Source: an uncultured delta proteobacterium (GTDB taxonomy: Bacteria > Desulfobacterota > Binatia > Binatales > Binataceae). From it: a stretch of 64,000 nt of DNA. A program made the position numbers and the translations under genes. The notes beneath the pieces were generated by a model. The model saw only the letters and a list, made by a program, of their open reading frames with translations. It was not told the origin of the DNA and searched no databases. This document shows, piece by piece, positions 1-64,000 of the stretch. The stretch covers positions 480,001 to 544,000 of the forward strand of contig CAVQEQ010000003.1 of NCBI GenBank assembly GCA_963711565.1. The letters are read 5' to 3'. The first letter of the stretch is position 1; every line of letters starts with the position of its first letter.

Positions 1-1116
1 CCCAACTCACACGCGTTCTGGAGCAACCCCTCGAATTGGACGACCAGCTTCGGGCCCGCCTACGCCGACATCACGCTCGCGTCGAGCAATTTCGTTCCGT
101 GCCGCGGCGGACCTTTCGCGCTCTGCTATTACTCGGGTCCCAGTTCCGGCGCCGAAGACCTGTCGTGCACTTTGACGCCCGACGGCAAATACGCCAACTG
201 CCAATGCTTCGACATTCCATACGGCGTGTACTTCGTCGATATCAACGCGATCCTCAATCACGACGTGTATGAAAAGACCGTCGCGCAATGCGGCGCCGAC
301 GGCAGTTTGTGCGCGACGCTCAACTCGGCGCCGGTGTGCGCCAACGTCAATAAGGGCAAACTGATTCCCGGGTCGAGCGTCTTCTCGACTTTCAGCTTCG
401 ATTGCGTGCCCGAGAACGGACTCGGGCTGACGAGTTGCGATCAACAACCCTACGCCGGATGCATGACAGCGCCGTGCTTCAAAACCGGTCAGGCGGGAAT
501 CGTCCAATGCTCTTGCCCGGTGTTCAACGGCCCTTATCAGGTCGGGCAGAACGATCAGGCGTGCACGCTCGGCGACAACCTCGTGTGGTCGGCCGCGTAT
601 GCTCCTCCGGCGGCGACGCCAACCGCCACGCCTGACGGCGCGGCCGCGAATCCGGATACGATGATGCGCGCGTCGGCGAATGCCGCAGTTCCAACTCCTC
701 CCTCATGCATTCCGGACGCGCCCGGCGGCATCGGATGCCCGCTGTACGATCCCGGCGTCACGATGATACCGCCCGACAGCGGCGTCGATTGCGCCAAGGT
801 CTGCGACGAGTACCACAGTTGCCTGCAACCGAAGGGCGCGCAGGCCGGCTTCACCTGCGACGCCACGCTATGCACCGACGAATGCAACGATCGCGACCTG
901 GTCAGCACCGCATGCAGCGGGCTCGCCGGATGCGACATCTCCGAAATCGTAAAAGTCGAAACCGCCGCTCGATGCAGCTGCTGCGCCAGCCAGCTATGCG
1001 AATGCGATCCGCGAGCTAAAACCAACAAAGCAATCTCCGCGCTGAATCAGCAGCAACGCGATCGCGGCATCACGCCTCAGTGCGACATCAACGGCACGCT
1101 GTGCGGCACGAACTAG
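1..1116 (+). CDS. Cysteine-rich, probably secreted hypothetical protein (5'-truncated by window edge)
   Basis: Frame of ORF 172..1116 stays open back to base 1 (PNSHAFWSNP...CRGGPFALCYYSG...). About 32 Cys in two blocks separated by a PAATPTATP linker. Confidence 0.8.
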   Translation, partial: PNSHAFWSNPSNWTTSFGPAYADITLASSNFVPCRGGPFALCYYSGPSSGAEDLSCTLTPDGKYANCQCFDIPYGVYFVDINAILNHDVYEKTVAQCGADGSLCATLNSAPVCANVNKGKLIPGSSVFSTFSFDCVPENGLGLTSCDQQPYAGCMTAPCFKTGQAGIVQCSCPVFNGPYQVGQNDQACTLGDNLVWSAAYAPPAATPTATPDGAAANPDTMMRASANAAVPTPPSCIPDAPGGIGCPLYDPGVTMIPPDSGVDCAKVCDEYHSCLQPKGAQAGFTCDATLCTDECNDRDLVSTACSGLAGCDISEIVKVETAARCSCCASQLCECDPRAKTNKAISALNQQQRDRGITPQCDINGTLCGTN

Positions 1117-1125
1117 GTGTTACGT

Positions 1126-2049
1126 TCAATCGAGTGGATCGTTCTCGACGCGGCCGCGCGTTAGAAACGCCGAGCCCATCGATGCGAACTTTCGCCCGCG
1201 CGCGCGGCGCAACTCCTGCGGCTTCAGCTTGACGAGACGCTCGAGGTGCCGGGCCAGCGCGGCGCCGATCAGATGCGCCGCTTCGGCCGGCGCGGTATGC
1301 GCTCCACCCGCGGGCTCCGGCACGATCTCGTCGATCAGTCCCAGCTCGAGCAAGTCGGGCGCCGACAGCTTCAGCGCCGAGGCCGCCGCCGCGACGTTCT
1401 CTTCGCCGCCCGCGCGCCACAGAATCGCCGCGCATCCTTCCGGCGTGATCACCGAGTAGCACGCGTTCTCCTGCATCAGCACGACGTTCGCCACGCCGAG
1501 CGCCAGCGCGCCGCCCGAGCCGCCTTCGCCGATCACGCACGCGACGATAGGCACGGTCAGCCGCGCCATCAGTTCGAGGTTGCGCGCGATCGCCTCGATC
1601 TGCCCGCGCTCTTCCGCGCCAACTCCTGACTCGCCACCTTGCGTATCGATCAGGGTGATAATCGGCAGCCCGAACCGCTCGGCCAGTTCGTAGATGCGCG
1701 CCGCCTTGCGATAACCCTCGGGCAGCGGCTTGCCGAAATTGCGCTTGATTCGTTCGGCAGTCGAGCGACCCCGCTGATGGCCGACGACCGCGACAGCGCG
1801 ATGGCCAAAATAGGCAAGGCCCGCCACGATCGCGCCGTCGTCGGCAAAGCGCCGGTCGCCGTGGATCTCGATGAAGTCGCGCATCAGCAAGTCGATGTAA
1901 TCAATCGTCTGCGGGCGATTAGCATGCCGCGCGAGCCGCACGCGCTCGATCGCGCTGCGCGGCTCCGGCGCGGTGCCCTCAACCGTCGCGACGCCATTGC
2001 CACGATTCTTCGCGCCGCGCGCCTTATGTCCGTTGGAATTGTTTTTCAA
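1126..2049 (-). CDS. accA: Acetyl-CoA carboxylase carboxyltransferase subunit alpha
   Basis: Motifs ARHANRP, HGDRRFADD, PEGYRKA, GAEERGQ, GEGGSGGALA, YSVITPEGCAAILW. Confidence 0.93.
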   Translation of the reverse strand: MKNNSNGHKARGAKNRGNGVATVEGTAPEPRSAIERVRLARHANRPQTIDYIDLLMRDFIEIHGDRRFADDGAIVAGLAYFGHRAVAVVGHQRGRSTAERIKRNFGKPLPEGYRKAARIYELAERFGLPIITLIDTQGGESGVGAEERGQIEAIARNLELMARLTVPIVACVIGEGGSGGALALGVANVVLMQENACYSVITPEGCAAILWRAGGEENVAAAASALKLSAPDLLELGLIDEIVPEPAGGAHTAPAEAAHLIGAALARHLERLVKLKPQELRRARGRKFASMGSAFLTRGRVENDPLD

Positions 2050-3017
2050 TTTTGTCTGCGCCTGAAAAATTTCTCGAACAACGCGAGAGCATCCTGAACG
2101 CCGCGCTCCGGGTCAAGCCACACGATCTCGGGCTCGCGGCGAAACCATGTGAGTTGGCGCTTAGCGAGCCGCCGCGATTCCTGCTTCGCCAGAGCCACCG
2201 CGTCGGCCAGCGCAAGCTCGCCGCGCAGATGAGCCGCCATCTGCTTGTACCCAATCGTACTCAGCGGCGGCTTGTCGGGCGAGTATCCGGCCTCGACCAG
2301 CGCCCGCACTTCTTCGACCAGTCCGGCCGCGACCATCGCATCGAAGCGCGTGTCGATCGCGTCGTAGAGCTTTTTCCGCTCGACTTCGACCCCGACCGTG
2401 AAAGTGTCGTAGCCGATGTCGGCGAAACGATGCCTTTGCTGATGCGCGGTGATCGTTTCGCCGGTCAGCTCGAAAACTTCGATAGCGCGTGCGATGCGGT
2501 AAAGGTCGTTGACGCCGATTCGATTCGCCGACTCGGGATCGATCTCGCGCAACCGCTGATGGAGATGCGCGACGCCCTGTTCCGCCGCGATCTTCGCCAG
2601 TCGGTAGCGAATTTCCATCGACGCGGCTGGTCCGCGAAAAATCCCGCCCCGGATCACGCGCAGATAGAGCCCGCTGCCGCCGACCACGAGAGGATTTCGC
2701 CCGCGCGCGGCGATCTCGTCGATCGCGGCGCGTGCAAGCTGCGCGAACTCCGCCACGTCAAGCGACTCGTCGGGGTCGCGCACATCTATAAGATGATGCG
2801 GCACGCGCGCCCGATCCTCGGCCGACGGCTTCGCCGTGCCGAGATCCATCCCGCGGTAGAACTGCCGCGAGTCGGCGTTGACTATCTCGCAGTTCAAGCG
2901 CTCCGTCACCGCCATCGCGAGCGCCGACTTGCCCGCACCTGTCGGCCCGACAATAAAGCCGACCGCGATCCTGGCCGGTCCTACCGACGCGTCAATCTGG
3001 GCCACTGAAAAACTCAT
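2046..3017 (-). CDS. miaA: tRNA dimethylallyltransferase
   Basis: GPTGAGKS P-loop, DSRQFYRGMDLGTAKP, VGGSGLY, AKRQLTWFR. Start placed at ATG 3017, which overlaps the mutL stop (ATGA). Confidence 0.95.
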   Translation of the reverse strand: MSFSVAQIDASVGPARIAVGFIVGPTGAGKSALAMAVTERLNCEIVNADSRQFYRGMDLGTAKPSAEDRARVPHHLIDVRDPDESLDVAEFAQLARAAIDEIAARGRNPLVVGGSGLYLRVIRGGIFRGPAASMEIRYRLAKIAAEQGVAHLHQRLREIDPESANRIGVNDLYRIARAIEVFELTGETITAHQQRHRFADIGYDTFTVGVEVERKKLYDAIDTRFDAMVAAGLVEEVRALVEAGYSPDKPPLSTIGYKQMAAHLRGELALADAVALAKQESRRLAKRQLTWFRREPEIVWLDPERGVQDALALFEKFFRRRQN

Positions 3018-4831
3018 CGCCGAAACATTCGCTCGATTTGCCCGCGTCCAAACTGAATATGCACCGGGCGTCCGTGCGGGCAGTTGGTCTTGAACTCGGT
3101 GCGATCGAGTTCCGCTAGCAGCGAATGGATCTCCGCGAGCTCGAGCACGCGCCCGACCCGAACCGAACCGTGACACGCGAGCTGCTTCAGCCAGTTCTCG
3201 AACGCGGCCTCGCCGCCGCCGCGGAAGCCCGCATCGCCCATGCTCTCGATCATATCGCCGAGCAGCTTCGCGCCGCCTTCCGGCCCGAACACGGCGGGCG
3301 CGCCCTTGAGCAGCAGCGTCGTCGGGCCGAACGGCTCGACCTCGAAGCCCATCGCGCGTATTTCAGTGAGCGCGGCATGGACCATGCTCGCGCGTGCGGG
3401 GTTCAGCTCGAGCGAGACCGGCGCGAGCATCGCCTGCGTGCGAATTCCGCCGTCGCGGAGTTCGCGGCGCAGCTTCTCGAACGTGACGCGCTCATGCGCC
3501 GCGTGCTGATCGATAAGGAGCAGCCCCTCCTCGGTCTCGAGCGCAATGTATCCGGCGAAGATTTGTCCGATCACCCGGAGGCTGGAATACATCGGAATTG
3601 GTGCCGCGGGGATCGGCGTCGCTGACGCACTCGGACCGCTGCGAGCGTCGCGATCGTACGCCAGAGTGAGCGGACGCTGAAACGCCGCATGACTCGGAGC
3701 GTCGGGCACGAGCCTCAGCGGCGCCTCGCTTCGCGGGCTTGGCATGCTGTCCTCGCTGCGCGAGGACATCGTAATCAGTCCCATCGCGGCGTCGTCGGTG
3801 GATGGAGCCGGTGCCGCTTCGGTCGCCGCGCCTTCCGTTTGATCCGCCAAGCGGTCGCGAATCGCGTGATAGACGACGTCGAAGACCGCGCCGCCGTTGC
3901 GAAAGCGGACCTCGGTCTTCATCGGATGCACATTGACGTCAACATCTTCGGGTCGCATATCGACGAACAGCACCGTCGCCGGATGCCGTCCCCGCGGGAT
4001 CAGCGTCTGGTAGGCCTGCTCGGTTGCTCGAATCAGCATCCGGTCGCGCACCGAGCGGCCGTTGACGAAGGTGAAGATCATCCTGCCGGTCGGGAACGAC
4101 TCCTGGCTCGATGCGGCCAGACCCTGCGCGCGAATGCCGGGGCGGCCGAGGTCGAACGCGAGCATCTTCGATGCGATCTTCGGACCGAACACCTGGCGGA
4201 ATCGTTCGAGCACCGAGTTGGCGCGCGGCAAATCGAAAATGGTGCGGCCGTCGGCGGTCAGGCGGAACGCTATGTGATGATTGGCGAGCGCGACTCGCTG
4301 GAACGATTCCGCGATAGCGCCCTGCTCGGTCGCGAGCGTCTTCAGGAACTTGAGCCGGGCCGGGGTGTTGAAAAAGAGCTGGCGGACTTCGATTCGCGTG
4401 CCGGCCGCAATCGCACATGTACGAGTATCCTCGATGTCGCCGGCTTCGGCGGCGACCTCGACGCCATGCTCGTCGGTCGCGCGGCGGGTTTGCATCCGAA
4501 GATGAGACACGCTCGCGATCGAGGCGAGCGCCTCGCCGCGAAAGCCGAGCGAGCGAATCGCGGCCAGGTCGGCGGCGCTACGAATCTTCGAAGTCGCGTG
4601 ACGACGGAGCGAAAGGATCGCGTCGGCGCGCGTCATGCCGCAGCCGTCGTCGGCGACCGCGATCAGGGCCGAGCCGCCGCCGAGAATCTCGACGCTCACC
4701 GAGCGCGCGCCCGCGTCGAGCGAGTTCTCGACCAGCTCCTTGACGGCGGAGGCCGGCCGCTCGACGACTTCGCCCGCCGCGATCTGGCTGGCGACTTGCT
4801 CGGGTAATATGTGGACTATGTGGTCGGACAT
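3014..4831 (-). CDS. mutL: DNA mismatch repair endonuclease MutL
   Basis: IAAGEVVERPASAVKELVENSLDAGA, GFRGEALASI, DVNVHPMKTEVRF; C-terminal endonuclease motifs DQHAAHER, ACH and CPHGRP. Classic mutL-miaA synteny. Confidence 0.97.
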   Translation of the reverse strand: MSDHIVHILPEQVASQIAAGEVVERPASAVKELVENSLDAGARSVSVEILGGGSALIAVADDGCGMTRADAILSLRRHATSKIRSAADLAAIRSLGFRGEALASIASVSHLRMQTRRATDEHGVEVAAEAGDIEDTRTCAIAAGTRIEVRQLFFNTPARLKFLKTLATEQGAIAESFQRVALANHHIAFRLTADGRTIFDLPRANSVLERFRQVFGPKIASKMLAFDLGRPGIRAQGLAASSQESFPTGRMIFTFVNGRSVRDRMLIRATEQAYQTLIPRGRHPATVLFVDMRPEDVDVNVHPMKTEVRFRNGGAVFDVVYHAIRDRLADQTEGAATEAAPAPSTDDAAMGLITMSSRSEDSMPSPRSEAPLRLVPDAPSHAAFQRPLTLAYDRDARSGPSASATPIPAAPIPMYSSLRVIGQIFAGYIALETEEGLLLIDQHAAHERVTFEKLRRELRDGGIRTQAMLAPVSLELNPARASMVHAALTEIRAMGFEVEPFGPTTLLLKGAPAVFGPEGGAKLLGDMIESMGDAGFRGGGEAAFENWLKQLACHGSVRVGRVLELAEIHSLLAELDRTEFKTNCPHGRPVHIQFGRGQIERMFRR

Positions 4832-5008
4832 TTTGGCCGGACGACTTAACTGGACATTCTAGCTTTCGGACTGGATAACTGGATACTCAAGCAAGTCACG
4901 GGGGCGGCGTCAAAAGCGGGGGAAGAGTTTGCGCAGGTTGAAGATCGCTGCGGCTTTTGAAAAGCTTTCGGCGCAGCGAATTCGCTTTTTCACTGCATCA
5001 CGCCAACG

Positions 5009-6244
5009 ATGAAAAAAATTACGGTAATGCTGCTCGGCGCGGCAATTCTAGTGACCGCGGCCGCGACGGGGGCGTATGCGGATCAGATCAAAATCGGGGT
5101 CGGTGTGATCGGACCGATCTCGCCGCAGACCGAGGCCGATATCGACACAATCGTCGGCAAGCTGCCGAATGTGAAGGTGGTGCCGATTCAGCCGCCGGGG
5201 GGTGTCGATGCGTGCGTCAAGCGATTTGTCGCCGGCGACCCGGACGATCGGCTCGACGCGGTGATGGTCGTGAGCCTGCCGACCGAGTCGTTTCAGTCGG
5301 TGCGCGATTCGAACGAGGCGCGCTTCACCGGCGCATACGAGATCTGGACGCTGAATCTATCGACCCTGGCCGAGGACAGGCATCGCTTCACCTTTAACGA
5401 CAGCGAGCCGGTGATTGGCGGCGTAGCCGCATTCCTGGCGCTGCCGGCGCAGGCGTTTGCCGAGCGCGCGACCGGCAAGAAACTTATCTCGAGCGATCAA
5501 TGGCAGGCGTTCGAGGCGGTGCAGACGCGGGTCGAGGCGAAACTGGTCGCGGCGACCAAGCTGTATCTCGCGACCGCGTCGATCCGCGACACCGGTCCGC
5601 TCCAGCCGCTCGACACGGCGAAAGCGCTGCTCGATCGCGGCGACGGCGAGGACGCGATGGCGGTGTTCAAGTCGGCGGGAATCAACAATCCCGAGGTGCA
5701 GCGGATGATCGCGGATGCTCAGGGACAGTTGCAGCGCAGTGCGGCGAACGCGCTGCTGGGACGCACGCTCGGCGCGATGGCGGGCGGGAATGCCGGCGCG
5801 GCGCGCGTGATCCTGGCCGACTACGAGAAGGCGCCGTCGGCCGAGAGTTCGCGCGCGGATTCGATTAGGCGGGTGCTGGCGTACGTGCCCGACCGTCGCA
5901 CCGAATCCGCCTATGACGGCGTTATGAAGAGCGACGTGCCCGCGCTCGACCATCAGGCGTTCGTCGCGATGATCAAGCAGCTCTTCAGCGAGGAGACGGG
6001 ATCGTCACCCAACGAGGTGATCGTCGCCGCGAAGGACATAACGATCGAGGACAAGGACGCGCCGCAAGGGCTCAAGGTGCAACTCGACAGCTATGCGGGC
6101 GCACTCGGGCGGAGCGCGTGGCTGATGAGCCTCAAGTGCGGATGCGACGCGGGCGCCGTGCTCGAGGGAGAAGCGGTCGGCGAGGCGCTGCTGAAGGCGA
6201 AGTATTCACCCTCTTTCACGCGGCCGCAGGTCGGGCTACCCTAG
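5009..6244 (+). CDS. Secreted hypothetical protein
   Basis: 411-aa ORF with N-terminal signal peptide (MKKITVMLLGAAILVTAAATGAYA) and GC-rich third codon positions; no recognisable family. Confidence 0.8.
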   Translation: MKKITVMLLGAAILVTAAATGAYADQIKIGVGVIGPISPQTEADIDTIVGKLPNVKVVPIQPPGGVDACVKRFVAGDPDDRLDAVMVVSLPTESFQSVRDSNEARFTGAYEIWTLNLSTLAEDRHRFTFNDSEPVIGGVAAFLALPAQAFAERATGKKLISSDQWQAFEAVQTRVEAKLVAATKLYLATASIRDTGPLQPLDTAKALLDRGDGEDAMAVFKSAGINNPEVQRMIADAQGQLQRSAANALLGRTLGAMAGGNAGAARVILADYEKAPSAESSRADSIRRVLAYVPDRRTESAYDGVMKSDVPALDHQAFVAMIKQLFSEETGSSPNEVIVAAKDITIEDKDAPQGLKVQLDSYAGALGRSAWLMSLKCGCDAGAVLEGEAVGEALLKAKYSPSFTRPQVGLP

Positions 6245-6274
6245 CGGGATTAACCAGGTTCGAACGGAAGACCC

Positions 6275-6463
6275 ATGAGACATTGCGCATACTGCAAGAA
6301 GCATCCGTCAGTCGGCAACAACGTCAGCCATGCCAACAACAAGACCAAGCGGCGCTGGAATCCCAACCTGCAGGAAGTGCGCGCGGAGATAAACGGCAAC
6401 GTGCGGCGAATCCTCGTCTGCACCCGCTGTATCCGCGCGGGCAAGGTCAAGAAAAGCGCGTAG
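6275..6463 (+). CDS. rpmB: 50S ribosomal protein L28 (zinc-ribbon, C+ type)
   Basis: [20 protein letters not shown] signature, with CAYC and CTRC pairs. Confidence 0.96.
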
Positions 6464-6470
6464 AATAATC

Positions 6471-6594
6471 ACCTCTCCCCTACTCGGGAGAGGTTGACGT
6501 GAGTCTGCGAGCGTCGGGTGAGGGCGCGAGCATCGAGCGCAATGCTGGCGCCCTCACCCGCGCCGGAGGCGCGACCTCTCCCGGCGGGAGAGGT
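6471..6594. repeat. Compound palindromic intergenic element (CCTCTCCC/GGGAGAGG and GGGTGAGGG/CCCTCACCC arms)
   Basis: ACCTCTCCC-N6-GGGAGAGGT ... GGGTGAGGGCGC ... GCGCCCTCACCC ... ACCTCTCCC-N3-GGGAGAGGT fills the gap between convergent rpmB and the ArsC-family gene. A half copy lies at 56192-56227. Confidence 0.85.
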
Positions 6595-6595
6595 A

Positions 6596-6946
6596 TCAGA
6601 ACAAAGCTTCGAGCTTCTCCGGCGGACGCGCGATGATCGCGCGCTTGCCGCGAATCACAACCGGGCGCTGCATCAGCTCGGGATGAGCGAGCAAAAGCGC
6701 GACGACCGATTTCCTGTCGGCATAGTCGGCGGGATTCAGGCCGAGCTCCTTGAAGCGCTTGTCCTTGCGGACTAGGTCGGCGACGGGACCGTCGAGGATG
6801 TCGATGATTTTGCCGAGCGCCTCGCGAGTCGGATGATCCTTAAGATATTCGATGATGTCGAAGTCGGCGTTGCGCCGGCGGAGTATCTCGAGCGCGCCGC
6901 GCGAGTTACCGCATGCGGGATTGTGATACAGAGTTATGCGTTCCAT
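6596..6946 (-). CDS. arsC: ArsC/Spx-family reductase (glutaredoxin-dependent arsenate reductase-like)
   Basis: YHNPACGNSR active-site loop; HPELMQRPVV and ARPPE motifs. Confidence 0.85.
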   Translation of the reverse strand: MERITLYHNPACGNSRGALEILRRRNADFDIIEYLKDHPTREALGKIIDILDGPVADLVRKDKRFKELGLNPADYADRKSVVALLLAHPELMQRPVVIRGKRAIIARPPEKLEALF

Positions 6947-7057
6947 CGGGTCCTCGCCGGGATTTTTTGGAGAGCATAGGCGATGCGCGGGCTTTGATGG
7001 AAATGCCGTCAGCGGCTACAATTCACCCGTCGCGAACCTTATTGCCACGGAGTTGTC

Positions 7058-7660
7058 GTGAAGAACATTTCCAATCGAACGTCGGGACTCAATCTTCATT
7101 TCGCAGCAGTTGTTCTAGCGATAGCAGTCGTTGCGGGCCTGGCTGCAGGAGCGCGGATTGCGCGCGCAGCGAACGTAAGCGGGATAATGTCGTATCGCGA
7201 CGGCCGGGCCGCGGATAAACGCCAGCTTCATTATGAGAATCGCGTGACCAACGACATTTTCGTCGCGCCGACCAAGCCCGATGGCTCGTTCACGGCTGAC
7301 CTGCCGCCGGGAGTTTACGATCTGCGCGCCGAACGCGGAGTCGTCCTTGCCCGCAAGATTCGCGTCGATAGCAGCAACGTCAACATCGGGCACGTGGTCG
7401 AGCCTGCGCCGCTGGATGTACGACGCTTGTTCGAGCATCAAACTGTGGCAGAAGCGCTCGTCGAAAGTCCCGCGCCTGCGACGGCGAACGTGACGTCAGG
7501 ACGCCCGCTCGAGGCCATGAAATATGGGCATGAGGCGATTGCTCCGTTCGGTGCACCGGTCGGTACGCCCGCGCCGGAGTCAACTCCGCTTGGCGAAGCA
7601 ACGCCGGTAGCAGCCGCGTCGCCGGGCGCGACAGAGTCGCCAGGGATGGGCGGCTACTGA
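7058..7660 (+). CDS. Secreted protein with carboxypeptidase-regulatory-like (Cna-B type) domain and Pro/Thr/Ala-rich tail
   Basis: N-terminal hydrophobic segment; TKPDGSFTADLPPGVYDLRAE motif; low-complexity C-terminus. Confidence 0.7.
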   Translation: MKNISNRTSGLNLHFAAVVLAIAVVAGLAAGARIARAANVSGIMSYRDGRAADKRQLHYENRVTNDIFVAPTKPDGSFTADLPPGVYDLRAERGVVLARKIRVDSSNVNIGHVVEPAPLDVRRLFEHQTVAEALVESPAPATANVTSGRPLEAMKYGHEAIAPFGAPVGTPAPESTPLGEATPVAAASPGATESPGMGGY

Positions 7661-7798
7661 GGTCCATGAGGCGCGAGAGAGATTCTCCGCTGCGCTCAGG
7701 ACCACAAGAGAAAGAGCAGTGCCGGCATTTCTGGTGCGACCGTAGAACCCTCACCTACCGGCCGCTATGCAGCCGGCCGCCTCGAGGTAGGAATCGGA

Positions 7799-8188
7799 TC
7801 AGGTAGCCGAGCGCTCGACGAACTCGAGGCGGTTGCCCCAGGGGTCGCGGACGAAGAAGCGTTCCTGACCGGGGAATCGGTTGCCGGGGATTATTACTAT
7901 GCCGGCGGTTTCAAGGCGATTGCGCAGTGCTTCGAGGTTGGCAACGCGGAAGGCGGGATGCCGACGCGATTTACTGTTGACCGCCGATGCGTCCTTCTCC
8001 GTGGTCAGATGCAGTTGCTGGACGCCGCATTGGTACCATGCGCCCGGGTTTCCGCTGTCGGTGTTGGCGGGACGCTCGAGCGGCTCAAGGCCGAGCAGTT
8101 CCTGGTAGAATGCGCGCGCCCGCGCGAGCGCGTCGTCGCCGGCGTCGATGAGAAGGTTTACGTGATCGAGTCCGATAATATGGCTCAT
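7799..8188 (-). CDS. VOC/glyoxalase family protein
   Basis: LDHVNL, FYQELLGL, HPAFRV, FVRDPWGNRLEF. Start placed at ATG 8188 with a GGAG SD. Confidence 0.9.
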   Translation of the reverse strand: MSHIIGLDHVNLLIDAGDDALARARAFYQELLGLEPLERPANTDSGNPGAWYQCGVQQLHLTTEKDASAVNSKSRRHPAFRVANLEALRNRLETAGIVIIPGNRFPGQERFFVRDPWGNRLEFVERSAT

Positions 8189-8297
8189 CGGTAGTCTCCC
8201 TGGCGCTCTCTTTGTCGATTCGATTTTTTTCCCGCGAGCGAGCCGAGTCAATCGCCTTAAGCGCTCGTGGCGCGCGTGGTATATCGTTGCCACGCTC

Positions 8298-10217
8298 GTG
8301 AATTTTCGGTTGGCTCAAAAGCTCGCCACCGCGGCCTGCGCAATCGCCGCGATTTACCTGCTCTCGATCCTCGTGACGGGCGGCTATGCGGTAGATTTCG
8401 CGTTCGTCAGGTTCGACGCCAGCAAGCTGTGGCCTGCAATCGTCGCGATGCTCGGATTTGCGCTGCTGCGAACTGTCTTCAGGCACGGCTCGGTCGAAGG
8501 CGCGCTGATATCGCGTCCGGGATTTATCGTTTTCTCGGTCGCATTGATCGTATTTCTCGCCAACGGCCGCACCATATCCGGCGGTGACTCGGTGCCCGCG
8601 AAGAGTCTGCCTCTGGGCATTCTGCTTCACGGCAATTTCTATCTCGATCAACTGGTAACTCCCGGCGCGAAAAAGATTCCCTACTACCTGCGCGAGAGCG
8701 GCGGGCATTACGTGTCCGACTATCCGGTCGGCGCCGCGCTGATGGCGTTGCCATTCTATGTGCCGTCGATAGTTTGCGGCGTCAGCCCCAGCAGCCGGGT
8801 TTTCGCCGAGCTCGAAAAAGTTTCGGCGGCGACGATTGTTGCGCTGTCCGCCGTGCTGCTTTACATGGCCGCCGCCCGCGTGACCGCCGACTGGATGGCG
8901 ATGCTGCTGACGCTCATCTACGCCTTCGGCACCAGCAGTCTGAGCGTAAGCAGCCAGGCGTTGTGGCAGCACGGGCCCGCGCAGCTCGCGCTCACCGCGG
9001 CGATCTATTGCCTCATCCGCGCCCGCGACGATCCACGCTGGGCGGGATACGCGGGCCTGCCGCTCGCGTTCGAGGTGATTACCCGTCCGGCAGATGCGCT
9101 GATCGCGGCGCCGCTCGGCCTGTACGTCATCATCAACTACCACCGCGAGATCTGGACGTTCATCGCGACCGCGATTGCGCCGATTCTTTTTCAAATGTGG
9201 TACAGCGCCATCTACTTCGGCAGCGCGTTGCGGGTCCAATTTTTCACCGAGCCGACATCGGTAGGCGGGCAGACCGTAGCGCCCAGTGGATTGTGGACGA
9301 CCTCGCTCGCGAACGGGCTGGCGGTAGTGCTGGTGAGCCCCGGCCGCGGATTGTTTTTCTATTCTCCGATTTTCATTCTGTCATTCGCGGGATTGGCGCT
9401 TGCGTGGCGCAGGAATGGTGACGTGCTTTTGCGCTACCTGGGAGTCAGCACGATTTTGACCATATTGTTGGTCGCGAAGTGGCATAAGACCTCCGGCGGC
9501 GAGTCTTTCGGCCCGCGCCTGTTGGCCGATCTCACGCCGATAATGGCGCTCGCCCTGTTTCCGCTGGCGGATTCAATCCGCAATCGCCGCGCGCTTGCGG
9601 CCGCGTTCGCAGCGCTCAGCGTGTGGTCGATCACCGCCAACGCGTCGGGCGCCTTCATCAGCTATAGAGGATGGAACCAGTGGGCGCTCGACGATGCGGA
9701 CAGGCGACTGTGGCTGTGGGGCGACAATCCGGTAGTCGATCCGTTCCGATCGGCTCTGGAGTCGATCACAATTGCGCTCGGGCATCGTCCGACCAGCCGC
9801 AATTCTCCCGACCTGCTCGACGCCCGCATTGTCATGCTCGATACAGCTCCGCCTGAAACGGCGCCGGGAGCGCGCGTTCACGTTTCTGTCCGAGCCACCA
9901 ACATCGGCAAGGCCGTGTGGCTCGGGGGGCGTTCAGCGGATGAGCGCGGTATGGTCAGTCTGGGGTGGGAATGGAAGCGCGACGGGAAGGTGGTCGGGGA
10001 TAGTGAAGTCCGCCGCGAACTTCACTTGAACGTCTTTCCGGGCGACTCGATGGAGCTGGAGGCGTCGGCACTCGCCCCCGATACGCCCGGTCACTACGAG
10101 CTCGAGATTTCGCTCGCGGCCGAAGTCACGAGCCAAAACGCACGCTCGATAGGCCCGCTGTTGACGGTTCCGGTAACGGTCAGCGGGCCAGCCTCGTCAG
10201 CCGGCGGCGCGCCGTAA
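8298..10217 (+). CDS. Polytopic membrane protein, GT-C-like (PMT/ArnT-like) glycosyltransferase with C-terminal Ig-like domain
   Basis: Many TM helices, acidic first loop (GGDS), SQALWQHG, SPGRGLFFYSP, GGESFGPRLL; soluble beta-rich C-terminus (APDTPGHYELEISL). Confidence 0.6.
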   Translation: MNFRLAQKLATAACAIAAIYLLSILVTGGYAVDFAFVRFDASKLWPAIVAMLGFALLRTVFRHGSVEGALISRPGFIVFSVALIVFLANGRTISGGDSVPAKSLPLGILLHGNFYLDQLVTPGAKKIPYYLRESGGHYVSDYPVGAALMALPFYVPSIVCGVSPSSRVFAELEKVSAATIVALSAVLLYMAAARVTADWMAMLLTLIYAFGTSSLSVSSQALWQHGPAQLALTAAIYCLIRARDDPRWAGYAGLPLAFEVITRPADALIAAPLGLYVIINYHREIWTFIATAIAPILFQMWYSAIYFGSALRVQFFTEPTSVGGQTVAPSGLWTTSLANGLAVVLVSPGRGLFFYSPIFILSFAGLALAWRRNGDVLLRYLGVSTILTILLVAKWHKTSGGESFGPRLLADLTPIMALALFPLADSIRNRRALAAAFAALSVWSITANASGAFISYRGWNQWALDDADRRLWLWGDNPVVDPFRSALESITIALGHRPTSRNSPDLLDARIVMLDTAPPETAPGARVHVSVRATNIGKAVWLGGRSADERGMVSLGWEWKRDGKVVGDSEVRRELHLNVFPGDSMELEASALAPDTPGHYELEISLAAEVTSQNARSIGPLLTVPVTVSGPASSAGGAP

Positions 10218-10253
10218 CTGCCGAATCAGATCAAACGTCGCGCCCGCTGTCTA

Positions 10254-10988
10254 TCATTTCGTTTTTGAGACCGGGGTAGGCGGGCCGCCGCCAGGGCCAT
10301 TGAACGCTCCGGCTCCGGCCGCGATGCCCACTCCGACTCCACCCGCCAAGCCTATTCCAAGCGCGCTCGCACCCACGACGCCCAAGCCGCCGCCCTCCCA
10401 GAACGCGCCGCATCGGACGGTGGTGTGCTCGCCCTTGTGAATGTCTTTGCATTCGGGAGGATTGGCGGTATTGCAGACCTGCACAGTACCGTCGTCAACA
10501 TCGACCTTGGTGTTCTGACGGCAGCCGTGGTGGTCCTTCGTGTCGTAATGTTCATTCCAATCGGTTCCGCGAACCGCTCCGATCGCGTTGGGCGTATTCA
10601 CTTCGAACGTGGTCGAACTGCCACGCATCGCACCTAATATGACGGTGTGGAGGTCGCCACCCAGCAGCCCGACCCTGCTAGGCGCGCCGACTCCATTCAC
10701 CAGCACGCTGTTGTCGATCGTAATGGTCAACGATGCGCCCAATTGTAGAGAACTGTTATCGACCAGGCCGATCACTAGCGACGAGTTCGCGTCGGTCGCG
10801 ACAGTGTCGTGCAGCATGACGGGCATGTTCGTCAGCACTGCGATAGTCGCGCCGTTGCGCTGGATGTTCGCTGTCCCCTGAACTTGCGTGATCGTACCGA
10901 CGGTGTTCTGCGCATGAGCTGCGGGGACCGCTGCCGCCAACGTCAGCATCGCGAGTATTAAAAGCGAAGCAATCCTTGAGAATTTCAT
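10254..10988 (-). CDS. Secreted FecR-domain protein with Gly-rich C-terminal hydrophobic segment
   Basis: Signal peptide ending AAHA; VGTITQVQG, DNSSLQLG and FEVNTPNAIGAVRGT FecR-like motifs. Confidence 0.8.
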   Translation of the reverse strand: MKFSRIASLLILAMLTLAAAVPAAHAQNTVGTITQVQGTANIQRNGATIAVLTNMPVMLHDTVATDANSSLVIGLVDNSSLQLGASLTITIDNSVLVNGVGAPSRVGLLGGDLHTVILGAMRGSSTTFEVNTPNAIGAVRGTDWNEHYDTKDHHGCRQNTKVDVDDGTVQVCNTANPPECKDIHKGEHTTVRCGAFWEGGGLGVVGASALGIGLAGGVGVGIAAGAGAFNGPGGGPPTPVSKTK

Positions 10989-11248
10989 CTGGATAAGTTC
11001 CCGCATCTTCTCTACATGTCCCCCTCGGGAGCCCTTCTCATTCAATGTTTAGCGCGGCAAGTATGGCAGAAATACCGGCTTAGAAGAAACCGGTGAATCT
11101 GCCAGCAATAGGCATATTCTTCATGCGTAGTAATATCTAGAGACGTTACTGCGTGAACTCTGAACTCTCCTCAGCGAACCAGTCCCGCGCCACAGTTTCA
11201 GGCCTGATACAATCGGCTTGATCGTCGGCGGTAGGTGGTGAGCTGAAA

Positions 11249-12490
11249 TTAGTCGCGTGATGCGCGCAGAGCCTGCTGTTGCGCGGGCGCATCTTCGCCT
11301 ATGGAAGCCCGCGCATGATCGCGTGTGACCGACGCCGCGCCAGTTCGAACGCGCATGCTCTTTTCTGTTCCAACCACACTTCGGTAGAGGTCGAGAGTTT
11401 GCGCAGCCATTTCCGCTATTCCGAAGTCATTGACTGCACGAGCGCGCCCCGCCCGTCCCATCTTTTCGCGCAGCTCGGGATTGTCCAGCAACCGGTTGAG
11501 CGCCGCCGCCATCTCGTCGGAACTTCTCGGCGGGACAGTGAACCCGGTGATGCCGTCCTGCGATACATACGGGACTCCCGTGTCGATCCGGGTGTTCACC
11601 ACCGGGATACCGCAGGCCATCGCCTCCAACTGAACTATGCCGAAGGCCTCGCTGCGCTCGCACGACGGCAGCGCGAAAACATCGGAGGCGTGGTAGTAGT
11701 TGATCAGATTGTCATCAATCTCGCCGAGAAAAACGACGCGGCCGGAGGCTCCGTTGCTGGTTGCTTCGCGCTCGAGCTCGACACGCAAGGGACCTTCGCC
11801 AATGATCACCAGCTTGGCGTCAACCTTCGACATCGCCCGGATGAGAAACTTGATTCCCTTGTAATGGACCAACCGGCCGACCGACAGAATTATTCTCGGT
11901 CCGAAGCGCTGGCGCAGTTCGCGCACCATAGAGTGGTCAACGCGATTCTCGGCGAACTGTTCGGCGGAAATCCCAAATGGAATCAGATGGCAGCGGTCGG
12001 CGTAACGCGTGAGTACCTGCGAACTGGCGATGTAAGCGGGCGAAGTCGCGACAATCGCGGCACACCGCCTGAGCAGCAATCGCTCGAGCGGACGATAGAG
12101 GCGGACTAATCGGCGCTGGCGCACAATATCGCTATGCCAAGTGATCACGAGCGCGCCAGCGGGCCGGGCAAGCAGACAGGCAATCGCAGCCGCCGGGTTC
12201 GGCAGATGCAGATGCACGATGTCCGCCTTCTCACGCCGGATGCTGCCAATCATCGCCGGGCATATCGGCGCCGAGGCCAGCGTCATCGCGCGCGGCAGCC
12301 GGAGGACGTCGATGCCCTCGATACTTGCGCGTTCACGGCGCCAGCTATCGTTGGCGACGATCACTTTCAGATCGACGGACTTGCGCAGCTCCGTGCACAA
12401 GTCGCGCAGGTGCGACTCGATACCGCCACGGCTCGGCGCAAAGTACTTGCCCATCTGCAATACGCGGAGCCGTCTTCCGTTGGAGGTCAT
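11249..12490 (-). CDS. Glycosyltransferase family 4
   Basis: GGIE, VGRLVHYKG, SEAFGIVQLEAMACGIPVV. Confidence 0.92.
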   Translation of the reverse strand: MTSNGRRLRVLQMGKYFAPSRGGIESHLRDLCTELRKSVDLKVIVANDSWRRERASIEGIDVLRLPRAMTLASAPICPAMIGSIRREKADIVHLHLPNPAAAIACLLARPAGALVITWHSDIVRQRRLVRLYRPLERLLLRRCAAIVATSPAYIASSQVLTRYADRCHLIPFGISAEQFAENRVDHSMVRELRQRFGPRIILSVGRLVHYKGIKFLIRAMSKVDAKLVIIGEGPLRVELEREATSNGASGRVVFLGEIDDNLINYYHASDVFALPSCERSEAFGIVQLEAMACGIPVVNTRIDTGVPYVSQDGITGFTVPPRSSDEMAAALNRLLDNPELREKMGRAGRARAVNDFGIAEMAAQTLDLYRSVVGTEKSMRVRTGAASVTRDHARASIGEDAPAQQQALRASRD

Positions 12491-12596
12491 CTGTCTAATC
12501 CTACCACGTTGTTCGAGCGCGACTAAAATTGGAATGCGTGAGATCGGCTAACGGCGAACAAAACGGCCGGCGCGAACAGTGGCCAGTCTGCGCTGG

Positions 12597-13205
12597 TCAA
12601 GCTTTTTGGAAGATGAGACAAGTCTTAATGCCATTCGAGCTGCGGTCCACCACCGGCCAGTTGGGCATAGGATTGTCCCCCGCTGAAGACCACAAGTTGG
12701 TGTCGTCCACCACCATGTACCCTCCACGAGCGATCTTGGGAATCGTGGCGCGGATGCAAGCGCCGCGGTAATGACCGTCAATCAGTACGACGTTAAGACT
12801 CGAATCGGGGAACTCGTTGGCGACGGCAACGTATGCGGGCAGAGGATCGTAATCGGGACGCTCGCCTTCGGATTCGGGATGTCCCAGTGGAACCAATCGG
12901 TAGTCCACATTCGTGATGCCGCCGGCGGCCAGCTTTTCCTTAACTGTCACAAACCACTGCGAATTATGCTCAACGCTCGTTAAGCGCTGGACGAGTGTGG
13001 CAAACCAGACGGTACTGCGGCCACTCCCAAATTCCAATCCGCAGGGCAATCCGCGAAAGTGCTGTTCGCCGAAAGCTATTGTTCCCGGGCAAAGCCACGG
13101 GGCCTCCGGATGCAATCGCTCCCAAACCCAATTGCGGACGCGGTGTGGAACTAATTGCGGACGCCGCAGGTAAAAGCCCAGCTTCTGATTGAGTTGCTTT
13201 TCCAT
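12597..13205 (-). CDS. Class I SAM-dependent methyltransferase-like protein
   Basis: LEFGSGRST, SVEH, LIDG and GGYMVVDD motifs. Confidence 0.8.
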   Translation of the reverse strand: MEKQLNQKLGFYLRRPQLVPHRVRNWVWERLHPEAPWLCPGTIAFGEQHFRGLPCGLEFGSGRSTVWFATLVQRLTSVEHNSQWFVTVKEKLAAGGITNVDYRLVPLGHPESEGERPDYDPLPAYVAVANEFPDSSLNVVLIDGHYRGACIRATIPKIARGGYMVVDDTNLWSSAGDNPMPNWPVVDRSSNGIKTCLIFQKA

Positions 13206-14380
13206 CAGAATGCCGAGCGTCCAAATATTCGACGATACAACTCCACGCTCCGGTTGGCATACTCACTCCAGCTGAATCGCGATGCCCACAGGACGCCCGC
13301 ATCGCGCCGGCTGTTCCACCTGCCCGGATGCTCGGATCGCTCTTGCAGCATGGCGGTCGCCGCCGCGGTCCAGGCCGATACTTCGCCGACAGGACTGTAA
13401 ACGACCGATTCGCCACCAACCTCGCGGAGCACCGGGATATCGCTGGCAAGTACTGGCGTGCGGCAGGCAAGCGTCTCGATCACCGGCAAACCGAATCCTT
13501 CGTTGTCGGAGGGCAGCATGAGCATGGTGGATCGCCGATACAAAGCCGCGAGAACTTCCCTGCTCAGCAGTGGCAACACGCTCAGCCGATCCTCGATACC
13601 CAAGTCGCGCGCAAGTGCCGATTGGGCTGGCGTCAGATGACCCGCCTTTATCAGACGCGCCTTGGGAGCCACCGGCAGAAGTGCGGCGAATACTCGCAGC
13701 AGAACATCGATCCGTTTGCGCGGCCGGTTGCTCCCAACGTGGAGCAATTCGAGCGCATCGGGGTCGCGAGGTCCAAGAAGCTGATCGACCTGCGCGTCCG
13801 CGGCAGCATCAGGCCCGGGCTGATACGCCGGATGTACTCCATTGTGTACGACCGAGACCCGGTCGGCTGATAACACGCGATGCGCGAGAATTTCATCGAG
13901 GATCGTCTGACTGTCACACGCCACCGCAGCGGCGCTCTTCAATCCGCGGAGCAGACGCCCGGTCATGGCGCGAAATGCGACTGACCTGGGTTCGCGCTCC
14001 GGCTCCAACAGGCAGCGGAAGGCGTTGAGGTCGTGGCAGGTTATCGCGACGGGCTTCGACGGCGCTTCAAGCGCGAGATGACTGTAACTGTGATCGACGA
14101 TATGGAGGAGATCGAAACGACTGCGATTGCGCCTGACCCACATCGGATAGACCAAGTAGCGATTGAAGGAGCGCTCGGCGGTTCGTATCAACCATCGGTC
14201 GTGCAACCTACGCGGATAAATCGGCAGCCTGACGAAGCGCGGCTGCACCTTGGTCACTTCGTACTCTGCGGCGTGTTCGGCGGCGAGATGCGTCGCGATC
14301 ATGTCGCCGACGAGATCCATGGAGAGCCATCCTTCCTCGCGGAAATCGCAAAGTACCGCCAGCCGCGGCCGACTCTTCAT
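13205..14380 (-). CDS. Glycosyltransferase family 4
   Basis: HVGSNRPRKRID, EGFGLPVIETLAC. ATG 14380 overlaps the upstream stop. Confidence 0.92.
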   Translation of the reverse strand: MKSRPRLAVLCDFREEGWLSMDLVGDMIATHLAAEHAAEYEVTKVQPRFVRLPIYPRRLHDRWLIRTAERSFNRYLVYPMWVRRNRSRFDLLHIVDHSYSHLALEAPSKPVAITCHDLNAFRCLLEPEREPRSVAFRAMTGRLLRGLKSAAAVACDSQTILDEILAHRVLSADRVSVVHNGVHPAYQPGPDAAADAQVDQLLGPRDPDALELLHVGSNRPRKRIDVLLRVFAALLPVAPKARLIKAGHLTPAQSALARDLGIEDRLSVLPLLSREVLAALYRRSTMLMLPSDNEGFGLPVIETLACRTPVLASDIPVLREVGGESVVYSPVGEVSAWTAAATAMLQERSEHPGRWNSRRDAGVLWASRFSWSEYANRSVELYRRIFGRSAF

Positions 14381-15561
14381 GCGGGTGAAGATTGCGCCGC
14401 AGTACCGCGGCAATCGAGTAGTTCATCGAAAAAGCCGAGGTGTTTGCGAGCGACTACGCGCCAATCGAACTGGGTCCGGGCACGATCCAGTCCACGGTCG
14501 GCCAGTTCCTTCCGCCTGGAAGGACTCTCCAGCAGCGCCGCGAGGGCGGTGACCCATTGGCCCTCGTCGCGCTCGTCAACGATAACGCCGGCGTCACCGA
14601 CGGAATACGGAATCTCACCGCTGTTGCTGGCAATCACCGGCACGCCGCACGCGAACGCCTCCACGAGCATCCGTCCAAATTGCTCGCGCCATCGCGGAGT
14701 TGTCTGGCTCGGCGCGCAAAGAATATCCATCGCGTTGAGATAGGCCGGAACGCGATCGTGCTGGACGCCGGTGACGATCCTTACGCTGTCACCGAAATCG
14801 GCGGCCCATCGGCGAAGTTCGGTTTCGAGCGGGCCCATGCCGACAAACATGGCGCGCCAGGGCGACAACGTCTTCGATAAGATGCTCGTCAGGAAGCGAA
14901 CCCCTTTCTCTTCAACCAGCCTGCCGAGAAATCCCACTATCGGAGGTCCCGGCTGGTCCCAGCCGAGTTCGCGCCGGATCGAAAGTCCGGCGGCGGCATC
15001 GGGCCTGAACGCGGCAAGGTCCACCCCAAGCGGAATCACTCGATGAGGCTTCGAGTCGTAGCCGCGGGCGGATAGTACGCGCGCCACCGCTTCCCCGCCC
15101 GCGATCCAGCCGGCGCATCGCTTGACGCAGAAGCGTTCGATGCTGCCGAAGGGTGGCAGATAATGCTTGTCGAGATTCTGAGCGGTGTAGAACACCCACG
15201 GAGTTTTCCGGGAAACCGACCAGGCCACCTGCCCTCCAGCCAGGACGTACGGCTCCTCCCAGCAATGGACGAAATCCCAACGCTCGCCGAGCAATTCGCG
15301 CAGCCGCCGACCGTAGCAGAGAAGCTGCGGGACGCCGGTCAGGTGCGCCGGCACGATTTCGAGATTCAGCTGCTCATCATCCTGACGCTCAAGGTCGATT
15401 GGCCGCAGCGCAGATTGCACGAACGATGGCGCCACGGCGGTCACTTCCCAGGTGCCGTTGCTCTCGCGCGCGATTTCCTGGGGCAGTCTTCGGTTGAGCG
15501 ATACCACGTAGGAGTGTCCTATCGACAGCAGCCGTCGTGGCCGCGACCGTCCCGAAGTCAT
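14377..15561 (-). CDS. Glycosyltransferase family 4
   Basis: GRLVEEKG, WREQFGRMLVEAFACGVPVI. Confidence 0.92.
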   Translation of the reverse strand: MTSGRSRPRRLLSIGHSYVVSLNRRLPQEIARESNGTWEVTAVAPSFVQSALRPIDLERQDDEQLNLEIVPAHLTGVPQLLCYGRRLRELLGERWDFVHCWEEPYVLAGGQVAWSVSRKTPWVFYTAQNLDKHYLPPFGSIERFCVKRCAGWIAGGEAVARVLSARGYDSKPHRVIPLGVDLAAFRPDAAAGLSIRRELGWDQPGPPIVGFLGRLVEEKGVRFLTSILSKTLSPWRAMFVGMGPLETELRRWAADFGDSVRIVTGVQHDRVPAYLNAMDILCAPSQTTPRWREQFGRMLVEAFACGVPVIASNSGEIPYSVGDAGVIVDERDEGQWVTALAALLESPSRRKELADRGLDRARTQFDWRVVARKHLGFFDELLDCRGTAAQSSPA

Positions 15562-15582
15562 CGATCATCTCTCAGGACGGCG

Positions 15583-16728
15583 CTACTCCACTCCGTTGAG
15601 CGATGCGCGGAGAGTTGCGACCGCGTGGCGGATATCGAAGCGTCGATCGTAAAGCTCGCGCGCCGCTATTCCCAGGCGCTGTCGTTCATCGCCGTCGTCA
15701 ATCAATCGATGCACCACCGCGGCCATCGCCGGGAGATCGTTCGCCGGCGCGAGCGCCACTGCACGCGACTCCTGCCACAGCGGTTCGGTCAGGTGTCCCG
15801 AGGTGGTCATCACGGGACGTCCATGTTCGAGCGCCGCCATGCAGCTTGTCCGGCGCGTAGAGACTCCGTCGGGATAGAACTGGATCATCAGATCGCAGGC
15901 GGCGAGCGAGCGCGACACGTCCGCGGGAGCGAGCGCGCCGGTTGCGTGCAGTCGATTCGCGAATGAGGGATGACGGTCGATCATTTGGGCGCGAAATTCC
16001 GTTCCACCCTTGCCAATCAACAGCACCGCCAGATCCGCGTGCAGTGCCAAACCCTCGGCCAGCAATGCGGTCGTCCCGGCCGTGTAGGCCGATCCGTAAC
16101 CGCCGAAGTGGCCCACGATTTTGCCGCCATCAGGTGCGACGCGCCGCCGGATATCATTTGCGCCGGCTTCGTCTTCGACTACCGGAACATTGCTGAACGT
16201 TGGAATGCACAAGATCGGCTGCCGCGTCCCGCTGATCGATCGCAGCATCGGTTCCCAAGCCGACGTCGTCACGAAGATGCGCCGGGCCGAGCGCGCGAGT
16301 ATGGCAGCCATCGCGCGCGTGACGACGCCGAGAAAGTTGTGCCGAAGCAGCTGATCGCGGGAGATCGCGAACGCAACTTCATGGAACATTACGCCGAGCC
16401 GCTCGCGCTGCCGCGACGCGAGCCAGAGGCACAGCGGCACATTCATCGCCTTCCATCCGAGAGCATGCGGTACGTATTGGACGAGAACCTGGGATTTCGA
16501 CCTTCGATCGATTCCGCGATCCATCGCCAGCATCGATCGCGGCCCAAAGCTATCCGGCAAGCGATGCACCCGAACCGGACCGGCCTCGTTCGTCGGACTG
16601 GAAGTCGGCGGCGCCCACACGTGAACTTCGTCACCGCATCGCGACAACGCCTCGCCGAGCTGCCGCGTGTAGTCGCCCACGCCACCGATGGCGGGCGGAT
16701 ACTCACCGGTTATCAGATGCCATATCAA
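15583..16728 (-). CDS. Glycosyltransferase family 4-like
   Basis: EYPPAIGGVGDYT N-terminus; DGVSTRRTSCMAALEHGRPV variant of the GT-B motif. Confidence 0.85.
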   Translation of the reverse strand: MIWHLITGEYPPAIGGVGDYTRQLGEALSRCGDEVHVWAPPTSSPTNEAGPVRVHRLPDSFGPRSMLAMDRGIDRRSKSQVLVQYVPHALGWKAMNVPLCLWLASRQRERLGVMFHEVAFAISRDQLLRHNFLGVVTRAMAAILARSARRIFVTTSAWEPMLRSISGTRQPILCIPTFSNVPVVEDEAGANDIRRRVAPDGGKIVGHFGGYGSAYTAGTTALLAEGLALHADLAVLLIGKGGTEFRAQMIDRHPSFANRLHATGALAPADVSRSLAACDLMIQFYPDGVSTRRTSCMAALEHGRPVMTTSGHLTEPLWQESRAVALAPANDLPAMAAVVHRLIDDGDERQRLGIAARELYDRRFDIRHAVATLRASLNGVE

Positions 16729-16746
16729 AGGTGCTATCGATTGCGC

Positions 16747-18297
16747 TCAGGCGGTGGCAGCCCTGAGCACCAGCCTGAAACGGCTCATCAGGCTCGCGCG
16801 TTCTTCCGGATAAAACACGACCAGCCACGCCAGCACCAGGTAGATCAGCGCGGACGCCGACATCTGATACGCGACTCCGAACCAGCCGGTGGCGCCGTAC
16901 AGCCGGACGAGCCAACCAGTGAGGGCAGCATACGGAAGCGCGAGTGCGAGCGGCGCGACCACGGAGAAAACCAGCTTCGAAGCCGGAACGTCGAATATAT
17001 CGGACATCAGTATCGGCATGTACCACACGCTGACAGCCAGAAAGGAGGCGGTGGTGCCGAGCAAGGGTCCGGCGAGTCCGAACGCGAGGGTAAATGCGAT
17101 GCTGAAGGCGAGATTGAGCACGGTCTGAACGATCGTCATCGGGAGCATTTTTCGGATCTGCCCCGTTCCGGTCACGCACCATCCCCACAGCGAGAATATC
17201 GCCTGCCACAGCGCATTGGCGGCCGCCAGCGCAGTAATCAGATCGCCCGCGTAACGTTCCCGTCCGACCCACAGCGAAATAAATTGACGGTTGAACGCCA
17301 CGATCGGAATCAGCGCCGCCAGACCGACCACCGCCACAACGCGGGTGAGTTCCAACAGCCGGCGGCTGAAGACCTCCTTGCGTCCTTGCGCGCTCAGTTC
17401 CGCCAACGCGGCCCAACTTGCGTTGCCGATCGTCTGCAACTCGCGCTGCGCCAGCGAGGTCAGGCGCTGCGTCAGAACGAAAGGCGTAACAAGGGCCGGG
17501 GACAGCAATCCCGACACCACTATATTGTCGGTTAACAGAGAAACTCGTCCGCACATGTTCAGCAAGAAGGTCGGCATGTTGAGCTTGCGCACGTCGCGGC
17601 GGGCGGCCTCAGGGGCTGACCCTTTGATGGCATCAAGGAAAATCGCCGGGGCTTCCCGACGGCAGAGCCACAGCAGTGCAGCGTTGAAGACCGCGGCTCC
17701 GGCGATGACCGCGACAGATTGGCCGGTGATTCCCCATCCGGCCCACGCCAGGACGAGCGATCCCGCGGTGATCGTGATGGATTGCGCGGTCAGAAATGCG
17801 CTCAACCAGTAACCTTGCTGGCGGCCCTCTATCAGCGCCTTAAACGGCGCTAGCGGCGTCATAAAAGCGCCGAAGCCACCGATCAGAAATGAGATCCGCA
17901 GATCCGACGCATATTTTGCCTGCACCGGAATCAGCCGCGTTGCGAAAACCGCTAGGATAACAATGCCGACGACGCTCGCCAGTGCGACTTTTGTGTAAGC
18001 GCGCACGCCGGTGACCATGAGGTCGTGCACGGACTTTTCATCGCGGCGTGCTTCCGAGAGCGCGACCAGCGGCATGAGCGCGCCGCCCAGCCCGAACTCC
18101 AGCAAGCCGAGATAGCCCATCCAGTCGGTCGCAACCTGGAACGCGCCGAATCGTTCGTCGCGCAACCAGTGCAGAATCAACGGCGTCGCGAACAGGCCGA
18201 CGACCACCATCACGATGGTGTAGGCCTCGCGCGAAACAATCGTCAGTATGAATCTTATCGTTCGCACGTCATCGAAGGCGGGCGGCACCGTCGGCAT
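16747..18297 (-). CDS. wzx: Wzx-type oligosaccharide flippase
   Basis: About 12-14 TM segments, GYLGLLEFGLG and TDNIVVS motifs, located inside the GT operon. Start may instead be GTG 18267. Confidence 0.85.
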   Translation of the reverse strand: MPTVPPAFDDVRTIRFILTIVSREAYTIVMVVVGLFATPLILHWLRDERFGAFQVATDWMGYLGLLEFGLGGALMPLVALSEARRDEKSVHDLMVTGVRAYTKVALASVVGIVILAVFATRLIPVQAKYASDLRISFLIGGFGAFMTPLAPFKALIEGRQQGYWLSAFLTAQSITITAGSLVLAWAGWGITGQSVAVIAGAAVFNAALLWLCRREAPAIFLDAIKGSAPEAARRDVRKLNMPTFLLNMCGRVSLLTDNIVVSGLLSPALVTPFVLTQRLTSLAQRELQTIGNASWAALAELSAQGRKEVFSRRLLELTRVVAVVGLAALIPIVAFNRQFISLWVGRERYAGDLITALAAANALWQAIFSLWGWCVTGTGQIRKMLPMTIVQTVLNLAFSIAFTLAFGLAGPLLGTTASFLAVSVWYMPILMSDIFDVPASKLVFSVVAPLALALPYAALTGWLVRLYGATGWFGVAYQMSASALIYLVLAWLVVFYPEERASLMSRFRLVLRAATA

Positions 18298-19237
18298 TAC
18301 GCAGCGCCTGCAAAAAACCGGTGTCAACCAAATGGCGCATGCCTTCCTCGTACAGGAAATGCCGAAACACCCCGGGATAATGCGTACATATCCGGTCGGG
18401 CGTGATTCCGACGCCGCCGCCCACCAGGTAGGTATCCGGCAGCAGTTCCACTCCAGCCTTCGTCGAGCATAGGGCGTGAAGGGTCTGCTCGAAGCACCAG
18501 CCGTCGGCGAACAGAGACTCGTTCTCGAGCCATCGCTCGATAGCCGGAAAGTCGATAGTCGGCGGCCGGATCAGCGATAGACCTGAATTGATGAGTGGTA
18601 GAGGCCGAACTCCACAGCCTGCTTCAAGGGCGTCGAGCGGCGCGGAATAATAGTAGGAGTTATCCTTGTTGTAACGGTTGCGGGCGGGCGAGTCGTCACC
18701 GGGGAGCAGCAAATCGGGACGACGGAAGAACACAATGTCCGAATCGATGCTGATCACGTAATCAGCGTTGGACATCGCGTAGAAATCAAACAGCTTGCGC
18801 GTCACTGGATTTCGCGCTCGCCAAGCGGCGCAGCGTGGGGCGTTCGCATTGCGCAGGCGCGCGGTCACCTTCTCGTCGGCTTCCTCGATGGTGACAAGTC
18901 TGGCGGTCGGAAAGTGCTCGAGTAGCCGCTCGGCCTGTCCGGGCGCGAGGCCGCCGTCGTGGATGAATAGAGGAAGATCGACGCCGGCGAAATGATAGAA
19001 GCTCTTCAGCGACCAGAGCAGATTTTTCCAGTCTTTGCGCCAAGTCAGGGCGCGGACCTCGACCGGTCCGCTAACTGCGGTTCTAATCGGCGGAGTCTTC
19101 AGGATAAGGCGCTGAATCCTGCGCCTGCGGAGCGCGCGCCCATATCCCTCGCGACCCGCCGCACGAAAGTCACTCCATTGCGGACTGTTGCGAAGCCACG
19201 ACCGCAAGCTGCTAATGGGAGACCTAGCCGATGACAT
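18269..19237 (-). CDS. Putative GT-A fold glycosyltransferase
   Basis: FIHDGG, RKLFD, IDSDIVFF (DxD), INSGL and EQT motifs. Confidence 0.65.
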   Translation of the reverse strand: MSSARSPISSLRSWLRNSPQWSDFRAAGREGYGRALRRRRIQRLILKTPPIRTAVSGPVEVRALTWRKDWKNLLWSLKSFYHFAGVDLPLFIHDGGLAPGQAERLLEHFPTARLVTIEEADEKVTARLRNANAPRCAAWRARNPVTRKLFDFYAMSNADYVISIDSDIVFFRRPDLLLPGDDSPARNRYNKDNSYYYSAPLDALEAGCGVRPLPLINSGLSLIRPPTIDFPAIERWLENESLFADGWCFEQTLHALCSTKAGVELLPDTYLVGGGVGITPDRICTHYPGVFRHFLYEEGMRHLVDTGFLQALRNADGAARLR

Positions 19238-19251
19238 AGCTGCGGACGAGG

Positions 19252-19917
19252 TCAGGACAGGAGACGGCATAAGAAGCGCAAGCCGAGCGAAAGAGGCAAG
19301 CCGACCGTCCCGAGTTTGTGCCTGGAGCGCAGGTAAACGTAGTCGATTGGATCGGTGAGCGCAAAAATCGAGTCAGGAAGTGGTTCTCGACTCGCGACAT
19401 AAACATTGCACGAGACGGCCCGTATTGTCCGTACCGTAACTTCGGCGGGGAAGTCGTCCCGCGTCCACAAGTTCCGGTGGACTTCGTAGGAGTTGCCGCA
19501 CAGTTCGGTCTGCGGATAGAACTCGGCCGGGGTGCTGATCACAACGACAGGACTATGCTTGAAGCATTCTCGAACGAGTTCTCGCGCCTGCTGCTGCTCC
19601 AAATGTTCAATCACGTCGGCGATGAGCACAACGTCAAATTCACCGAGTGTCGGCACAATGCTCTGTGCTTCACCAAGGTAAACCTTCGAGTACGCGTAGT
19701 CGTGAATCGGGTTGCGGTACGCTTCGTAAGCCTCGACACCGACGATCGTCGTGATCCATTCCTCCTTGCGCAAGCGCTCGTACCAGATGTCGAGATACTC
19801 ACGAAGCAGCATCCCGTACTTGCCGAATCCGCAACCAACATCGAGCACTCTCTTTGGATTCAGGTTGTTAAGGATCGTGAGAATGGCGTTGATATTGTGA
19901 TGGTCGCTGGTTGGCAT
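19252..19917 (-). CDS. Class I SAM-dependent methyltransferase
   Basis: VLDVGCGFG, DVIEHL, ISTP. Confidence 0.88.
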   Translation of the reverse strand: MPTSDHHNINAILTILNNLNPKRVLDVGCGFGKYGMLLREYLDIWYERLRKEEWITTIVGVEAYEAYRNPIHDYAYSKVYLGEAQSIVPTLGEFDVVLIADVIEHLEQQQARELVRECFKHSPVVVISTPAEFYPQTELCGNSYEVHRNLWTRDDFPAEVTVRTIRAVSCNVYVASREPLPDSIFALTDPIDYVYLRSRHKLGTVGLPLSLGLRFLCRLLS

Positions 19918-19939
19918 CGGATGGGGAATCCTGGCCTGA

Positions 19940-21097
19940 TCAAGCTTGCGGCCGGCTCGTGTGAGCAAGCGGTTCAGTGGTAGCGGCTGCGACAATAGGA
20001 TTTCGTCCCATCTGAAACCTGGCGGACAGCGAATGGCCGACGGCGACCAGCGGCCGCTCGAGCAGGTAGTAACTGGCCGAGGCGCACACGAATACGGCCA
20101 CGATGTTCAGCGGCCATTCCTGCACGCGGCCGAACGGCAACGGGCGCGGAATCTTCGATCCCACCAGGAATAGCTGCTGCCACAGATAGAGGCTGTACGA
20201 AATTCTCCCGACCCAGCGCATCGGCGAGGTTTCGAGAATTCTACCAAACAACAGCGTCGGATTGAGTACCGTGCCGAGCAGAATCACCGGGACCAGAAAA
20301 CTCTCCCACGCCATCTGCAGCGGAGGGTTGAGCGCGATGCATGCGACGAGCACCAGCACCGGGACGGTGATGACCGTGGCTGACAAGCGTCGGGTGAGAG
20401 TCTCGCGGTAAGCGGGAACGCTCACGACCAGTGCTATCCAGCATCCCCACAGCAAGCCGTCGAAGCGCGTGTCGGTCCTCTCGTAAATGTTGTCGGACAG
20501 GACGCCGGGCCAGATTTGGCCGTGGAACCAATGGAAGTCCGCGATTCGCCAGATCGCGACGGCGATCGCTATCCCCGGCAGATAACGTCTTGCACGCGCG
20601 GACCCCAACGTCAGCAGTGCGGCGGGCCAGATCAGGTAAAAATGTTCCTCGACGGCGAGCGACCAGAAGTGTCCCGTGTACCATCCGGTATCAGGCGGCA
20701 CGACGATGTAGTTGCGCGAAAAGAACACGCTGCTGAACCATTCGCGCGGACTCACCACAATAAAGCCGCTTAGCGCGAGCAGACCGACGATCGCGAGGTA
20801 GGTAAACGCCGGCGGCAGAATCCTGAACACCCGGCGGATATAGAAGCTGCCAAGACTGAAACCGCCGGTCTTCTCATGCTCGTCGAGCAATCGCCCGCAA
20901 ATCAGTAATCCGCTGATACCGAAGAACAGGTCGACGCCGAATACTCCGTGCTGGCTGATCGAGTACCAGGTCGAACTGGCATAGCGGCCAGCGGGATAGA
21001 ACAATTCGCTGCCGCCGTGCGCGAGCATCACCAGCAGGATTGCGATCGCGCGCCAGCCGTCGAGCGTCGGACGGTAATCTTTCGAAGGACGGCTCAC
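19940..21097 (-). CDS. Acyltransferase family 3 (OafA-like O-acyltransferase)
   Basis: LDGWRAIA, GVDLFFGISG, FYIRRVFRILP, HFWSLAVEEHFY, ISYSLYLWQ. GTG 21097 overlaps the upstream stop. Confidence 0.93.
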   Translation of the reverse strand: MSRPSKDYRPTLDGWRAIAILLVMLAHGGSELFYPAGRYASSTWYSISQHGVFGVDLFFGISGLLICGRLLDEHEKTGGFSLGSFYIRRVFRILPPAFTYLAIVGLLALSGFIVVSPREWFSSVFFSRNYIVVPPDTGWYTGHFWSLAVEEHFYLIWPAALLTLGSARARRYLPGIAIAVAIWRIADFHWFHGQIWPGVLSDNIYERTDTRFDGLLWGCWIALVVSVPAYRETLTRRLSATVITVPVLVLVACIALNPPLQMAWESFLVPVILLGTVLNPTLLFGRILETSPMRWVGRISYSLYLWQQLFLVGSKIPRPLPFGRVQEWPLNIVAVFVCASASYYLLERPLVAVGHSLSARFQMGRNPIVAAATTEPLAHTSRPQA

Positions 21098-22314
21098 GAG
21101 GCGAGAGTTATGCTGTCGGCTTCGGCGCCACGCCGGGCAATCAAGTCGCGATAGCAGGCTTCGACCGCGTCGAGCGCGCGCGCCGGCGAGCACTGCGTTT
21201 CGATCAAATCCCGCGCCGCAAGCCGCATCCGCTCCTGCTGCGGGACGTCCCTGAGCAGCGCCGCCGTTCGCTCGATAATTCCGCTATCGTCGTCGCTCAC
21301 CAACAGATGCACGCCGTCGCGAACGGGCAATCCCTCGATACCTTCGGTGTTGGTGACGACCGGGATCCCAAAGGCCATCGCTTCGACTATCTTCACCTTG
21401 ATTCCGCTCGCCTGATCGGCTGCATGCACCAGCACGCTGCTGCCGTTGAAGTACGGGCGGATGTCGGGAACGTCTTCGATTATTTCCACGTCCGGCAAAT
21501 CGACGTATTCGCGCAGCGCCGAGCGAGCGCGCCATCCGACGATTCGCAGCTTCGCATCCGGCACCTGCCGCTTGATTCCCGGCCACAGTCGCGTGATCAA
21601 CCGCACCGCCGCCGACTGCGACGGGCGCCAGTTCATCGACCCAATCAAGCTGACGATCGGACGCGTCGGCCGCTCGGCTGCCGGGACGAATCTGTAAAGC
21701 GTCGGATCAATCGCAAACGGAAACCAGTACACCAGCACCTTGCTGCCGGTCATTCTGCGAGCCTTGTCTTCGAGCCTGGGAGTGATCGCCGCGATAGTGC
21801 CGAAGCGCTGCAGCAGATTTCTCTCCGCCCGTTTTCGCAACGCACGCAGCAATGCCGTGCGAACATCCACGAAGCCGCTGTTCGCGTCGTCGATTGCGTA
21901 CAGGTAGTGAAGGTTGACCAGCGCCTTGGCCGGATCGGCCTCCAGCGCAGTCCATCCGCTCCACAGTTGTTCGAGATGAAGTACGTCGTAGCCCTCGCGC
22001 AGAACGGCTGCCACGTCGTGGTTGATTTTGCCGCGGAAAAGGTATGAATGCGGTTTACGAATCGTCTCGAGTTTGCCGGCGACACTATTGCGATTTTCGA
22101 CCGGATAGCAGCGCAGATCGTACTGCGGGGCCGGAAAAATCGACGCCGCCCTCTCAACGTCCGACGCGTTGCTGCACGCCGCAAATGCGGTGACTCGATG
22201 GCCCCGCTCCACCAGCCCGCGCAGCAGCACGTAGTACCATCGCGCAGCCGCATTGCCGAAAGGCAGCGGCGGTTCGATCATCACTAGCACAACGCGCAGC
22301 GGCTTCACGCTCAT
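21094..22314 (-). CDS. Glycosyltransferase family 4
   Basis: SGIKVKIVEAMAFGIPVVT motif. Confidence 0.9.
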   Translation of the reverse strand: MSVKPLRVVLVMIEPPLPFGNAAARWYYVLLRGLVERGHRVTAFAACSNASDVERAASIFPAPQYDLRCYPVENRNSVAGKLETIRKPHSYLFRGKINHDVAAVLREGYDVLHLEQLWSGWTALEADPAKALVNLHYLYAIDDANSGFVDVRTALLRALRKRAERNLLQRFGTIAAITPRLEDKARRMTGSKVLVYWFPFAIDPTLYRFVPAAERPTRPIVSLIGSMNWRPSQSAAVRLITRLWPGIKRQVPDAKLRIVGWRARSALREYVDLPDVEIIEDVPDIRPYFNGSSVLVHAADQASGIKVKIVEAMAFGIPVVTNTEGIEGLPVRDGVHLLVSDDDSGIIERTAALLRDVPQQERMRLAARDLIETQCSPARALDAVEACYRDLIARRGAEADSITLAS

Positions 22315-22329
22315 CGGTTGGCGACGTCC

Positions 22330-23469
22330 CTACGCGGCATTGTCCACTATCTCGACGAACTCCGAAGCCATATCCGCCCACGAGTGCTGCCGCAATTTAG
22401 CGGCGACCACCGCCGCGGCTGCGGCAAACTCATCCTTGCGCGATCGCCACAGGCGGATACGATCGACCAGGTCGCCGACATTCTCGGGATCGGGCAGGAT
22501 GAGGGCCTCGAGCCCGTCGCCCAGGCGCTCCGTGACCGGCGCCGCTTCGCTTACGATCGCGGGGATTCCGCAGCAGACCGCCTCCTGAATCGCCAGTCCG
22601 TAGCCTTCGTAACGCGTCGGAGAAACAAGCGCATCGCTGGCCGCCATAACTGCAGGCAGATCCTTGCAGAAGCCCACAAATTCGATGCGTGATGCCAAGC
22701 CCGCGGCATTCGCCCGCGCCTTCCACGCCCCAAGTTCGGCACCGGTGCCGATCACAATCAACTTTGCGGACCAGTCGCTGCTCGCGCAGAGCTTCTGCCA
22801 TGCGCTGAACAGCGTATCGAAACCCTTGCGCCGATCGCCGAGAGACCCGACAAACACCAGGACTGGGATGCCCGGCTGCCAGCCGAGAGAGTCCCGGACA
22901 GCTTCGCGTTCAGCAGGCGAGTGCGGACGAAACACTTCCCCGTCTACGCCGAGGTACACGGTGTGTATTCGTTCCTCGGGCACGCCGAGATCGCGGACCA
23001 AATCGCGCCGGGTGCGGTTCGAGTTGCTGATAACCACGCGTGCCACGGCGAACGCCTTGCGATCCAGTACCGCGGCGGACCGGAAGGAAGCCTCCGCCTT
23101 CAGTTTCCTCAAGAGGTTCGCGGTTACCTGCGGTTTGTAGGAGACGTGAAGGTGATGAGCCCAATTTACGTCCGGCCAGACACAGTTGCCGCCATTCACT
23201 ACCACTCGCCCTCCCCGCGCTGCGATTCTCAGCGCCCACTTTCGGCCGGCGCGCGCCAACAACGGGCTAGCAAGAAAATATGAGTTCAGCGGTTTCGGCA
23301 CCCGATGAAAGAACACATTTGGATAGCCCGCAAGATCGCCGGCAATCCGGTAGGCGACGAGGTGAGTCTCGCAACCACGCTCCGCCAGGTACTTGGCCAG
23401 CGCATGGTTTGCCCGGTCCATACCGCCGGTCTTTACGAAGTCTCCGGTGACAATCAGGTACGGCTTCAT
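22330..23469 (-). CDS. Glycosyltransferase family 4
   Basis: GGMDRAN, DRRKGFD, YEGYGLAIQEA. Confidence 0.9.
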   Translation of the reverse strand: MKPYLIVTGDFVKTGGMDRANHALAKYLAERGCETHLVAYRIAGDLAGYPNVFFHRVPKPLNSYFLASPLLARAGRKWALRIAARGGRVVVNGGNCVWPDVNWAHHLHVSYKPQVTANLLRKLKAEASFRSAAVLDRKAFAVARVVISNSNRTRRDLVRDLGVPEERIHTVYLGVDGEVFRPHSPAEREAVRDSLGWQPGIPVLVFVGSLGDRRKGFDTLFSAWQKLCASSDWSAKLIVIGTGAELGAWKARANAAGLASRIEFVGFCKDLPAVMAASDALVSPTRYEGYGLAIQEAVCCGIPAIVSEAAPVTERLGDGLEALILPDPENVGDLVDRIRLWRSRKDEFAAAAAVVAAKLRQHSWADMASEFVEIVDNAA

Positions 23470-24893
23470 CCAGCCCGCATCTGGTCGCGGCTTGCCTGGC
23501 CGCTCGACGCCGCCACTGCAAACAGAACCGCGTTTAGCATCCAGAATTCCATTCCGCTCTGACTGCCGAAGAAAGGACTGTCCAGACAGGTTGCCAGCGC
23601 GCCCACATCGTATGCGCAGATCACCGCCGCCATGATCGCTAATTCAGGATCGATCTGCGCCAGCGACAACCTGAAAGCAAACAGGATCGCCAGCGCGATT
23701 GCCCACAGATACACGATGATCAGTGGTACGCCTCCGTCCAGCAGCCATGCGGTGATCTGCTCTTCGGCCCAGATCATCGCGCTATTGGGATCGGAATTGT
23801 CGCCGAAGTAATGATTCATCATTCCCCAGCGTCCGAGGCCCGCGCCGAGCGGATATTGGGGCAGGAGTTCGTTGATCGAGTACTCTATGAAACGCCCTCG
23901 ATTCTGATGATAGACGGTTCCGGGGTCGGACGCGGTGAGGGTGGCGAAGCGCGCGGCAACCCCGTTGCCGCCAACCGCGATCGCCCAACTGAAGCCGAAA
24001 AACGCCACCACGCCGAGCACCGCCAGCAACCGCGTCAGGGTTCCGGCTTCGTACCTGCGCCATGCCCGGTTGGTCGTGCGAACCCAGATGCGCCTGATGG
24101 CCAGGACGATGGTCAGCACGGCCGCACAAATGACCAACGTCACCAGCGCCACTCTCACGTGAGACAGAAAAATCGCTGCCAGGCCCACAACCATCGACCC
24201 AACCGCAACTAGCCGCGCCGGCCACCTTCTCCACGTGAGCATGAAGGCAGCGCCGAACAGCGCCGCGTAAGTACCCGCCAATGCGGCCCCACCCGGAACG
24301 TCCGACAGCCCCATCGCGCGGAACACCAGTTGCCCGTTCGCGTTCTCGTACTCGAGGCCTCTTACGTACGCCCTTCCCTGGTTCAATATGATGGTGGAAA
24401 TAGCGGGCGCGAAATGCCCCGGGAAATCCACTTGCAGGATACCGACTACGGCGCTTATCGATTGGAAGATCCAAATCATCAGCAACACGCGGCGAAGATT
24501 CGATATATCGATCGACAGGCGCTGCACCCAGAACAGCGGACCCAGAATCGCCACATACATCCCGATTTGTGCCGCGCTCGCCGCCAGCGAGTTGCCGTTC
24601 GGATTGAAAAACGCCAGCCCAACAATTGCCAGCACCAGCTTGGCCGGCTTGACCGCGGGCGACGGCTTGCCCCGGCCGCGCAACGCGAAAGCCAGCACGA
24701 GGCTGGTCCCGAATACCGCCATCCGAACCAACACGCGCACCTGTCCGATCGAACCCGACAGCAACGCGACCTGGCACACGAATCCGAGCGCGAACATCAG
24801 CTCGACCGCGTGCGTGCGCAGGAACCCTACCGAAGCGCGCGAGCGTTCCAGCACGTATCGGTTCTCCGCGTATGGAGCTGCTCCAGAGGTCAT
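23466..24893 (-). CDS. Wzy-like polysaccharide polymerase
   Basis: About 11 TM segments, two large periplasmic loops and a PLGAGLG motif; central position in a Wzx/Wzc locus. Confidence 0.7.
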   Translation of the reverse strand: MTSGAAPYAENRYVLERSRASVGFLRTHAVELMFALGFVCQVALLSGSIGQVRVLVRMAVFGTSLVLAFALRGRGKPSPAVKPAKLVLAIVGLAFFNPNGNSLAASAAQIGMYVAILGPLFWVQRLSIDISNLRRVLLMIWIFQSISAVVGILQVDFPGHFAPAISTIILNQGRAYVRGLEYENANGQLVFRAMGLSDVPGGAALAGTYAALFGAAFMLTWRRWPARLVAVGSMVVGLAAIFLSHVRVALVTLVICAAVLTIVLAIRRIWVRTTNRAWRRYEAGTLTRLLAVLGVVAFFGFSWAIAVGGNGVAARFATLTASDPGTVYHQNRGRFIEYSINELLPQYPLGAGLGRWGMMNHYFGDNSDPNSAMIWAEEQITAWLLDGGVPLIIVYLWAIALAILFAFRLSLAQIDPELAIMAAVICAYDVGALATCLDSPFFGSQSGMEFWMLNAVLFAVAASSGQASRDQMRAG

Positions 24894-24917
24894 CTCAGAT
24901 AAGATTCGCGTTCGGGC

Positions 24918-25802
24918 TTAAACAGAAATCGGTTGCGGATGGCGGGTGAGCCGCCGCTTTTTCTGCAATGTGGCAAAGCGAATAGGCTTGCGATTGGCCA
25001 GCACGTAGCGCCGCGCGCGCAACGCCTCGGCGACGCTCCAGGTCATCCCGCTGATGTCGATTTTACCCTCGTTCCTGGTCCAGCGTACGTGACGCGCTAT
25101 CGCCGCTAACGTAGCCGACGGCACGCACCACCATGGGCATCGCAGCAGGCCGGTCAAAATACTGTTGCGCAGCATCAGACGGTAAATCCTCGCCTGGTCG
25201 CGGCCGCGATCATCCTGGTAGTGCATCACCGATAGCGAAGGGTCGTAAATGACGCTGTAACCCGCGTCCAGCAGGCGCAATGACAAATCGATCTCTTCGT
25301 AATAGTAGCCGAACATAGGTTCAAAGCCGCCGACCTGCCTCAGCGCCGCCGCCCTGAGCAGAGCCCCGTAGCCGAAAAATTGACCGGCGTAGCATAGTAC
25401 CGACGCCGCGGCGGGCTGCATGTAATGCGCCGCGCCGTCCGGACGCAATTGCCGAAAGCCAATCGCACCCCAATCGGAGTATTTGCGCGCGAGTGCGACT
25501 GCACGCGAGAGCAAAGTCGGGTCGCTGATCTCAACGTCATCGTCGAAGATTGCGATGAACTCCCCGCCGGCCTGGCTTATCCCCAAATTGCGCGTCGCGC
25601 TCAAGCCAAGGTTCTTTGAATTGCGGAAGTTCCGGATTTCCGTCCCTGCCGGCTCGACCGGGGTTTCAGAGCCGTCATCGATGACCACGATCTCGAACGG
25701 CCGATAGTCCTGGCACCGGAGCGATCGCAGCAATCGATCGAGGCTGTTCTGCCTGTCCTTGGTGGCGATTACGATGCTGACCAGTCCCGCCTGCTCACTC
25801 AC
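24918..25802 (-). CDS. Glycosyltransferase family 2
   Basis: SIVIAT, VIDDGS, RNLG, FDDD, EEIDLSLR. Confidence 0.93.
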   Translation of the reverse strand: MSEQAGLVSIVIATKDRQNSLDRLLRSLRCQDYRPFEIVVIDDGSETPVEPAGTEIRNFRNSKNLGLSATRNLGISQAGGEFIAIFDDDVEISDPTLLSRAVALARKYSDWGAIGFRQLRPDGAAHYMQPAAASVLCYAGQFFGYGALLRAAALRQVGGFEPMFGYYYEEIDLSLRLLDAGYSVIYDPSLSVMHYQDDRGRDQARIYRLMLRNSILTGLLRCPWWCVPSATLAAIARHVRWTRNEGKIDISGMTWSVAEALRARRYVLANRKPIRFATLQKKRRLTRHPQPISV

Positions 25803-26596
25803 AGCGACTTTTCCTCAGGACGATAAGCCCAGGCCACGCCGACCGCGTGAAGGCCAAAATGCCGCCGCAGTACTTCGTTGTTGGCGCGACTCATCGGTAC
25901 GACCTCGAAGCCAAGCGATTCGAGTCGCGTCAGAATATCGCGCTCTGCCTCCGGATGGCTCTCGGTTGCGTGCCACTCCAGGACTATGGTCTTCGCCCTG
26001 AGCGTCCGAAACCGCTCGTCCATTACGAGATCGTACTCGGCGCCCTCGCAGTCGAGTTTCAGCAAGTCAATTTCCGAGGCGCCGGCCCAGGCGAAAAAAT
26101 TCACCACCTTTACGGTCAAGCCGGCCGCGGAGGAGGACACTAGGTGCGAGCCGACGCCCGCGTCACTCAGTTTGGAACAACCAGCTTTCGACCCGACCGC
26201 AACCGGGTGAAGGTGAACGCGCTGGGAATCACAATTGACTCGAAGGTGAGATTCGATCTGCGCGCAATGAAGCGGATGAGGTTCGAATGCGTCGATCGTG
26301 GCCTGCGGATATTCCCGCAAAAAGTACAGAATCGAATAGCCGACATTGGCCCCTACATCCACCACCCGTTTGACCGACGAGCGGTCGAGTGGACGCGGTG
26401 AGCGATAAGGTTCCTCGACGAAGACTTCCCGCGCCACTCCGGCGTCATCGACTGGTTCGCGCGCCGGTTCGCGGCGCAAAAATATCCGTGGCCCGGCAAT
26501 GAGCCTTACAGTCAGAGTTTCCGGGACCCCAAACGCGCGCCAGGCCAGGTAGCGGAGCCTCGAGGTTGGCGTCATTACATCGCGGAGGCGTCGCAT
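25799..26596 (-). CDS. FkbM family methyltransferase
   Basis: VDVGANVG, AFEP, LLKLDCEGAEY. Confidence 0.92.
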   Translation of the reverse strand: MRRLRDVMTPTSRLRYLAWRAFGVPETLTVRLIAGPRIFLRREPAREPVDDAGVAREVFVEEPYRSPRPLDRSSVKRVVDVGANVGYSILYFLREYPQATIDAFEPHPLHCAQIESHLRVNCDSQRVHLHPVAVGSKAGCSKLSDAGVGSHLVSSSAAGLTVKVVNFFAWAGASEIDLLKLDCEGAEYDLVMDERFRTLRAKTIVLEWHATESHPEAERDILTRLESLGFEVVPMSRANNEVLRRHFGLHAVGVAWAYRPEEKSL

Positions 26597-26601
26597 TGGC
26601 C

Positions 26602-27750
26602 TTACCGCGCAGCCCTGTTGCTCGCCAATGGCCCGCGCGCGCTGCTTAGGTTGAGCAGCGTCTTGCGCAGGAGATCCATTTGTTGCGCCGGATCGCACAA
26701 TTCGCGCGCCCGCGCCGGGCCCGCATCTCCCAGCCGGCGACGGCCTTTATCGTCGCCGACCAGCCTTCCGAGCGCGGCCGCCAGCGCGACCGGGTTGTTC
26801 GGCGACACCAACTCGCCGCATGAGTCATTTACGATTTCGATTGCACCGCCGAGTCGCGTCGTGACCACGGGAAGTCTGGCATAGAGTGCCTCGATGAACG
26901 CAATCCCGAACGGTTCGGGAGAAATATTCGGCTGGCAGTGGATGTCAGACGCGGCCAGCAGCCGGTCAACGTCGTTGCGCTGGCCCAGGAATCGAATCCG
27001 ATCCTCGATGCCCAATTCCGAGGCGGTCGCGCGCAGGCCGGCAAGGTAACTTTGTTCGGACTCGCGCTGCGGACCGCCCACCAACCAGACAATCCACTGG
27101 CTATTCGACTTGATAATCGATGCCGCCTGCATCAGGAGGCGTTGGCCCTTCCATTCCTGCATCCGGCCCGTGTGAACTATGACAACTGAATCAGCCGGAG
27201 TAGTCAGTTCAGATCGCACCGCGTCGCGATCGGACTGCGAGTAGCTAATCGACGGCGCCGCCACCGGACAGTGCACCACCTCTACCGGTACCAACCAGAA
27301 GACCCCGCTGAATTCCCGCGCCGCGAAATGGCTGGTGCAGATGACCAGATCGGGACCGGCGTATCGCGCCCATTGCTCGAGCCAATGGCGTCCGTTCGAC
27401 GCCATGTGTTGCCACATTGCGACCGGCACGCCCGACGCCCTCGCGATCGAACCGAACAGCGCCTGGGTCCACGCCATGTGGCATACGACGGCGTCGTAAT
27501 GACCCGCCGAGAGGATTTCACGCAGCCGCCGGCGCGCGCGCATCACGGTCAGCGGATAACGGATGCGGACCTCGCCGAGCATGTGGACTGGAACTTCGGC
27601 GGCGGCCAGTTCGGTACTCAGGCGCCCCTTGAAGCTGAGCGCAAACTCGGGCTCAACGTTGGGAGTCAGTGCGCGGCAGCGCGCCAGCGTCGCCAGCAGA
27701 GTCTCGACGCCGCCGAACATGTTGCCGGCGTTGATGTGCAGCACTCGCAT
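26602..27750 (-). CDS. Glycosyltransferase family 4
   Basis: GGVE, GRMQEWKG, PEPFGIAFIEAL. Confidence 0.92.
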   Translation of the reverse strand: MRVLHINAGNMFGGVETLLATLARCRALTPNVEPEFALSFKGRLSTELAAAEVPVHMLGEVRIRYPLTVMRARRRLREILSAGHYDAVVCHMAWTQALFGSIARASGVPVAMWQHMASNGRHWLEQWARYAGPDLVICTSHFAAREFSGVFWLVPVEVVHCPVAAPSISYSQSDRDAVRSELTTPADSVVIVHTGRMQEWKGQRLLMQAASIIKSNSQWIVWLVGGPQRESEQSYLAGLRATASELGIEDRIRFLGQRNDVDRLLAASDIHCQPNISPEPFGIAFIEALYARLPVVTTRLGGAIEIVNDSCGELVSPNNPVALAAALGRLVGDDKGRRRLGDAGPARARELCDPAQQMDLLRKTLLNLSSARGPLASNRAAR

Positions 27751-27754
27751 CGGT

Positions 27755-27815
27755 TCAGTTGCGCGCGCCGCCGAGCACTTCGCAAAAAACGGGGATCAGC
27801 TCCCGCGCGACTGCT
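27755..27815 (-). pseudogene. Relic 3' end of a glycosyltransferase gene
   Basis: Encodes ARELIPVFCEVLGGARN*, similar to ARELIPLYEEL at the end of GT 28732..29979. Nucleotide core GGGATCAGCTC is shared. Confidence 0.5.
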
Positions 27816-27887
27816 CCGCGCGAGCCGCAGAGATTGAGCGGCGTCTCGCGCATTAACGGCGAGTAGTTGCATAGGTGGCAAGGATAC

Positions 27888-28718
27888 TCACTGCTTTTCA
27901 AGGACCACCCACGTACCGCCCCAGATCGGCCAAAATAGCCGGTTAAGTGCGCCTCTGTCTCCCCACCATCGAATTGCGTTGGCGCTATTGGTCTGCTTGG
28001 CCCAAAGGAGCAAGTCCATCGGATTGCAAAAGTAGGAGGCATCGTTGTCCGCGTGAGCAGGCGGCCGGATATCAGGCGTACGGGTCAGGAACTTCACTGG
28101 TTGTTCACCTGAGAGCTTCTTTACTGTGCGCCAAGTATGATGAGCCAGATGTTGGTACGCTTCCGGCAATGTATTCCCGAATGGATGCCTTGGCATCTCC
28201 TCGGTTCGTACTTCCCAGCGCCCACGATTCCGAATTGCCTTCCAGCTCTTCCTCGCGGCGTACTTCAGCGCCAGACCCACTGAGAGTAAATTCGGACCAA
28301 CAACTACCAGACGGCCTTTCGGCTTCAGCACCCGCATTGCTTCTACTAGCGCGCCCTCCGGATTGGGTAAGTGCTCCAAAACTGCGTGCCTACCGACGAG
28401 GTCCATCGAAGAATCACGAAAGGGAAGCGTCGTCGCGTCAGCACAAACATAGTGAAAAGCCTCGCCGCCTTCCTTCGCTTCCGGATTCGAGTGTAGATCA
28501 ACCCCGAATGCGCGGTGGCCGGCGTTTCTGAGGGCCAGGGTGGACCAGCCGCTTCCGCATCCAATATCAAGAATCCCAGCCGTTGAGCATGGAACGTGAG
28601 AGAGGATGAAGTTTACGTAACGACGAAAGTACGCCGCTCCTTCCTCCTGATTGCGGTCGAAGGTTGCTCGAACCTGATCGGACTTCCGATAGTGAGTACG
28701 TAAGCCTTTAGCATCCAT
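27888..28718 (-). CDS. Class I SAM-dependent methyltransferase
   Basis: ILDIGCGSG, ADATTLPF, VLEHL, RVLKPKG; visibly more A/T-rich than its neighbours. Confidence 0.88.
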   Translation of the reverse strand: MDAKGLRTHYRKSDQVRATFDRNQEEGAAYFRRYVNFILSHVPCSTAGILDIGCGSGWSTLALRNAGHRAFGVDLHSNPEAKEGGEAFHYVCADATTLPFRDSSMDLVGRHAVLEHLPNPEGALVEAMRVLKPKGRLVVVGPNLLSVGLALKYAARKSWKAIRNRGRWEVRTEEMPRHPFGNTLPEAYQHLAHHTWRTVKKLSGEQPVKFLTRTPDIRPPAHADNDASYFCNPMDLLLWAKQTNSANAIRWWGDRGALNRLFWPIWGGTWVVLEKQ

Positions 28719-28731
28719 TAAACGGACCAGC

Positions 28732-29979
28732 CTATTTCATGTGGCCCACATTGAAAGCCGCCTCGAGCTCTTCGTAAAGCGGGATCAGCTCGCGCGCCAT
28801 GCGTGCTCGATCGAAGCGATCCTCCGCGGTCTTGCGCGCGGCGGCGCCGAGCTGCGCTCGCAGCGGCGCCGCGCATGCCAGTTGACGGATCGAAGCGGCC
28901 AGCGCCGCCGCGTCACCCGGCGCGATCGCGATTGCGTCCTGTCCGGATGTCACGATCTCCAGCGCGCCGCCCGCCGCCGCCACGATCACCGCCTTCCCGC
29001 ATGCCATTGCTTCCGCGATCACGCGCCCGAACGGCTCGGGATTGGTGCTGGCGTGGACGACGATATCGAGCGCGCGAATCGCCGCGGCCGGTTCGTCGAC
29101 GAAGCCAGTGAAGCCGACGTTGCCGTTGAGCGACAGTCCGTCCGCGATGCGCCGTAGTTGCACCAAGTCCGCCTGGCTGCCGCGCGTGCTGTACAGGCTG
29201 CCGCCGATAACGTATCCGCGCACCGAAAGATCGCGCGGGATCATCGCGAGCGCGCGGAGAAAAATCTCGTGCCCCTTCCACTGCGCCATCGTCGCGAGCA
29301 AACCGACTCGCACGACCACGCCCGTTGGCCGCGCCAGCGCGGCCAATGCGTCGAGGTCGGCTGACGCGCCCGCGGGATTGAACGTCTCGAGGTCGATGCC
29401 ATTGTGAATCGGCACGGTTCTGGCGATTTGAGGGCACGCCGTGCGCAGGTCCTCCGCGACGCTGCGCGAGTTGGTCACCGCCACGGCGCATCGCCGCGAA
29501 TGCATCGCGAGCAGCCGCGACATCGCCGGCCGCTGCCCCACGTAGTCGCGCACGTGCCAAATGATCGGCGCCGATTCGGGCGCGGCCCACGCGGCCAGGA
29601 TGTGCGTCTTGAAACCGTTGGAATGCACGACGTTGGGACGCTCCGCCGAAATCGCCGCGCGCAGCGCCGGCACATGCGACAGCGCCGCGATTCCCGCGCG
29701 GCCGAGTCCCGCGACAAACTTCGCTTTCGCTGTCCGCGTCGCGCCGCCCGATGAGTTCGTGATCGCCGAATCGCCGAACTGCGCCAGCCCCGACGGATAC
29801 TCGATCGCCCTGGCGGCGACTCCGATTTCGCGCGCGGCTTCGAGCAGCGGCCCGTCTTCGCCCGCTATCAGCGACAGTTCCCAATCCGGCCGGATCGCGC
29901 GCACCTCGATCATGACGTTGAGCAGGCTTCGCTCGCCGCCGCCCAACTGCGCTTTCGGATTGAGGTAGAGAATCTTCAC
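28732..29979 (-). CDS. Glycosyltransferase family 4
   Basis: GGGE, WKGH, PEPFGRVIAEAMACG. Confidence 0.93.
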   Translation of the reverse strand: MKILYLNPKAQLGGGERSLLNVMIEVRAIRPDWELSLIAGEDGPLLEAAREIGVAARAIEYPSGLAQFGDSAITNSSGGATRTAKAKFVAGLGRAGIAALSHVPALRAAISAERPNVVHSNGFKTHILAAWAAPESAPIIWHVRDYVGQRPAMSRLLAMHSRRCAVAVTNSRSVAEDLRTACPQIARTVPIHNGIDLETFNPAGASADLDALAALARPTGVVVRVGLLATMAQWKGHEIFLRALAMIPRDLSVRGYVIGGSLYSTRGSQADLVQLRRIADGLSLNGNVGFTGFVDEPAAAIRALDIVVHASTNPEPFGRVIAEAMACGKAVIVAAAGGALEIVTSGQDAIAIAPGDAAALAASIRQLACAAPLRAQLGAAARKTAEDRFDRARMARELIPLYEELEAAFNVGHMK

Positions 29980-30001
29980 GCGCTGAAGCGAACGTGTGCT
30001 G

Positions 30002-32875
30002 CTAGGGCGTCTGCGTCCCCGCCTGAGCGGAGCCGGCGTTATCGACCTTTTTGTGGAAGTCGTCGGCCCGAGCTTTGTAAGCCTGGTTGTCCGGCGCCAG
30101 TTGCGCCGCGCGCGTGTACGCCTTGTCGGCGCCCGCGTAGTCGTAGGCCTGTTCGTCGGCCTCGGCCAGTGAGTAGTATGCGAGCGCGGAATCCGGCCGC
30201 AACTGGATCGCCCTGGTCAGCATGATCACCGCCTGATTGAAGTCGTGATTCTGACCGTAGAGTTCGCCGAGCCGGATTGTCACTTCGAAAGAGTCCGGCC
30301 GATCGACAGCGATCTGCTTGATCGCCTCGATGGCCGCCGGCAGATCGCCCATCGTCTGCGCTGCTGCCGCAAGCAGAGTCTCCATCTCGTAGCTGTCGAT
30401 GCCGTTGTCGATCGCCTGCGCGACGGTGTGCTTGACGCCCGCGATGTCCTTCTGCGGCACGTACACGTTCATCGTCAGCGCGTAATACGCGCGCGTCTGG
30501 TCGGGCTCGATTGCGATCGCCTGTTCGAGGATGGACTGCGCGCGCTTGAAATCGGCTCCGCGCGCGGCCGCCGCCGCGGCGCTCACCAGGTACAGGTACT
30601 GCGCATGTGAATCGGGCGCGTGTTGCGCGGCGTCGGCGTAGAGCGACGCCTCATCGGAATATTTCCCGACGCCGTCATAAAATGTCGCCGCCGCCTCCAG
30701 CGCGCCGGGGACCTGCTCCGCCGTGGCGCGCCTGATTCCCCGCCCGATTGCATCGCGCTCATCGGGCGAGAGCCATCCTATGAGCCGATCTGACATATAA
30801 GGATGCGTCTGCGGCGCCGGCGAGTTGTACACCGAAAGCTCCATCTGCTTGAGCGCGTCGTCGCCGCGGCCGGCCCCTGCCAGTTCGCGCATGTAGGCGT
30901 CGCGCGTGTACGGATTCATCGGGTCGAGCGCGAGCGCGATCTGCATCTCGCGCATGCGTTCTTCCAGCGGCATTCGATCGCCGAGAAGGGCGGTCAGCGC
31001 CCCATGCGAAAACGTGTTGGCCGGATACAGCAGCAACATCGCCTTCGCCTGCGCGAGCGAACCCGGCGTTTGCAGGTTGTACGGATAAGCAATCGAGGGC
31101 TGCACGAACGTCGCCAGCAGCAGCCCGACCGCCGATATCGGTATCCAGATTCGCGCGAACGCACCGCGCGGTTTCTGAAATTCGCTGGGATCGTCCTCGA
31201 TAGTCCACGCCCACGAAACCCGGACCGCCAGCCCGAGTATCATCGCAAAGAAAAAAGCGATCGCCGGAATCTGCAGGTCGAAATCGAAAAACTCGATGAC
31301 GCACATCACAGCCAGCGCCGCCACCAGCGCCGCCTGTATCGGTACGATTCTTTCCGGCAGTTGCGCGAACCTGCGATAGATGAAGCTGCCCGCGCGCAGG
31401 AGGAACCACGCCGCCAACGCCAGCCCCACGATCCCGGTCTCCGCGATCAGTTGCAGGTAGTCGTTGTGCGCTTCCGAAAAATACAGGTCCGACCACGGCC
31501 GCGCACGGTATCGCGTGAACAGCTCGGGCCACGTCCGCAGTCCGGTCCCGACCGCGGGAAAATCCTCGACGATCCTGAGTCCGTTGGCCCACGCATTAAC
31601 CCGGTTCGGCAATCCGGCGTCGGCGTCAACGGAGTTCTGTACGCGCGCGGTCACCTGGCCCCTGCCGCTGGCCCCGATGAACATCATCGCGAGTATCAGC
31701 ATGCACACCGCTCCCGCCAGCGCGATTCGGCGCGACCGCGTCACGCGCTCGCTGTCCTCCCCTCTTCGCGAGGTGAGAATCATCACGAGCGCCAGGCCAA
31801 GCGCGAGACCGATCCAGCCCGCGCGCGACTGGCTCATCAGAATCGCGGCTATCATTACGAACAACGTCACGCCGCACGCGATTCGGTAGCCGTTCGACCA
31901 TCGCGCGGATACCAGCGGACTGCCGAAGAAGGTCCCTGAAAGTGCGAGCGGAAAGATCATCGCAAGGAAGCCGGCGAAATGATCGGGATCAACGAACGGG
32001 CCGCTGGCGCGCGGCGCGACGTCCAGCATCGGCGCGCCCCAATCGAGCGGCACGAAAAACCACAGAATTCTGCCGTTCCAGGTCGCTTGCTGTATCAATC
32101 CAAGCGCGGCGATTCCGAATCCCACCGCGAGCAGGACCGTCACCGATCCACCCACAAACCAATCGCGTTCGACCGTCGATGCGGGCGCGCCGATGGGGAG
32201 GAACGCGACCAGCACGAAGAGCGCCCCGCATGCGGCGAACAAAACCAGTCCCGACCACGACAGCACCGGCGCGATCGAGAGCGGGCGCCATCGCGTCGAG
32301 TAAATTATCGAAAGCCGCTCCGCGCTTCGATCTGAATAACCGCCTGCTGCCTGGTTGGTACTCGACGCGATTGCTGCGGCCTCCGCTTTCGGCGCGAACG
32401 GAATCGGCGCCCCTGCCTTTACCTCTGCAACCGTGGGCAGCAGGACGGTGGCTGCGCTGGCCGCCGCGGTCTCCGCGCTTGGCGGTTTGAGAGAACTTTC
32501 GAGCCCGGCGTACGGCCGCTGCGCGGGCCATCCGGGAAATACCTGCTCGTAAAGTTTGTAGGCCGATGGCGAGAGAACACGAATCGCTGCCGGCGGGATT
32601 GGCAGCAACTGCAGCATGGCAAACGCGAGAAACGCGACGATCGGAATCGCGAACGTTCGAATCTGCTGCCCTACTTCCGCCAGCTGCCCGTCGCGCGCCG
32701 CGCGCCCAATCGGCCACAGCAGCATCAGCGCGAACACCGACGCTTCCCCGATCTTGTACGCCCACGGATGTACCGCACCGAACGCCAGCGGCATGAACAC
32801 CGCCAGGAAGACGATGCCGGCCATCAGGATCGTCCTGCGCCTGCGGCTGGCGTGCACGCGACTCGAATGGTTCAC
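30002..32875 (-). CDS. O-antigen ligase family membrane protein with C-terminal TPR repeats
   Basis: RASGPFVDPDHFAG, SQSRAG, GTG and AHNDYLQ (Wzy_C/WaaL motif), followed by helical TPR-like repeats. Confidence 0.88.
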   Translation of the reverse strand: MNHSSRVHASRRRRTILMAGIVFLAVFMPLAFGAVHPWAYKIGEASVFALMLLWPIGRAARDGQLAEVGQQIRTFAIPIVAFLAFAMLQLLPIPPAAIRVLSPSAYKLYEQVFPGWPAQRPYAGLESSLKPPSAETAAASAATVLLPTVAEVKAGAPIPFAPKAEAAAIASSTNQAAGGYSDRSAERLSIIYSTRWRPLSIAPVLSWSGLVLFAACGALFVLVAFLPIGAPASTVERDWFVGGSVTVLLAVGFGIAALGLIQQATWNGRILWFFVPLDWGAPMLDVAPRASGPFVDPDHFAGFLAMIFPLALSGTFFGSPLVSARWSNGYRIACGVTLFVMIAAILMSQSRAGWIGLALGLALVMILTSRRGEDSERVTRSRRIALAGAVCMLILAMMFIGASGRGQVTARVQNSVDADAGLPNRVNAWANGLRIVEDFPAVGTGLRTWPELFTRYRARPWSDLYFSEAHNDYLQLIAETGIVGLALAAWFLLRAGSFIYRRFAQLPERIVPIQAALVAALAVMCVIEFFDFDLQIPAIAFFFAMILGLAVRVSWAWTIEDDPSEFQKPRGAFARIWIPISAVGLLLATFVQPSIAYPYNLQTPGSLAQAKAMLLLYPANTFSHGALTALLGDRMPLEERMREMQIALALDPMNPYTRDAYMRELAGAGRGDDALKQMELSVYNSPAPQTHPYMSDRLIGWLSPDERDAIGRGIRRATAEQVPGALEAAATFYDGVGKYSDEASLYADAAQHAPDSHAQYLYLVSAAAAAARGADFKRAQSILEQAIAIEPDQTRAYYALTMNVYVPQKDIAGVKHTVAQAIDNGIDSYEMETLLAAAAQTMGDLPAAIEAIKQIAVDRPDSFEVTIRLGELYGQNHDFNQAVIMLTRAIQLRPDSALAYYSLAEADEQAYDYAGADKAYTRAAQLAPDNQAYKARADDFHKKVDNAGSAQAGTQTP

Positions 32876-32953
32876 TGGATTTTCGCGCAGGATGAGGCTT
32901 TTCGCGCGGATGCTCGATCCAATCGAGCGGAGACAGCTGGCCGAATCTTGACG

Positions 32954-35326
32954 CTAGGCGTTGTCCGGATCGCCGGAATCCTTGAAGGGCATCTCGAAGT
33001 CCGGATCGGGTCGCGTGTAGTGATTGTAGTAATGCGAGTAGTGACCGTAGTTCGGATGCTTCAAGTCGATCTCGTTGAGCAGCACGCCAAAGATTTTTGC
33101 GCGCGCGTATTCGAGCTTCGCGGCTGCCATCTTCACGTGATGCTTCAACGTCTTGAGACTGTTTACGACCAGCACCACTCCATCGACCACCGTCGCCAGC
33201 AGCAGCGCGTCGCTCACCGGCATCACCGGCGGCGAATCGATGATCACCACATCATGCTGATGCGCAACCATGGCGAGCACCTGGCTCATCCGCTCCGACC
33301 CCAGCAGCTCGGTCGGATTCGGCGGCAGCGAGCCCGCGCTCATGAACGAAAGCCCATCGACGATGGTCGTTCTGATCACGTCCTGCACTTCACAGGTGCC
33401 GGTCAGCACTTCGGTCAGTCCCGAAGAGTTCTCCAGTGCCAGCACGCGATGACAGCGCGGCTTTCTGAGGTCGCCGTCAATCAGCAGTACGCGCGCGCCG
33501 GTCTGCGCGAACATCGCCGCCGTGTTGGTGGCGGATACGGTCTTGCCCTCGGAGCTGTGCGCGCTGGTGAACAGGATCGTCTTTGGCGGCGCGCCCGCCC
33601 GCGACAGCATCAGCGCGGTCCTGAAGCTGCGATACGCCTCGCCGACCAACGAATACGGATTTGCGACCCCGAGCAGTTCGCGCCCGTAGCCAATTTTCTT
33701 GATGCCGTTTTCCTCGGGCGGCAGCGCCGCGGCTTTCGCCTTCAGACGAAGATTGGCGAATGACGGAATCGCTCCAATGTTCGGAACCCGCAGGTAGCGC
33801 TCGACTTGTTCCGGCGTCTTGAGCGTGGTGTCCAGGTATTCCAGTCCAAACACCAGCCCAATCACAGCGACCAACGCCAGCGCGGAGTTGCGCAAGGTCA
33901 TGCTTAATTTTCTCGGGCTCGACGGCGCGCCCGGCGTTTCCGCCGGATCCACAATTATGATGTTGGAGGTCTGCGACTCCGCCGCCAGCCCGATGCCCTT
34001 CATGCGCTCGAGCACGCTCTCGTAGAGTTCACGGTTGGTATCGACTTCGCGCTGAAGAATTGCGTATTCGACCGCGGCGTCGTTGAGCCCGAGCGCCTGC
34101 TGCCGCTCCTTGTCCATCTCAGCCTGGAGCTTTTTTTCCTTGTCCGACGCGGCCTGGTAGGATCCTTGTATCCCCGCGATCACCCGCGAAATCTCCGCGT
34201 CAAGGCGCTCCTGAAGTTCCTGCCTCTTCGCTGCCAGCTGCAGCATCGGCGGATAGTCGGGCTTGAACTTTTTCCCCATGCTGGCGTAGTCGGCATCGAC
34301 CGAATTCAAGTCCGTTTGCACGGCTTGGACTCCGGTATCGCCCATCACCACCGGCATCGAATCGTACTTGCGGCTGTTGATCAGCTGCATCTGCGCCTCG
34401 AGACCGATCCGCTCGACCTGCGCGGTCGTCAGGTCCTTGCCCAGTTCCGTGACGCGATCGAGAACGACCGTCTCCTTGCCGTCAAGCGACATCAGGCCCG
34501 GGATTATTCCCTTCGCGCGGCGGTAGTCGTTGAGCGCGACCTCGGATTTCTCCAGGCTGTCCTTGAGCTCGCCCAGCCGCTCCTTCAGAAAATTCTCCGC
34601 TTCCTCGTTGGACTGGCTGCGCAGCTCGATTCCCAGCCTGATGTATCCGTGCGCGTGCGCGTTGGCGAGTTTGGCGGCGAGCGCCCGATCGGACGAAACG
34701 TATTCGATCGCAACCAATTCGGTATCGACGATCGGCGAGATTCGCAGACCGCCCAGGTACGCACTGATCAGCCCCGGCGGCACTCCATTACGCACCGTCT
34801 GGTCGGCAGGTTGCGGCGGCGCCTTGCGTCCATTGGTGTGATTGAGCCATTGACTGACCGACGACAGCGCCGACGAAATCAGCCCCGGTTGCGGCGGCGG
34901 TCCGACGAAGGCCGGGTTGTGTTCCAGATTCTCCGCTCGAATTACGTACGCGGCCAGGCTTCTGCTCTTCAGGATTTCGTACTGCGTCTTCTGGAAGTTG
35001 TCGTACATGTCGCTGTCTTCCATGACGTCCTGATCCTGCGACGCATCCTTGCCGTCCATGATCTGCGGACTGCCCGGCTTCAGCAGTATCGTCGCCTGCG
35101 CGGTGTAGAGCGGCGTCTGCATGTACGCGTAAATCACGGTCAGAACCATCGCCGCGAAGACCACCCCGATAACCAGCGCCAGCCGCTTCCTGACTACGTG
35201 CCAGTAGCCGAGTAGGTCTATCCGGCCTTCTTCCTCGTCGAAGTTCCCCGGGCCGAAGGGGGCCCCGCGCAAAGGCTCCTCGAGATGGCCGGTGCGGCGA
35301 ATAAAGTATGGTGATGGTTGCGTCAT
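32954..35326 (-). CDS. wzc: Polysaccharide co-polymerase / BY-kinase (Wzc/GumC family)
   Basis: Wzz-like N-terminus and coiled coil; EAYRSFRT, SEGKT, IDGDLRKP, IDSPP; Tyr cluster NYGHYSHYYNHY. Confidence 0.93.
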   Translation of the reverse strand: MTQPSPYFIRRTGHLEEPLRGAPFGPGNFDEEEGRIDLLGYWHVVRKRLALVIGVVFAAMVLTVIYAYMQTPLYTAQATILLKPGSPQIMDGKDASQDQDVMEDSDMYDNFQKTQYEILKSRSLAAYVIRAENLEHNPAFVGPPPQPGLISSALSSVSQWLNHTNGRKAPPQPADQTVRNGVPPGLISAYLGGLRISPIVDTELVAIEYVSSDRALAAKLANAHAHGYIRLGIELRSQSNEEAENFLKERLGELKDSLEKSEVALNDYRRAKGIIPGLMSLDGKETVVLDRVTELGKDLTTAQVERIGLEAQMQLINSRKYDSMPVVMGDTGVQAVQTDLNSVDADYASMGKKFKPDYPPMLQLAAKRQELQERLDAEISRVIAGIQGSYQAASDKEKKLQAEMDKERQQALGLNDAAVEYAILQREVDTNRELYESVLERMKGIGLAAESQTSNIIIVDPAETPGAPSSPRKLSMTLRNSALALVAVIGLVFGLEYLDTTLKTPEQVERYLRVPNIGAIPSFANLRLKAKAAALPPEENGIKKIGYGRELLGVANPYSLVGEAYRSFRTALMLSRAGAPPKTILFTSAHSSEGKTVSATNTAAMFAQTGARVLLIDGDLRKPRCHRVLALENSSGLTEVLTGTCEVQDVIRTTIVDGLSFMSAGSLPPNPTELLGSERMSQVLAMVAHQHDVVIIDSPPVMPVSDALLLATVVDGVVLVVNSLKTLKHHVKMAAAKLEYARAKIFGVLLNEIDLKHPNYGHYSHYYNHYTRPDPDFEMPFKDSGDPDNA

Positions 35327-35338
35327 ATCAGTCGCGCA

Positions 35339-36619
35339 CTAAAACGTCGGCAGCGGAATCGCCATGCGGGTCAGCACATTGTACACCACGTACGGACCAA
35401 TCTTCGCGTACGAATATGGAACGTCGATTACGTCGTTCGCGCGAACGGGTATATCGGGTGCGGCCCCGCTCGCGATCTTGTCGAGGTCGATCGGTATCGC
35501 AACCTTGTTGCCGTTGCCGTCACTGCGCATCAGCGTCGCGCTCGAGGGATCGGCTGCGTACATCGCGCCGCCGGCCGAGCCGACCGCACCCAGCGCCGTC
35601 AGTCCCGAACCCACCTGAAAGTAGCCCGGCCGGTAAACCCATCCGGTTACCATTACATTGCCGCCGCCGGGAACCACGATGATATCGCCAGGTTCAACCG
35701 GCATGTTCATGTAATGCGCGCTGCCGGTCATCGCGGTCGCCTTCAATGGAATCACGACCGAGGGCCCGTTGCTGACGCTGTTCTGAAGCTCCTCCAGAGT
35801 TGGCGCATCATGTGGCGGCGGCACGGTCAGCACGTTGGCGGGAGGGCCGGCATGCGGGTCCCCGTTGTCCGCGACGCTCACTGGCCGGCCTGCTTGCTGG
35901 CCTGGCGACGACATCGACTGCGCGACGCGCTGGAGTTTGAGCCCCTCGTTGCTGACCTGCGGCATGATTACGACTTCGTCGGCAGCTTCGGGAGTCGTAC
36001 CGCCCGCCTGCGTCAGCACGTCGATAATCGATTCGCCCGCTCCGCTCAGCGTAATCAGTCCCGGCGCTCGAACGGCGCCGACCACGGCGACCTCGCGGCT
36101 TTTGTATTCCTTGACGAACAAATCGACCTGCGGATCGTACATGTATTTGTCGAGCGACTTCGTCAGCTGGTCGCGCAGATCGGATTCCGAGAGTCCCGCT
36201 GCGTGAACCGTGCCGATCAGTGGCAGGTCGATGTTGCCTTCGGTGCCTACTCTCACGATGCGTTCCTTGAAGTCGTCCACTCCGGGCACCGAGATTTGAA
36301 GCACGTCGCCGGTGCCAATCGGATAGTCAGTCGAGGAGGCTTGCGATCGCTCGGCCCACAACGCCTGCAAGCGCTCGAGATTCTTCGGCGAGCTTGCGAC
36401 GCTCGGAACGCGATCTTCCGCCGATGCGAAGGCGCCGTCAGACGCGGGCGCCGATGCAGGCGCAGCGGATGCCGCGGTTGCCGGTACAGGTGCAGGCGCT
36501 ACCGCGGTGGCCGGTGCCGCGGCGGCCTGAGGAGGCGGCGCGCTCGCGCAACCGATCAACGTCGCACCCGCGATCGCGGCGATTACACATAGTGACCAAC
36601 GAGTCGCGTGCCTGCTCAT
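35339..36619 (-). CDS. wza: Polysaccharide export lipoprotein (Wza/OPX, SLBB domains)
   Basis: Lipobox LIGC; YPIGTGDVLQISV...GNIDLPLIG Poly_export motif; two SLBB repeats. Confidence 0.9.
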   Translation of the reverse strand: MSRHATRWSLCVIAAIAGATLIGCASAPPPQAAAAPATAVAPAPVPATAASAAPASAPASDGAFASAEDRVPSVASSPKNLERLQALWAERSQASSTDYPIGTGDVLQISVPGVDDFKERIVRVGTEGNIDLPLIGTVHAAGLSESDLRDQLTKSLDKYMYDPQVDLFVKEYKSREVAVVGAVRAPGLITLSGAGESIIDVLTQAGGTTPEAADEVVIMPQVSNEGLKLQRVAQSMSSPGQQAGRPVSVADNGDPHAGPPANVLTVPPPHDAPTLEELQNSVSNGPSVVIPLKATAMTGSAHYMNMPVEPGDIIVVPGGGNVMVTGWVYRPGYFQVGSGLTALGAVGSAGGAMYAADPSSATLMRSDGNGNKVAIPIDLDKIASGAAPDIPVRANDVIDVPYSYAKIGPYVVYNVLTRMAIPLPTF

Positions 36620-37047
36620 TTCGATTTAGAGCCCTTGGCATCCATTGGCGCGGCTCCCGCCTTTGCAATCGCCAACGGCGGCGCCGTTTTGGACAGCCCC
36701 CAATTCACCGTCAGCCCTTCCTCGGGCACATACGACATCACCGACTGGCCCTTCAACGCGAGCTTGTAAACTCCCGGCTTGAGACCGCGTATCTCGTATG
36801 ATCCTTCAGCATCGGAAACGCCTGACCCTGCCGGCTTGCCCGATGAATCGACCACCGAAACTTGAACGCCGGTTGCAGGTTCGCCGGTGTCATTGGCAAC
36901 ATGGCCGACGAGGTCGGCGCTCGATGCGCCCGTCGTCATTAGTAGCGCGAACGTTCCAGTTACCGCCAGCGTCGCGAGCACCTTGCTCCGGGCACGCGTC
37001 CGCCCTCCCGTCACCTGGGCGTTATCGTAAAGGCCTCTAGAACTCAT
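36616..37047 (-). CDS. Small exported protein with carboxypeptidase-regulatory-like domain
   Basis: Hydrophobic segment followed by SDAEGSYEIRGLKPGVYKL; stop overlaps the wza start. Start uncertain (37047 or 37125). Confidence 0.75.
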   Translation of the reverse strand: MSSRGLYDNAQVTGGRTRARSKVLATLAVTGTFALLMTTGASSADLVGHVANDTGEPATGVQVSVVDSSGKPAGSGVSDAEGSYEIRGLKPGVYKLALKGQSVMSYVPEEGLTVNWGLSKTAPPLAIAKAGAAPMDAKGSKSK

Positions 37048-37306
37048 GTTGCCAAGCGGTTCGCTACGCCGAAAATGAAAGGGCTTCAGCGTCGCGCTAC
37101 CTTCTGATCGTTCAAGGAGTCGCATGCCACGATCTCGTCCAGACTCGCCGACTGATCGCGCATCGCCTTCGCCGGTGATTTTCTAAGAGAAATAATTTGA
37201 AGACAACGTCAATCAGCCCCATCGACCCCAACCCCACAACTGCTATTGACCCTCCCCGAATCGCGGAAGGATAAAATCAGCGTCCAATCCGCTTCGATTG
37301 GGCAAA

Positions 37307-37315
37307 ATTATACCA
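37307..37315 (-). promoter_or_regulatory. Extended -10 promoter element for the polysaccharide operon
   Basis: Minus strand reads TGGTATAAT (TGn-TATAAT) in an AT-rich intergenic region upstream of the operon. Confidence 0.55.
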
Positions 37316-37446
37316 GTTCGAATCGATATCGGAATGGTATCAACTTCACTGACGTTAAAGCAAGTGAAGAGTTCCTATGTAAAGAGGAAATATAGTACGA
37401 CGCGAAAACGCTCGCATCGGGCTCTTGGCGCGCCCTCGATTCGATC

Positions 37447-40083
37447 TCAGTTGCAGCTCAAGACGACAGTATCGGTGCTCGTTCCGCTCAGCGAGACGCT
37501 GCCATTGCCCGGCACGCCCGGCGTCACCGCATTTGACGGGTTGGTCGCGTCCCGCGCGATGCAAAGACTCGCGGTCGTAACGCACACGTTGCTGAATGTC
37601 CCTGCTCCCGCGGCCAGGGTAACCGAGCCCTTGCACGGTGTCATCGTCACGACCCCCGCTGTCGTCAACAGTGGTGCACTACCCCAGCCATTCAGCAGTG
37701 GATTCACAAGTATCACCGACTGGGTGCCAGTGCCGGTCACTTTCACTATCTGAGATGGCGAACCTTCGATCGATCCCAGCAGGGTTCCTATCACGGACGC
37801 GTTGCCGGGGCCGTCCAGCCATAGCGCGGGCGCCGCGCTTGCCGTAAACACCTGCCCGCCAAAGATATCTACGTTGCTGATCGCCGATCCGTAGATGCCG
37901 GCTTTGAAAGTTCCAGTGGCGCCATTCTCCACATCCCACCAGGGCGAATGGATTTCCAGGCTGACTCCGCCACCGGGCGGCATGACTATCCCATAGGCGC
38001 TGCCGGTACCAACGCCGCCGTTTTGCACGAACACAGGATTGATAAGGGTTCCGGCGCCACCGAAGTTATAGCCGGCCCATCCACCATTCACCTTGGTATA
38101 TATAAAGTTGTTGTCGTTGCTGTTGTTCACGATCCCATAGCGTCCAGGCCTCGAGTCAACAGTTATGTCGTGAAAATTGTTTTCGAAGGCCAGGTTCCAG
38201 ACTTCCAGACCCATGTCCATGCCCGACATCTGGATCGGCCCGATATCATCATCGTGCGCTGCGTCCACTACGATTCCCGAATCGTCCAGCCCGATCGCAC
38301 CTATCGCTATGTCGCGGATGCTGTTGCGAGTAAGTGTGGTTACTCCTGTGCGATTTGTGTTGTACTCGAATAGCCAGCCGCTGCCGGCAAAGTCATAGGC
38401 CTTTACAAAAGGTGAGCCGTTCGGGTTCTTCTCGAAGTTAGTCAGGATCAAGGTGTTGGAGTCAGCGTTGAACTTGGAATTTGGTACGGTGGCGATGGTG
38501 CCGGTCCATCTGGCTATCTTGGAAATGCGCACGGAGTCGATATAACCTTTGATCGCACCCTCCTGCGCGGAGCCGTTCGGCCAGCTTTGACCCGCCCAAC
38601 GTCCTACATCGACATCTTCAGTCGGATCCTGAACGATCGCGCCGGTCACAGCGAGCGACGCGGCGACAGCGCAACCGGATGCGCCCGGCGTACAGTCATA
38701 CAGGCGAAGCGTTGTCCCATCGTAGGTCAGTGCTACGTATAGGATCGTGTTGAGTGGGACCGCGGGCCCGCTGGCATCATGATTTCCGGTGGTAGTGGTG
38801 AGGTATCCGTCCAGATTCCCGCCATTGATTCTCAGCAGTGACGCCGCGGCGTATCCCGCGCTGCTCGGTACCGACCCGCTGCCTGCTATAACTCCATCTC
38901 CGGCACTTATATCTTCTATGTAGGCCTCGATGGTGAAGGCCGATAGGCCACTAAGATTCAAGCCATCGGGAGTACCCAAAGGACCGAAGCGCCCGCCCCA
39001 TTCGCGCAGATTCAAATAGTAGTTGCTTTGGTTGATCGTAAAATCCGCCGCGTTACCCGCGCCCGCGACCAGCGAGGCGACAGTCGGCAGCCCCTGGTAT
39101 CCGGTACCTACTACCGCAATCGTTTTGCCGAAGTCGTAGGCCGGCACCAGCACTGACGAGTAGCGCCCGGCTCCAACCAGTTGCAGGCCGGAACAATTCA
39201 TCCACAAAGGATTGGACAGGTAGTAAGGCGCGGGCGGCAAAAACACCTGGCCGGCGACGTTGGTAAAGTTGCCGGCGCCGTCGGCGCCCGTATTAACCGC
39301 GCACGCCGCGTTGATAGCGGCCTGGATAGCACCTGAATCGTCGGTGCTACCGTCGCCCTTGGCGCCGAAGGCCTTGACGTTGTAAATCCCGTTGACGTTG
39401 AAGCCGTTGAGCGCATCAGAGCCGTCGCCGCGCGCACCGGCCATCGTGTTGACCTTCGCGCCCGTCTGCCCGGAATAAATCGGCGCCTTGCCGCCCATCA
39501 CGGTCTGCACAGTGGGGGCAGGCAGCGTGCCTGAAAGGTCGCCGCCGGTCATCGCGGTGGACCTCGTGACCGGCACCTGGCCGCCGAGCACGGTGGCTAC
39601 GGTGGGGTTCGGCAACGAGCCGCTCAAGTCTCCGCCCGAGGTTTGCCCGAATGAAATCGCATCACCGGCATTTGTCGCGTTGGCCAGCGACGTGACTTTG
39701 TTGCCGTTGGCGTTGAGATTTGTTTCGAGTGCGCCGATCGCACAATACCATTCTCCGCGATCTCCACGCGCCCACGCGCCGCTGCCGCCACCGACGCATG
39801 GGGTCGCTTGCTTGCAATCCTTGCAATAGAGAATCAATCCGTCCTGCTCGGGCGGCAGATTGGCAAAGGTTGGGCCGACGACAAACGGCAAGATGGGCTG
39901 TGTGCCGGAAAAGCGGTTGTTGATCGCCTCGCGGAACTGAAGTCCCGCGCCGACGCCGGTGAAATTCGGAATCGGGGAATACGCACCGGGCGGCGGCAGG
40001 TTTTGCGCGCGCGCGCTTGAGAAGGAGGCCAGTAGCGCAAATACAGACGCTAAAAGAACCGGCCACCAAGTCCGTTTCGACAT
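37447..40083 (-). CDS. Secreted tailspike-like protein: fibre repeats, pectate-lyase-3/beta-helix and LamG-like domain
   Basis: Signal peptide; two GGDLSGxLPxPTV repeats; YNVKAFGAKGDGSTDDSGAIQAAINAA; LamG-like YVALTYDGTTLRLY...GYIDSVRIS; Asn/Gly-rich beta-helix. Confidence 0.8.
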   Translation of the reverse strand: MSKRTWWPVLLASVFALLASFSSARAQNLPPPGAYSPIPNFTGVGAGLQFREAINNRFSGTQPILPFVVGPTFANLPPEQDGLILYCKDCKQATPCVGGGSGAWARGDRGEWYCAIGALETNLNANGNKVTSLANATNAGDAISFGQTSGGDLSGSLPNPTVATVLGGQVPVTRSTAMTGGDLSGTLPAPTVQTVMGGKAPIYSGQTGAKVNTMAGARGDGSDALNGFNVNGIYNVKAFGAKGDGSTDDSGAIQAAINAACAVNTGADGAGNFTNVAGQVFLPPAPYYLSNPLWMNCSGLQLVGAGRYSSVLVPAYDFGKTIAVVGTGYQGLPTVASLVAGAGNAADFTINQSNYYLNLREWGGRFGPLGTPDGLNLSGLSAFTIEAYIEDISAGDGVIAGSGSVPSSAGYAAASLLRINGGNLDGYLTTTTGNHDASGPAVPLNTILYVALTYDGTTLRLYDCTPGASGCAVAASLAVTGAIVQDPTEDVDVGRWAGQSWPNGSAQEGAIKGYIDSVRISKIARWTGTIATVPNSKFNADSNTLILTNFEKNPNGSPFVKAYDFAGSGWLFEYNTNRTGVTTLTRNSIRDIAIGAIGLDDSGIVVDAAHDDDIGPIQMSGMDMGLEVWNLAFENNFHDITVDSRPGRYGIVNNSNDNNFIYTKVNGGWAGYNFGGAGTLINPVFVQNGGVGTGSAYGIVMPPGGGVSLEIHSPWWDVENGATGTFKAGIYGSAISNVDIFGGQVFTASAAPALWLDGPGNASVIGTLLGSIEGSPSQIVKVTGTGTQSVILVNPLLNGWGSAPLLTTAGVVTMTPCKGSVTLAAGAGTFSNVCVTTASLCIARDATNPSNAVTPGVPGNGSVSLSGTSTDTVVLSCN

Positions 40084-40255
40084 TGCTGATACCTTGCAGC
40101 GGACGGTCGGTCGGTTGGGATGAGAAATCAAACCTGAGTCATAAAAAGTGCGGGCGCTGATCGAAAGTAATCGAACATCGGGGACATTATCGCATCAAAA
40201 TCCGGAAAGCGTAAGGCGGAAAAGTTCAGGGGCGTAGAGGGAGCGAAATCCGGCC

Positions 40256-40323
40256 CTCTTCTCAATACCGGGTGCAGGGGTCACCCCTGCCCAGGGAAGT
40301 CTGAAACCCACGGTGGGTTTCAC
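40256..40323 (-). repeat. Two-hairpin intergenic repeat, copy 1
   Basis: Reverse complement reads GTGAAACCC-ACCGT-GGGTTTCAG ACTTCCCTGG GCAGGGG-TGA-CCCCTGC ACCCGGTATTGAGAAGAG; matches copies at 47781 and 54713. Confidence 0.9.
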
Positions 40324-40358
40324 TTAGAATCAAGTTCCGCCCGGCTCGCGTTACTCAC

Positions 40359-43300
40359 TCACGGACCGGTCCCCGTCATGCTGATGTTATGCGGGCTGTC
40401 CGGATCGCTGCCGACGCTCACCGCGATGCTTGCGCTTTCGGGCGCGCCGCCGGCGGTGGGCGTGAACGTCACCGCTATCGTGCACGACGAGTTCGCCGAC
40501 AGCATCGGGCCGCAGGTGCCGCCGTTCACCGCAAAGTCGCTCGCATTCGGACCGCTGGTGTTGCTCTCACTCACCGATAGCGTGAAGCCCGACAGGTTGG
40601 TAACAGTCAGGTCCTTGGTTTTCGTCGGGACCCTGGCCGTCAGGGTGCCATACGCGAGCGTGGCCGCCGGGGTGACGGTTGCCGGGACCGTCGGGCCGGT
40701 GGTGATCGCGACGATATGCGGGCCGAGTGGATCGGGACTGTCAGTCACCGTGAGAGTCGCCGATTCAGTTCCCAGCGAGCCCGGCACGAAGGTCACTGTG
40801 GTCGTACAGGCCGTTTTGGCGGCGAGCGTCGTGCCGCAGGTACCGCTGATCGAGAAGTCAGAGTGGTTGGCGCCGCTGAAACTTTCGCTGAGGCTCACCG
40901 ACTGGGTTTGATGATTGCTTACGCTGAACGACTGCGTGCCCTTGGCGCCGAACTTCACGTTGCCGAATACCAGGCTGCTCTTCGAGGTCGTCAGATCGAC
41001 GACGCCGGTGCCGGTGAGGGTCACATTCTGCGGGCTAGTGGTGGCGTTGTCGGATAGCGTCAGGGTTGCGGGATGAGCGCCGAGCGCGTCGGGCGTGAAC
41101 GAGACTCCGAGCGTGCACGACGACTTGGGCGCGACCGTGATGGGAAGCGAACCGCAGGTACCGGTGCCGCTGAGGGCATACTCGGAGTCGGACGGGGTCG
41201 CATTTGAGATGACCAACGGATTGGTCTTGCCGGTGTCGTGGATCGTCAGGTTCTTCGTCACCGTCTGCCCGTCGGTAACGTTGCCGAAGGCAAGCGATGC
41301 CGTCACGGTCATCGAGGTAGTCGGAGTCGCGGTCGGCGTCGCGGTGACGGTCGCGGTTGAGGTCGAAGTTGCAGTCGCCGTGGCAGTCGCGGTGGCCGTC
41401 GCAGTGGCCGTTGCGGTCGGCGTGGCGGTTGCGGTCGGCGTTGCCGTCGCGGTGCGCGTGGGCGCGGAGGAAGCGGTTGAAGTCGCGGTCGGAGTGGCCG
41501 GGCTCGGCGTCGCGGTCGGAGTGAGCGGGGCCGGTTGCAGCGCGATTTGGCTGCCGGCCATCGCGGAGGCCGCACTGTTCTGCGTGCAGGTTTGGGCCGG
41601 CGGCGCCTCATTCGACGCTGCGGTTCCGCTATAAGCGATCAGGTTGACGGAGCTGGCGGAGACCAGGCCGGAAGCGCCACTCCCGACAATTTGCGAGTAG
41701 GGCGAGACGGGACCAGACCACGGGTTGGCGCCAGTTCCCCTACGCGCCACGCAGTTGAGGATCAAAGCTTCGTTGCTCTGCGCGAGATTAGAAAGAGCTG
41801 GAACCGAGAGGCTTGTTGCACTCGTGCTGGTGATGCCGACCCCGGTTGGATTGTTCGGATCGATGGGCGCGTCAGGGTTAACCCCGCTGAAACACTGAAT
41901 CCAGCCCGCATAGATGGTGTTGGTCGAACTGCTGAGAGTCCAGGTGAAGTCCTCGGGATCGCTGCCGCCGCCCAGCGACTTGTACCAGTAGAGGTACTCG
42001 GCCGCGCCGGTGACGCCGCTGTTATCGCCGCGGATCGGGGTCCATCCATTGGGAACCGTTTTGACCGTAAGGGTCGTCGCCGCATCCGAGAACTCGGCGA
42101 CACAGATGTCGTCGGCGGCCACGCCGGGAGGAAAGTTCAGAGTAACGTCGGCCGTCGCAGTTGAATCGTAGCTCGTGGTCGCGGCCGGCTGGTCTGGAAC
42201 CGGGGAAGGAACCATTGGGCCCAAGGCGTTCAGGTAACCGGCATTGTCGAGAAAGTAGATGGTGCCGTCGGCGCCGATCGCGGCCGAGGAGTAGTTCACG
42301 CCGTTGCCGTAGTACGCCCACTTTTGGGTGGCTGAGGTGCCGTCGTCAGTTACTGCGATCAAAGTGGGATTGACGGACGCTTGGCCGAGGTAAATGGTGC
42401 CGTCGGCGCCGATCGTTGGCGAAGAATGATAGGTCTCCGACAGTCGCATTTGCCACTTATCGGAACCGTCGGCGTTAAACGCGAGAATATTGTTGTTCGC
42501 GTAGTCGCTGAAGTAGATGGTTCCGTTGGCTCCAACTGCGGGCGAGGAGTATCCATTGGCGCCGGCCGGGTCCGCCCACTTCTCAGCGTATGTGCTGCCG
42601 TTGTCGGTCAGGGCGTAGAGGTTCTCGTCAGGATCATCGGAGGCAAAATAGACCGTGCCGTCCGCGCCGATCGCCGGGGAGGACTGCACCTCGCCTTCGG
42701 TCAGAAACGCCCACTTCTCGGTGGCGCTGGAACCGCTGTCAGTCAGCGCGTAGAGGTTGTCGTCATCGGAGCCGACGTAAATGGTGCCGTCGGCGCCGAT
42801 CGCGGGTGAGGATTCCACTGCGCCGCTGGTCGCGAACGCCCACTTCTTCGTAACGCTGCCTTGACCGCCGTCGGTAAGCGCGTAGACGTTGTCATCGAAG
42901 GAGCCGAAGTAGATCGTGCCGTCGGCGCCGATCGCGGGTGAGGATTCCACTGCACCGCCGGTCGCGAACGTCCACTTTTCCGTAACGCTGCCTTGCCCGC
43001 CATCGGTTAGCGCATACAGCCTGTCGCCGGAGCCCACGTAAATGGTGCCGTCAGCGCCGATCGCCGGTGCAGAGATAAAGACAGAGCCGCCGGTGGAGAA
43101 CACCCACCTTTCGCTGCCGTCGGGATTTACCGCGTAGATATTGCCGTTACCATAGTTGCCGAAGTAGATGGTGCCGTCAGCGCCGATTGACGGCGAGGAG
43201 TACCCTGGGGAGCCCTCACCGGAGGAGAATTGCCATTTGACGTTGGCGCCGATGGCGCTGGTGTTGTACTCGCTCTGGCCGGTGTGGGAGAGATCGTGCT

Positions 43301-43433
43301 GGAATACCGGCCACGCCAACGTCACCAATTGCGCGTGCGTAACGCCCAGCGCCGCAAGCGCAACAAACCCAATCGCCGCCACGCTCAACCACGCAATCGC
43401 GCCGACACGTGTTCTTCCCGATGGTTCCCTCAT
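40359..43433 (-). CDS. Large surface protein: PQQ-like beta-propeller, Thr/Ala/Pro linker and three Ig-like (choice-of-anchor D/ASH-type) domains
   Basis: Seven SSPAIGADGTIY-type repeats, a long TATATP tract and three TCG...CT..V.F.P domains. AGGGAGG SD precedes ATG 43433. Confidence 0.88.
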   Translation of the reverse strand: MREPSGRTRVGAIAWLSVAAIGFVALAALGVTHAQLVTLAWPVFQHDLSHTGQSEYNTSAIGANVKWQFSSGEGSPGYSSPSIGADGTIYFGNYGNGNIYAVNPDGSERWVFSTGGSVFISAPAIGADGTIYVGSGDRLYALTDGGQGSVTEKWTFATGGAVESSPAIGADGTIYFGSFDDNVYALTDGGQGSVTKKWAFATSGAVESSPAIGADGTIYVGSDDDNLYALTDSGSSATEKWAFLTEGEVQSSPAIGADGTVYFASDDPDENLYALTDNGSTYAEKWADPAGANGYSSPAVGANGTIYFSDYANNNILAFNADGSDKWQMRLSETYHSSPTIGADGTIYLGQASVNPTLIAVTDDGTSATQKWAYYGNGVNYSSAAIGADGTIYFLDNAGYLNALGPMVPSPVPDQPAATTSYDSTATADVTLNFPPGVAADDICVAEFSDAATTLTVKTVPNGWTPIRGDNSGVTGAAEYLYWYKSLGGGSDPEDFTWTLSSSTNTIYAGWIQCFSGVNPDAPIDPNNPTGVGITSTSATSLSVPALSNLAQSNEALILNCVARRGTGANPWSGPVSPYSQIVGSGASGLVSASSVNLIAYSGTAASNEAPPAQTCTQNSAASAMAGSQIALQPAPLTPTATPSPATPTATSTASSAPTRTATATPTATATPTATATATATATATATATSTSTATVTATPTATPTTSMTVTASLAFGNVTDGQTVTKNLTIHDTGKTNPLVISNATPSDSEYALSGTGTCGSLPITVAPKSSCTLGVSFTPDALGAHPATLTLSDNATTSPQNVTLTGTGVVDLTTSKSSLVFGNVKFGAKGTQSFSVSNHQTQSVSLSESFSGANHSDFSISGTCGTTLAAKTACTTTVTFVPGSLGTESATLTVTDSPDPLGPHIVAITTGPTVPATVTPAATLAYGTLTARVPTKTKDLTVTNLSGFTLSVSESNTSGPNASDFAVNGGTCGPMLSANSSCTIAVTFTPTAGGAPESASIAVSVGSDPDSPHNISMTGTGP
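41310..41530 (-). repeat. Coding low-complexity (Thr-Ala/Thr-Pro)n linker
   Basis: Degenerate 6-bp periodicity encoding PTATPSPATPTATST...TATATATAT...PTATPTT. Confidence 0.85.
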
Positions 43434-43662
43434 CGCACCCTCCCTGGTTCGAGCGGACACTCAGAACCCTCGAAGGAGCCGCCAAGGTCGCCGCTACGCG
43501 ATCACCCAATACCACAGGCATCACCATCCCCGGAACCGCGCGTCACGATCCACTCCCGTCGAGTGTGATGGGTCACTCCAGCATCGCTTCGAAAAAACGC
43601 AACATCACGCGTTTCCACTTCGCATCGTTCAGAAGCGATACGGGACTGTACCAATCGTGAGC

Positions 43663-43691
43663 ATCCTACCGTTAGACTAATATCCTGTCAA
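43663..43691 (-). promoter_or_regulatory. Sigma70-type promoter for the surface-protein gene
   Basis: Minus strand TTGACA-17 nt-TAGGAT; an inverted repeat ACTAAT-N9-ATTAGT (43676-43696) overlaps the -35. Confidence 0.7.
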
Positions 43692-43842
43692 TTAGTTTAT
43701 CTAAAAGAAAAATCTGGTCTGCTACCGGCAATTTCAGTGTTGAAGTATCGCAGGCCAGCCCATGGAGCGGCTGGTGTCAGCCTGATGGATGCGCGCCGGG
43801 AAGAAGCGAATCGTGGCGCGCCTGCGAGAGGGGACGCGCGGC

Positions 43843-45672
43843 TCAGGCGGGAGTGAATTGGCGGTCGGAGAGCTTGGGAGCAGTCAGGTCGGTGACACCG
43901 AGCATGAAGCGCCGCAGCGTTAGCTGGTGAGCAGCCGCGAAAGACTCGAGCGAGGCCAGTTGCGCGGCGGAGAGGGTCTCCTGCGCGATTACGATTTCGT
44001 CGAACGGAGTGCGCGCCATGATCCCGTCAATATTGTCGAGCGAGCCCAGCACCGGGTAGCCGTGGAACAGCTTGCCGTGCTTGAAACTGTCGTCGTCGAG
44101 CAGGCCCAGCAGCTCGGTGCCGGCGCCAAGCGTCGCGTGCAGATGTTGAACGGCGGCGGCGCCGCGCGCGTCGGCGCCCACAATCACGAGGCGGCGGCCG
44201 GAATGCGCCAGGAAGCGGAGGATGCGCTGGAACAGATGGAACGACCAGCGCGTGCCGACCAGGAAATTGAACAGCAGCAGAACGAACATCACGGCGGCCG
44301 AGCGCGAAATCACGATCGGCAGAATGTGCGATGCCAGCTTGACGGCAAGCCCCGCGAGCACCGCGGCCAGCGCAAAACGCACACTCTCGGCCAGTCCGGT
44401 GTAGCGCCAGATGCCTCGGTAAACGCCTGCCACCAGGAATGAACCGCAGCCAATCGCGACGATCCACGGCAGGCCCGCAATCATCTGGCTCACCTGGAAT
44501 ATGCTGAGGTCGAAGTCGTAGCGCAGCATCATCGCGCCGAAGTAGGCCGCCGCTACCAGCGCTACATCGAGGATCAATTCGACGAAGCGGCGCTTGTAGC
44601 CGAAGCTCAGGATGACGCGCGCAATCGCGGGCAGGTCCTCGATTTGGCCGGGCGCCTCGGCGTCGAACGAGCGATCCATCAGGAACAGCGCCACCAGCGC
44701 GAAGAACAGGGCCATGAACGGAATCAGCAGGATCGCGTCGTAGCCCGGCACCAGGCTGAGCGCGATCGCGCATCCGCCCGCGATCACCTGAATGCCGATC
44801 AAGGTCATCGCCGCGCTGGTACTCGACATGCCCAGGCGCGTCAGCCGATGATGCGAATGATCGAGGCCGCGGCGCGAGATGGGATTGCCGGTCGCGAGCC
44901 GCGTCACCGTTACGGTCACGGTGTCGAGCAGCGGGACCATCAGCGCCAGCAACGGCATCGCGAGGCGCGCCGGCAGAGACCCCTCGCCGAAACGGCTGCC
45001 TTGAATCGAGAGCACGCCCAGCACGAGCCCGACCGCAAGCGCGCCTTCGTCGCCCATGAAAATGGAAGCCGGCGGAAAATTGAAGATGATGAATCCCCCC
45101 AGCGCGCCGGCGATCGCGAGCGCCGCGACCATCGTGCCGCTGTGCTGATGCAGCCCGGCAACGGTGGCGATGCTCAAGGCCGCGACGATGCCGACTCCCG
45201 CGGCGAGGCCGTCGACGCCGTCGATCAAGTTGAAGGCGTTGGTCGCGGTGACCAGCCAGAAAATCGTCAAAGCGAGGTTGAAGCTCGCGTACGGGAAGAA
45301 GTCGAGATGCGGTCCCCACCATACGAGGACGCAGATGGCGGCCAGCTCGAGCATCAGCTTGTGACGCGGCTTGAGATCGACGATGTCGTCGAGCAATCCA
45401 ACGAGGCACATCGCGACCGCGAAGGCCGCGAGCCATGGGATACTATGGTAGGGCAGGCCTGACAGGATTCCGACGAAACCGATCGCAAAGACGAAGCCGG
45501 CCATCACGGCCAAGCCGCCGAGCAGCGCGGTCGGCTTTTCATGGGGGCGGTCGCTGCTAGGCTGGGCGACGATGCCGAAGCGGACGGAAGCGAGCTTCGC
45601 GACCGGCATCATCGCGATGGCGACAAGGAAAGCGGACAAAAGCGTGAGGACTATTTCAAACTCGATGGTCAA
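43843..45672 (-). CDS. WecA/MraY-family undecaprenyl-phosphate HexNAc-1-phosphate transferase fused to extra TM helices and a Rossmann-like domain
   Basis: GLLDDIVDL, NAFNLIDGVDGL, NFPPASIFMGD, HSHHRL; then GVYRGIWRY and RRLVIVGA...LLDDD. Confidence 0.88.
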   Translation of the reverse strand: MTIEFEIVLTLLSAFLVAIAMMPVAKLASVRFGIVAQPSSDRPHEKPTALLGGLAVMAGFVFAIGFVGILSGLPYHSIPWLAAFAVAMCLVGLLDDIVDLKPRHKLMLELAAICVLVWWGPHLDFFPYASFNLALTIFWLVTATNAFNLIDGVDGLAAGVGIVAALSIATVAGLHQHSGTMVAALAIAGALGGFIIFNFPPASIFMGDEGALAVGLVLGVLSIQGSRFGEGSLPARLAMPLLALMVPLLDTVTVTVTRLATGNPISRRGLDHSHHRLTRLGMSSTSAAMTLIGIQVIAGGCAIALSLVPGYDAILLIPFMALFFALVALFLMDRSFDAEAPGQIEDLPAIARVILSFGYKRRFVELILDVALVAAAYFGAMMLRYDFDLSIFQVSQMIAGLPWIVAIGCGSFLVAGVYRGIWRYTGLAESVRFALAAVLAGLAVKLASHILPIVISRSAAVMFVLLLFNFLVGTRWSFHLFQRILRFLAHSGRRLVIVGADARGAAAVQHLHATLGAGTELLGLLDDDSFKHGKLFHGYPVLGSLDNIDGIMARTPFDEIVIAQETLSAAQLASLESFAAAHQLTLRRFMLGVTDLTAPKLSDRQFTPA

Positions 45673-45982
45673 TCTTGCTCTATACGATCAGCTCGGTGTG
45701 TTGGTTGCCATTCAAAGTCTTCCACAGCCCACCGTGGGCAGCTTAGTCGTTCAGCAGGTTAGCGCCGTTTGGAGTTTATAGCTAAACCCTCCCTGCTCGG
45801 GGACGCGAACCGCTGACGATCATGACGAGGCTGAGTGGTCCATCGCCTCGGTGGGGTGAACCTTGGCAGAGGGGTCGGTCTACGTCAAGGCTAGCTACAT
45901 CGATTTATGTAGCGTGTACGCTACGGGTGGCAGGCGGATGGCGGGCACGGCGGCCCGTCCCACTGATCTCCACAATCAGCGC

Positions 45983-46255
45983 CTACTGCTTCATCACGAG
46001 CACGTTGCCGTCTTTATCCAGTGCTAGGCAATCGACCTGCTGCCCGGAATAGAATGCCCCGCAAATCGACTTGTCCACACCCGGGCATTTGTAAAGGTTC
46101 GGCGCGGTCTGCTCGCATTGCGCGAGATTGAAATGGAGCGCCGTCTGCGCCCTGTTCTCCTGGGCCTGCGAGGGCGAGAAAATGTAGCACCCCGACAGCG
46201 CGATCGCCGCCACCGACACAATCACCGCCGCAACTTTTAGCGAGCTTCCCCTCAT
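45983..46255 (-). CDS. Small Cys-containing lipoprotein
   Basis: Lipobox LSGC, four further Cys, GGAGG SD before ATG 46255. Confidence 0.75.
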   Translation of the reverse strand: MRGSSLKVAAVIVSVAAIALSGCYIFSPSQAQENRAQTALHFNLAQCEQTAPNLYKCPGVDKSICGAFYSGQQVDCLALDKDGNVLVMKQ

Positions 46256-46375
46256 AACACTTTCCTCCCACATCTTCATCGTGTGTTCCTCCACCGAGGC
46301 AAGGATTTATATGGATTCGGCGCGCATCACAACTGGGGGAATCGTGATTACGTTTACTGGTCAGGAGTAACGACA

Positions 46376-47419
46376 ATGCGTTCATCTTTGAAACTGGTTT
46401 CGGATGGCGCCGCGCTCGACGGGAGCCGTCCGTTCTCTCATGATTCGTCCGACGATCGTCTGTTCGACGCCTACTCTCGCGCCGTGACGGGCGCCGCCGA
46501 GTCCGTCAGTCCGGCGGTGGTGAATATCGAGGTGGCTCATGCGACTGGACCGCGGAGCAATCCGCACAATCCCGACGCGCCGGCAGGCAGCGGTTCGGGG
46601 TTCATCGTCGCGCCCGACGGCTACATCATTACAAACAGCCACGTCGTCCATCACGCGTCGCGAATCTCGGTCACGCTTTCCGACGGCCGCAAATCGGAAG
46701 CGGAACTAATTGGAGACGATCCGGAAACCGATCTCGCGGTGATTCGAATCAGCGGATCGAACCTGGCGGCGGTGTCTCTCGGCGACTCGCAGGCGATTCG
46801 GGTCGGGGAGCTCGCGATCGCGATTGGAAATCCGTACGGCTTCCAATGCACCGTGACTGCGGGCGTGGTGAGCGCGCTCGGACGATCGTTGCGCGCGGGA
46901 TCTGGGCGCTTGATCGACAACGTGATCCAAACAGACGCGGCACTGAATCCCGGCAACTCGGGCGGACCGCTGGTCAACTCTCGCGGCAAGGTTATCGGCG
47001 TCAATACAGCGATCATCTTGCCGGCGCAGGGAATCTGCTTCGCGATCGCGATCAACAGCGCGAAGCTGGTCGCGGGGCATCTGATCAAGGACGGCAAGAT
47101 CAGCCGCGGCTATATCGGAATCGCGGGGCACAACGTCGAGCTGCCGCGGCGCTTCGTGCGGTTCTATCGGCTGCCGGCGGAAACGGCGGTGCGAGTCGCG
47201 TCGGTCGAGGCGAACAGTCCGGCGGCGGCCGGCGGAATCAAGGAAGGCGACCTGATGATTCGGCTCGGCGACTCGCCGATCGCAGGCATCGACGATTTGC
47301 AGCGGCACCTCACAATGAACCAGGTGGGAGTGCGCACGCCGGTCGCGGTGATTCGCGGGACCGAACAGATGACGCTCGAAGTGGTTCCGGCGGAAGCGGC
47401 GCACAAATCGCGCGAGTGA
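46376..47419 (+). CDS. HtrA/DegS-like trypsin serine protease with one PDZ domain
   Basis: GSGSGF, TNSHVV, DLAV, QTDAALNPGNSGGPL. AGGAG SD before ATG 46376. Confidence 0.93.
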   Translation: MRSSLKLVSDGAALDGSRPFSHDSSDDRLFDAYSRAVTGAAESVSPAVVNIEVAHATGPRSNPHNPDAPAGSGSGFIVAPDGYIITNSHVVHHASRISVTLSDGRKSEAELIGDDPETDLAVIRISGSNLAAVSLGDSQAIRVGELAIAIGNPYGFQCTVTAGVVSALGRSLRAGSGRLIDNVIQTDAALNPGNSGGPLVNSRGKVIGVNTAIILPAQGICFAIAINSAKLVAGHLIKDGKISRGYIGIAGHNVELPRRFVRFYRLPAETAVRVASVEANSPAAAGGIKEGDLMIRLGDSPIAGIDDLQRHLTMNQVGVRTPVAVIRGTEQMTLEVVPAEAAHKSRE

Positions 47420-47780
47420 GGTCTGCGGCGTTTCGCGCTTTGGCGCCGGCATCGGTGGGAATAATTTTCCTGGCGAGATGCCCAATGCTTTGCGTAACGC
47501 AGTGTGTAACTCAGCATCGCTGGGTGTCGCGTTGCTGGTCCCTGGATTGCTTGATTTGCCACGATGCCGGGCGGGACGCCAGAATGTGAGATGGTTTTAA
47601 GGCAAACTCAAGAGAGTTTGCGTGCTATGAAACTGCACATCGTCAATTATCAGCTGCAGCTCCTGCTGTTGTCCTTGAGAAATCCTGTAGAAAATTCCGA
47701 CACACCGCGGCACGACGATATAGGCTCGAGCTCCCGCAGTGTTCCGGTACGGAAGCCGCGCGACTGAGACTTAATATAAT

Positions 47781-47850
47781 GTGAAACCCGCGGTGGGTTT
47801 CACGCTTCCTTCGGCAGGAGTGACCCCTGCACCCGGTGTTAAAAGAAGAG
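47781..47850 (+). repeat. Two-hairpin intergenic repeat, copy 2
   Basis: GTGAAACCC-GCGGT-GGGTTTCAC GCTTCCTTCG GCAGGAG-TGA-CCCCTGC ACCCGGTGTTAAAAGAAGAG. Confidence 0.9.
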
Positions 47851-47857
47851 CGACGTG

Positions 47858-49564
47858 TTATCCCATCGGGCCCTGGTAGACCTCGGCGAAGCGCATGCCG
47901 AGTTCGCCGGGGATCGCGAGGTTGGCGTCGCGATTCGTTTTCAGGCAGATGACCGCGGGACCGTCGGCGGCCTGCGCATCCTTTAACGCCGCGTCGAGAT
48001 CTTCGATCCTATCGACGTAGAACGATTTGCAGCCGAGGCCCTCGGCGACTTTGTCCCATCGCACTGTGCCCATCTCGGTGCCGAAGGTCTTGCCCCAGAG
48101 GCGGCGTTCGTTCGGCTCTTCCATGGTCCATGAACCTTCGGCGAAGACGATGACCCTGACTTTCAGGCCTTCGCGCGCCGCCGTTTGCATCTCCATGAAG
48201 TTGAAGCCCGCGGCGCCGTCGCCGCTGACGCAAACGACTTCGCGCGAGGGGTTGCCGAGTTTCGCGCCGATCGACGAAGGGATTCCGGTGCCGAGCATCC
48301 CGAGCTCTAGGATGTTCAGGAACGACCGCGGCTTGGTCGATGGAAGAAACCAGAGCGACCACAACGAGGTGTTGCCGCCGTCGGCGACGTAGATACTGTC
48401 GGGGCCGAACACCTTGCCGATTTTTTCGATCGCTTGCGCCGGATGGATTCCCGGTCCGCTCCACTTCGCGACCGAGGCGAAACGCTTCTCGCGCCATTCG
48501 TGAGCGGTCTGCCGATAGCGCGCCATATCTTCGCCGTTTTTGGGCTGGGCGCGTTTCGTCTTGAGCACACGCAGCAAGCCTTCGAGCGCGCTCTTCGCGT
48601 CGGCGACAATCGCGAGTGCGAGCGGGCGCGTGACGCCCATGTTGCGCTGATCAATGTCCACCTGGATGAGTTTCTGATTGGAGGGGTCGCCCCAGTACTT
48701 GTCGTAGGGAATGTCGAGGTTGCCCATCCGCGAGCCGGCGACGAGGATCACGTCGGACTCGCGGCGCGCGAGGTCGGCGGCAATTCCGTAGCCGTAGAGA
48801 AAGTTCGGATGGTCCATCGGCACCGACGAGCGCGCGGCAATCGAACTGATGACCGGACAGTTGAGCAGATCGACGACGGCTAGGAGCGCCTCGTTGGCGC
48901 CGGCGCGATCGACTCCGCCGCCCGAGATCACGAGAGGCCGCTTCGCCGCTATGAGCATCGCGGCGGCCTCTTCGAGCTGCGCCTCCGACGCGCGCGGACC
49001 CGATGCGCGGTATTCATTCGGCTTGAGCACGCGGACTTTGGTGTCGTCGCCCGTCGCGTACATGATGGGCGCGGGAATCTCGATATGAATCGGGCCGGGC
49101 CTGCCGGTCCACATCTCGCGAAACGCAATGCGCATCACTTCGGGGATTCGATCCCACGACAGAATCGGACCGCTCCATTTCACGACGGGCTTGAAGATTT
49201 CGAGCTGGTCCTGTCCCTGGAAGGTCGAGGGCGGCGACGGATAAACGATGCCGAGGCGATGCTGCGCGGTGATGACGACGACGGGCACGCCCTCGTGGCG
49301 CGCGGTGATCACGCCGGGCAGAAGATTCGCGGAGCCGGGGCCTGGATTGCCGAGCACGGCGGCGACCTGGCCGGTCGTCTTGTACAGCCCCTCCGCCATG
49401 TGGACGGCGGCGGCCTCGTGACGGATGGGCACGAGTCGCACGTCGTACTCCGCGAGCTTGGCGAGCAGCGGATCGACCTCGGGACAAGGGAGGCCGAAGA
49501 CGAACTTGACACCCTCGGCAACGAGACATCGCAGCAGCAGTTCGGCACCTGTGATTTCGCTCAT
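47858..49564 (-). CDS. Thiamine pyrophosphate-binding enzyme (acetolactate synthase-like superfamily)
   Basis: IRHEAAAVHMAEG, GPGSAN, GRPGPIHIEIP, SGDGAAGF. GGAGG SD before ATG 49564. Confidence 0.92.
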   Translation of the reverse strand: MSEITGAELLLRCLVAEGVKFVFGLPCPEVDPLLAKLAEYDVRLVPIRHEAAAVHMAEGLYKTTGQVAAVLGNPGPGSANLLPGVITARHEGVPVVVITAQHRLGIVYPSPPSTFQGQDQLEIFKPVVKWSGPILSWDRIPEVMRIAFREMWTGRPGPIHIEIPAPIMYATGDDTKVRVLKPNEYRASGPRASEAQLEEAAAMLIAAKRPLVISGGGVDRAGANEALLAVVDLLNCPVISSIAARSSVPMDHPNFLYGYGIAADLARRESDVILVAGSRMGNLDIPYDKYWGDPSNQKLIQVDIDQRNMGVTRPLALAIVADAKSALEGLLRVLKTKRAQPKNGEDMARYRQTAHEWREKRFASVAKWSGPGIHPAQAIEKIGKVFGPDSIYVADGGNTSLWSLWFLPSTKPRSFLNILELGMLGTGIPSSIGAKLGNPSREVVCVSGDGAAGFNFMEMQTAAREGLKVRVIVFAEGSWTMEEPNERRLWGKTFGTEMGTVRWDKVAEGLGCKSFYVDRIEDLDAALKDAQAADGPAVICLKTNRDANLAIPGELGMRFAEVYQGPMG

Positions 49565-49671
49565 AACGTCCTCCGGTGAGACCAATTCGGACACTACGCT
49601 CGCTGCCAAACCGGGAGCAAGCCGCGCGTCGCTGATGGAATCGACGTTCCTCCACCTGCTAGTTTGCGTGC

Positions 49672-51192
49672 ATGTCAACCGAGCCACCAGTCGCTGGAGC
49701 CGAAGGAGCATTGAATCGAGGCGCGCGCGAAGCCCTGATTTACGCGGTGCTACTCAGCGCTGCAGTTTTTCTCTATTTGATCATCCGCAAGTATGGCGAC
49801 CAGCTAGCGCAACCCACTCGAGCCGCCGCGCAACTTGGCGTCGCCGCGGCCGGCCCTCCGGGCGGCCATGACGCCGACGTGATGGTTCATATTTTGCTGG
49901 CGCTGTCGGTGGTGATCGCGTGCGCGCGCCTGGGCGGAATGCTTTTTCGATTCCTGCATCAGCCCGCGGTGGTGGGCGAGATCGTCGCGGGCATCATGCT
50001 CGGTCCGTCGCTGCTGGGACACGTCTGGCCAGGGGCGTTCGCGTATCTGCTGCCGCCGACGGTGGCGCCATTTCTGGACGTACTCGCGCAGCTCGGCATT
50101 ATCCTCTACATGTTTTTGGTCGGTCTCGAACTCGACCCTGTGCAGGTGGCGCGGCACGGGCGAGCCGCGGTTGCGATCTCGCACGCCAGTATCGTCACGC
50201 CGTTCTTGCTCGGCACCCTGCTAGCGTTGCTGCTCTATCCGGAGGTTGCCGCGGCCGGAATTCCGTTTACGGGTTTTTCGCTCTTCATCGGCGTCTCGAT
50301 GTCGGTGACGGCGTTCCCCGTGCTGTCGCGGATTCTGACCGACCTCGGCATCAACAAGACGCCGCTGGGGGTAACGGCCCTGACGAGCGCCGCGGTAGAT
50401 GACGTGACCGCATGGTGCCTGCTGGCGGTGGTGGTTGGCGTGGTCGGGGCGCATGGGTCCGAGAGCGTGATCACCGTGGCGATGGCGGTCGCTTACATCG
50501 TGCTGATGACTGTGCTCGTCCGGCCAACGGTCGGGCGGCTGACGATCCGGCAGGAAACCAGCGGGCACCTGACGCAGGGGATGATGGCGATTGTTTTTGT
50601 CCTGTTGCTGCTGTCGGCGCTGACCACGGATCTTATCGGCATTCACGCGATGTTCGGCGCGTTCGCGCTCGGCGCGATCATTCCGTCGGACAGCAAGCTC
50701 GCGCACGACATGACGGATCGGCTCGAAGACGTGCTGGTGGTGCTGCTGCTGCCGACGTTTTTCGCTTTGACCGGGCTTCGCACTGAAATTGGCCTCGTGA
50801 GCGGGTTGCACGAATGGATGCTGTGCGGGCTGATCATCGCGGTTGCGTCGATCGGCAAGTTCGGCGGCAGTTTCGTAGCCGCGCGGCTGACGGGATCGAG
50901 CTGGCGCGATGCGTCTGCGATAGGCGTGCTGATGAACACGCGCGGACTGGCGGAATTGATCGTGCTCAACATCGGCCTGCAGTTGCGAGTCATCAACCCC
51001 AGAGTGTTCGCGATGCTGGTGGTTATGTCGCTGGTCACTACGCTCGCGACCAGTCCCATACTTCGCCTGATCAGGGGCAAGGAGGTCGCTGCCGCGCCGT
51101 CCGAAGGCGGGGTCTCGTGGATGGGGCGGTTGCGGATGGCGCTGCACAAACCAGTGGAGATAAGCCGGCGCTCGCTTCACGAAAATACATAA
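49672..51192 (+). CDS. Cation:proton antiporter (CPA2/Kef-like)
   Basis: QPAVVGEIVAGIMLGPSLLG, SVTAFPVL, AAVDD, LMNTRGL. Confidence 0.92.
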   Translation: MSTEPPVAGAEGALNRGAREALIYAVLLSAAVFLYLIIRKYGDQLAQPTRAAAQLGVAAAGPPGGHDADVMVHILLALSVVIACARLGGMLFRFLHQPAVVGEIVAGIMLGPSLLGHVWPGAFAYLLPPTVAPFLDVLAQLGIILYMFLVGLELDPVQVARHGRAAVAISHASIVTPFLLGTLLALLLYPEVAAAGIPFTGFSLFIGVSMSVTAFPVLSRILTDLGINKTPLGVTALTSAAVDDVTAWCLLAVVVGVVGAHGSESVITVAMAVAYIVLMTVLVRPTVGRLTIRQETSGHLTQGMMAIVFVLLLLSALTTDLIGIHAMFGAFALGAIIPSDSKLAHDMTDRLEDVLVVLLLPTFFALTGLRTEIGLVSGLHEWMLCGLIIAVASIGKFGGSFVAARLTGSSWRDASAIGVLMNTRGLAELIVLNIGLQLRVINPRVFAMLVVMSLVTTLATSPILRLIRGKEVAAAPSEGGVSWMGRLRMALHKPVEISRRSLHENT

Positions 51193-51247
51193 TCGCCGAA
51201 GCCAATTTCACTCAGGTGGATCGGCTCGCCCCTGCTACAATGGTTGA

Positions 51248-52297
51248 GTGGCCGAGCTTGACGTAATCTTCGCGCCGGCGCTTGCTCCTGACGATCTCGT
51301 CGGCCTCGAGTTGCACTTGCTCGACGCGGTCGCGAGGCGCGAGACGGCGCCGGTCCTGCTCATCTATGCATCGCCGGGGCGAGCGATCTCGATTGGGCAC
51401 TATCATCTATATGGCGGGCCCGCGGAGCGCGACGGAATAAACGTGATGCGGCGTCTGACGGGTGGCCGCGTCGTTGGCGCGGGACAGGGATGGCTCGGGC
51501 TGGCGCTGATTCTGCCGACGCGCACCGCGTTGCTGAAGGAAGACGTCACGCGACTGAAACCTGACCAGATTATGAATCGATACGCGCGCGGCCTGCTCAG
51601 TGGGATGCGCGCGCTTGGGGTCGATTGTTTCTACCCCGGCCGTGACGCGATAACGTTTGAGCAGCGCGAGCTTGCGATGTGCACTTTCGAGACTGACGCG
51701 GCGGGTGCGATGCTGTTCGAGGCGTCGATCGCGCACAATCGCGGGATGGAAGAACTCGTGCACGATTTGGAACGTATCGACCCGGACGGCGCGCTTTCAT
51801 GCCGCATGTATGACGCCGCGACCGCGACCAAGGTGGTGCGCGAATTGGATCGCGATATTACTTTCGACGAGATCGCCGATGCGATCGCGTCGGGCTACCG
51901 CGGTTCGCTCGGCGAGACTCGGCGGCGCGAGTTGACGGCGATAGAAACCGCGCAGGCGCAGTACCGCGGGCGTGCAATTGCGGCCTCAAACTGGTTACGC
52001 GGGCCAGTCGCGGGACCGTCGATGACGCTGAGGAATCGGATCGCGTCGCAACTCGGCGCGATCGAGGCCGCGGTAGCTCTCGGAGACGACAAGACAATCG
52101 AAACGATCCGGCTGAGCGGAGATTTTATCGCCAACTCGCCGGCGATCGCGGAACTCGAGAGCGAGCTTCGCGGGCGCACGCTCGACCTGCCGTCGATCTC
52201 TCATGCCGTCACGAAGACATTCGGGCATGACGGAAATTTTTTTCTTGGCGCGAGCGAGTTGTCCAATCTCGCACGGCTGATCGCGGGTGTGAATTGA
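51248..52297 (+). CDS. Lipoate-protein ligase-like protein (BPL/LplA fold plus C-terminal domain)
   Basis: ISIG, RRLTGGRVV motif and C-terminal IRLSGDF...ELESELRG. The catalytic Lys is not evident. Confidence 0.75.
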   Translation: MAELDVIFAPALAPDDLVGLELHLLDAVARRETAPVLLIYASPGRAISIGHYHLYGGPAERDGINVMRRLTGGRVVGAGQGWLGLALILPTRTALLKEDVTRLKPDQIMNRYARGLLSGMRALGVDCFYPGRDAITFEQRELAMCTFETDAAGAMLFEASIAHNRGMEELVHDLERIDPDGALSCRMYDAATATKVVRELDRDITFDEIADAIASGYRGSLGETRRRELTAIETAQAQYRGRAIAASNWLRGPVAGPSMTLRNRIASQLGAIEAAVALGDDKTIETIRLSGDFIANSPAIAELESELRGRTLDLPSISHAVTKTFGHDGNFFLGASELSNLARLIAGVN

Positions 52298-53028
52298 AAG
52301 CATCGGATGACAGCGCTGCGCCTTCGGTCGAGAGTCTGATTGGCGAACTTGGCGACGCGCACAAAACCGTTCAGCGCCGCGCGATCGATGAACTCGTCGC
52401 GATAGCAGGGTCAGGCGACCCGATCGTCGTTGAAAAACTTCGCGAGTCGATCACCAGCGACGACCGGCGCGTGCGATGGGCGGCGGCGTATGCGCTCGGA
52501 CAAATCGGTGCGACTGCGTTTGCAATGGATTCCGCGGACGCGCTGTGCGAGGCGATGGCCGACGACGACGGCGATATCAGGTGGGCGGCGACCAACCTGA
52601 TGGTACGGCTCGGGCGTGAAAACCTCGGGGAGATTGGCGCGCGCCTGCTCAGGCTCGCAAGCGGCAGCGATCGCAATGCGCGCAAGATGGCGCTCTACTG
52701 TATTCGCGACCTTGAAATAGCCGGTCCCGAGCTGCTCGCCGTCGTTGGCATCGCGGTCCGCGACCCGGATGTTCACGTGCGGCTGGCGGCCGTGTCAGTG
52801 CTGTCGCGGATTCGCGATGCGTCGGGCGAGGCGGTGAGAATAATGCTCGAATGCCTCAAGTCCGATTCCGATGCGGGCGTGCGGCGAGCCGCGGCCTCGG
52901 CCCTTGGCAATATTCATAGCGCAAGCGCGGACGCTAGGGCCGCGCTCGCATCGGCGGCGGCCGACCCCGCCGACGAGTCACTGGCGCGAGCCGCACGCGG
53001 TGCGCTCGACCGGCTGGAGAAACGATGA
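52294..53028 (+). CDS. HEAT-repeat protein
   Basis: Repeated D.D..VR.AAA.ALG units. Confidence 0.88.
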   Translation: MKASDDSAAPSVESLIGELGDAHKTVQRRAIDELVAIAGSGDPIVVEKLRESITSDDRRVRWAAAYALGQIGATAFAMDSADALCEAMADDDGDIRWAATNLMVRLGRENLGEIGARLLRLASGSDRNARKMALYCIRDLEIAGPELLAVVGIAVRDPDVHVRLAAVSVLSRIRDASGEAVRIMLECLKSDSDAGVRRAAASALGNIHSASADARAALASAAADPADESLARAARGALDRLEKR

Positions 53029-53522
53029 TGGCCACGACACCACAACCGATACCCGATTCTGCGAACGATCCCGCTACCCGATTCGCCGAACCGCACGTGC
53101 GTGAGTTCGTAACCGCCGCGCGCCTGGCGCATCTGGCGACCGCCGACGACAGCGGCGCTCCACACAACGTACCGCTCTGCTACTGGTTCGACGGCGAACG
53201 CATCTACTTCGCGATCGACGAGAAGCCCAAGCGCCACACGGGCCTGGCGCTCAAGCGGATGCGCAATATCGCGCAGAATCCGCGCGTCGCCGTCGTGATC
53301 GATCATTATGAAGAAGACTGGTCGCAGCTCGCGTACGTGCTGATTCGCGGTAACGCCCAAGTGGTCGACGACCCCGAAGAGTACCTGGTCGCCATGCGGC
53401 ATCTGCGCGACAAATACGTGCAGTATCGCGCGATGAGCCTGACGCCGGAGAAAAATCCAATCGTGAAGATCGATCCGGAGAGCGTGCACGTGTGGGGCGC
53501 ACGTTTCATGGCGGATTCATGA
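53025..53522 (+). CDS. PPOX-class (pyridoxamine 5'-phosphate oxidase-like, possibly F420-dependent) oxidoreductase
   Basis: ARLAHLATAD...PH.VP, IDEKPK, RNIAQNPRVAVVIDHYEEDWSQL. Confidence 0.88.
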   Translation: MMATTPQPIPDSANDPATRFAEPHVREFVTAARLAHLATADDSGAPHNVPLCYWFDGERIYFAIDEKPKRHTGLALKRMRNIAQNPRVAVVIDHYEEDWSQLAYVLIRGNAQVVDDPEEYLVAMRHLRDKYVQYRAMSLTPEKNPIVKIDPESVHVWGARFMADS

Positions 53523-54706
53523 CGGCGCAGTTCGATGAAATTGCGCACGCGCTTGGCGATACGCGACTTGACGGATGGCTGTTCTATGACTTCCGGCTGA
53601 GCGACCCGCTCGCTTATCGAATTCTCGGATTGTCGGAAGATGGTATCGCGACGCGGCGATGGTTCTGCTTCGTGCCGGCGCACGGCAGGCCGCGGGCGAT
53701 AGTTTCGGCAGTCGAGGCGCATCGGCTCGACGCGCTCGGCGTTGAGAAGATCGTCTATCGCTCGCACGACGAGATGATCGCGGCCTTGCGCACCGTGCTC
53801 GGCGGCGCGCGGCGAATCGCGATGGACTACTCGCCTGGATGCGCGATTCCGTACGTCTCGCGCGTCGATGCGGGCACGGTCGAAATCGTGCGCGCGATGA
53901 ACATCGAGGTCGTCACGGCGGCCGATCTGATCCAGCGATTCGAGGCGACATTGACGCGCGAGCAGCTCGGGAGCCATCAGCGTGCCGCGCGGGCGCTTCG
54001 AGCGATCGTCGATGAGACCTTCAGGGAGATTGCGCAGTTGATTTCGGCAGATCGTGCGGTCAGCGAAGTCTCGGTGCAAGAATCGGTGATGGCGCGGTTC
54101 GCCGCGCGAGGTCTCGTGACGCACGCGCCGCCGATCGTCGCCGTCAATGAACATAGCGCCGATCCGCACTACGGCCCGACGCCGAAGCACGACCGCGCGA
54201 TCCGGCGCACAGATTTTATCCTGCTCGACCTGTGGGCGAAGGAGTCGGCGCCCGACAGTATTTACGCCGACTTCACCTGGGTTGCGTTCGCAGGAGACAG
54301 GGTTCCAGAAGAGCACGCGCGTATTTTCAACATTGTCGCGGATGCGCGCGACGCAACGGTAGATTTGGTGCAGCGTCGGGTCGCTGCGGGCGAGCCGGTT
54401 AGTGGCCGTGAAGCTGATCGCGCAGCGCGTTCGGTAATCGAGGCGGCCGGCTTCGGTGAGAAGTTTGTACATCGCACGGGCCATTCGATCGGCCGCGAAG
54501 TGCATGGCACCGGCGCGAATCTCGACTCGCTCGAGACGCTGGACGATCGCACGCTTATCGACCACACATGCTTTTCGGTCGAGCCGGGAATTTATCTGCC
54601 GGGAAAATTCGGCGTGCGCAGCGAACTCGATATGACGATCGAAGACGGGCGTGCGCTGGTCAGCGGTGAGCCGCGCCAGCGCGAGATCGTCGCGATCCTC
54701 GCTTAA
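53519..54706 (+). CDS. M24 family metallopeptidase (Xaa-Pro peptidase-like)
   Basis: ADPHY, LLDLW, YADFT, HRTGHSIG, SVEPGIY, GVRSE. Confidence 0.92.
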   Translation: MTAQFDEIAHALGDTRLDGWLFYDFRLSDPLAYRILGLSEDGIATRRWFCFVPAHGRPRAIVSAVEAHRLDALGVEKIVYRSHDEMIAALRTVLGGARRIAMDYSPGCAIPYVSRVDAGTVEIVRAMNIEVVTAADLIQRFEATLTREQLGSHQRAARALRAIVDETFREIAQLISADRAVSEVSVQESVMARFAARGLVTHAPPIVAVNEHSADPHYGPTPKHDRAIRRTDFILLDLWAKESAPDSIYADFTWVAFAGDRVPEEHARIFNIVADARDATVDLVQRRVAAGEPVSGREADRAARSVIEAAGFGEKFVHRTGHSIGREVHGTGANLDSLETLDDRTLIDHTCFSVEPGIYLPGKFGVRSELDMTIEDGRALVSGEPRQREIVAILA

Positions 54707-54712
54707 TTAAAT

Positions 54713-54774
54713 GTGAACCCCCCGGTGGGTTTCACGCTTCCTTCGGCAGGGCTGAGCCCTGCAGCCAGTGTTAA
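54713..54774 (+). repeat. Two-hairpin intergenic repeat, copy 3
   Basis: GTGAACCCC-CCGGT-GGGTTTCAC GCTTCCTTCG GCAGGGC-TGA-GCCCTGC AGCCAGTGTTAA. Confidence 0.88.
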
Positions 54775-54798
54775 GCGGCTTCCAAAGCAGAGCGGGGC

Positions 54799-55506
54799 AT
54801 GCAAAAAATCGCGGGGATGATTCGCGCTGTTATATTCGATCTCGACGGGACGCTCGTTGATACCGAGCCGTTGCATTTCGCGGCCTTCAATGAAGTCTTG
54901 CGCCCTGACGGAATCGAAATCGGTTTCGACGACTACACAGCGCGGCTGATTGGGCTCAATGATCGCGATTGCTTCTCGACCGTGCTGCGCGAGAATCGCA
55001 AGGATGCCGGCGAAGAGCACGTCGCGAAGTTGATTGCGCGGAAGACCGCCGTCTACCAGGCGGCGATCGCGGAGCGGGACGTGCTCTATCAGGGCGCGGA
55101 GAAGTTCGTGCGCGATTGTGCGCGGCGGTTTCCGCTGATGATTGTGACCGGCACCCTGCGCGTCGAGGCTGAAACGATTTTGCGGCACGCCGGACTGCGC
55201 GAATTGTTTCTCGATATTATCGCCGCTGAGGATGTCGAGCGCGGCAAGCCTGAGCCCGACGGTTTTATCGCGGCGCTCGGGCGTATCGGCTATATCCTGC
55301 GGCAGCGCGATCCGGTGCTGGCGGATGAATGCCTGGCGGTCGAGGACACGCAAGCCGGAATCGACGCGGCGCATCGCGCGGGCATGAAGGTGCTGGCGCT
55401 ATGCCACATGGCGCCGGCGAGCGAGCTGGCGGCGGCGGACGTCGTGCGCGCTTCGATTTCCAATCTGGATCTCGACGACGTAATCCACGCGCTCAGGGGG
55501 CGATGA
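54799..55506 (+). CDS. HAD-family phosphatase (beta-phosphoglucomutase-like)
   Basis: FDLDGTLVDTE, GKPEPD, VEDTQAGIDAA. Confidence 0.92.
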   Translation: MQKIAGMIRAVIFDLDGTLVDTEPLHFAAFNEVLRPDGIEIGFDDYTARLIGLNDRDCFSTVLRENRKDAGEEHVAKLIARKTAVYQAAIAERDVLYQGAEKFVRDCARRFPLMIVTGTLRVEAETILRHAGLRELFLDIIAAEDVERGKPEPDGFIAALGRIGYILRQRDPVLADECLAVEDTQAGIDAAHRAGMKVLALCHMAPASELAAADVVRASISNLDLDDVIHALRGR

Positions 55507-56177
55507 TGGCGGCGAAGCTCTACCAGTTTCTCGGCAGCCCATTCTGCGCCAAGGTGCGCAAGCTGCTCGCGTTCAAGGGCGTCGAGTTCGAAGTGGTCGA
55601 GGTTGACTACCTCGAGCGCAAGGAATTGCTGCTGGCGTCGGGACAGTTGACGGTGCCGGCGGTCACGCTCGATAACGGCGAGACGATCGTCGATTCGGCG
55701 CGGATCGCGATGCGTCTCGAGGAGCTTTATCCCGAGCCGACGATTTTTCCCGCAGGATGGCGCGGGATGCATGTCGCGCTCGCCGACTATATCGACAACC
55801 ATCTCGAAGAGAAGGTATATCCGCTCGCGCTCGCCGACGAGCTCGCATACTACAGCAAGCAAGGTGCGGATCGCGGGGCGCTCTGGCGGTTTATCCGCGA
55901 GCGCAAGTTCGGCAAAGGTTTCGTCGATCGGACTATCGCGGATCAATCGGCCAATTGGGAGCGCTTCCGCAACGCTCTCGCGCCGTTCGAGGAGCAACTC
56001 GGCAACGTACCGTTTCTCACCGGCAGGATTGGCCTGGCGGACTTCGCGCTATACGGGCAGTTGTTCTACCTGGCGTTCACGGGCGATCTGAAAATTCCGG
56101 CCGAGATGAAAAATCTGCGGGCGTTTTTTGGGCGCGTCGAGCGGATCAGTTCGATCGTCGAGGAAACAGGATCGTGA
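55503..56177 (+). CDS. Glutathione S-transferase family protein
   Basis: SPFCAKVR, TVPAV, DSARI, LADFALYG. Confidence 0.9.
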   Translation: MMAAKLYQFLGSPFCAKVRKLLAFKGVEFEVVEVDYLERKELLLASGQLTVPAVTLDNGETIVDSARIAMRLEELYPEPTIFPAGWRGMHVALADYIDNHLEEKVYPLALADELAYYSKQGADRGALWRFIRERKFGKGFVDRTIADQSANWERFRNALAPFEEQLGNVPFLTGRIGLADFALYGQLFYLAFTGDLKIPAEMKNLRAFFGRVERISSIVEETGS

Positions 56178-56191
56178 ATGCGCGCACGTAA

Positions 56192-56227
56192 CCTCACCCC
56201 TAACCCCTCTCCCTTCAGGAGAGGGGG
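56192..56227. repeat. Palindromic element (CCTCACCCC...CCCCTCTCC/GGAGAGGGG), likely also a terminator
   Basis: Hairpin CCCCTCTCC-CTTCA-GGAGAGGGG between convergent genes; same family as 6471-6594. Confidence 0.75.
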
Positions 56228-56239
56228 ACAGAAAAGAGA

Positions 56240-56683
56240 TTACGCGAGTTCGCTGATTGCGGTCGTCAGGAAGTGGCTGAAGAGCGCGCCGGTCGAGTCG
56301 AGCGCTACGTCATATAGCGAGGCGGTGCGGCCGGGCACGAAGATTTGATGGCCCTCGTCGGTCAGCGCGTAGACGACGCAAAGCATCAGCGCGAGGTACG
56401 GCCGCTGCTTCATCGGTCCGCGCACCAGCAGCCAGAAGAGAATTCCGTACTCGGTGAAGTGCGCGGCCTTGCGCACCAGCATATGGCAGACGTCGACCGA
56501 CGCGGCGCTGATTCCCGGAATCAACCATCGCAGGATCGGGTCGATGATTTTGCCGGTGTTGGCGGCGGAAAACGCCGAGGTCGAGAGCGTGAAGATCAGG
56601 GCGCCCCATAGAATTACAGGGATCCATTCGCCGAGCGGAGCGAGCTCCGGCGCGCCGGCTGACAAGGATTTCTCCGCCGGCAT
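56240..56683 (-). CDS. VanZ family membrane protein
   Basis: RKAAHFTEYGIL, YALTDEGHQIFVPGR, DVALDSTG. Confidence 0.92.
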   Translation of the reverse strand: MPAEKSLSAGAPELAPLGEWIPVILWGALIFTLSTSAFSAANTGKIIDPILRWLIPGISAASVDVCHMLVRKAAHFTEYGILFWLLVRGPMKQRPYLALMLCVVYALTDEGHQIFVPGRTASLYDVALDSTGALFSHFLTTAISELA

Positions 56684-56858
56684 CTAGAGGGCCGCCGTTT
56701 CCATGACCCCTGCGGAGGGCATGCAGTCTGAAGTCGAACGGGGATTACGGACGAGATGCTTTTTCATGAGGATCGAAAACGTGTCAAACTTAGCAATCAT
56801 CGCCGCGCGAAACCACTAGAAGCGCGCGCCTGCGCGATCCGACAAGGAAGGCCGCAAC

Positions 56859-58382
56859 ATGGACAACCTCTTAACTATACAACGAGCGCAGCCGGCGCCG
56901 CCATGCACGGTCGTAATTTTCGGCGCGTCCGGCGATCTGGCCAAGCGCAAGCTGATTCCGTCGCTGTACAATCTCGTCGCCTGCGGCGAGGGCATGATGC
57001 CGCCGAAAAGCGCGGTGCTGGGATTCGCGCGGCGCGAAATGTCGCTCGACGATTTCCGCAAAAGCGCGCACGACTGGACGACCCGATTCTCGCGGCTGAA
57101 GGTTGACGAGGGGTGCTGGGCGAGGTTCGCGGACAACCTCGATTACCTGTCCGGACTCGACCGTCCTGACGGTTTCACAAAACTTAAAGCTAAACTTGAA
57201 GCTATCGAAAAGGCGCACGGGCTGCCGCCGAATCGCGTCTATTACCTGGCGATACCGCCCGAGGCGATTGGCGAATCGGTCGAGCGGCTGAGCACGGCTG
57301 GTCTTATCGCCGCGCCGACCGCGCCGAACTTCACGCGCGTCGTCGTCGAAAAGCCAATCGGCCACGATCTGCCGAGCGCGCTCGAAGTCAATCGCACGAT
57401 GGTGAAGTATCTCGCCGAGTCGCAGATTTTCCGCATCGACCATTACCTCGGCAAGGAGACCGTGCAGAACCTGCTGGCGCTGCGCTTCTCGAACGATATT
57501 TTCGAGCGCCTGTGGGGCGCGCGCAACGTCGATCACGTGCAGATAACGGTGGCGGAAGCGGAAGGCGTCGGCAGCCGCGCGATGTACTACGACCATTCGG
57601 GCGCGCTGCGCGACATGGTGCAGAACCACATCCTGCAAGTGCTGTGCATGCTGACGATGGAGGCGCCTGTGTCGCTCGACTCGTCGGCGATTCGCGACGC
57701 GAAGCTCAACGTGTTGCGCACGCTGCGTCCGATCAAGCCGATGGATGCGCGCGCGAACACGGTGCGGGCGCGCTACGCGGCGGGCGCCGACGCGGACGGC
57801 AAGCCGGTGCCGGCCTACATGGACGAACAGGGGATCGCGGACAACTCGCGGATCGAGACGTATGTCGCGCTGAAGGCGTACATCGACAACTGGCGATGGT
57901 CGGGGGTGCCGTTTTTCATTCGCACCGGCAAGCGGATGAAGGCGCGGGCGAGTTCGATCTACGTGCAGTTCAAGGACGTGCCGCAAATTCTGTTCAATCG
58001 CGATTCGAAGGTTCCGGCTAACGGGCTGATGATTCGGATTCAGCCCGACGAAGGTTTTTCGTTCGACGTGATGACCAAGCGGCCGGGGCTCGACCTGGTG
58101 CTGCAACCGGTGCGGATGAATCTCAGCTACAACACCGCGTTCGGCGACGGCGCGTCACCGGACGGCTACGAGCGGCTGCTGCTCGACGTGATGGACGGCG
58201 ACCATACGCTGTTTATCAGCGCGCAGTTCGTCGAGAAGTCGTGGGAGTTCGTGCAAGGAATTTTGGATTCGTGGAGCGACGGCGTGCGCGTCCCGCTGGT
58301 CGAGTATCCCGCCGGCAGCTGGGGGCCCAAGGAGGCCGACCAGTTGATTCGTTTCGCGGGACGAGTATGGCATGAGCCATAG
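56859..58382 (+). CDS. zwf: Glucose-6-phosphate 1-dehydrogenase
   Basis: GASGDLAKRKL, VEKPIG, RIDHYLGKE, RDMVQNH, RTGKR. Confidence 0.97.
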   Translation: MDNLLTIQRAQPAPPCTVVIFGASGDLAKRKLIPSLYNLVACGEGMMPPKSAVLGFARREMSLDDFRKSAHDWTTRFSRLKVDEGCWARFADNLDYLSGLDRPDGFTKLKAKLEAIEKAHGLPPNRVYYLAIPPEAIGESVERLSTAGLIAAPTAPNFTRVVVEKPIGHDLPSALEVNRTMVKYLAESQIFRIDHYLGKETVQNLLALRFSNDIFERLWGARNVDHVQITVAEAEGVGSRAMYYDHSGALRDMVQNHILQVLCMLTMEAPVSLDSSAIRDAKLNVLRTLRPIKPMDARANTVRARYAAGADADGKPVPAYMDEQGIADNSRIETYVALKAYIDNWRWSGVPFFIRTGKRMKARASSIYVQFKDVPQILFNRDSKVPANGLMIRIQPDEGFSFDVMTKRPGLDLVLQPVRMNLSYNTAFGDGASPDGYERLLLDVMDGDHTLFISAQFVEKSWEFVQGILDSWSDGVRVPLVEYPAGSWGPKEADQLIRFAGRVWHEP

Positions 58383-58394
58383 AGGGATAAATTC

Positions 58395-58727
58395 ATGACC
58401 ATCGATGGATGCTGCGGTTCCGAATCGCCGATCGCTTGCGAACTCGGCGCAATCTCCGCCGCCGATCGGCCACGCTACGATGAACTGCGCAAGATGCTCG
58501 CCGCATCGGCGATCGGCAAGCGCGAACTGTCGGATGGCGTCGCGGTACGAATCTCGACGGAGCGCATGGCGCTCGCGCAGCTTGCGGAGTGGATCTCGTT
58601 CGAGCGCAAGTGCTGCCCTTTTCTGGATTTCAGAATCGACGTCGCGCCCGAGTCCGGGCCGGTGTGGGTGAGCCTGACGGGCCGCGCCGGCGTCAAGGAA
58701 TTTCTGGCGCACGCGTTCGGCAAGTAG
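58395..58727 (+). CDS. Small conserved Cys-motif hypothetical protein
   Basis: GCCG, PIACEL and ERKCCPFLDF motifs. Confidence 0.8.
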   Translation: MTIDGCCGSESPIACELGAISAADRPRYDELRKMLAASAIGKRELSDGVAVRISTERMALAQLAEWISFERKCCPFLDFRIDVAPESGPVWVSLTGRAGVKEFLAHAFGK

Positions 58728-58846
58728 CTCGAAAGCCTTCTCCCCCAAGGGGCTTTCGGGCTGTGGCATAGCTGACCGGCCTCGGCTAACATCTCTCGCC
58801 GCTACTGCGGCTGCGAAATCGCAATTCAACGAGGATCGGAGAGCAC

Positions 58847-60133
58847 TTGGGCGAGAACAACAAGGTCGTAATTATCGGCGCGAACGGGACGATGGGCGCG
58901 GGCGCGGGATGCGTCTTCGCGGGCGCCGGTTACAACGTCACGATGCTGGCGCGGTCGCCGGGCAAGGCGGCGGAAGGATTGACGGATGCGCAGAACGACG
59001 CGCGCGCGGAGGCGATCGCGGAGAGAATCTCGATCGGCGCCTACGACGCCGACCTCGGCCGCACGGTCGGCGAGGCAGCGATTGTGTTCGAGTCGCTCGC
59101 CGAAGATCTGCCGCTCAAGAAACAGTTCTTCGAGCTGATCGACAAGAGCCGGCGTCCTGACGCGATTATCGCGACCGGATCGTCGGGGCTGTCGATCGCG
59201 GAGATGGCGCGCGGGCGGAGCGAGTCGTTCCGCCGCAACTTCCTCGGCGTGCATCTGTTCAATCCGCCGCACGTGATTGTCGGCACTGAAGTGATTCCGG
59301 GACCGGATACCGATCCCGCAGTCGTGAAGAACGTGGTCGCGATACTGACCAAGCGGCTCGGCCGCAAGGTGATCGTCACCAAAGATATGCCGGCGTTTGT
59401 CGGCAATCGCGTCGGCTTCAAAGTATTGAACGAGACTGCGCAACTCGCGGCAGAGCACGGCGTCGCGTACATCGACTATCTGATCGGACCGCATACCGGG
59501 CGCGCGATGGCGCCGCTGGCGACTGTCGATCTCGTCGGCTGGGACGTGCACAAGGCGATCGTCGACAACGTCCATGCGAATTGTAAAGACGAGGCGCACG
59601 AATCGTTCGCGATGCCCGCGTACATGAACGCGGCGATGCGCCACGGATGCCTCGGCGACAAGACGCCCGAGCGTGGCGGTTTCTATCGTCGCGCGGGCAA
59701 GGAAGTTTTCGTGCTCGATCCGAAAACCGGCGGCCACGAGAAATTCGCGAAGCCCGCGCCGATCGAGTTCGTCGAAAAGATGAAACAGTTGCATCATGTG
59801 GGTCGCTACGCCGACGCGTTGAAGGTCCTCGCCGAGGCGCAGGGGGCGGACGCCGACCTGTGCCGGCGCGTGGTGCTCGGTTACGTCAGCTATGCGCTGA
59901 ACCGCGTCGGCGAAGTAGCGGCGAGCGCGGCCGACGTGGACACGATCATGTCGTACGGCTTCAACTGGGCGCCGCCGACGGCGATCGTCGATCTGATCGG
60001 CGCGAAGGACACCGTGGCGATGCTGCAAAAGCTGAAGCTCACGGTGCCCAAAACCGTCGAGCAAGCCGCGTCGCGCGATGCTAAAATGTTTACAGGCGGC
60101 GTACTCGAATACGGCCGGACTTTTGTCGGGTGA
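58847..60133 (+). CDS. 3-hydroxyacyl-CoA dehydrogenase family protein
   Basis: GANGTMG Rossmann motif, ESLAED, HLFNPP, FVGNRVG, DLVGWD. Confidence 0.9.
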   Translation: MGENNKVVIIGANGTMGAGAGCVFAGAGYNVTMLARSPGKAAEGLTDAQNDARAEAIAERISIGAYDADLGRTVGEAAIVFESLAEDLPLKKQFFELIDKSRRPDAIIATGSSGLSIAEMARGRSESFRRNFLGVHLFNPPHVIVGTEVIPGPDTDPAVVKNVVAILTKRLGRKVIVTKDMPAFVGNRVGFKVLNETAQLAAEHGVAYIDYLIGPHTGRAMAPLATVDLVGWDVHKAIVDNVHANCKDEAHESFAMPAYMNAAMRHGCLGDKTPERGGFYRRAGKEVFVLDPKTGGHEKFAKPAPIEFVEKMKQLHHVGRYADALKVLAEAQGADADLCRRVVLGYVSYALNRVGEVAASAADVDTIMSYGFNWAPPTAIVDLIGAKDTVAMLQKLKLTVPKTVEQAASRDAKMFTGGVLEYGRTFVG

Positions 60134-60202
60134 TGGAATTCCCGGGTTGGATGATTAGATTAGTTGCCGTATGATTACGCTCATAATCAATAGGAGGGCG
60201 CG

Positions 60203-61438
60203 ATGACGAAGCCAGCGCCGGTGTACGTATTGGGCGGAGCGCAAACCGACTTTGCCCGCAACTGGACCAAGGAAGGAAAGCATTTCGTGGCGATGATGCG
60301 CGAGGCCACCCTGGCCGCGCTCGAAGCCACGCGGATCGAGCCGCGCGAAGTCGAGACCGCTCACGTCGGCAACTTCGCCGCCGAACTTTACGCCAAGCAG
60401 GGTCACATCGGCGCATTTTTCGTCGAGGTCGATCCGGCGTTTTCGGGACTGCCGACGAGCCGGCATGAGGCGGCGTGTGCGTCGGGCTCGATCGCGCTGA
60501 TTGCAGCGTCGGCCGAGATTGAAGCCGCGCGCTACGACCTGGCGTGCGTGGTCGGCGTCGAACAGATGAAAACCGTCGATTCGACCACCGGCGGCGACTA
60601 TCTCGGGACCGCGGCGTGGTACGAGCGTGAGGCCAAGGGAATTGAGTTCCCGTTCCCGAAACTGTTCGGCCGGCTTGGCGACGAGTACGACAAACGCTAC
60701 GGCCTGAAGGACGAGCATCTCGCGCACATTTCGGCGGTGAATTATTCCAACGCCAAGCGCAATCCGAATGCGCAGACCCGCAACTGGTTCATGAGCGAGA
60801 GTCACGCGCAGCACGAAAGCAAGTTCAACCAGGTCATCGGCGGCCGGATCAAAGTGAGCGATTGCTCGCAGGTCACCGACGGCTCGGTCGCGGTTTTCCT
60901 CGCGTCGGAAAAGTTTGCGAGCGCGTGGGCCAAGCGCAACGGCAAGACGCTCGCGGATATTCCGCGCATCCTTGGCTGGGGCCATCATACGGCGCCGCTC
61001 GAATTCGACACCAAGGTGGCGGAGAGCCGCGACAACGCGTACGTGCTGCCGCATACTCGGCAGGCGATTCTCGACGCCTTCAAGCGCGCGGAGATCGGGA
61101 CGGTGGCCGAGCTCTCGGGAATCGAGACGCACGACTGCTTCACCACGTCGGAGTACATGGCGATCGACCATTTCGGAATCACCAAGCCGGGCGAATCGTG
61201 GAAGGCGGTCGAGGAAGGCGTGATCGAGCTCGGCGGCAAGCTGCCGATCAATCCGAGCGGCGGGCTGATTGGCGCGGGCCATCCGGTGGGCGCGACCGGA
61301 GTGCGCCAGATGCTCGATTGTCATCGACAAATCACGCATAGCGCGGGCGACTATCAAGTCGAAGGCGCAAAGAAATTCGCGATGCTGAACATCGGCGGCA
61401 GCGGCACCACCAGCTGCGTATTCATCGTCGGCAAGTAA
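60203..61438 (+). CDS. Acetyl-CoA acetyltransferase (SCP2-type thiolase)
   Basis: EAACASG, ETHDCF, NPSGGL...GHPVGATG. Confidence 0.93.
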   Translation: MTKPAPVYVLGGAQTDFARNWTKEGKHFVAMMREATLAALEATRIEPREVETAHVGNFAAELYAKQGHIGAFFVEVDPAFSGLPTSRHEAACASGSIALIAASAEIEAARYDLACVVGVEQMKTVDSTTGGDYLGTAAWYEREAKGIEFPFPKLFGRLGDEYDKRYGLKDEHLAHISAVNYSNAKRNPNAQTRNWFMSESHAQHESKFNQVIGGRIKVSDCSQVTDGSVAVFLASEKFASAWAKRNGKTLADIPRILGWGHHTAPLEFDTKVAESRDNAYVLPHTRQAILDAFKRAEIGTVAELSGIETHDCFTTSEYMAIDHFGITKPGESWKAVEEGVIELGGKLPINPSGGLIGAGHPVGATGVRQMLDCHRQITHSAGDYQVEGAKKFAMLNIGGSGTTSCVFIVGK

Positions 61439-61462
61439 GCGCGCGCGATTTTCGAATTGTCG

Positions 61463-61498
61463 AAGCGGCGGTCCCGAAAGGATCGCCGCTTTTCTTTT
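61463..61498 (+). terminator. Rho-independent terminator
   Basis: AAGCGGCGGTCC-CGAAA-GGATCGCCGCTT stem followed by TTCTTTT, just after the thiolase stop. Confidence 0.85.
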
Positions 61499-61542
61499 GA
61501 TTCCTGATTGGCTCGCGCTTGGCGGCGCGGCACAATTGCCGG

Positions 61543-62457
61543 ATGCCCAGGAAAACTCCGTTCATCCTTGTCGATGTGTTCACCTCGCGGCCGTTCGGCG
61601 GCAATCAGCTCGCCGTGTTCACCGAAGGCGCCGCACTCAGCGCGAGCGAGATGCAGGAGCTGGCGCATGAGATGAACTTCAGCGAATCGACGTTCGTGAT
61701 GCCGCCCGATTCTTCGGGCGCGCGACGCGTTAGGATTTTCACGCCGACGGTGGAGGTTCCAATGGCCGGGCATCCTACGGTCGGCACCGCCTGGGTGCTC
61801 GCGAGTCGTGGCGAGATCGCGCTCAAATCTGCAAGCGTCGATGCGACCTTGCATCTCGGGATTGGGCCGGTGACGGTCACGGTCGAGAGCACCGGCGGCA
61901 AGCCGGATTTTGTCTGGATGGCGCATCGCGAGGCGGAGTTCGGCGCGAAGCGAACAGATGTCGAGCGGTTCGCGGCGGCGCTCGGAATCGCTCCGACGGA
62001 TATCCGCAGTGACCTGCCGATCCAGATCGTGTCGACCGGCTTTCCGTTCGTTTTTGTCCCGCTTCGCAGTATCGAAGCGCTCGGCAGATGCTATCCCAAC
62101 AAGGCCGCCATCGCGGCGCTGTTCAAGGCGGGGCCGCGGGAGCAGCCGCCTCTCATATATATGTTTGTCGCAGGGCAGTCGGGCGAATTCTCGGTTCGGT
62201 CGCGGATGTTCGCGCCGTTTAACGGCATTGCGGAGGACCCCGCGACCGGCAGCGCCGCGGCTCCATTCGGCGCGTACGCCGCGACTTATGGATTAATCAA
62301 GCCCGCGCCCAAGACTGAATTCCTGATTCAGCAAGGCGTCGAGATGGGACGGCCGAGCGAGATTCGCGTCGAGGTTACGCGCAAGGAGAGCGGCGCGTTC
62401 GCGATTCGAATCGGCGGGCGATGCGCGATCGTCGGCGAAGGTTCGATGTTCCTCTAA
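61543..62457 (+). CDS. PhzF family epimerase/isomerase
   Basis: DVFT...GGNQLAV, NFSESTF, RIFTP..E.PMAGHPT, EDPATGSA. Confidence 0.93.
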   Translation: MPRKTPFILVDVFTSRPFGGNQLAVFTEGAALSASEMQELAHEMNFSESTFVMPPDSSGARRVRIFTPTVEVPMAGHPTVGTAWVLASRGEIALKSASVDATLHLGIGPVTVTVESTGGKPDFVWMAHREAEFGAKRTDVERFAAALGIAPTDIRSDLPIQIVSTGFPFVFVPLRSIEALGRCYPNKAAIAALFKAGPREQPPLIYMFVAGQSGEFSVRSRMFAPFNGIAEDPATGSAAAPFGAYAATYGLIKPAPKTEFLIQQGVEMGRPSEIRVEVTRKESGAFAIRIGGRCAIVGEGSMFL

Positions 62458-62484
62458 CGCGCGGGCGCGGCTATTGTTGTGAGT

Positions 62485-63069
62485 ATGGACGATCGCCATA
62501 TTCCGTCGGTCGGCGAGAAGGCTCCCGAGTTTGCGCTCGCGGACTCGACCGGCGTGGTGCGCCGGCTCGACCACCTGGTCGCCGGCGGATTGTGCGTCGT
62601 CGTTTTCTATCGCGGACATTGGTGACCGTTCTGCCTCCGCCAGTTGGCGGACTACTCGAAGCATCTCGAGGATTTTCGCGCGGCCGGCGCCGAGCTGGTC
62701 GCGATCTCGGTTGACGACGCCGCTCGCGCGGAGCCGGTGCGCCAGGAGCTTGGCGTCAAATTTCCGCTGCTGTGCGACACGCGGCGCGAGGTCGTCAAGA
62801 CGTACGGCCTGCTGAACAGCGGAGAGAAAGGCGGAATAGCATTCCCCGCTTCATTTGTGATCGATCGCGAGCGCGTCGTGCGTTTCCGCGCGCTCGAAGA
62901 AGTCGTACCGCGCGTCAACGTGGACCAATTACTCGAACTCGTCCGTGACCTTGGCAAGGGCGTCGAATCGCAAACCAAACCGCGCACGCGCGGCGTCTTT
63001 CCCGGACTGATGTTCCTGCAGGCGACCATGAACGCGCTTCGGCACGGCGTCCGTTCGCCAAATAAATAA
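62485..63069 (+). CDS. Peroxiredoxin-like (AhpC/TSA) selenoprotein, Sec at codon 47
   Basis: ATG 62485 reads MDDRHIPSVGEKAPEFALADSTG...VVVFYRGHW-TGA(62623)-PFCLRQL and continues in frame into ORF 62644..63069. TGA occupies the first Cys position of the WCPxC motif. Confidence 0.88.
62626..62651 (+). promoter_or_regulatory. Candidate bacterial SECIS element
   Basis: After a 10-nt spacer following the UGA: stem TCCGCC / GGCGGA closing an AGTT loop (G-U in the apical loop). Confidence 0.7.
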
Positions 63070-63117
63070 CTTTCCGTTCGGGCTCGCCGAGCCTATGATT
63101 CAGCGGATGAGGTCTGC

Positions 63118-64000
63118 ATGAATCGTCGATATATTGTCGCGCTTTCGTTTCTTCTTGCCTTCGGACTCATCGCGTGCGCGGGCGGCGGTGTGACCGAAAC
63201 GCCGCCGGTCTTCGTCACGAGTCCGCAAGGGAACCGCGTCGAGGCGCTCGCGATGACCACGCCGCGGGCGAACGCCGCCGCGATTCGGCTGCGCGATGGA
63301 CGCGTGCTGATTTGCGGCGGCACCGCAACCGGACAAATCGGCGGCGTGCTGTCGAGCGCCGAGCTGTACGACCCGGTCGCGCGCACCTTCACTCCCACCG
63401 GTTCGATGACGGTGCCGCGCACCGGACAGACGATCACGCTGCTGCAGGACGGGCGCGTGCTGCTCACGGGCGGAGACAAGAACGCCGGCTATCGATCGCA
63501 ACTCGCCAGTGCGGAGATTTACGATCCATCGACAGGCACCTTCAGCGCGACCGGCTCGATGTCAACGCCGCGCGAAGGGCATACCGCAACCTTACTTCGC
63601 GACGGGCAGGTGCTGGTCGCGGGCGGCAGCCCCAACGGCATCCAGACGACGGGTAGCGCCGAGATTTACGATCCAGCGAGCGGGACGTTTCTCCGCACGG
63701 GCCATCTGCATCAGCCGCGCGTCGCGCATGTCGCCGCGCTGCTCGGCACGGGCCAGGTCTTGATCGCCGGCGGCGGCCGTGGCGGCATGCCGGGCGGATA
63801 CATCTCGTACGACACGGCGGAAACGTATGACCCGGCGACGGGCAGGTTTACGACGGTGTTCGCGCACATGAAGAGCGATCGCGTCGGCGCGGCCGCGGTC
63901 AGACTCAACGATGGGCGCGTGCTGATCGTCGGCGGCAAGAGCGGCAAAGTCATCGTCGGCATGCGCACTCTCGCGTCGATGGCGCCGCTTAACACCGCGG
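63118..64000 (+). CDS. Kelch-repeat (galactose oxidase-like propeller) lipoprotein, 3'-truncated
   Basis: MNRRYIVALSFLLAFGLIAC lipobox; repeated R..H.ATLL.DG.VLVAGG...AEIYDP..GTF..TGSM units; open to the window end and absent from the ORF track. Confidence 0.9.
   Translation, partial: MNRRYIVALSFLLAFGLIACAGGGVTETPPVFVTSPQGNRVEALAMTTPRANAAAIRLRDGRVLICGGTATGQIGGVLSSAELYDPVARTFTPTGSMTVPRTGQTITLLQDGRVLLTGGDKNAGYRSQLASAEIYDPSTGTFSATGSMSTPREGHTATLLRDGQVLVAGGSPNGIQTTGSAEIYDPASGTFLRTGHLHQPRVAHVAALLGTGQVLIAGGGRGGMPGGYISYDTAETYDPATGRFTTVFAHMKSDRVGAAAVRLNDGRVLIVGGKSGKVIVGMRTLASMAPLNTA

What the first reader, a model, noticed from the sequence alone, without database searches (positions are those of the whole stretch)
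40256..54774. Unannotated ~70-bp two-hairpin element in three dispersed copies, with a compensatory mutation
Seen: copies at 40256-40323 (-), 47781-47850 (+) and 54713-54774 (+) share GTGAAACCC-N5-GGGTTTCAC, a 10-nt CTTCC linker, a second hairpin GCAGGGS-TGA-SCCCTGC and a tail ACCCGGTRTT. The closing pair of hairpin 2 is G-C in one copy and C-G in another, and the hairpin-1 loop varies. All copies are intergenic and preceded by an AT-rich patch (TTAATATAAT, TTAATTAAAT, ATTCTAA). No terminal inverted repeats or target duplications are evident. Inference: structure is under selection. Candidates are a REP/PATE-like non-autonomous element mobilised by an HUH (IS200/IS605- or RAYT-type) enzyme, or a repeated structured RNA. 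Three copies in 15 kb suggests many genome-wide.
Basis: partly seen in the sequence, partly recalled or inferred. Interest (0 to 1): 0.7.

Follow-up and report, generated by a model that had tools for sequence, protein, structure and literature searches.

The report
Chromosomal repeat resembling plasmid transfer origin
A 75-base folded DNA repeat lies at the ends of more than a hundred genes in soil bacteria of the genus Binatus, has the same layout as the transfer origin of MOBQ plasmids, and is likely a miniature transfer origin spread by a borrowed relaxase enzyme, which would be a new source of bacterial repeats.

Summary
The three copies are real. The genome holds 119 full and about 55 partial copies; 43 of 46 same-genus genomes carry the element (0-121 exact copies), and orthologous sites are filled or empty with no target duplication. 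Covariation supports both hairpins, a 3-bp loop-linker pseudoknot and a linked base triple. It is not a REP: it has no GTAG tag, and 0 of 19 Y1 loci carry it. No Rfam family matches. Hairpin 2 with its mirror tail is a pan-bacterial module, best read as a short purine-motif single-strand DNA triplex. New here: the order leader (AAGGG...CACTT.AT), inverted repeat, hairpin-2 module is the order found upstream of MOBQ relaxase genes in this genome and in plasmids pAM5 and pDESACI.02. Best reading (0.5): a non-autonomous mini-oriT spread by a relaxase in trans. Nicking is untested, the leader differs at the recalled nick site, and MOBQ genes occur in only 4 of 47 genus genomes. The scan found this repeat before on other Binatus DNA and called it REP-like; the oriT and triplex links are additions.

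The parts
40261..40335 (-). Copy 1, whole element (leader 40335-40324, hairpin 1 40323-40301, linker 40300-40291, hairpin 2 40290-40274, tail 40273-40261); 23 nt after the stop of a 1000-aa beta-propeller/Ig protein
47769..47843 (+). Copy 2, whole element, between convergent degP-like and TPP-enzyme genes
47769..47780 (+). Copy 2 AT-rich leader (ACTT.AT type); counterpart of the motif next to the inverted repeat in MOBQ oriT regions (inferred)
47781..47803 (+). Copy 2 hairpin 1: 9-bp stem, 5-nt loop; loop bases 47791-47793 pair with 47811-47813 (pseudoknot)
47804..47813 (+). Copy 2 linker: C-Y-T mirrors the stem's T-Y-C (predicted third strand), then the pseudoknot partner
47814..47835 (+). 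Copy 2 hairpin 2 plus ACCC tail: the pan-bacterial hairpin/mirror-tail module, also found directly after the oriT inverted repeat of MOBQ plasmids
54701..54775 (+). Copy 3, whole element (hairpin 1 54713-54735, hairpin 2 54746-54762 with the C-G closing pair); its leader supplies the TAA stop (54704-54706) of the M24 peptidase
53492..54706 (+). M24 peptidase gene whose last codons were replaced by copy 3; orthologues without the element read 6-17 codons further

Best explanation
The element is a genus-wide dispersed DNA repeat with the layout of a MOBQ plasmid transfer origin (nick-type motif, inverted repeat, hairpin/mirror-tail module), and it is likely a non-autonomous mini-oriT that folds as single-stranded DNA and is copied to new sites by a relaxase supplied in trans. 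Shown: copy number, confinement to one genus, filled and empty sites, loss of target bases without duplication, the covarying fold, and the shared order of parts with MOBQ oriT regions.
For: Upstream of the MobA/MobL gene at G000 C3:273400 and of one in G058 the order is AAGGGCGCACTTAT, an inverted repeat, then tandem hairpin/mirror-tail modules, one nearly identical to hairpin 2. MOBQ-typed plasmids pAM5 and pDESACI.02 have a hairpin-2-like module 5 nt after the same inverted repeat. The pattern AAGGG-N2-6-CACTT-N0-1-AT occurs 16 times in G000: 14 at elements, 1 at that oriT region, 1 elsewhere; 0.89 expected. Related modules adjoin MobV relaxase genes in 3 of 39 metagenome loci scanned, one more by eye and one genome locus. 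With the tail left free, 58 of 120 metagenome hairpins have the mirror tail CTCC, 16 CACC and 2 the direct repeat CCTC; A.C mismatches on the tail strand (G.T on the other) and T.A-T type tails fit the antiparallel purine motif, which PMC4666352 says does not form in RNA. In Binatus the 31-47-53 trio is linked in 95 of 96 non-G000 copies. 45 of 118 full copies have no same-strand gene ending at their 5' side.
Against: Nicking and transfer are untested. Hairpin 1 does not resemble the inverted repeats of those oriTs in sequence. MOBQ genes are in only 4 of 47 genus genomes, one of them (G018) with no elements; MOBV is in 0 of 47. No element lies beside these relaxases, and most of the MOBQ loci read have the motif and inverted repeat but no module (modules visible in 3 of 14 rows). 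The leader pattern was designed after seeing both sequences.
Confidence: 0.5

Rival explanations
1. An orphan REP/BIME-like DNA repeat moved by another small nuclease or HUH enzyme (RAYT, DUF559, GIY-YIG or unknown). The oriT likeness would only reflect a shared, generally useful single-strand module.
For: Behaves like REPs: intergenic, next to stops, mosaics with other repeats, inverted doublets. Three other repeat families in this genome each bracket a small nuclease gene. The hairpin-2 module occurs in many phyla mostly beside housekeeping genes.
Against: No nuclease gene in G000 is bracketed by it. Y1, DUF559 and GIY-YIG do not track it: G010, G016 and G018 have DUF559 and GIY-YIG but 0 elements, G053 has 53 elements and neither was found. 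0 of 28 DUF559 loci and 0 of 19 Y1 loci have it nearby.
Confidence: 0.27
2. A repeated structured RNA in 3' untranslated regions (TwoAYGGAY-like), kept because its pseudoknot protects or ends transcripts, and spread by recombination or an RNA step.
For: 66 of 73 copies with a same-strand upstream gene start within 30 nt of its stop, against 20 of 55 on the 3' side. Sense beats antisense 53 to 27. The pseudoknot wobble favours the mRNA strand. Hairpin-2-like modules cap AYGGAY-containing composites in Stenotrophomonas.
Against: 26 of 118 full copies lie between divergent genes and 19 are antisense. Sites are freely empty in relatives. No RT in G000. No match to RF01731, though that search had no positive control. 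In the wider family the tail rule fits a DNA-only triplex on the other strand.
Confidence: 0.13
3. A MITE with TTAA-type ends moved by a DDE transposase, or an integron attC site.
For: Ends read CTT(A)AT and RTTAAG, and copies follow stop codons in gene orientation.
Against: No terminal inverted repeat or target duplication at filled versus empty sites; target bases are lost. The fold is two hairpins plus a pseudoknot, not one long hairpin. No integron integrase over cut-off. Flanking genes keep their order with or without the element.
Confidence: 0.04

Closest known systems
MOBQ origin of transfer (as upstream of mobA in pAM5 NC_008691, pDESACI.02 NC_018067 and the G000 C3 element)
   Same: Order and strand of parts: GGG..CACTTAT-type motif, inverted repeat, short spacer, hairpin-2 module with ACCC tail.
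   Different: Leader spacing differs at the recalled nick site, the inverted repeat has another sequence, a pseudoknot is added, there is no relaxase beside it, and it sits in over 100 chromosomal copies.
REP / BIME / REPIN elements with RAYT (PMC3733652)
   Same: Small, palindromic, intergenic, lineage-specific, often supplying stop codons, in mosaics and doublets.
   Different: No GTAG or CGTC tag, 75 nt with two hairpins and tertiary contacts, and no association with Y1 genes.
BoxC / PIT / TM-ECO intrastrand triplex repeats (PMC4666352)
   Same: Hairpin plus mirror third strand, purine motif, dispersed, mobiliser unknown in that paper.
   Different: Only 3-4 triples per module (their search needs 6 or more), two modules in tandem, different sequence; TM-like repeats are a separate family in this genome.
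TwoAYGGAY motif, RF01731 and its extension (bioRxiv 10.64898/2026.09.22.753630)
   Same: Multi-hairpin dispersed repeat with a pseudoknot, variable copy number and doublets; a hairpin-2-like module caps AYGGAY composites in Stenotrophomonas.
   Different: No AYGGAY loops or basal stem, half the length, and no CM match.

Membership tests
MOBQ oriT | Inverted repeat directly beside a conserved nick-site motif | tested here: inconclusive
   Layout and both halves of the motif are present, but spacing is 5 nt instead of 2 and only 33 of 172 copies keep the whole leader.
MOBQ oriT | Bound and nicked by a MobA/MobL relaxase; makes DNA mobilisable | not testable with these tools
   Needs a nicking or mating assay.
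MOBQ oriT | Lies next to mobA/mobC genes | tested here: not met
   No element at 5 MOBQ loci; neighbours in G000 are housekeeping genes. Orphan oriTs acting in trans are known (PMC5704250 passages), so this lowers membership only partly.
REP/RAYT | GTAG or CGTC tag at the foot of a 20-40 bp palindrome | tested here: not met
   Column profiles show no such tag at either end.
REP/RAYT | Copies flank a Y1 (RAYT) gene | tested here: not met
   0 of 19 Y1 loci; these carry other repeats.
REP/RAYT | High copy, intergenic, near gene ends, no target duplication | tested here: met
IS200/IS605 ends (PATE) | Precise insertion next to a fixed 4-5 nt target, with TnpA/TnpB in the lineage | tested here: not met
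   Ragged junctions with target loss; no TnpB in G000.
Intrastrand triplex repeat (TM/BoxC) | Third strand mirrors the pyrimidine arm of a hairpin | tested here: met
Intrastrand triplex repeat (TM/BoxC) | At least 6 triples and the TM-ECO consensus | tested here: not met
   3-4 triples; the TM-like pattern marks another family here.
Intrastrand triplex repeat (TM/BoxC) | Triplex forms physically | not testable with these tools
   Needs CD, NMR or DMS probing.
TwoAYGGAY (RF01731) | Two AYGGAY loops on a common stem; CM score over cut-off | tested here: not met
   No such loops; no match in the window or genome (where no control rang).
MITE | Terminal inverted repeats and target duplication | tested here: not met
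Integron attC | Single long hairpin with R/L boxes, cassette arrays, IntI nearby | tested here: not met

The most novel reading that the evidence does not exclude
The copies are working, relaxase-in-trans transfer origins: a plasmid oriT that became a selfish chromosomal repeat, so that any passing MOBQ-type element can nick and mobilise the Binatus chromosome from about a hundred sites. The hairpin/purine-triplex module would be an unrecognised functional part of MOBQ and MOBV origins, and the many chromosomal repeat families built from it in other phyla would share this origin.
Probability: 0.22. Interest if true: 0.9.

Novelty: new variant of a known kind. Interest (0 to 1): 0.7.

Why it matters
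The origin of most small bacterial repeats is unknown; only RAYT-linked REPs have an enzyme. A repeat family traced to a conjugative transfer origin would add relaxases as makers of such repeats and would predict many chromosomal transfer starts in an abundant soil genus. The short triplex module gives a simple test for why a conserved hairpin follows the oriT of distant plasmids, and it links repeat families in Clostridia, Acidobacteria, Sphingomonadales and Stenotrophomonas that I found no common description for.

Tried and rejected
Mobiliser searches that led nowhere: Y1, RT (50), TnpB (111), Y2/IS91 (2 of 47), integron integrase (109), MOBV (129), DUF559 and GIY-YIG (48, 49, 101, 102, 106), genes bracketed by inverted copies (74, 78, 96, 107, 112; one search covered one 430-490 nt spacing only). 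MOBP, MOBF, MOBH, MOBC, MOBT and IS110 were not searched. No RNA holder was listed among public runs. Laying contigs of near strains gave no clean empty allele. Replication-strand bias was not significant, 90 to 73, on a weak skew. Pairing of the GGAAGGG leader with the linker is not supported by covariation. The terminator scan hit only copy 2, antisense. The mirror-tail test in viral contigs was uninformative: 0 ACTC tails of 238 for GAGG stems, 1 ACCT of 234 for GGAG, 7 ACCC of 238 for GGGG. My first mirror test was rough and redundant, and my generic module detector missed hairpin 2 itself. A window copy had no match in plasmids by blastn. No MobA relative was found in viral contigs. A second loop-tail contact in hairpin 2 (11 A-T against 83 G-C) may be one subfamily. 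No tree-based count of compensatory events was run; four-gamete patterns stand in for it.
Full report
Observation. The G-C to C-G swap at the top of hairpin 2 is real. BLAST and iterated nhmmer on the laid genome give 200 hits, 119 of them full length. With partial copies there are 173 loci, 170 intergenic by my own gene calls. Rfam has nothing.

Distribution. The hairpin-2 core is in 20 of 24 same-genus genomes and 0 of 16 from other families. A hairpin-1-plus-linker pattern is in 43 of 46 same-genus genomes, with 0 to 121 exact copies, and in 2 of 118 other genomes of the family, once each. Named records that hold the full element are Candidatus Binatus, Binataceae or unnamed delta-proteobacterial bins; G000 itself is unnamed, and the genus label also comes from earlier notes.

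Structure. On 97 copies (96 from other genomes plus window copy 2) the proposed pairs hold in 97.5% of cells, with 101 double changes against 31.5 in shuffles (0 of 500) and at most 53% pairing when partners are slid. The loop of hairpin 1 pairs with the linker: C-G in 48 and G-C in 46 sequences, and both states occur in both hairpin-1 haplotypes, whose sites interleave with the pair. Position 53 of the linker follows the 31-47 stem pair: A-T-T in 76 and G-C-C in 19 of 96. The linker's C-Y-T is the mirror of the stem's T-Y-C, the mark of a third strand. These counts are of related sequences, not independent events.

Mobility. At the site of copy 3, 27 of 30 fetched loci could be scored: 14 are filled at the same slot, 1 (L017, read by eye) further downstream, 12 are empty. 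In all filled ones the leader supplies the peptidase's stop; empty genes read on. Four more gaps in 20 relatives show the same coming and going, with target bases lost, no duplication, fragments and one ends-only scar. The 5' end hugs a stop (66 of 73 within 30 nt; null 31) far more than the 3' end (20 of 55). The 3' end points into clusters of other repeats and carries further hairpin modules in 30 of 118 full copies.

Which enzyme. In G000 three other repeat families each flank a small nuclease gene: RAYT, GIY-YIG and DUF559. The element flanks none, and none tracks it across 47 genomes. RT, TnpB and integron integrase were not found in G000 (94.9% complete), Y2 in 2 of 47 and MOBV in 0 of 47.

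Hairpin 2 is a pan-bacterial module. A genome scan stopped at 130 loci and returned Clostridia, Stenotrophomonas, Sphingomonadales, Acidobacteriota, Chloroflexota and others, mostly after housekeeping genes. Variants occur 388, 131 and 150 times in three such genomes. In 120 metagenome hairpins chosen without regard to the tail, 58 have the mirror tail, 16 CACC, 16 CTTC and 2 the direct repeat. In fetched Selenomonadaceae stretches 20 modules carry an A.C mismatch on the tail strand, a G.T pair on the other strand, and AAGG stems take an ATCC tail, a T.A-T triple. PMC4666352 states that this motif does not form in RNA. So the module is best read as folded single-stranded DNA (inference). The Binatus pseudoknot wobble points to the other strand, and this conflict is open.

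The link to transfer origins. Of 39 metagenome loci whose neighbours I scanned (63 of 82 candidate proteins), 3 have a MobV relaxase next to the module; one more by eye and one weak MOBP-type hit; one genome locus has Mob_Pre. MOBQ relaxases are in 4 of 47 genus genomes, two in G000. Upstream of the one at C3:273400, in an integrated mobilisable element, and of one in G058, lie AAGGGCGCACTTAT, an inverted repeat and tandem modules, one almost identical to hairpin 2. That the motif is the MOBQ nick region is my recollection; it is backed by 45 plasmid records matching this leader, most listed ones at the motif, and by MOBQ typing of two that I read. In pAM5 and pDESACI.02 a hairpin-2-like module follows the inverted repeat after 5 nt. 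The element has the same order on the same strand: AAGGG-n5-CACTT.AT, hairpin 1, hairpin 2. A pattern that covers both occurs 14 times at elements, once at this oriT region and once elsewhere (0.89 expected; pattern chosen after the fact).

Against. The spacing differs where I recall the nick; only 33 of 172 copies keep the full leader; hairpin 1 is unlike the known inverted repeats; most MOBQ loci read lack the module; relaxases are rare in the genus and do not track the element. A transient donor, or a relaxase subfamily I did not search, is needed.

Verdict. A real, selected, mobile repeat. It works like a REP but is not one, and it most likely descends from a MOBQ-type oriT (0.5). Shown: numbers, fold, empty sites, shared layout. 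Inferred: triplex, strand, relaxase, joining by repair (Ku present).

Literature. Seen: PMC3733652 (abstract, first part, passages), PMC4666352 (first part, passages; 82, 83, 86), bioRxiv 10.64898/2026.09.22.753630 (outline, passages, section 8; 88-90; its supplements were not seen and may describe related modules), PMC2864571 (passages, supplement hits; 93, 94), PMC5704250 (passages; 139). Searches listed no description of this repeat or of an oriT-derived chromosomal repeat; I read listings only, and the library is incomplete. Earlier scan notes reported the same repeat as REP-like; none held the oriT and triplex words.

Noticed in passing
L216-L223, L241-L260; L240:2170-2430: DUF559 genes (0-22 per genome, in 42 of 47) are bracketed by inverted BoxC/TM-ECO-like triplex repeats in 16 of 28 loci, against 7 of 918 small G000 genes as control. 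E. coli K-12 ycjD (DUF559) has a TM-ECO match and a second similar repeat just downstream. PMC4666352 found no mobility gene for this repeat; DUF559 is a candidate mobiliser.
   Followed up: partly
L210, L211 (G000 C1:417602, C1:78228): Small GIY-YIG genes are bracketed by GTCATT...GAAGAATC (CGTC-type) repeats, for which PMC3733652 reports no dedicated transposase.
   Followed up: partly
L001, L002, L033-L049: RAYT-like Y1 genes with their own GTAG/GTGG-type repeats in 13 of 47 Binatus genomes.
   Followed up: partly
G000 C3:263000-281400 (L779): Integrated mobilisable element with MOBQ relaxase, MobC-like and VirD4-like genes (read by eye), whose oriT is followed by about seven tandem hairpin/mirror-tail modules.
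   Followed up: partly
L234-L237: In Stenotrophomonas maltophilia, hairpin-2-like copies form inverted pairs 240-570 bp apart that cap giant palindromic composites with AYGGAY loops and short tandem repeats.
   Followed up: partly
L227:2316-2339; L225:2501-2549; L052/L053; L055: The same module occurs in an intergenic region of a microvirus, in an actinomycete plasmid and in two phage-like contigs.
   Followed up: no
window 56177-56240: A DUF559-type repeat fills a gap that holds the focal element, fragments of it, or nothing in relatives.
   Followed up: yes
G000 C1:1099000-1120500: Nine copies lie around mnmG, rsmG, parA and parB, while stretches of 150-250 kb elsewhere have none.
   Followed up: no
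window 49711-51192: The Na+/H+ exchanger gene is missing at this place in most relatives fetched, so it looks recently gained.
   Followed up: no
L232:900-920; window 62485-63069: In-frame TGA in redoxin-like genes (candidate selenoproteins; the window one was noted earlier by the scan).
   Followed up: no

Follow-up and report, generated by a model that had tools for sequence, protein, structure and literature searches.

Analysis of the 64,000-nt stretch of DNA (hereafter the window) revealed a gene of 194 codons that encodes a small redox protein and contains an in-frame UGA, almost certainly decoded as selenocysteine (Sec); its database records are shortened. The product is very likely a 194-residue thioredoxin-fold protein with Sec encoded by codon 47, and it probably acts as a cytoplasmic selenol/thiol oxidoreductase. 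Support for the Sec reading comes from conservation and not from the downstream hairpin by itself. The find is solid but ordinary, the type of protein being that of a long-predicted selenoprotein family.

Table 1. Features of the selenoprotein gene, with positions in the window.
Feature	Positions	Strand	Remarks
Full gene, AhpC/TSA (thioredoxin-fold) selenoprotein with UxxC	62485..63069	+	ATG start at 62485; 194 codons plus TAA (63067-63069)
In-frame TGA, codon 47, inferred selenocysteine	62623..62625	+	27/27 orthologues; contigs of 3 DNA runs
Cys50, second residue of UxxC	62632..62634	+	aligned to peroxidatic Cys of archaeal peroxiredoxin (Prx); inferred resolving Cys
Putative bacterial SECIS, TCCGCC-AGTT-GGCGGA	62636..62651	+	6-bp stem; loop AGUU 62642-62645; G 62643 is +18
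TTG (Leu54), false start of the 141-aa product in gene calls	62644..62646	+	first two bases are hairpin loop bases
Pro121, at the Prx Arg position	62845..62847	+	from alignment; inferred thioredoxin-type cis-Pro
C-terminal tail, residues ~163-194	62971..63066	+	strand 168-170, basic helix 176-187; common to branch

Reading frame and database annotation

A sequence-only reading of this DNA had proposed an AhpC/TSA-type gene running through the TGA, and all of its motifs were found (VGEKAPEF, FYRGHW*PFC, LVAISVD, FPLLCD, and PASFVID), with 147 in-frame codons counted downstream of the TGA where about that number had been claimed. The match to the Pfam family AhpC-TSA (PF00578) spans the TGA, extending from residue 9 to 134 (E 2e-29, 102 bits vs. 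a cut-off of 26), and no NCBIfam cut-off was passed by the read-through protein. As the sequence-only reading had also observed, the open reading frame listed at the locus comprises only part of the sequence after the TGA, a 141-aa piece from TTG 62644. The same shortening recurs in the databases, in which many 50%-identity cluster representatives are shortened at the same codon as the annotation of this gene, and in which members of the tailed branch described below are mostly recorded truncated at codon 54. The full-length gene corrects a systematic misannotation, all of the 120 protein matches listed being the 141-142-aa piece and lacking the active site.

Taken at face value, these uniform records would mean that the UGA ends a 46-aa peptide and that a 141-aa protein begins at the conserved TTG, which is a possible start codon and nearly invariant. 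This is very improbable, however, since such a piece would be missing both the first core strand and the motif of the active site, no purine-rich ribosome site was seen by eye ahead of the TTG, and the part upstream is under purifying selection, its frame running uninterrupted for 40 codons or more in 112 of the 113 loci with enough DNA. Full-length relatives with Cys at the site also exist (P0128, P0129), and a real stop would be expected to drift among TAA, TAG, and TGA in the way that the terminal stop of the 27 orthologues does (TAA in 20, TAG in 4, TGA in 3).

Conservation of the UGA codon

Regarding the sequence itself, the TGA letters were unvaried in contigs of three DNA runs from three studies, one of which may be the source sample; the best-matching sequencing runs are soil metagenomes. 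An orthologue is present in 27 of 36 genus relatives, and codon counts refer to 27 sequences, namely the orthologues of 26 relatives and this gene, one orthologue split by a frameshift (G036) being excluded, although its first piece has the TGA too. Codon 47 is TGA in all 27 orthologues, at 61-88% identity. Close orthologues (82-87% identity) are labelled Candidatus Binatus sp. or uncultured deltaproteobacterium. The ratio dN/dS is 0.24 upstream vs. 0.12 downstream of the TGA. Among distant loci, codon 47 was TGC or TGT in 58 of 67, in a motif search that favours Cys codons and left 9 unmatched, and Cys was also read by hand in 5 of these 9. The in-frame UGA therefore aligns with a Cys of homologues, which is the pattern taken as a criterion for selenoproteins.

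The sequence-only reading had predicted Cys or Sec at position 47, which agrees with the Cys of the homologues and with the Sec that published selenoproteins have in the same motif. It had named TGC or TGT without a hairpin in close relatives or reads as grounds for refutation; instead, both TGA and hairpin are kept in relatives and in independent contigs. Its reading of the UGA as Sec is accordingly borne out by the conserved TGA, the genes of the Sec machinery, the Cys homologues, and the published Sec motif.

Decoding of the UGA as Trp or Gly by a variant code, or leaky read-through, is even less probable than an internal start. One relative (P0139) has Trp written at the site (GHWWPFC), probably because a gene caller translated a TGA as Trp, but TGA ends approximately 648 long open reading frames in the genome, the sole tRNA with a TCA anticodon among 48 is tRNA-Sec, and homologues have Cys at the site. 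A sequencing error or a recent nonsense mutation in a pseudogene, which might be suspected from at least one indel error in the assembly (in selD) and from frameshifts in three orthologues (G033, G036, and L101), is the least probable of all and is refuted by the TGA in independent contigs and in 27/27 orthologues and by dN/dS values well under 1 both before and after the codon.

The putative SECIS hairpin

The 6-bp hairpin with an AGUU loop claimed by the sequence-only reading is present, its first base being the 11th after the UGA; as evidence it holds through its conservation but not alone, folding z-scores (-0.85, -1.23, and -0.49) not singling it out above chance. The published rule for bacterial SECIS elements (bSECIS) prescribes a loop of 3-9 nt, a stem of 4-16 bp, a G in loop positions 1-2, a spacing of 16-37 nt, and a minimum free energy of -7.5 or below; these constraints and a G[G/U] loop pattern are given in the accessible text of a 2026 review (PMC13188914). 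Here the loop is 4 nt, the stem 6 bp, the G at loop position 2, and the spacing 16 nt, all four within the constraints, and the energy is -10.2 to -10.9 kcal/mol. In a re-implementation of the rule, however, passes were also obtained for 63 of the 648 TGA codons that are probably true stops and for 177 of the 2000 Cys codons sampled from this genome, so that the hairpin on its own proves little, about 9-10% of control codons doing the same. The exact geometry with the loop G at +18 was found at 0/648 of these stops and 11/2000 of these Cys codons.

Codon choice is more informative. Silent changes in hairpin codons 52-55 were absent from the 27 orthologues, such invariance being seen in 1 of 71 other conserved degenerate columns, and Leu54 is TTG in all 27, a codon that accounts for 11% of Leu codons genome-wide. 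A metagenome scan, using a pattern in which the TGA and the residues were fixed and third positions left free, returned at least 120 loci encoding proteins 28-88% identical; among the 120 loci listed, the loop codons were CAG in 120 and TTG in 119, and GCG was kept in 114. Homologues that code for Cys and share the Gln-Leu used CAG in 13/18 and TTG in 3/18. The loop G-U is among the bases fixed in this way, in agreement with the G[G/U] loop pattern of the bSECIS model. Judged from these codons, the hairpin sequence is under selection beyond that on the protein.

Pairing itself gave a different kind of result. Across 45 distinct sequences, 91% of cells were paired, two-sided compensatory changes were found in 0 of 6 pairs, 18 one-sided G-U changes occurred in the stem, and covariation was not above that of shuffles. 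A natural C62637A variant in two runs breaks the second stem pair, as does one similar change among the 120 listed metagenome loci. Of the four loci at the greatest distance, three pair again in a shifted register with the same loop start, while the fourth folds best otherwise. As an internal control, the two other selenoprotein genes of known families in the genome have closely similar C-A-G-U-C hairpins, and a filter built from the three C-A-G-U-C genes returned those three only out of 135,037 TGA triplets, a post hoc result that speaks to specificity only. The Sec-type selD of relatives likewise has its hairpin loop G at +18. Rfam gave 0 matches within the 64-kb window. With hardly any doubt, SelB carrying Sec-tRNA would recognise the hairpin loop, with its G at +18, and insert Sec.

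Selenocysteine machinery and other selenoprotein genes

The genome (4.84 Mb, 94.9% complete) contains selA, selB, and selD, each scoring over its curated cut-off, and a tRNA-Sec whose anticodon is TCA; the machinery predicted by the sequence-only reading is therefore present, and the absence that would have spoken against it was not seen. Across 36 genus relatives, 6 of the 7 without selA and without tRNA-Sec also lack the gene, which is found in 26 of the 29 with either of the two; this co-occurrence is a pattern and not a statistic, kin being not independent. The exception (G022, 82% complete) has the gene and no match for selA or tRNA-Sec, with selB and a TGA-type selD present. The selD gene (L010; C3:1271890-1272900, minus strand) is frameshifted near its N-terminus in the assembly, and one extra base at this site in contigs of 4/4 runs indicates an assembly error rather than a broken pathway.

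The catalytic codon of selD is Cys (TGC) in this genome and TGA in most genus relatives. A formate dehydrogenase alpha-like gene (C4:1387031-1388326, minus strand) encodes Cys where Sec is usual (CARVCH), and the six PF00384 matches in the genome are all free of stops. At 94.9% completeness, the genome appears to keep Sec decoding with neither a Sec-containing FdhA nor a Sec-containing SelD, unlike a generalisation made in the accessible part of an earlier study (PMC1794560).

The second selenoprotein gene (L169; C3:1423001, minus strand) encodes a ResA-like WAxxUGC protein (WAxxUGC_long, 355 bits vs. a cut-off of 300) with a 7-bp hairpin and loop G at +22, and the third (L170; C2:186496, minus strand) a SelT/SelW/SelH protein (CxxU), above the TIGR02174 cut-off, with a 7-bp hairpin and loop G at +23. 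Two untailed FYRGHWUPFC selenoproteins (L057, L058) have a different hairpin of 8 bp with the loop from +25. A high-scoring TGA at C3:361286 (minus strand) was rejected by eye as a selenoprotein site, since it has no hairpin and looks like the genuine end of a cytochrome b-like gene, with a small open reading frame behind it. A search of the genome for the UGSC family gave 0 matches, its control likewise matching nowhere.

Gene neighbourhood and expression

Upstream of the gene (60203-62457) lie a thiolase (PRK06289, above cut-off) and a PhzF-family isomerase, and downstream (63118-64000) a Kelch-repeat protein, an arrangement that recurs in close relatives only (about 33-36 loci). Among 107 oriented loci no neighbour was shared across the branch, giving no hint of a substrate. 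No sigma-70-like promoter was found in 60100-63300, and one RNA run (share 0.11) yielded two 151-nt contigs at depth 2, which is too thin as proof of transcription. Elsewhere in the window ARAGORN called a 92-nt second tRNA-Val(gac) at ~37607-37698 (minus strand), probably a false call because Rfam had no match in the window.

Protein fold and predicted activity

The AlphaFold2 model, built from a 78-sequence alignment, has a pLDDT of 96 and puts UxxC where helix 48-59 begins. The highest-ranking structural match is AhpE (5id2; Z 22.7, rmsd 1.4 over 152 residues), with further matches to BcpB (5epf; Z 22.1) and ResA (2f9s; Z 16.8). In alignment to peroxiredoxins, U47 falls on the Thr, C50 on the peroxidatic Cys, and P121 on the Arg, the last being Pro in 100 of the 102 metagenome relatives with the motif matched. 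We take this layout to be the thioredoxin arrangement, and from these positions we infer that Sec47 would be the nucleophile and Cys50 the resolving residue. Sec47 would thus attack a substrate in its oxidised form, for which a protein disulfide is the best candidate; the mixed bond would then be resolved by Cys50 to give a U47-C50 selenenylsulfide, and this would be re-reduced by thioredoxin or a small-thiol system, a route that the aligned residues make reasonably probable.

The main rival to a disulfide reductase is direct peroxide reduction by the selenol, the enzyme then being a peroxidase in the style of glutathione peroxidase, in which Sec47 would reduce H2O2 or else organic/lipid hydroperoxides and the resolving residue would be Cys50 or Cys97. 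In the structural comparison the top matches, true peroxiredoxins, rank above ResA, so that a peroxide substrate is conceivable, the scaffold being closest to AhpE/BCP peroxiredoxins, and selenols react with peroxides without an Arg of the peroxiredoxin type. Cys97 (62773-62775) is conserved in 75 of the 94 Sec-branch loci matched vs. 3 of the 48 Cys-type homologues matched, as counted with a loose regular expression, and its TGC codon is invariant in the 27 orthologues. Some tailed Cys-type relatives (P0140, P0192, L102, L103) are fused to a Polyketide_cyc2 (START-like) domain, which also agrees with a peroxidase. On the other hand, the protein has neither the PxxxTxxC motif nor the Arg of peroxiredoxins, with a thioredoxin-type xxC and Pro instead, no conserved peroxide-defence neighbour accompanies the gene, and the accessible part of a survey of cyanobacterial peroxiredoxins describes PRX-like2 proteins without the catalytic traits of peroxiredoxins (PMC3514251). 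A peroxidase is accordingly possible but unlikely, and reduction of a protein disulfide is preferred.

The tailed branch

The C-terminal tail falls outside residues 3-162, the span of most structural matches, and is common to the branch down to ~40% identity; the final 30 residues carry a mean net charge of +5.6 in 67 complete loci. No NCBIfam model covers the tailed branch, and at E 1e-25 a phylum-wide profile search recovered it from one of 200 other genomes. What is mildly new is that the gene sits in this widespread branch, marked by the basic C-terminal helix and lacking a model of its own. A far more tentative suggestion, to which a low probability is given, is that the branch forms a selenoprotein subfamily in its own right, as yet unmodelled and widespread among bacteria of soil and peat, whose basic helix might dock on membranes or on a lipid substrate. 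Its members might then reduce lipid hydroperoxides in a selenium-dependent manner, as functional analogues of GPX4 in bacteria, and the START-like fusion of the Cys-type relatives points in this direction.

Comparison with known families

Canonical peroxiredoxins (AhpE, BCP/PrxQ, Prx6; Sec form TxxU) are alike in fold, with Cys50 at the peroxidatic position, but this identity is ruled out, the catalytic Thr and Arg positions being Sec and Pro. The PxxxT/SxxC motif is absent, RGHWUPFC aligning to PADFTPVC with Arg43 and Sec47 instead; Pro121 aligns with the Arg of TVRGVF; Sec stands at the Thr and not the Cys position; and scores are far under every NCBIfam peroxiredoxin cut-off. ResA/TlpA/DsbE proteins share a W-C/U-x-x-C motif and the Pro loop (PRK03147, E 4e-14), but the score of 53 bits compares with a cut-off of 170, and by inspection there is no N-terminal membrane anchor or signal stretch. 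Weak matches to the SelL-related redox protein NF040769 (44 bits vs. a cut-off of 120) and to AhpC-TSA_2 (PF13911, presumably SelU/PRXL2-type; 21 bits vs. a cut-off of 27) do not make the protein a member of either.

By its domain and motif, the gene is a member of the predicted selenoprotein family of Prx-like thiol:disulfide oxidoreductases (UxxC, PF00578). As far as the accessible parts of these sources go, this family was listed as known with 22 sequences in 2005 (PMC1088965), was represented by 225 sequences in the GOS data (PMC2398784), was catalogued as predicted in a 2022 review (PMC9312934), and was graded in 2026 as 'predicted with high confidence' and not experimentally verified (PMC13188914). 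A literature search on selenoproteins in Binatota or Binatus, itself a weak one, found neither taxon name in the 20 papers listed out of 4,503, and 'Binat' is absent from the accessible text of the 2026 review (PMC13188914). The family, also termed 'Prx-like protein' or 'Prx-like 1', shares the Pfam domain and the context F-Y/F-R-G-x-W-U-P-x-C, which FYRGHWUPFC fits, as do the published motifs FYRGAWUPYC of Geobacter and FFRGQWUPYC of Desulfotalea in the accessible part of PMC1794560 (supplement 4). By eye, the four published members available for comparison differ by ~15-35 extra residues at the N-terminus and by an insertion ahead of the Pro loop, both absent here, while this protein is distinguished by its basic C-terminal strand-helix tail. 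Knowledge of Sec decoding itself is unchanged by this gene. As a small, confidently modelled protein, it offers a convenient test case for the activity of the Prx-like UxxC family, and it extends a family whose prediction dates back two decades by a member from a soil bacterium and by a branch with a tail.
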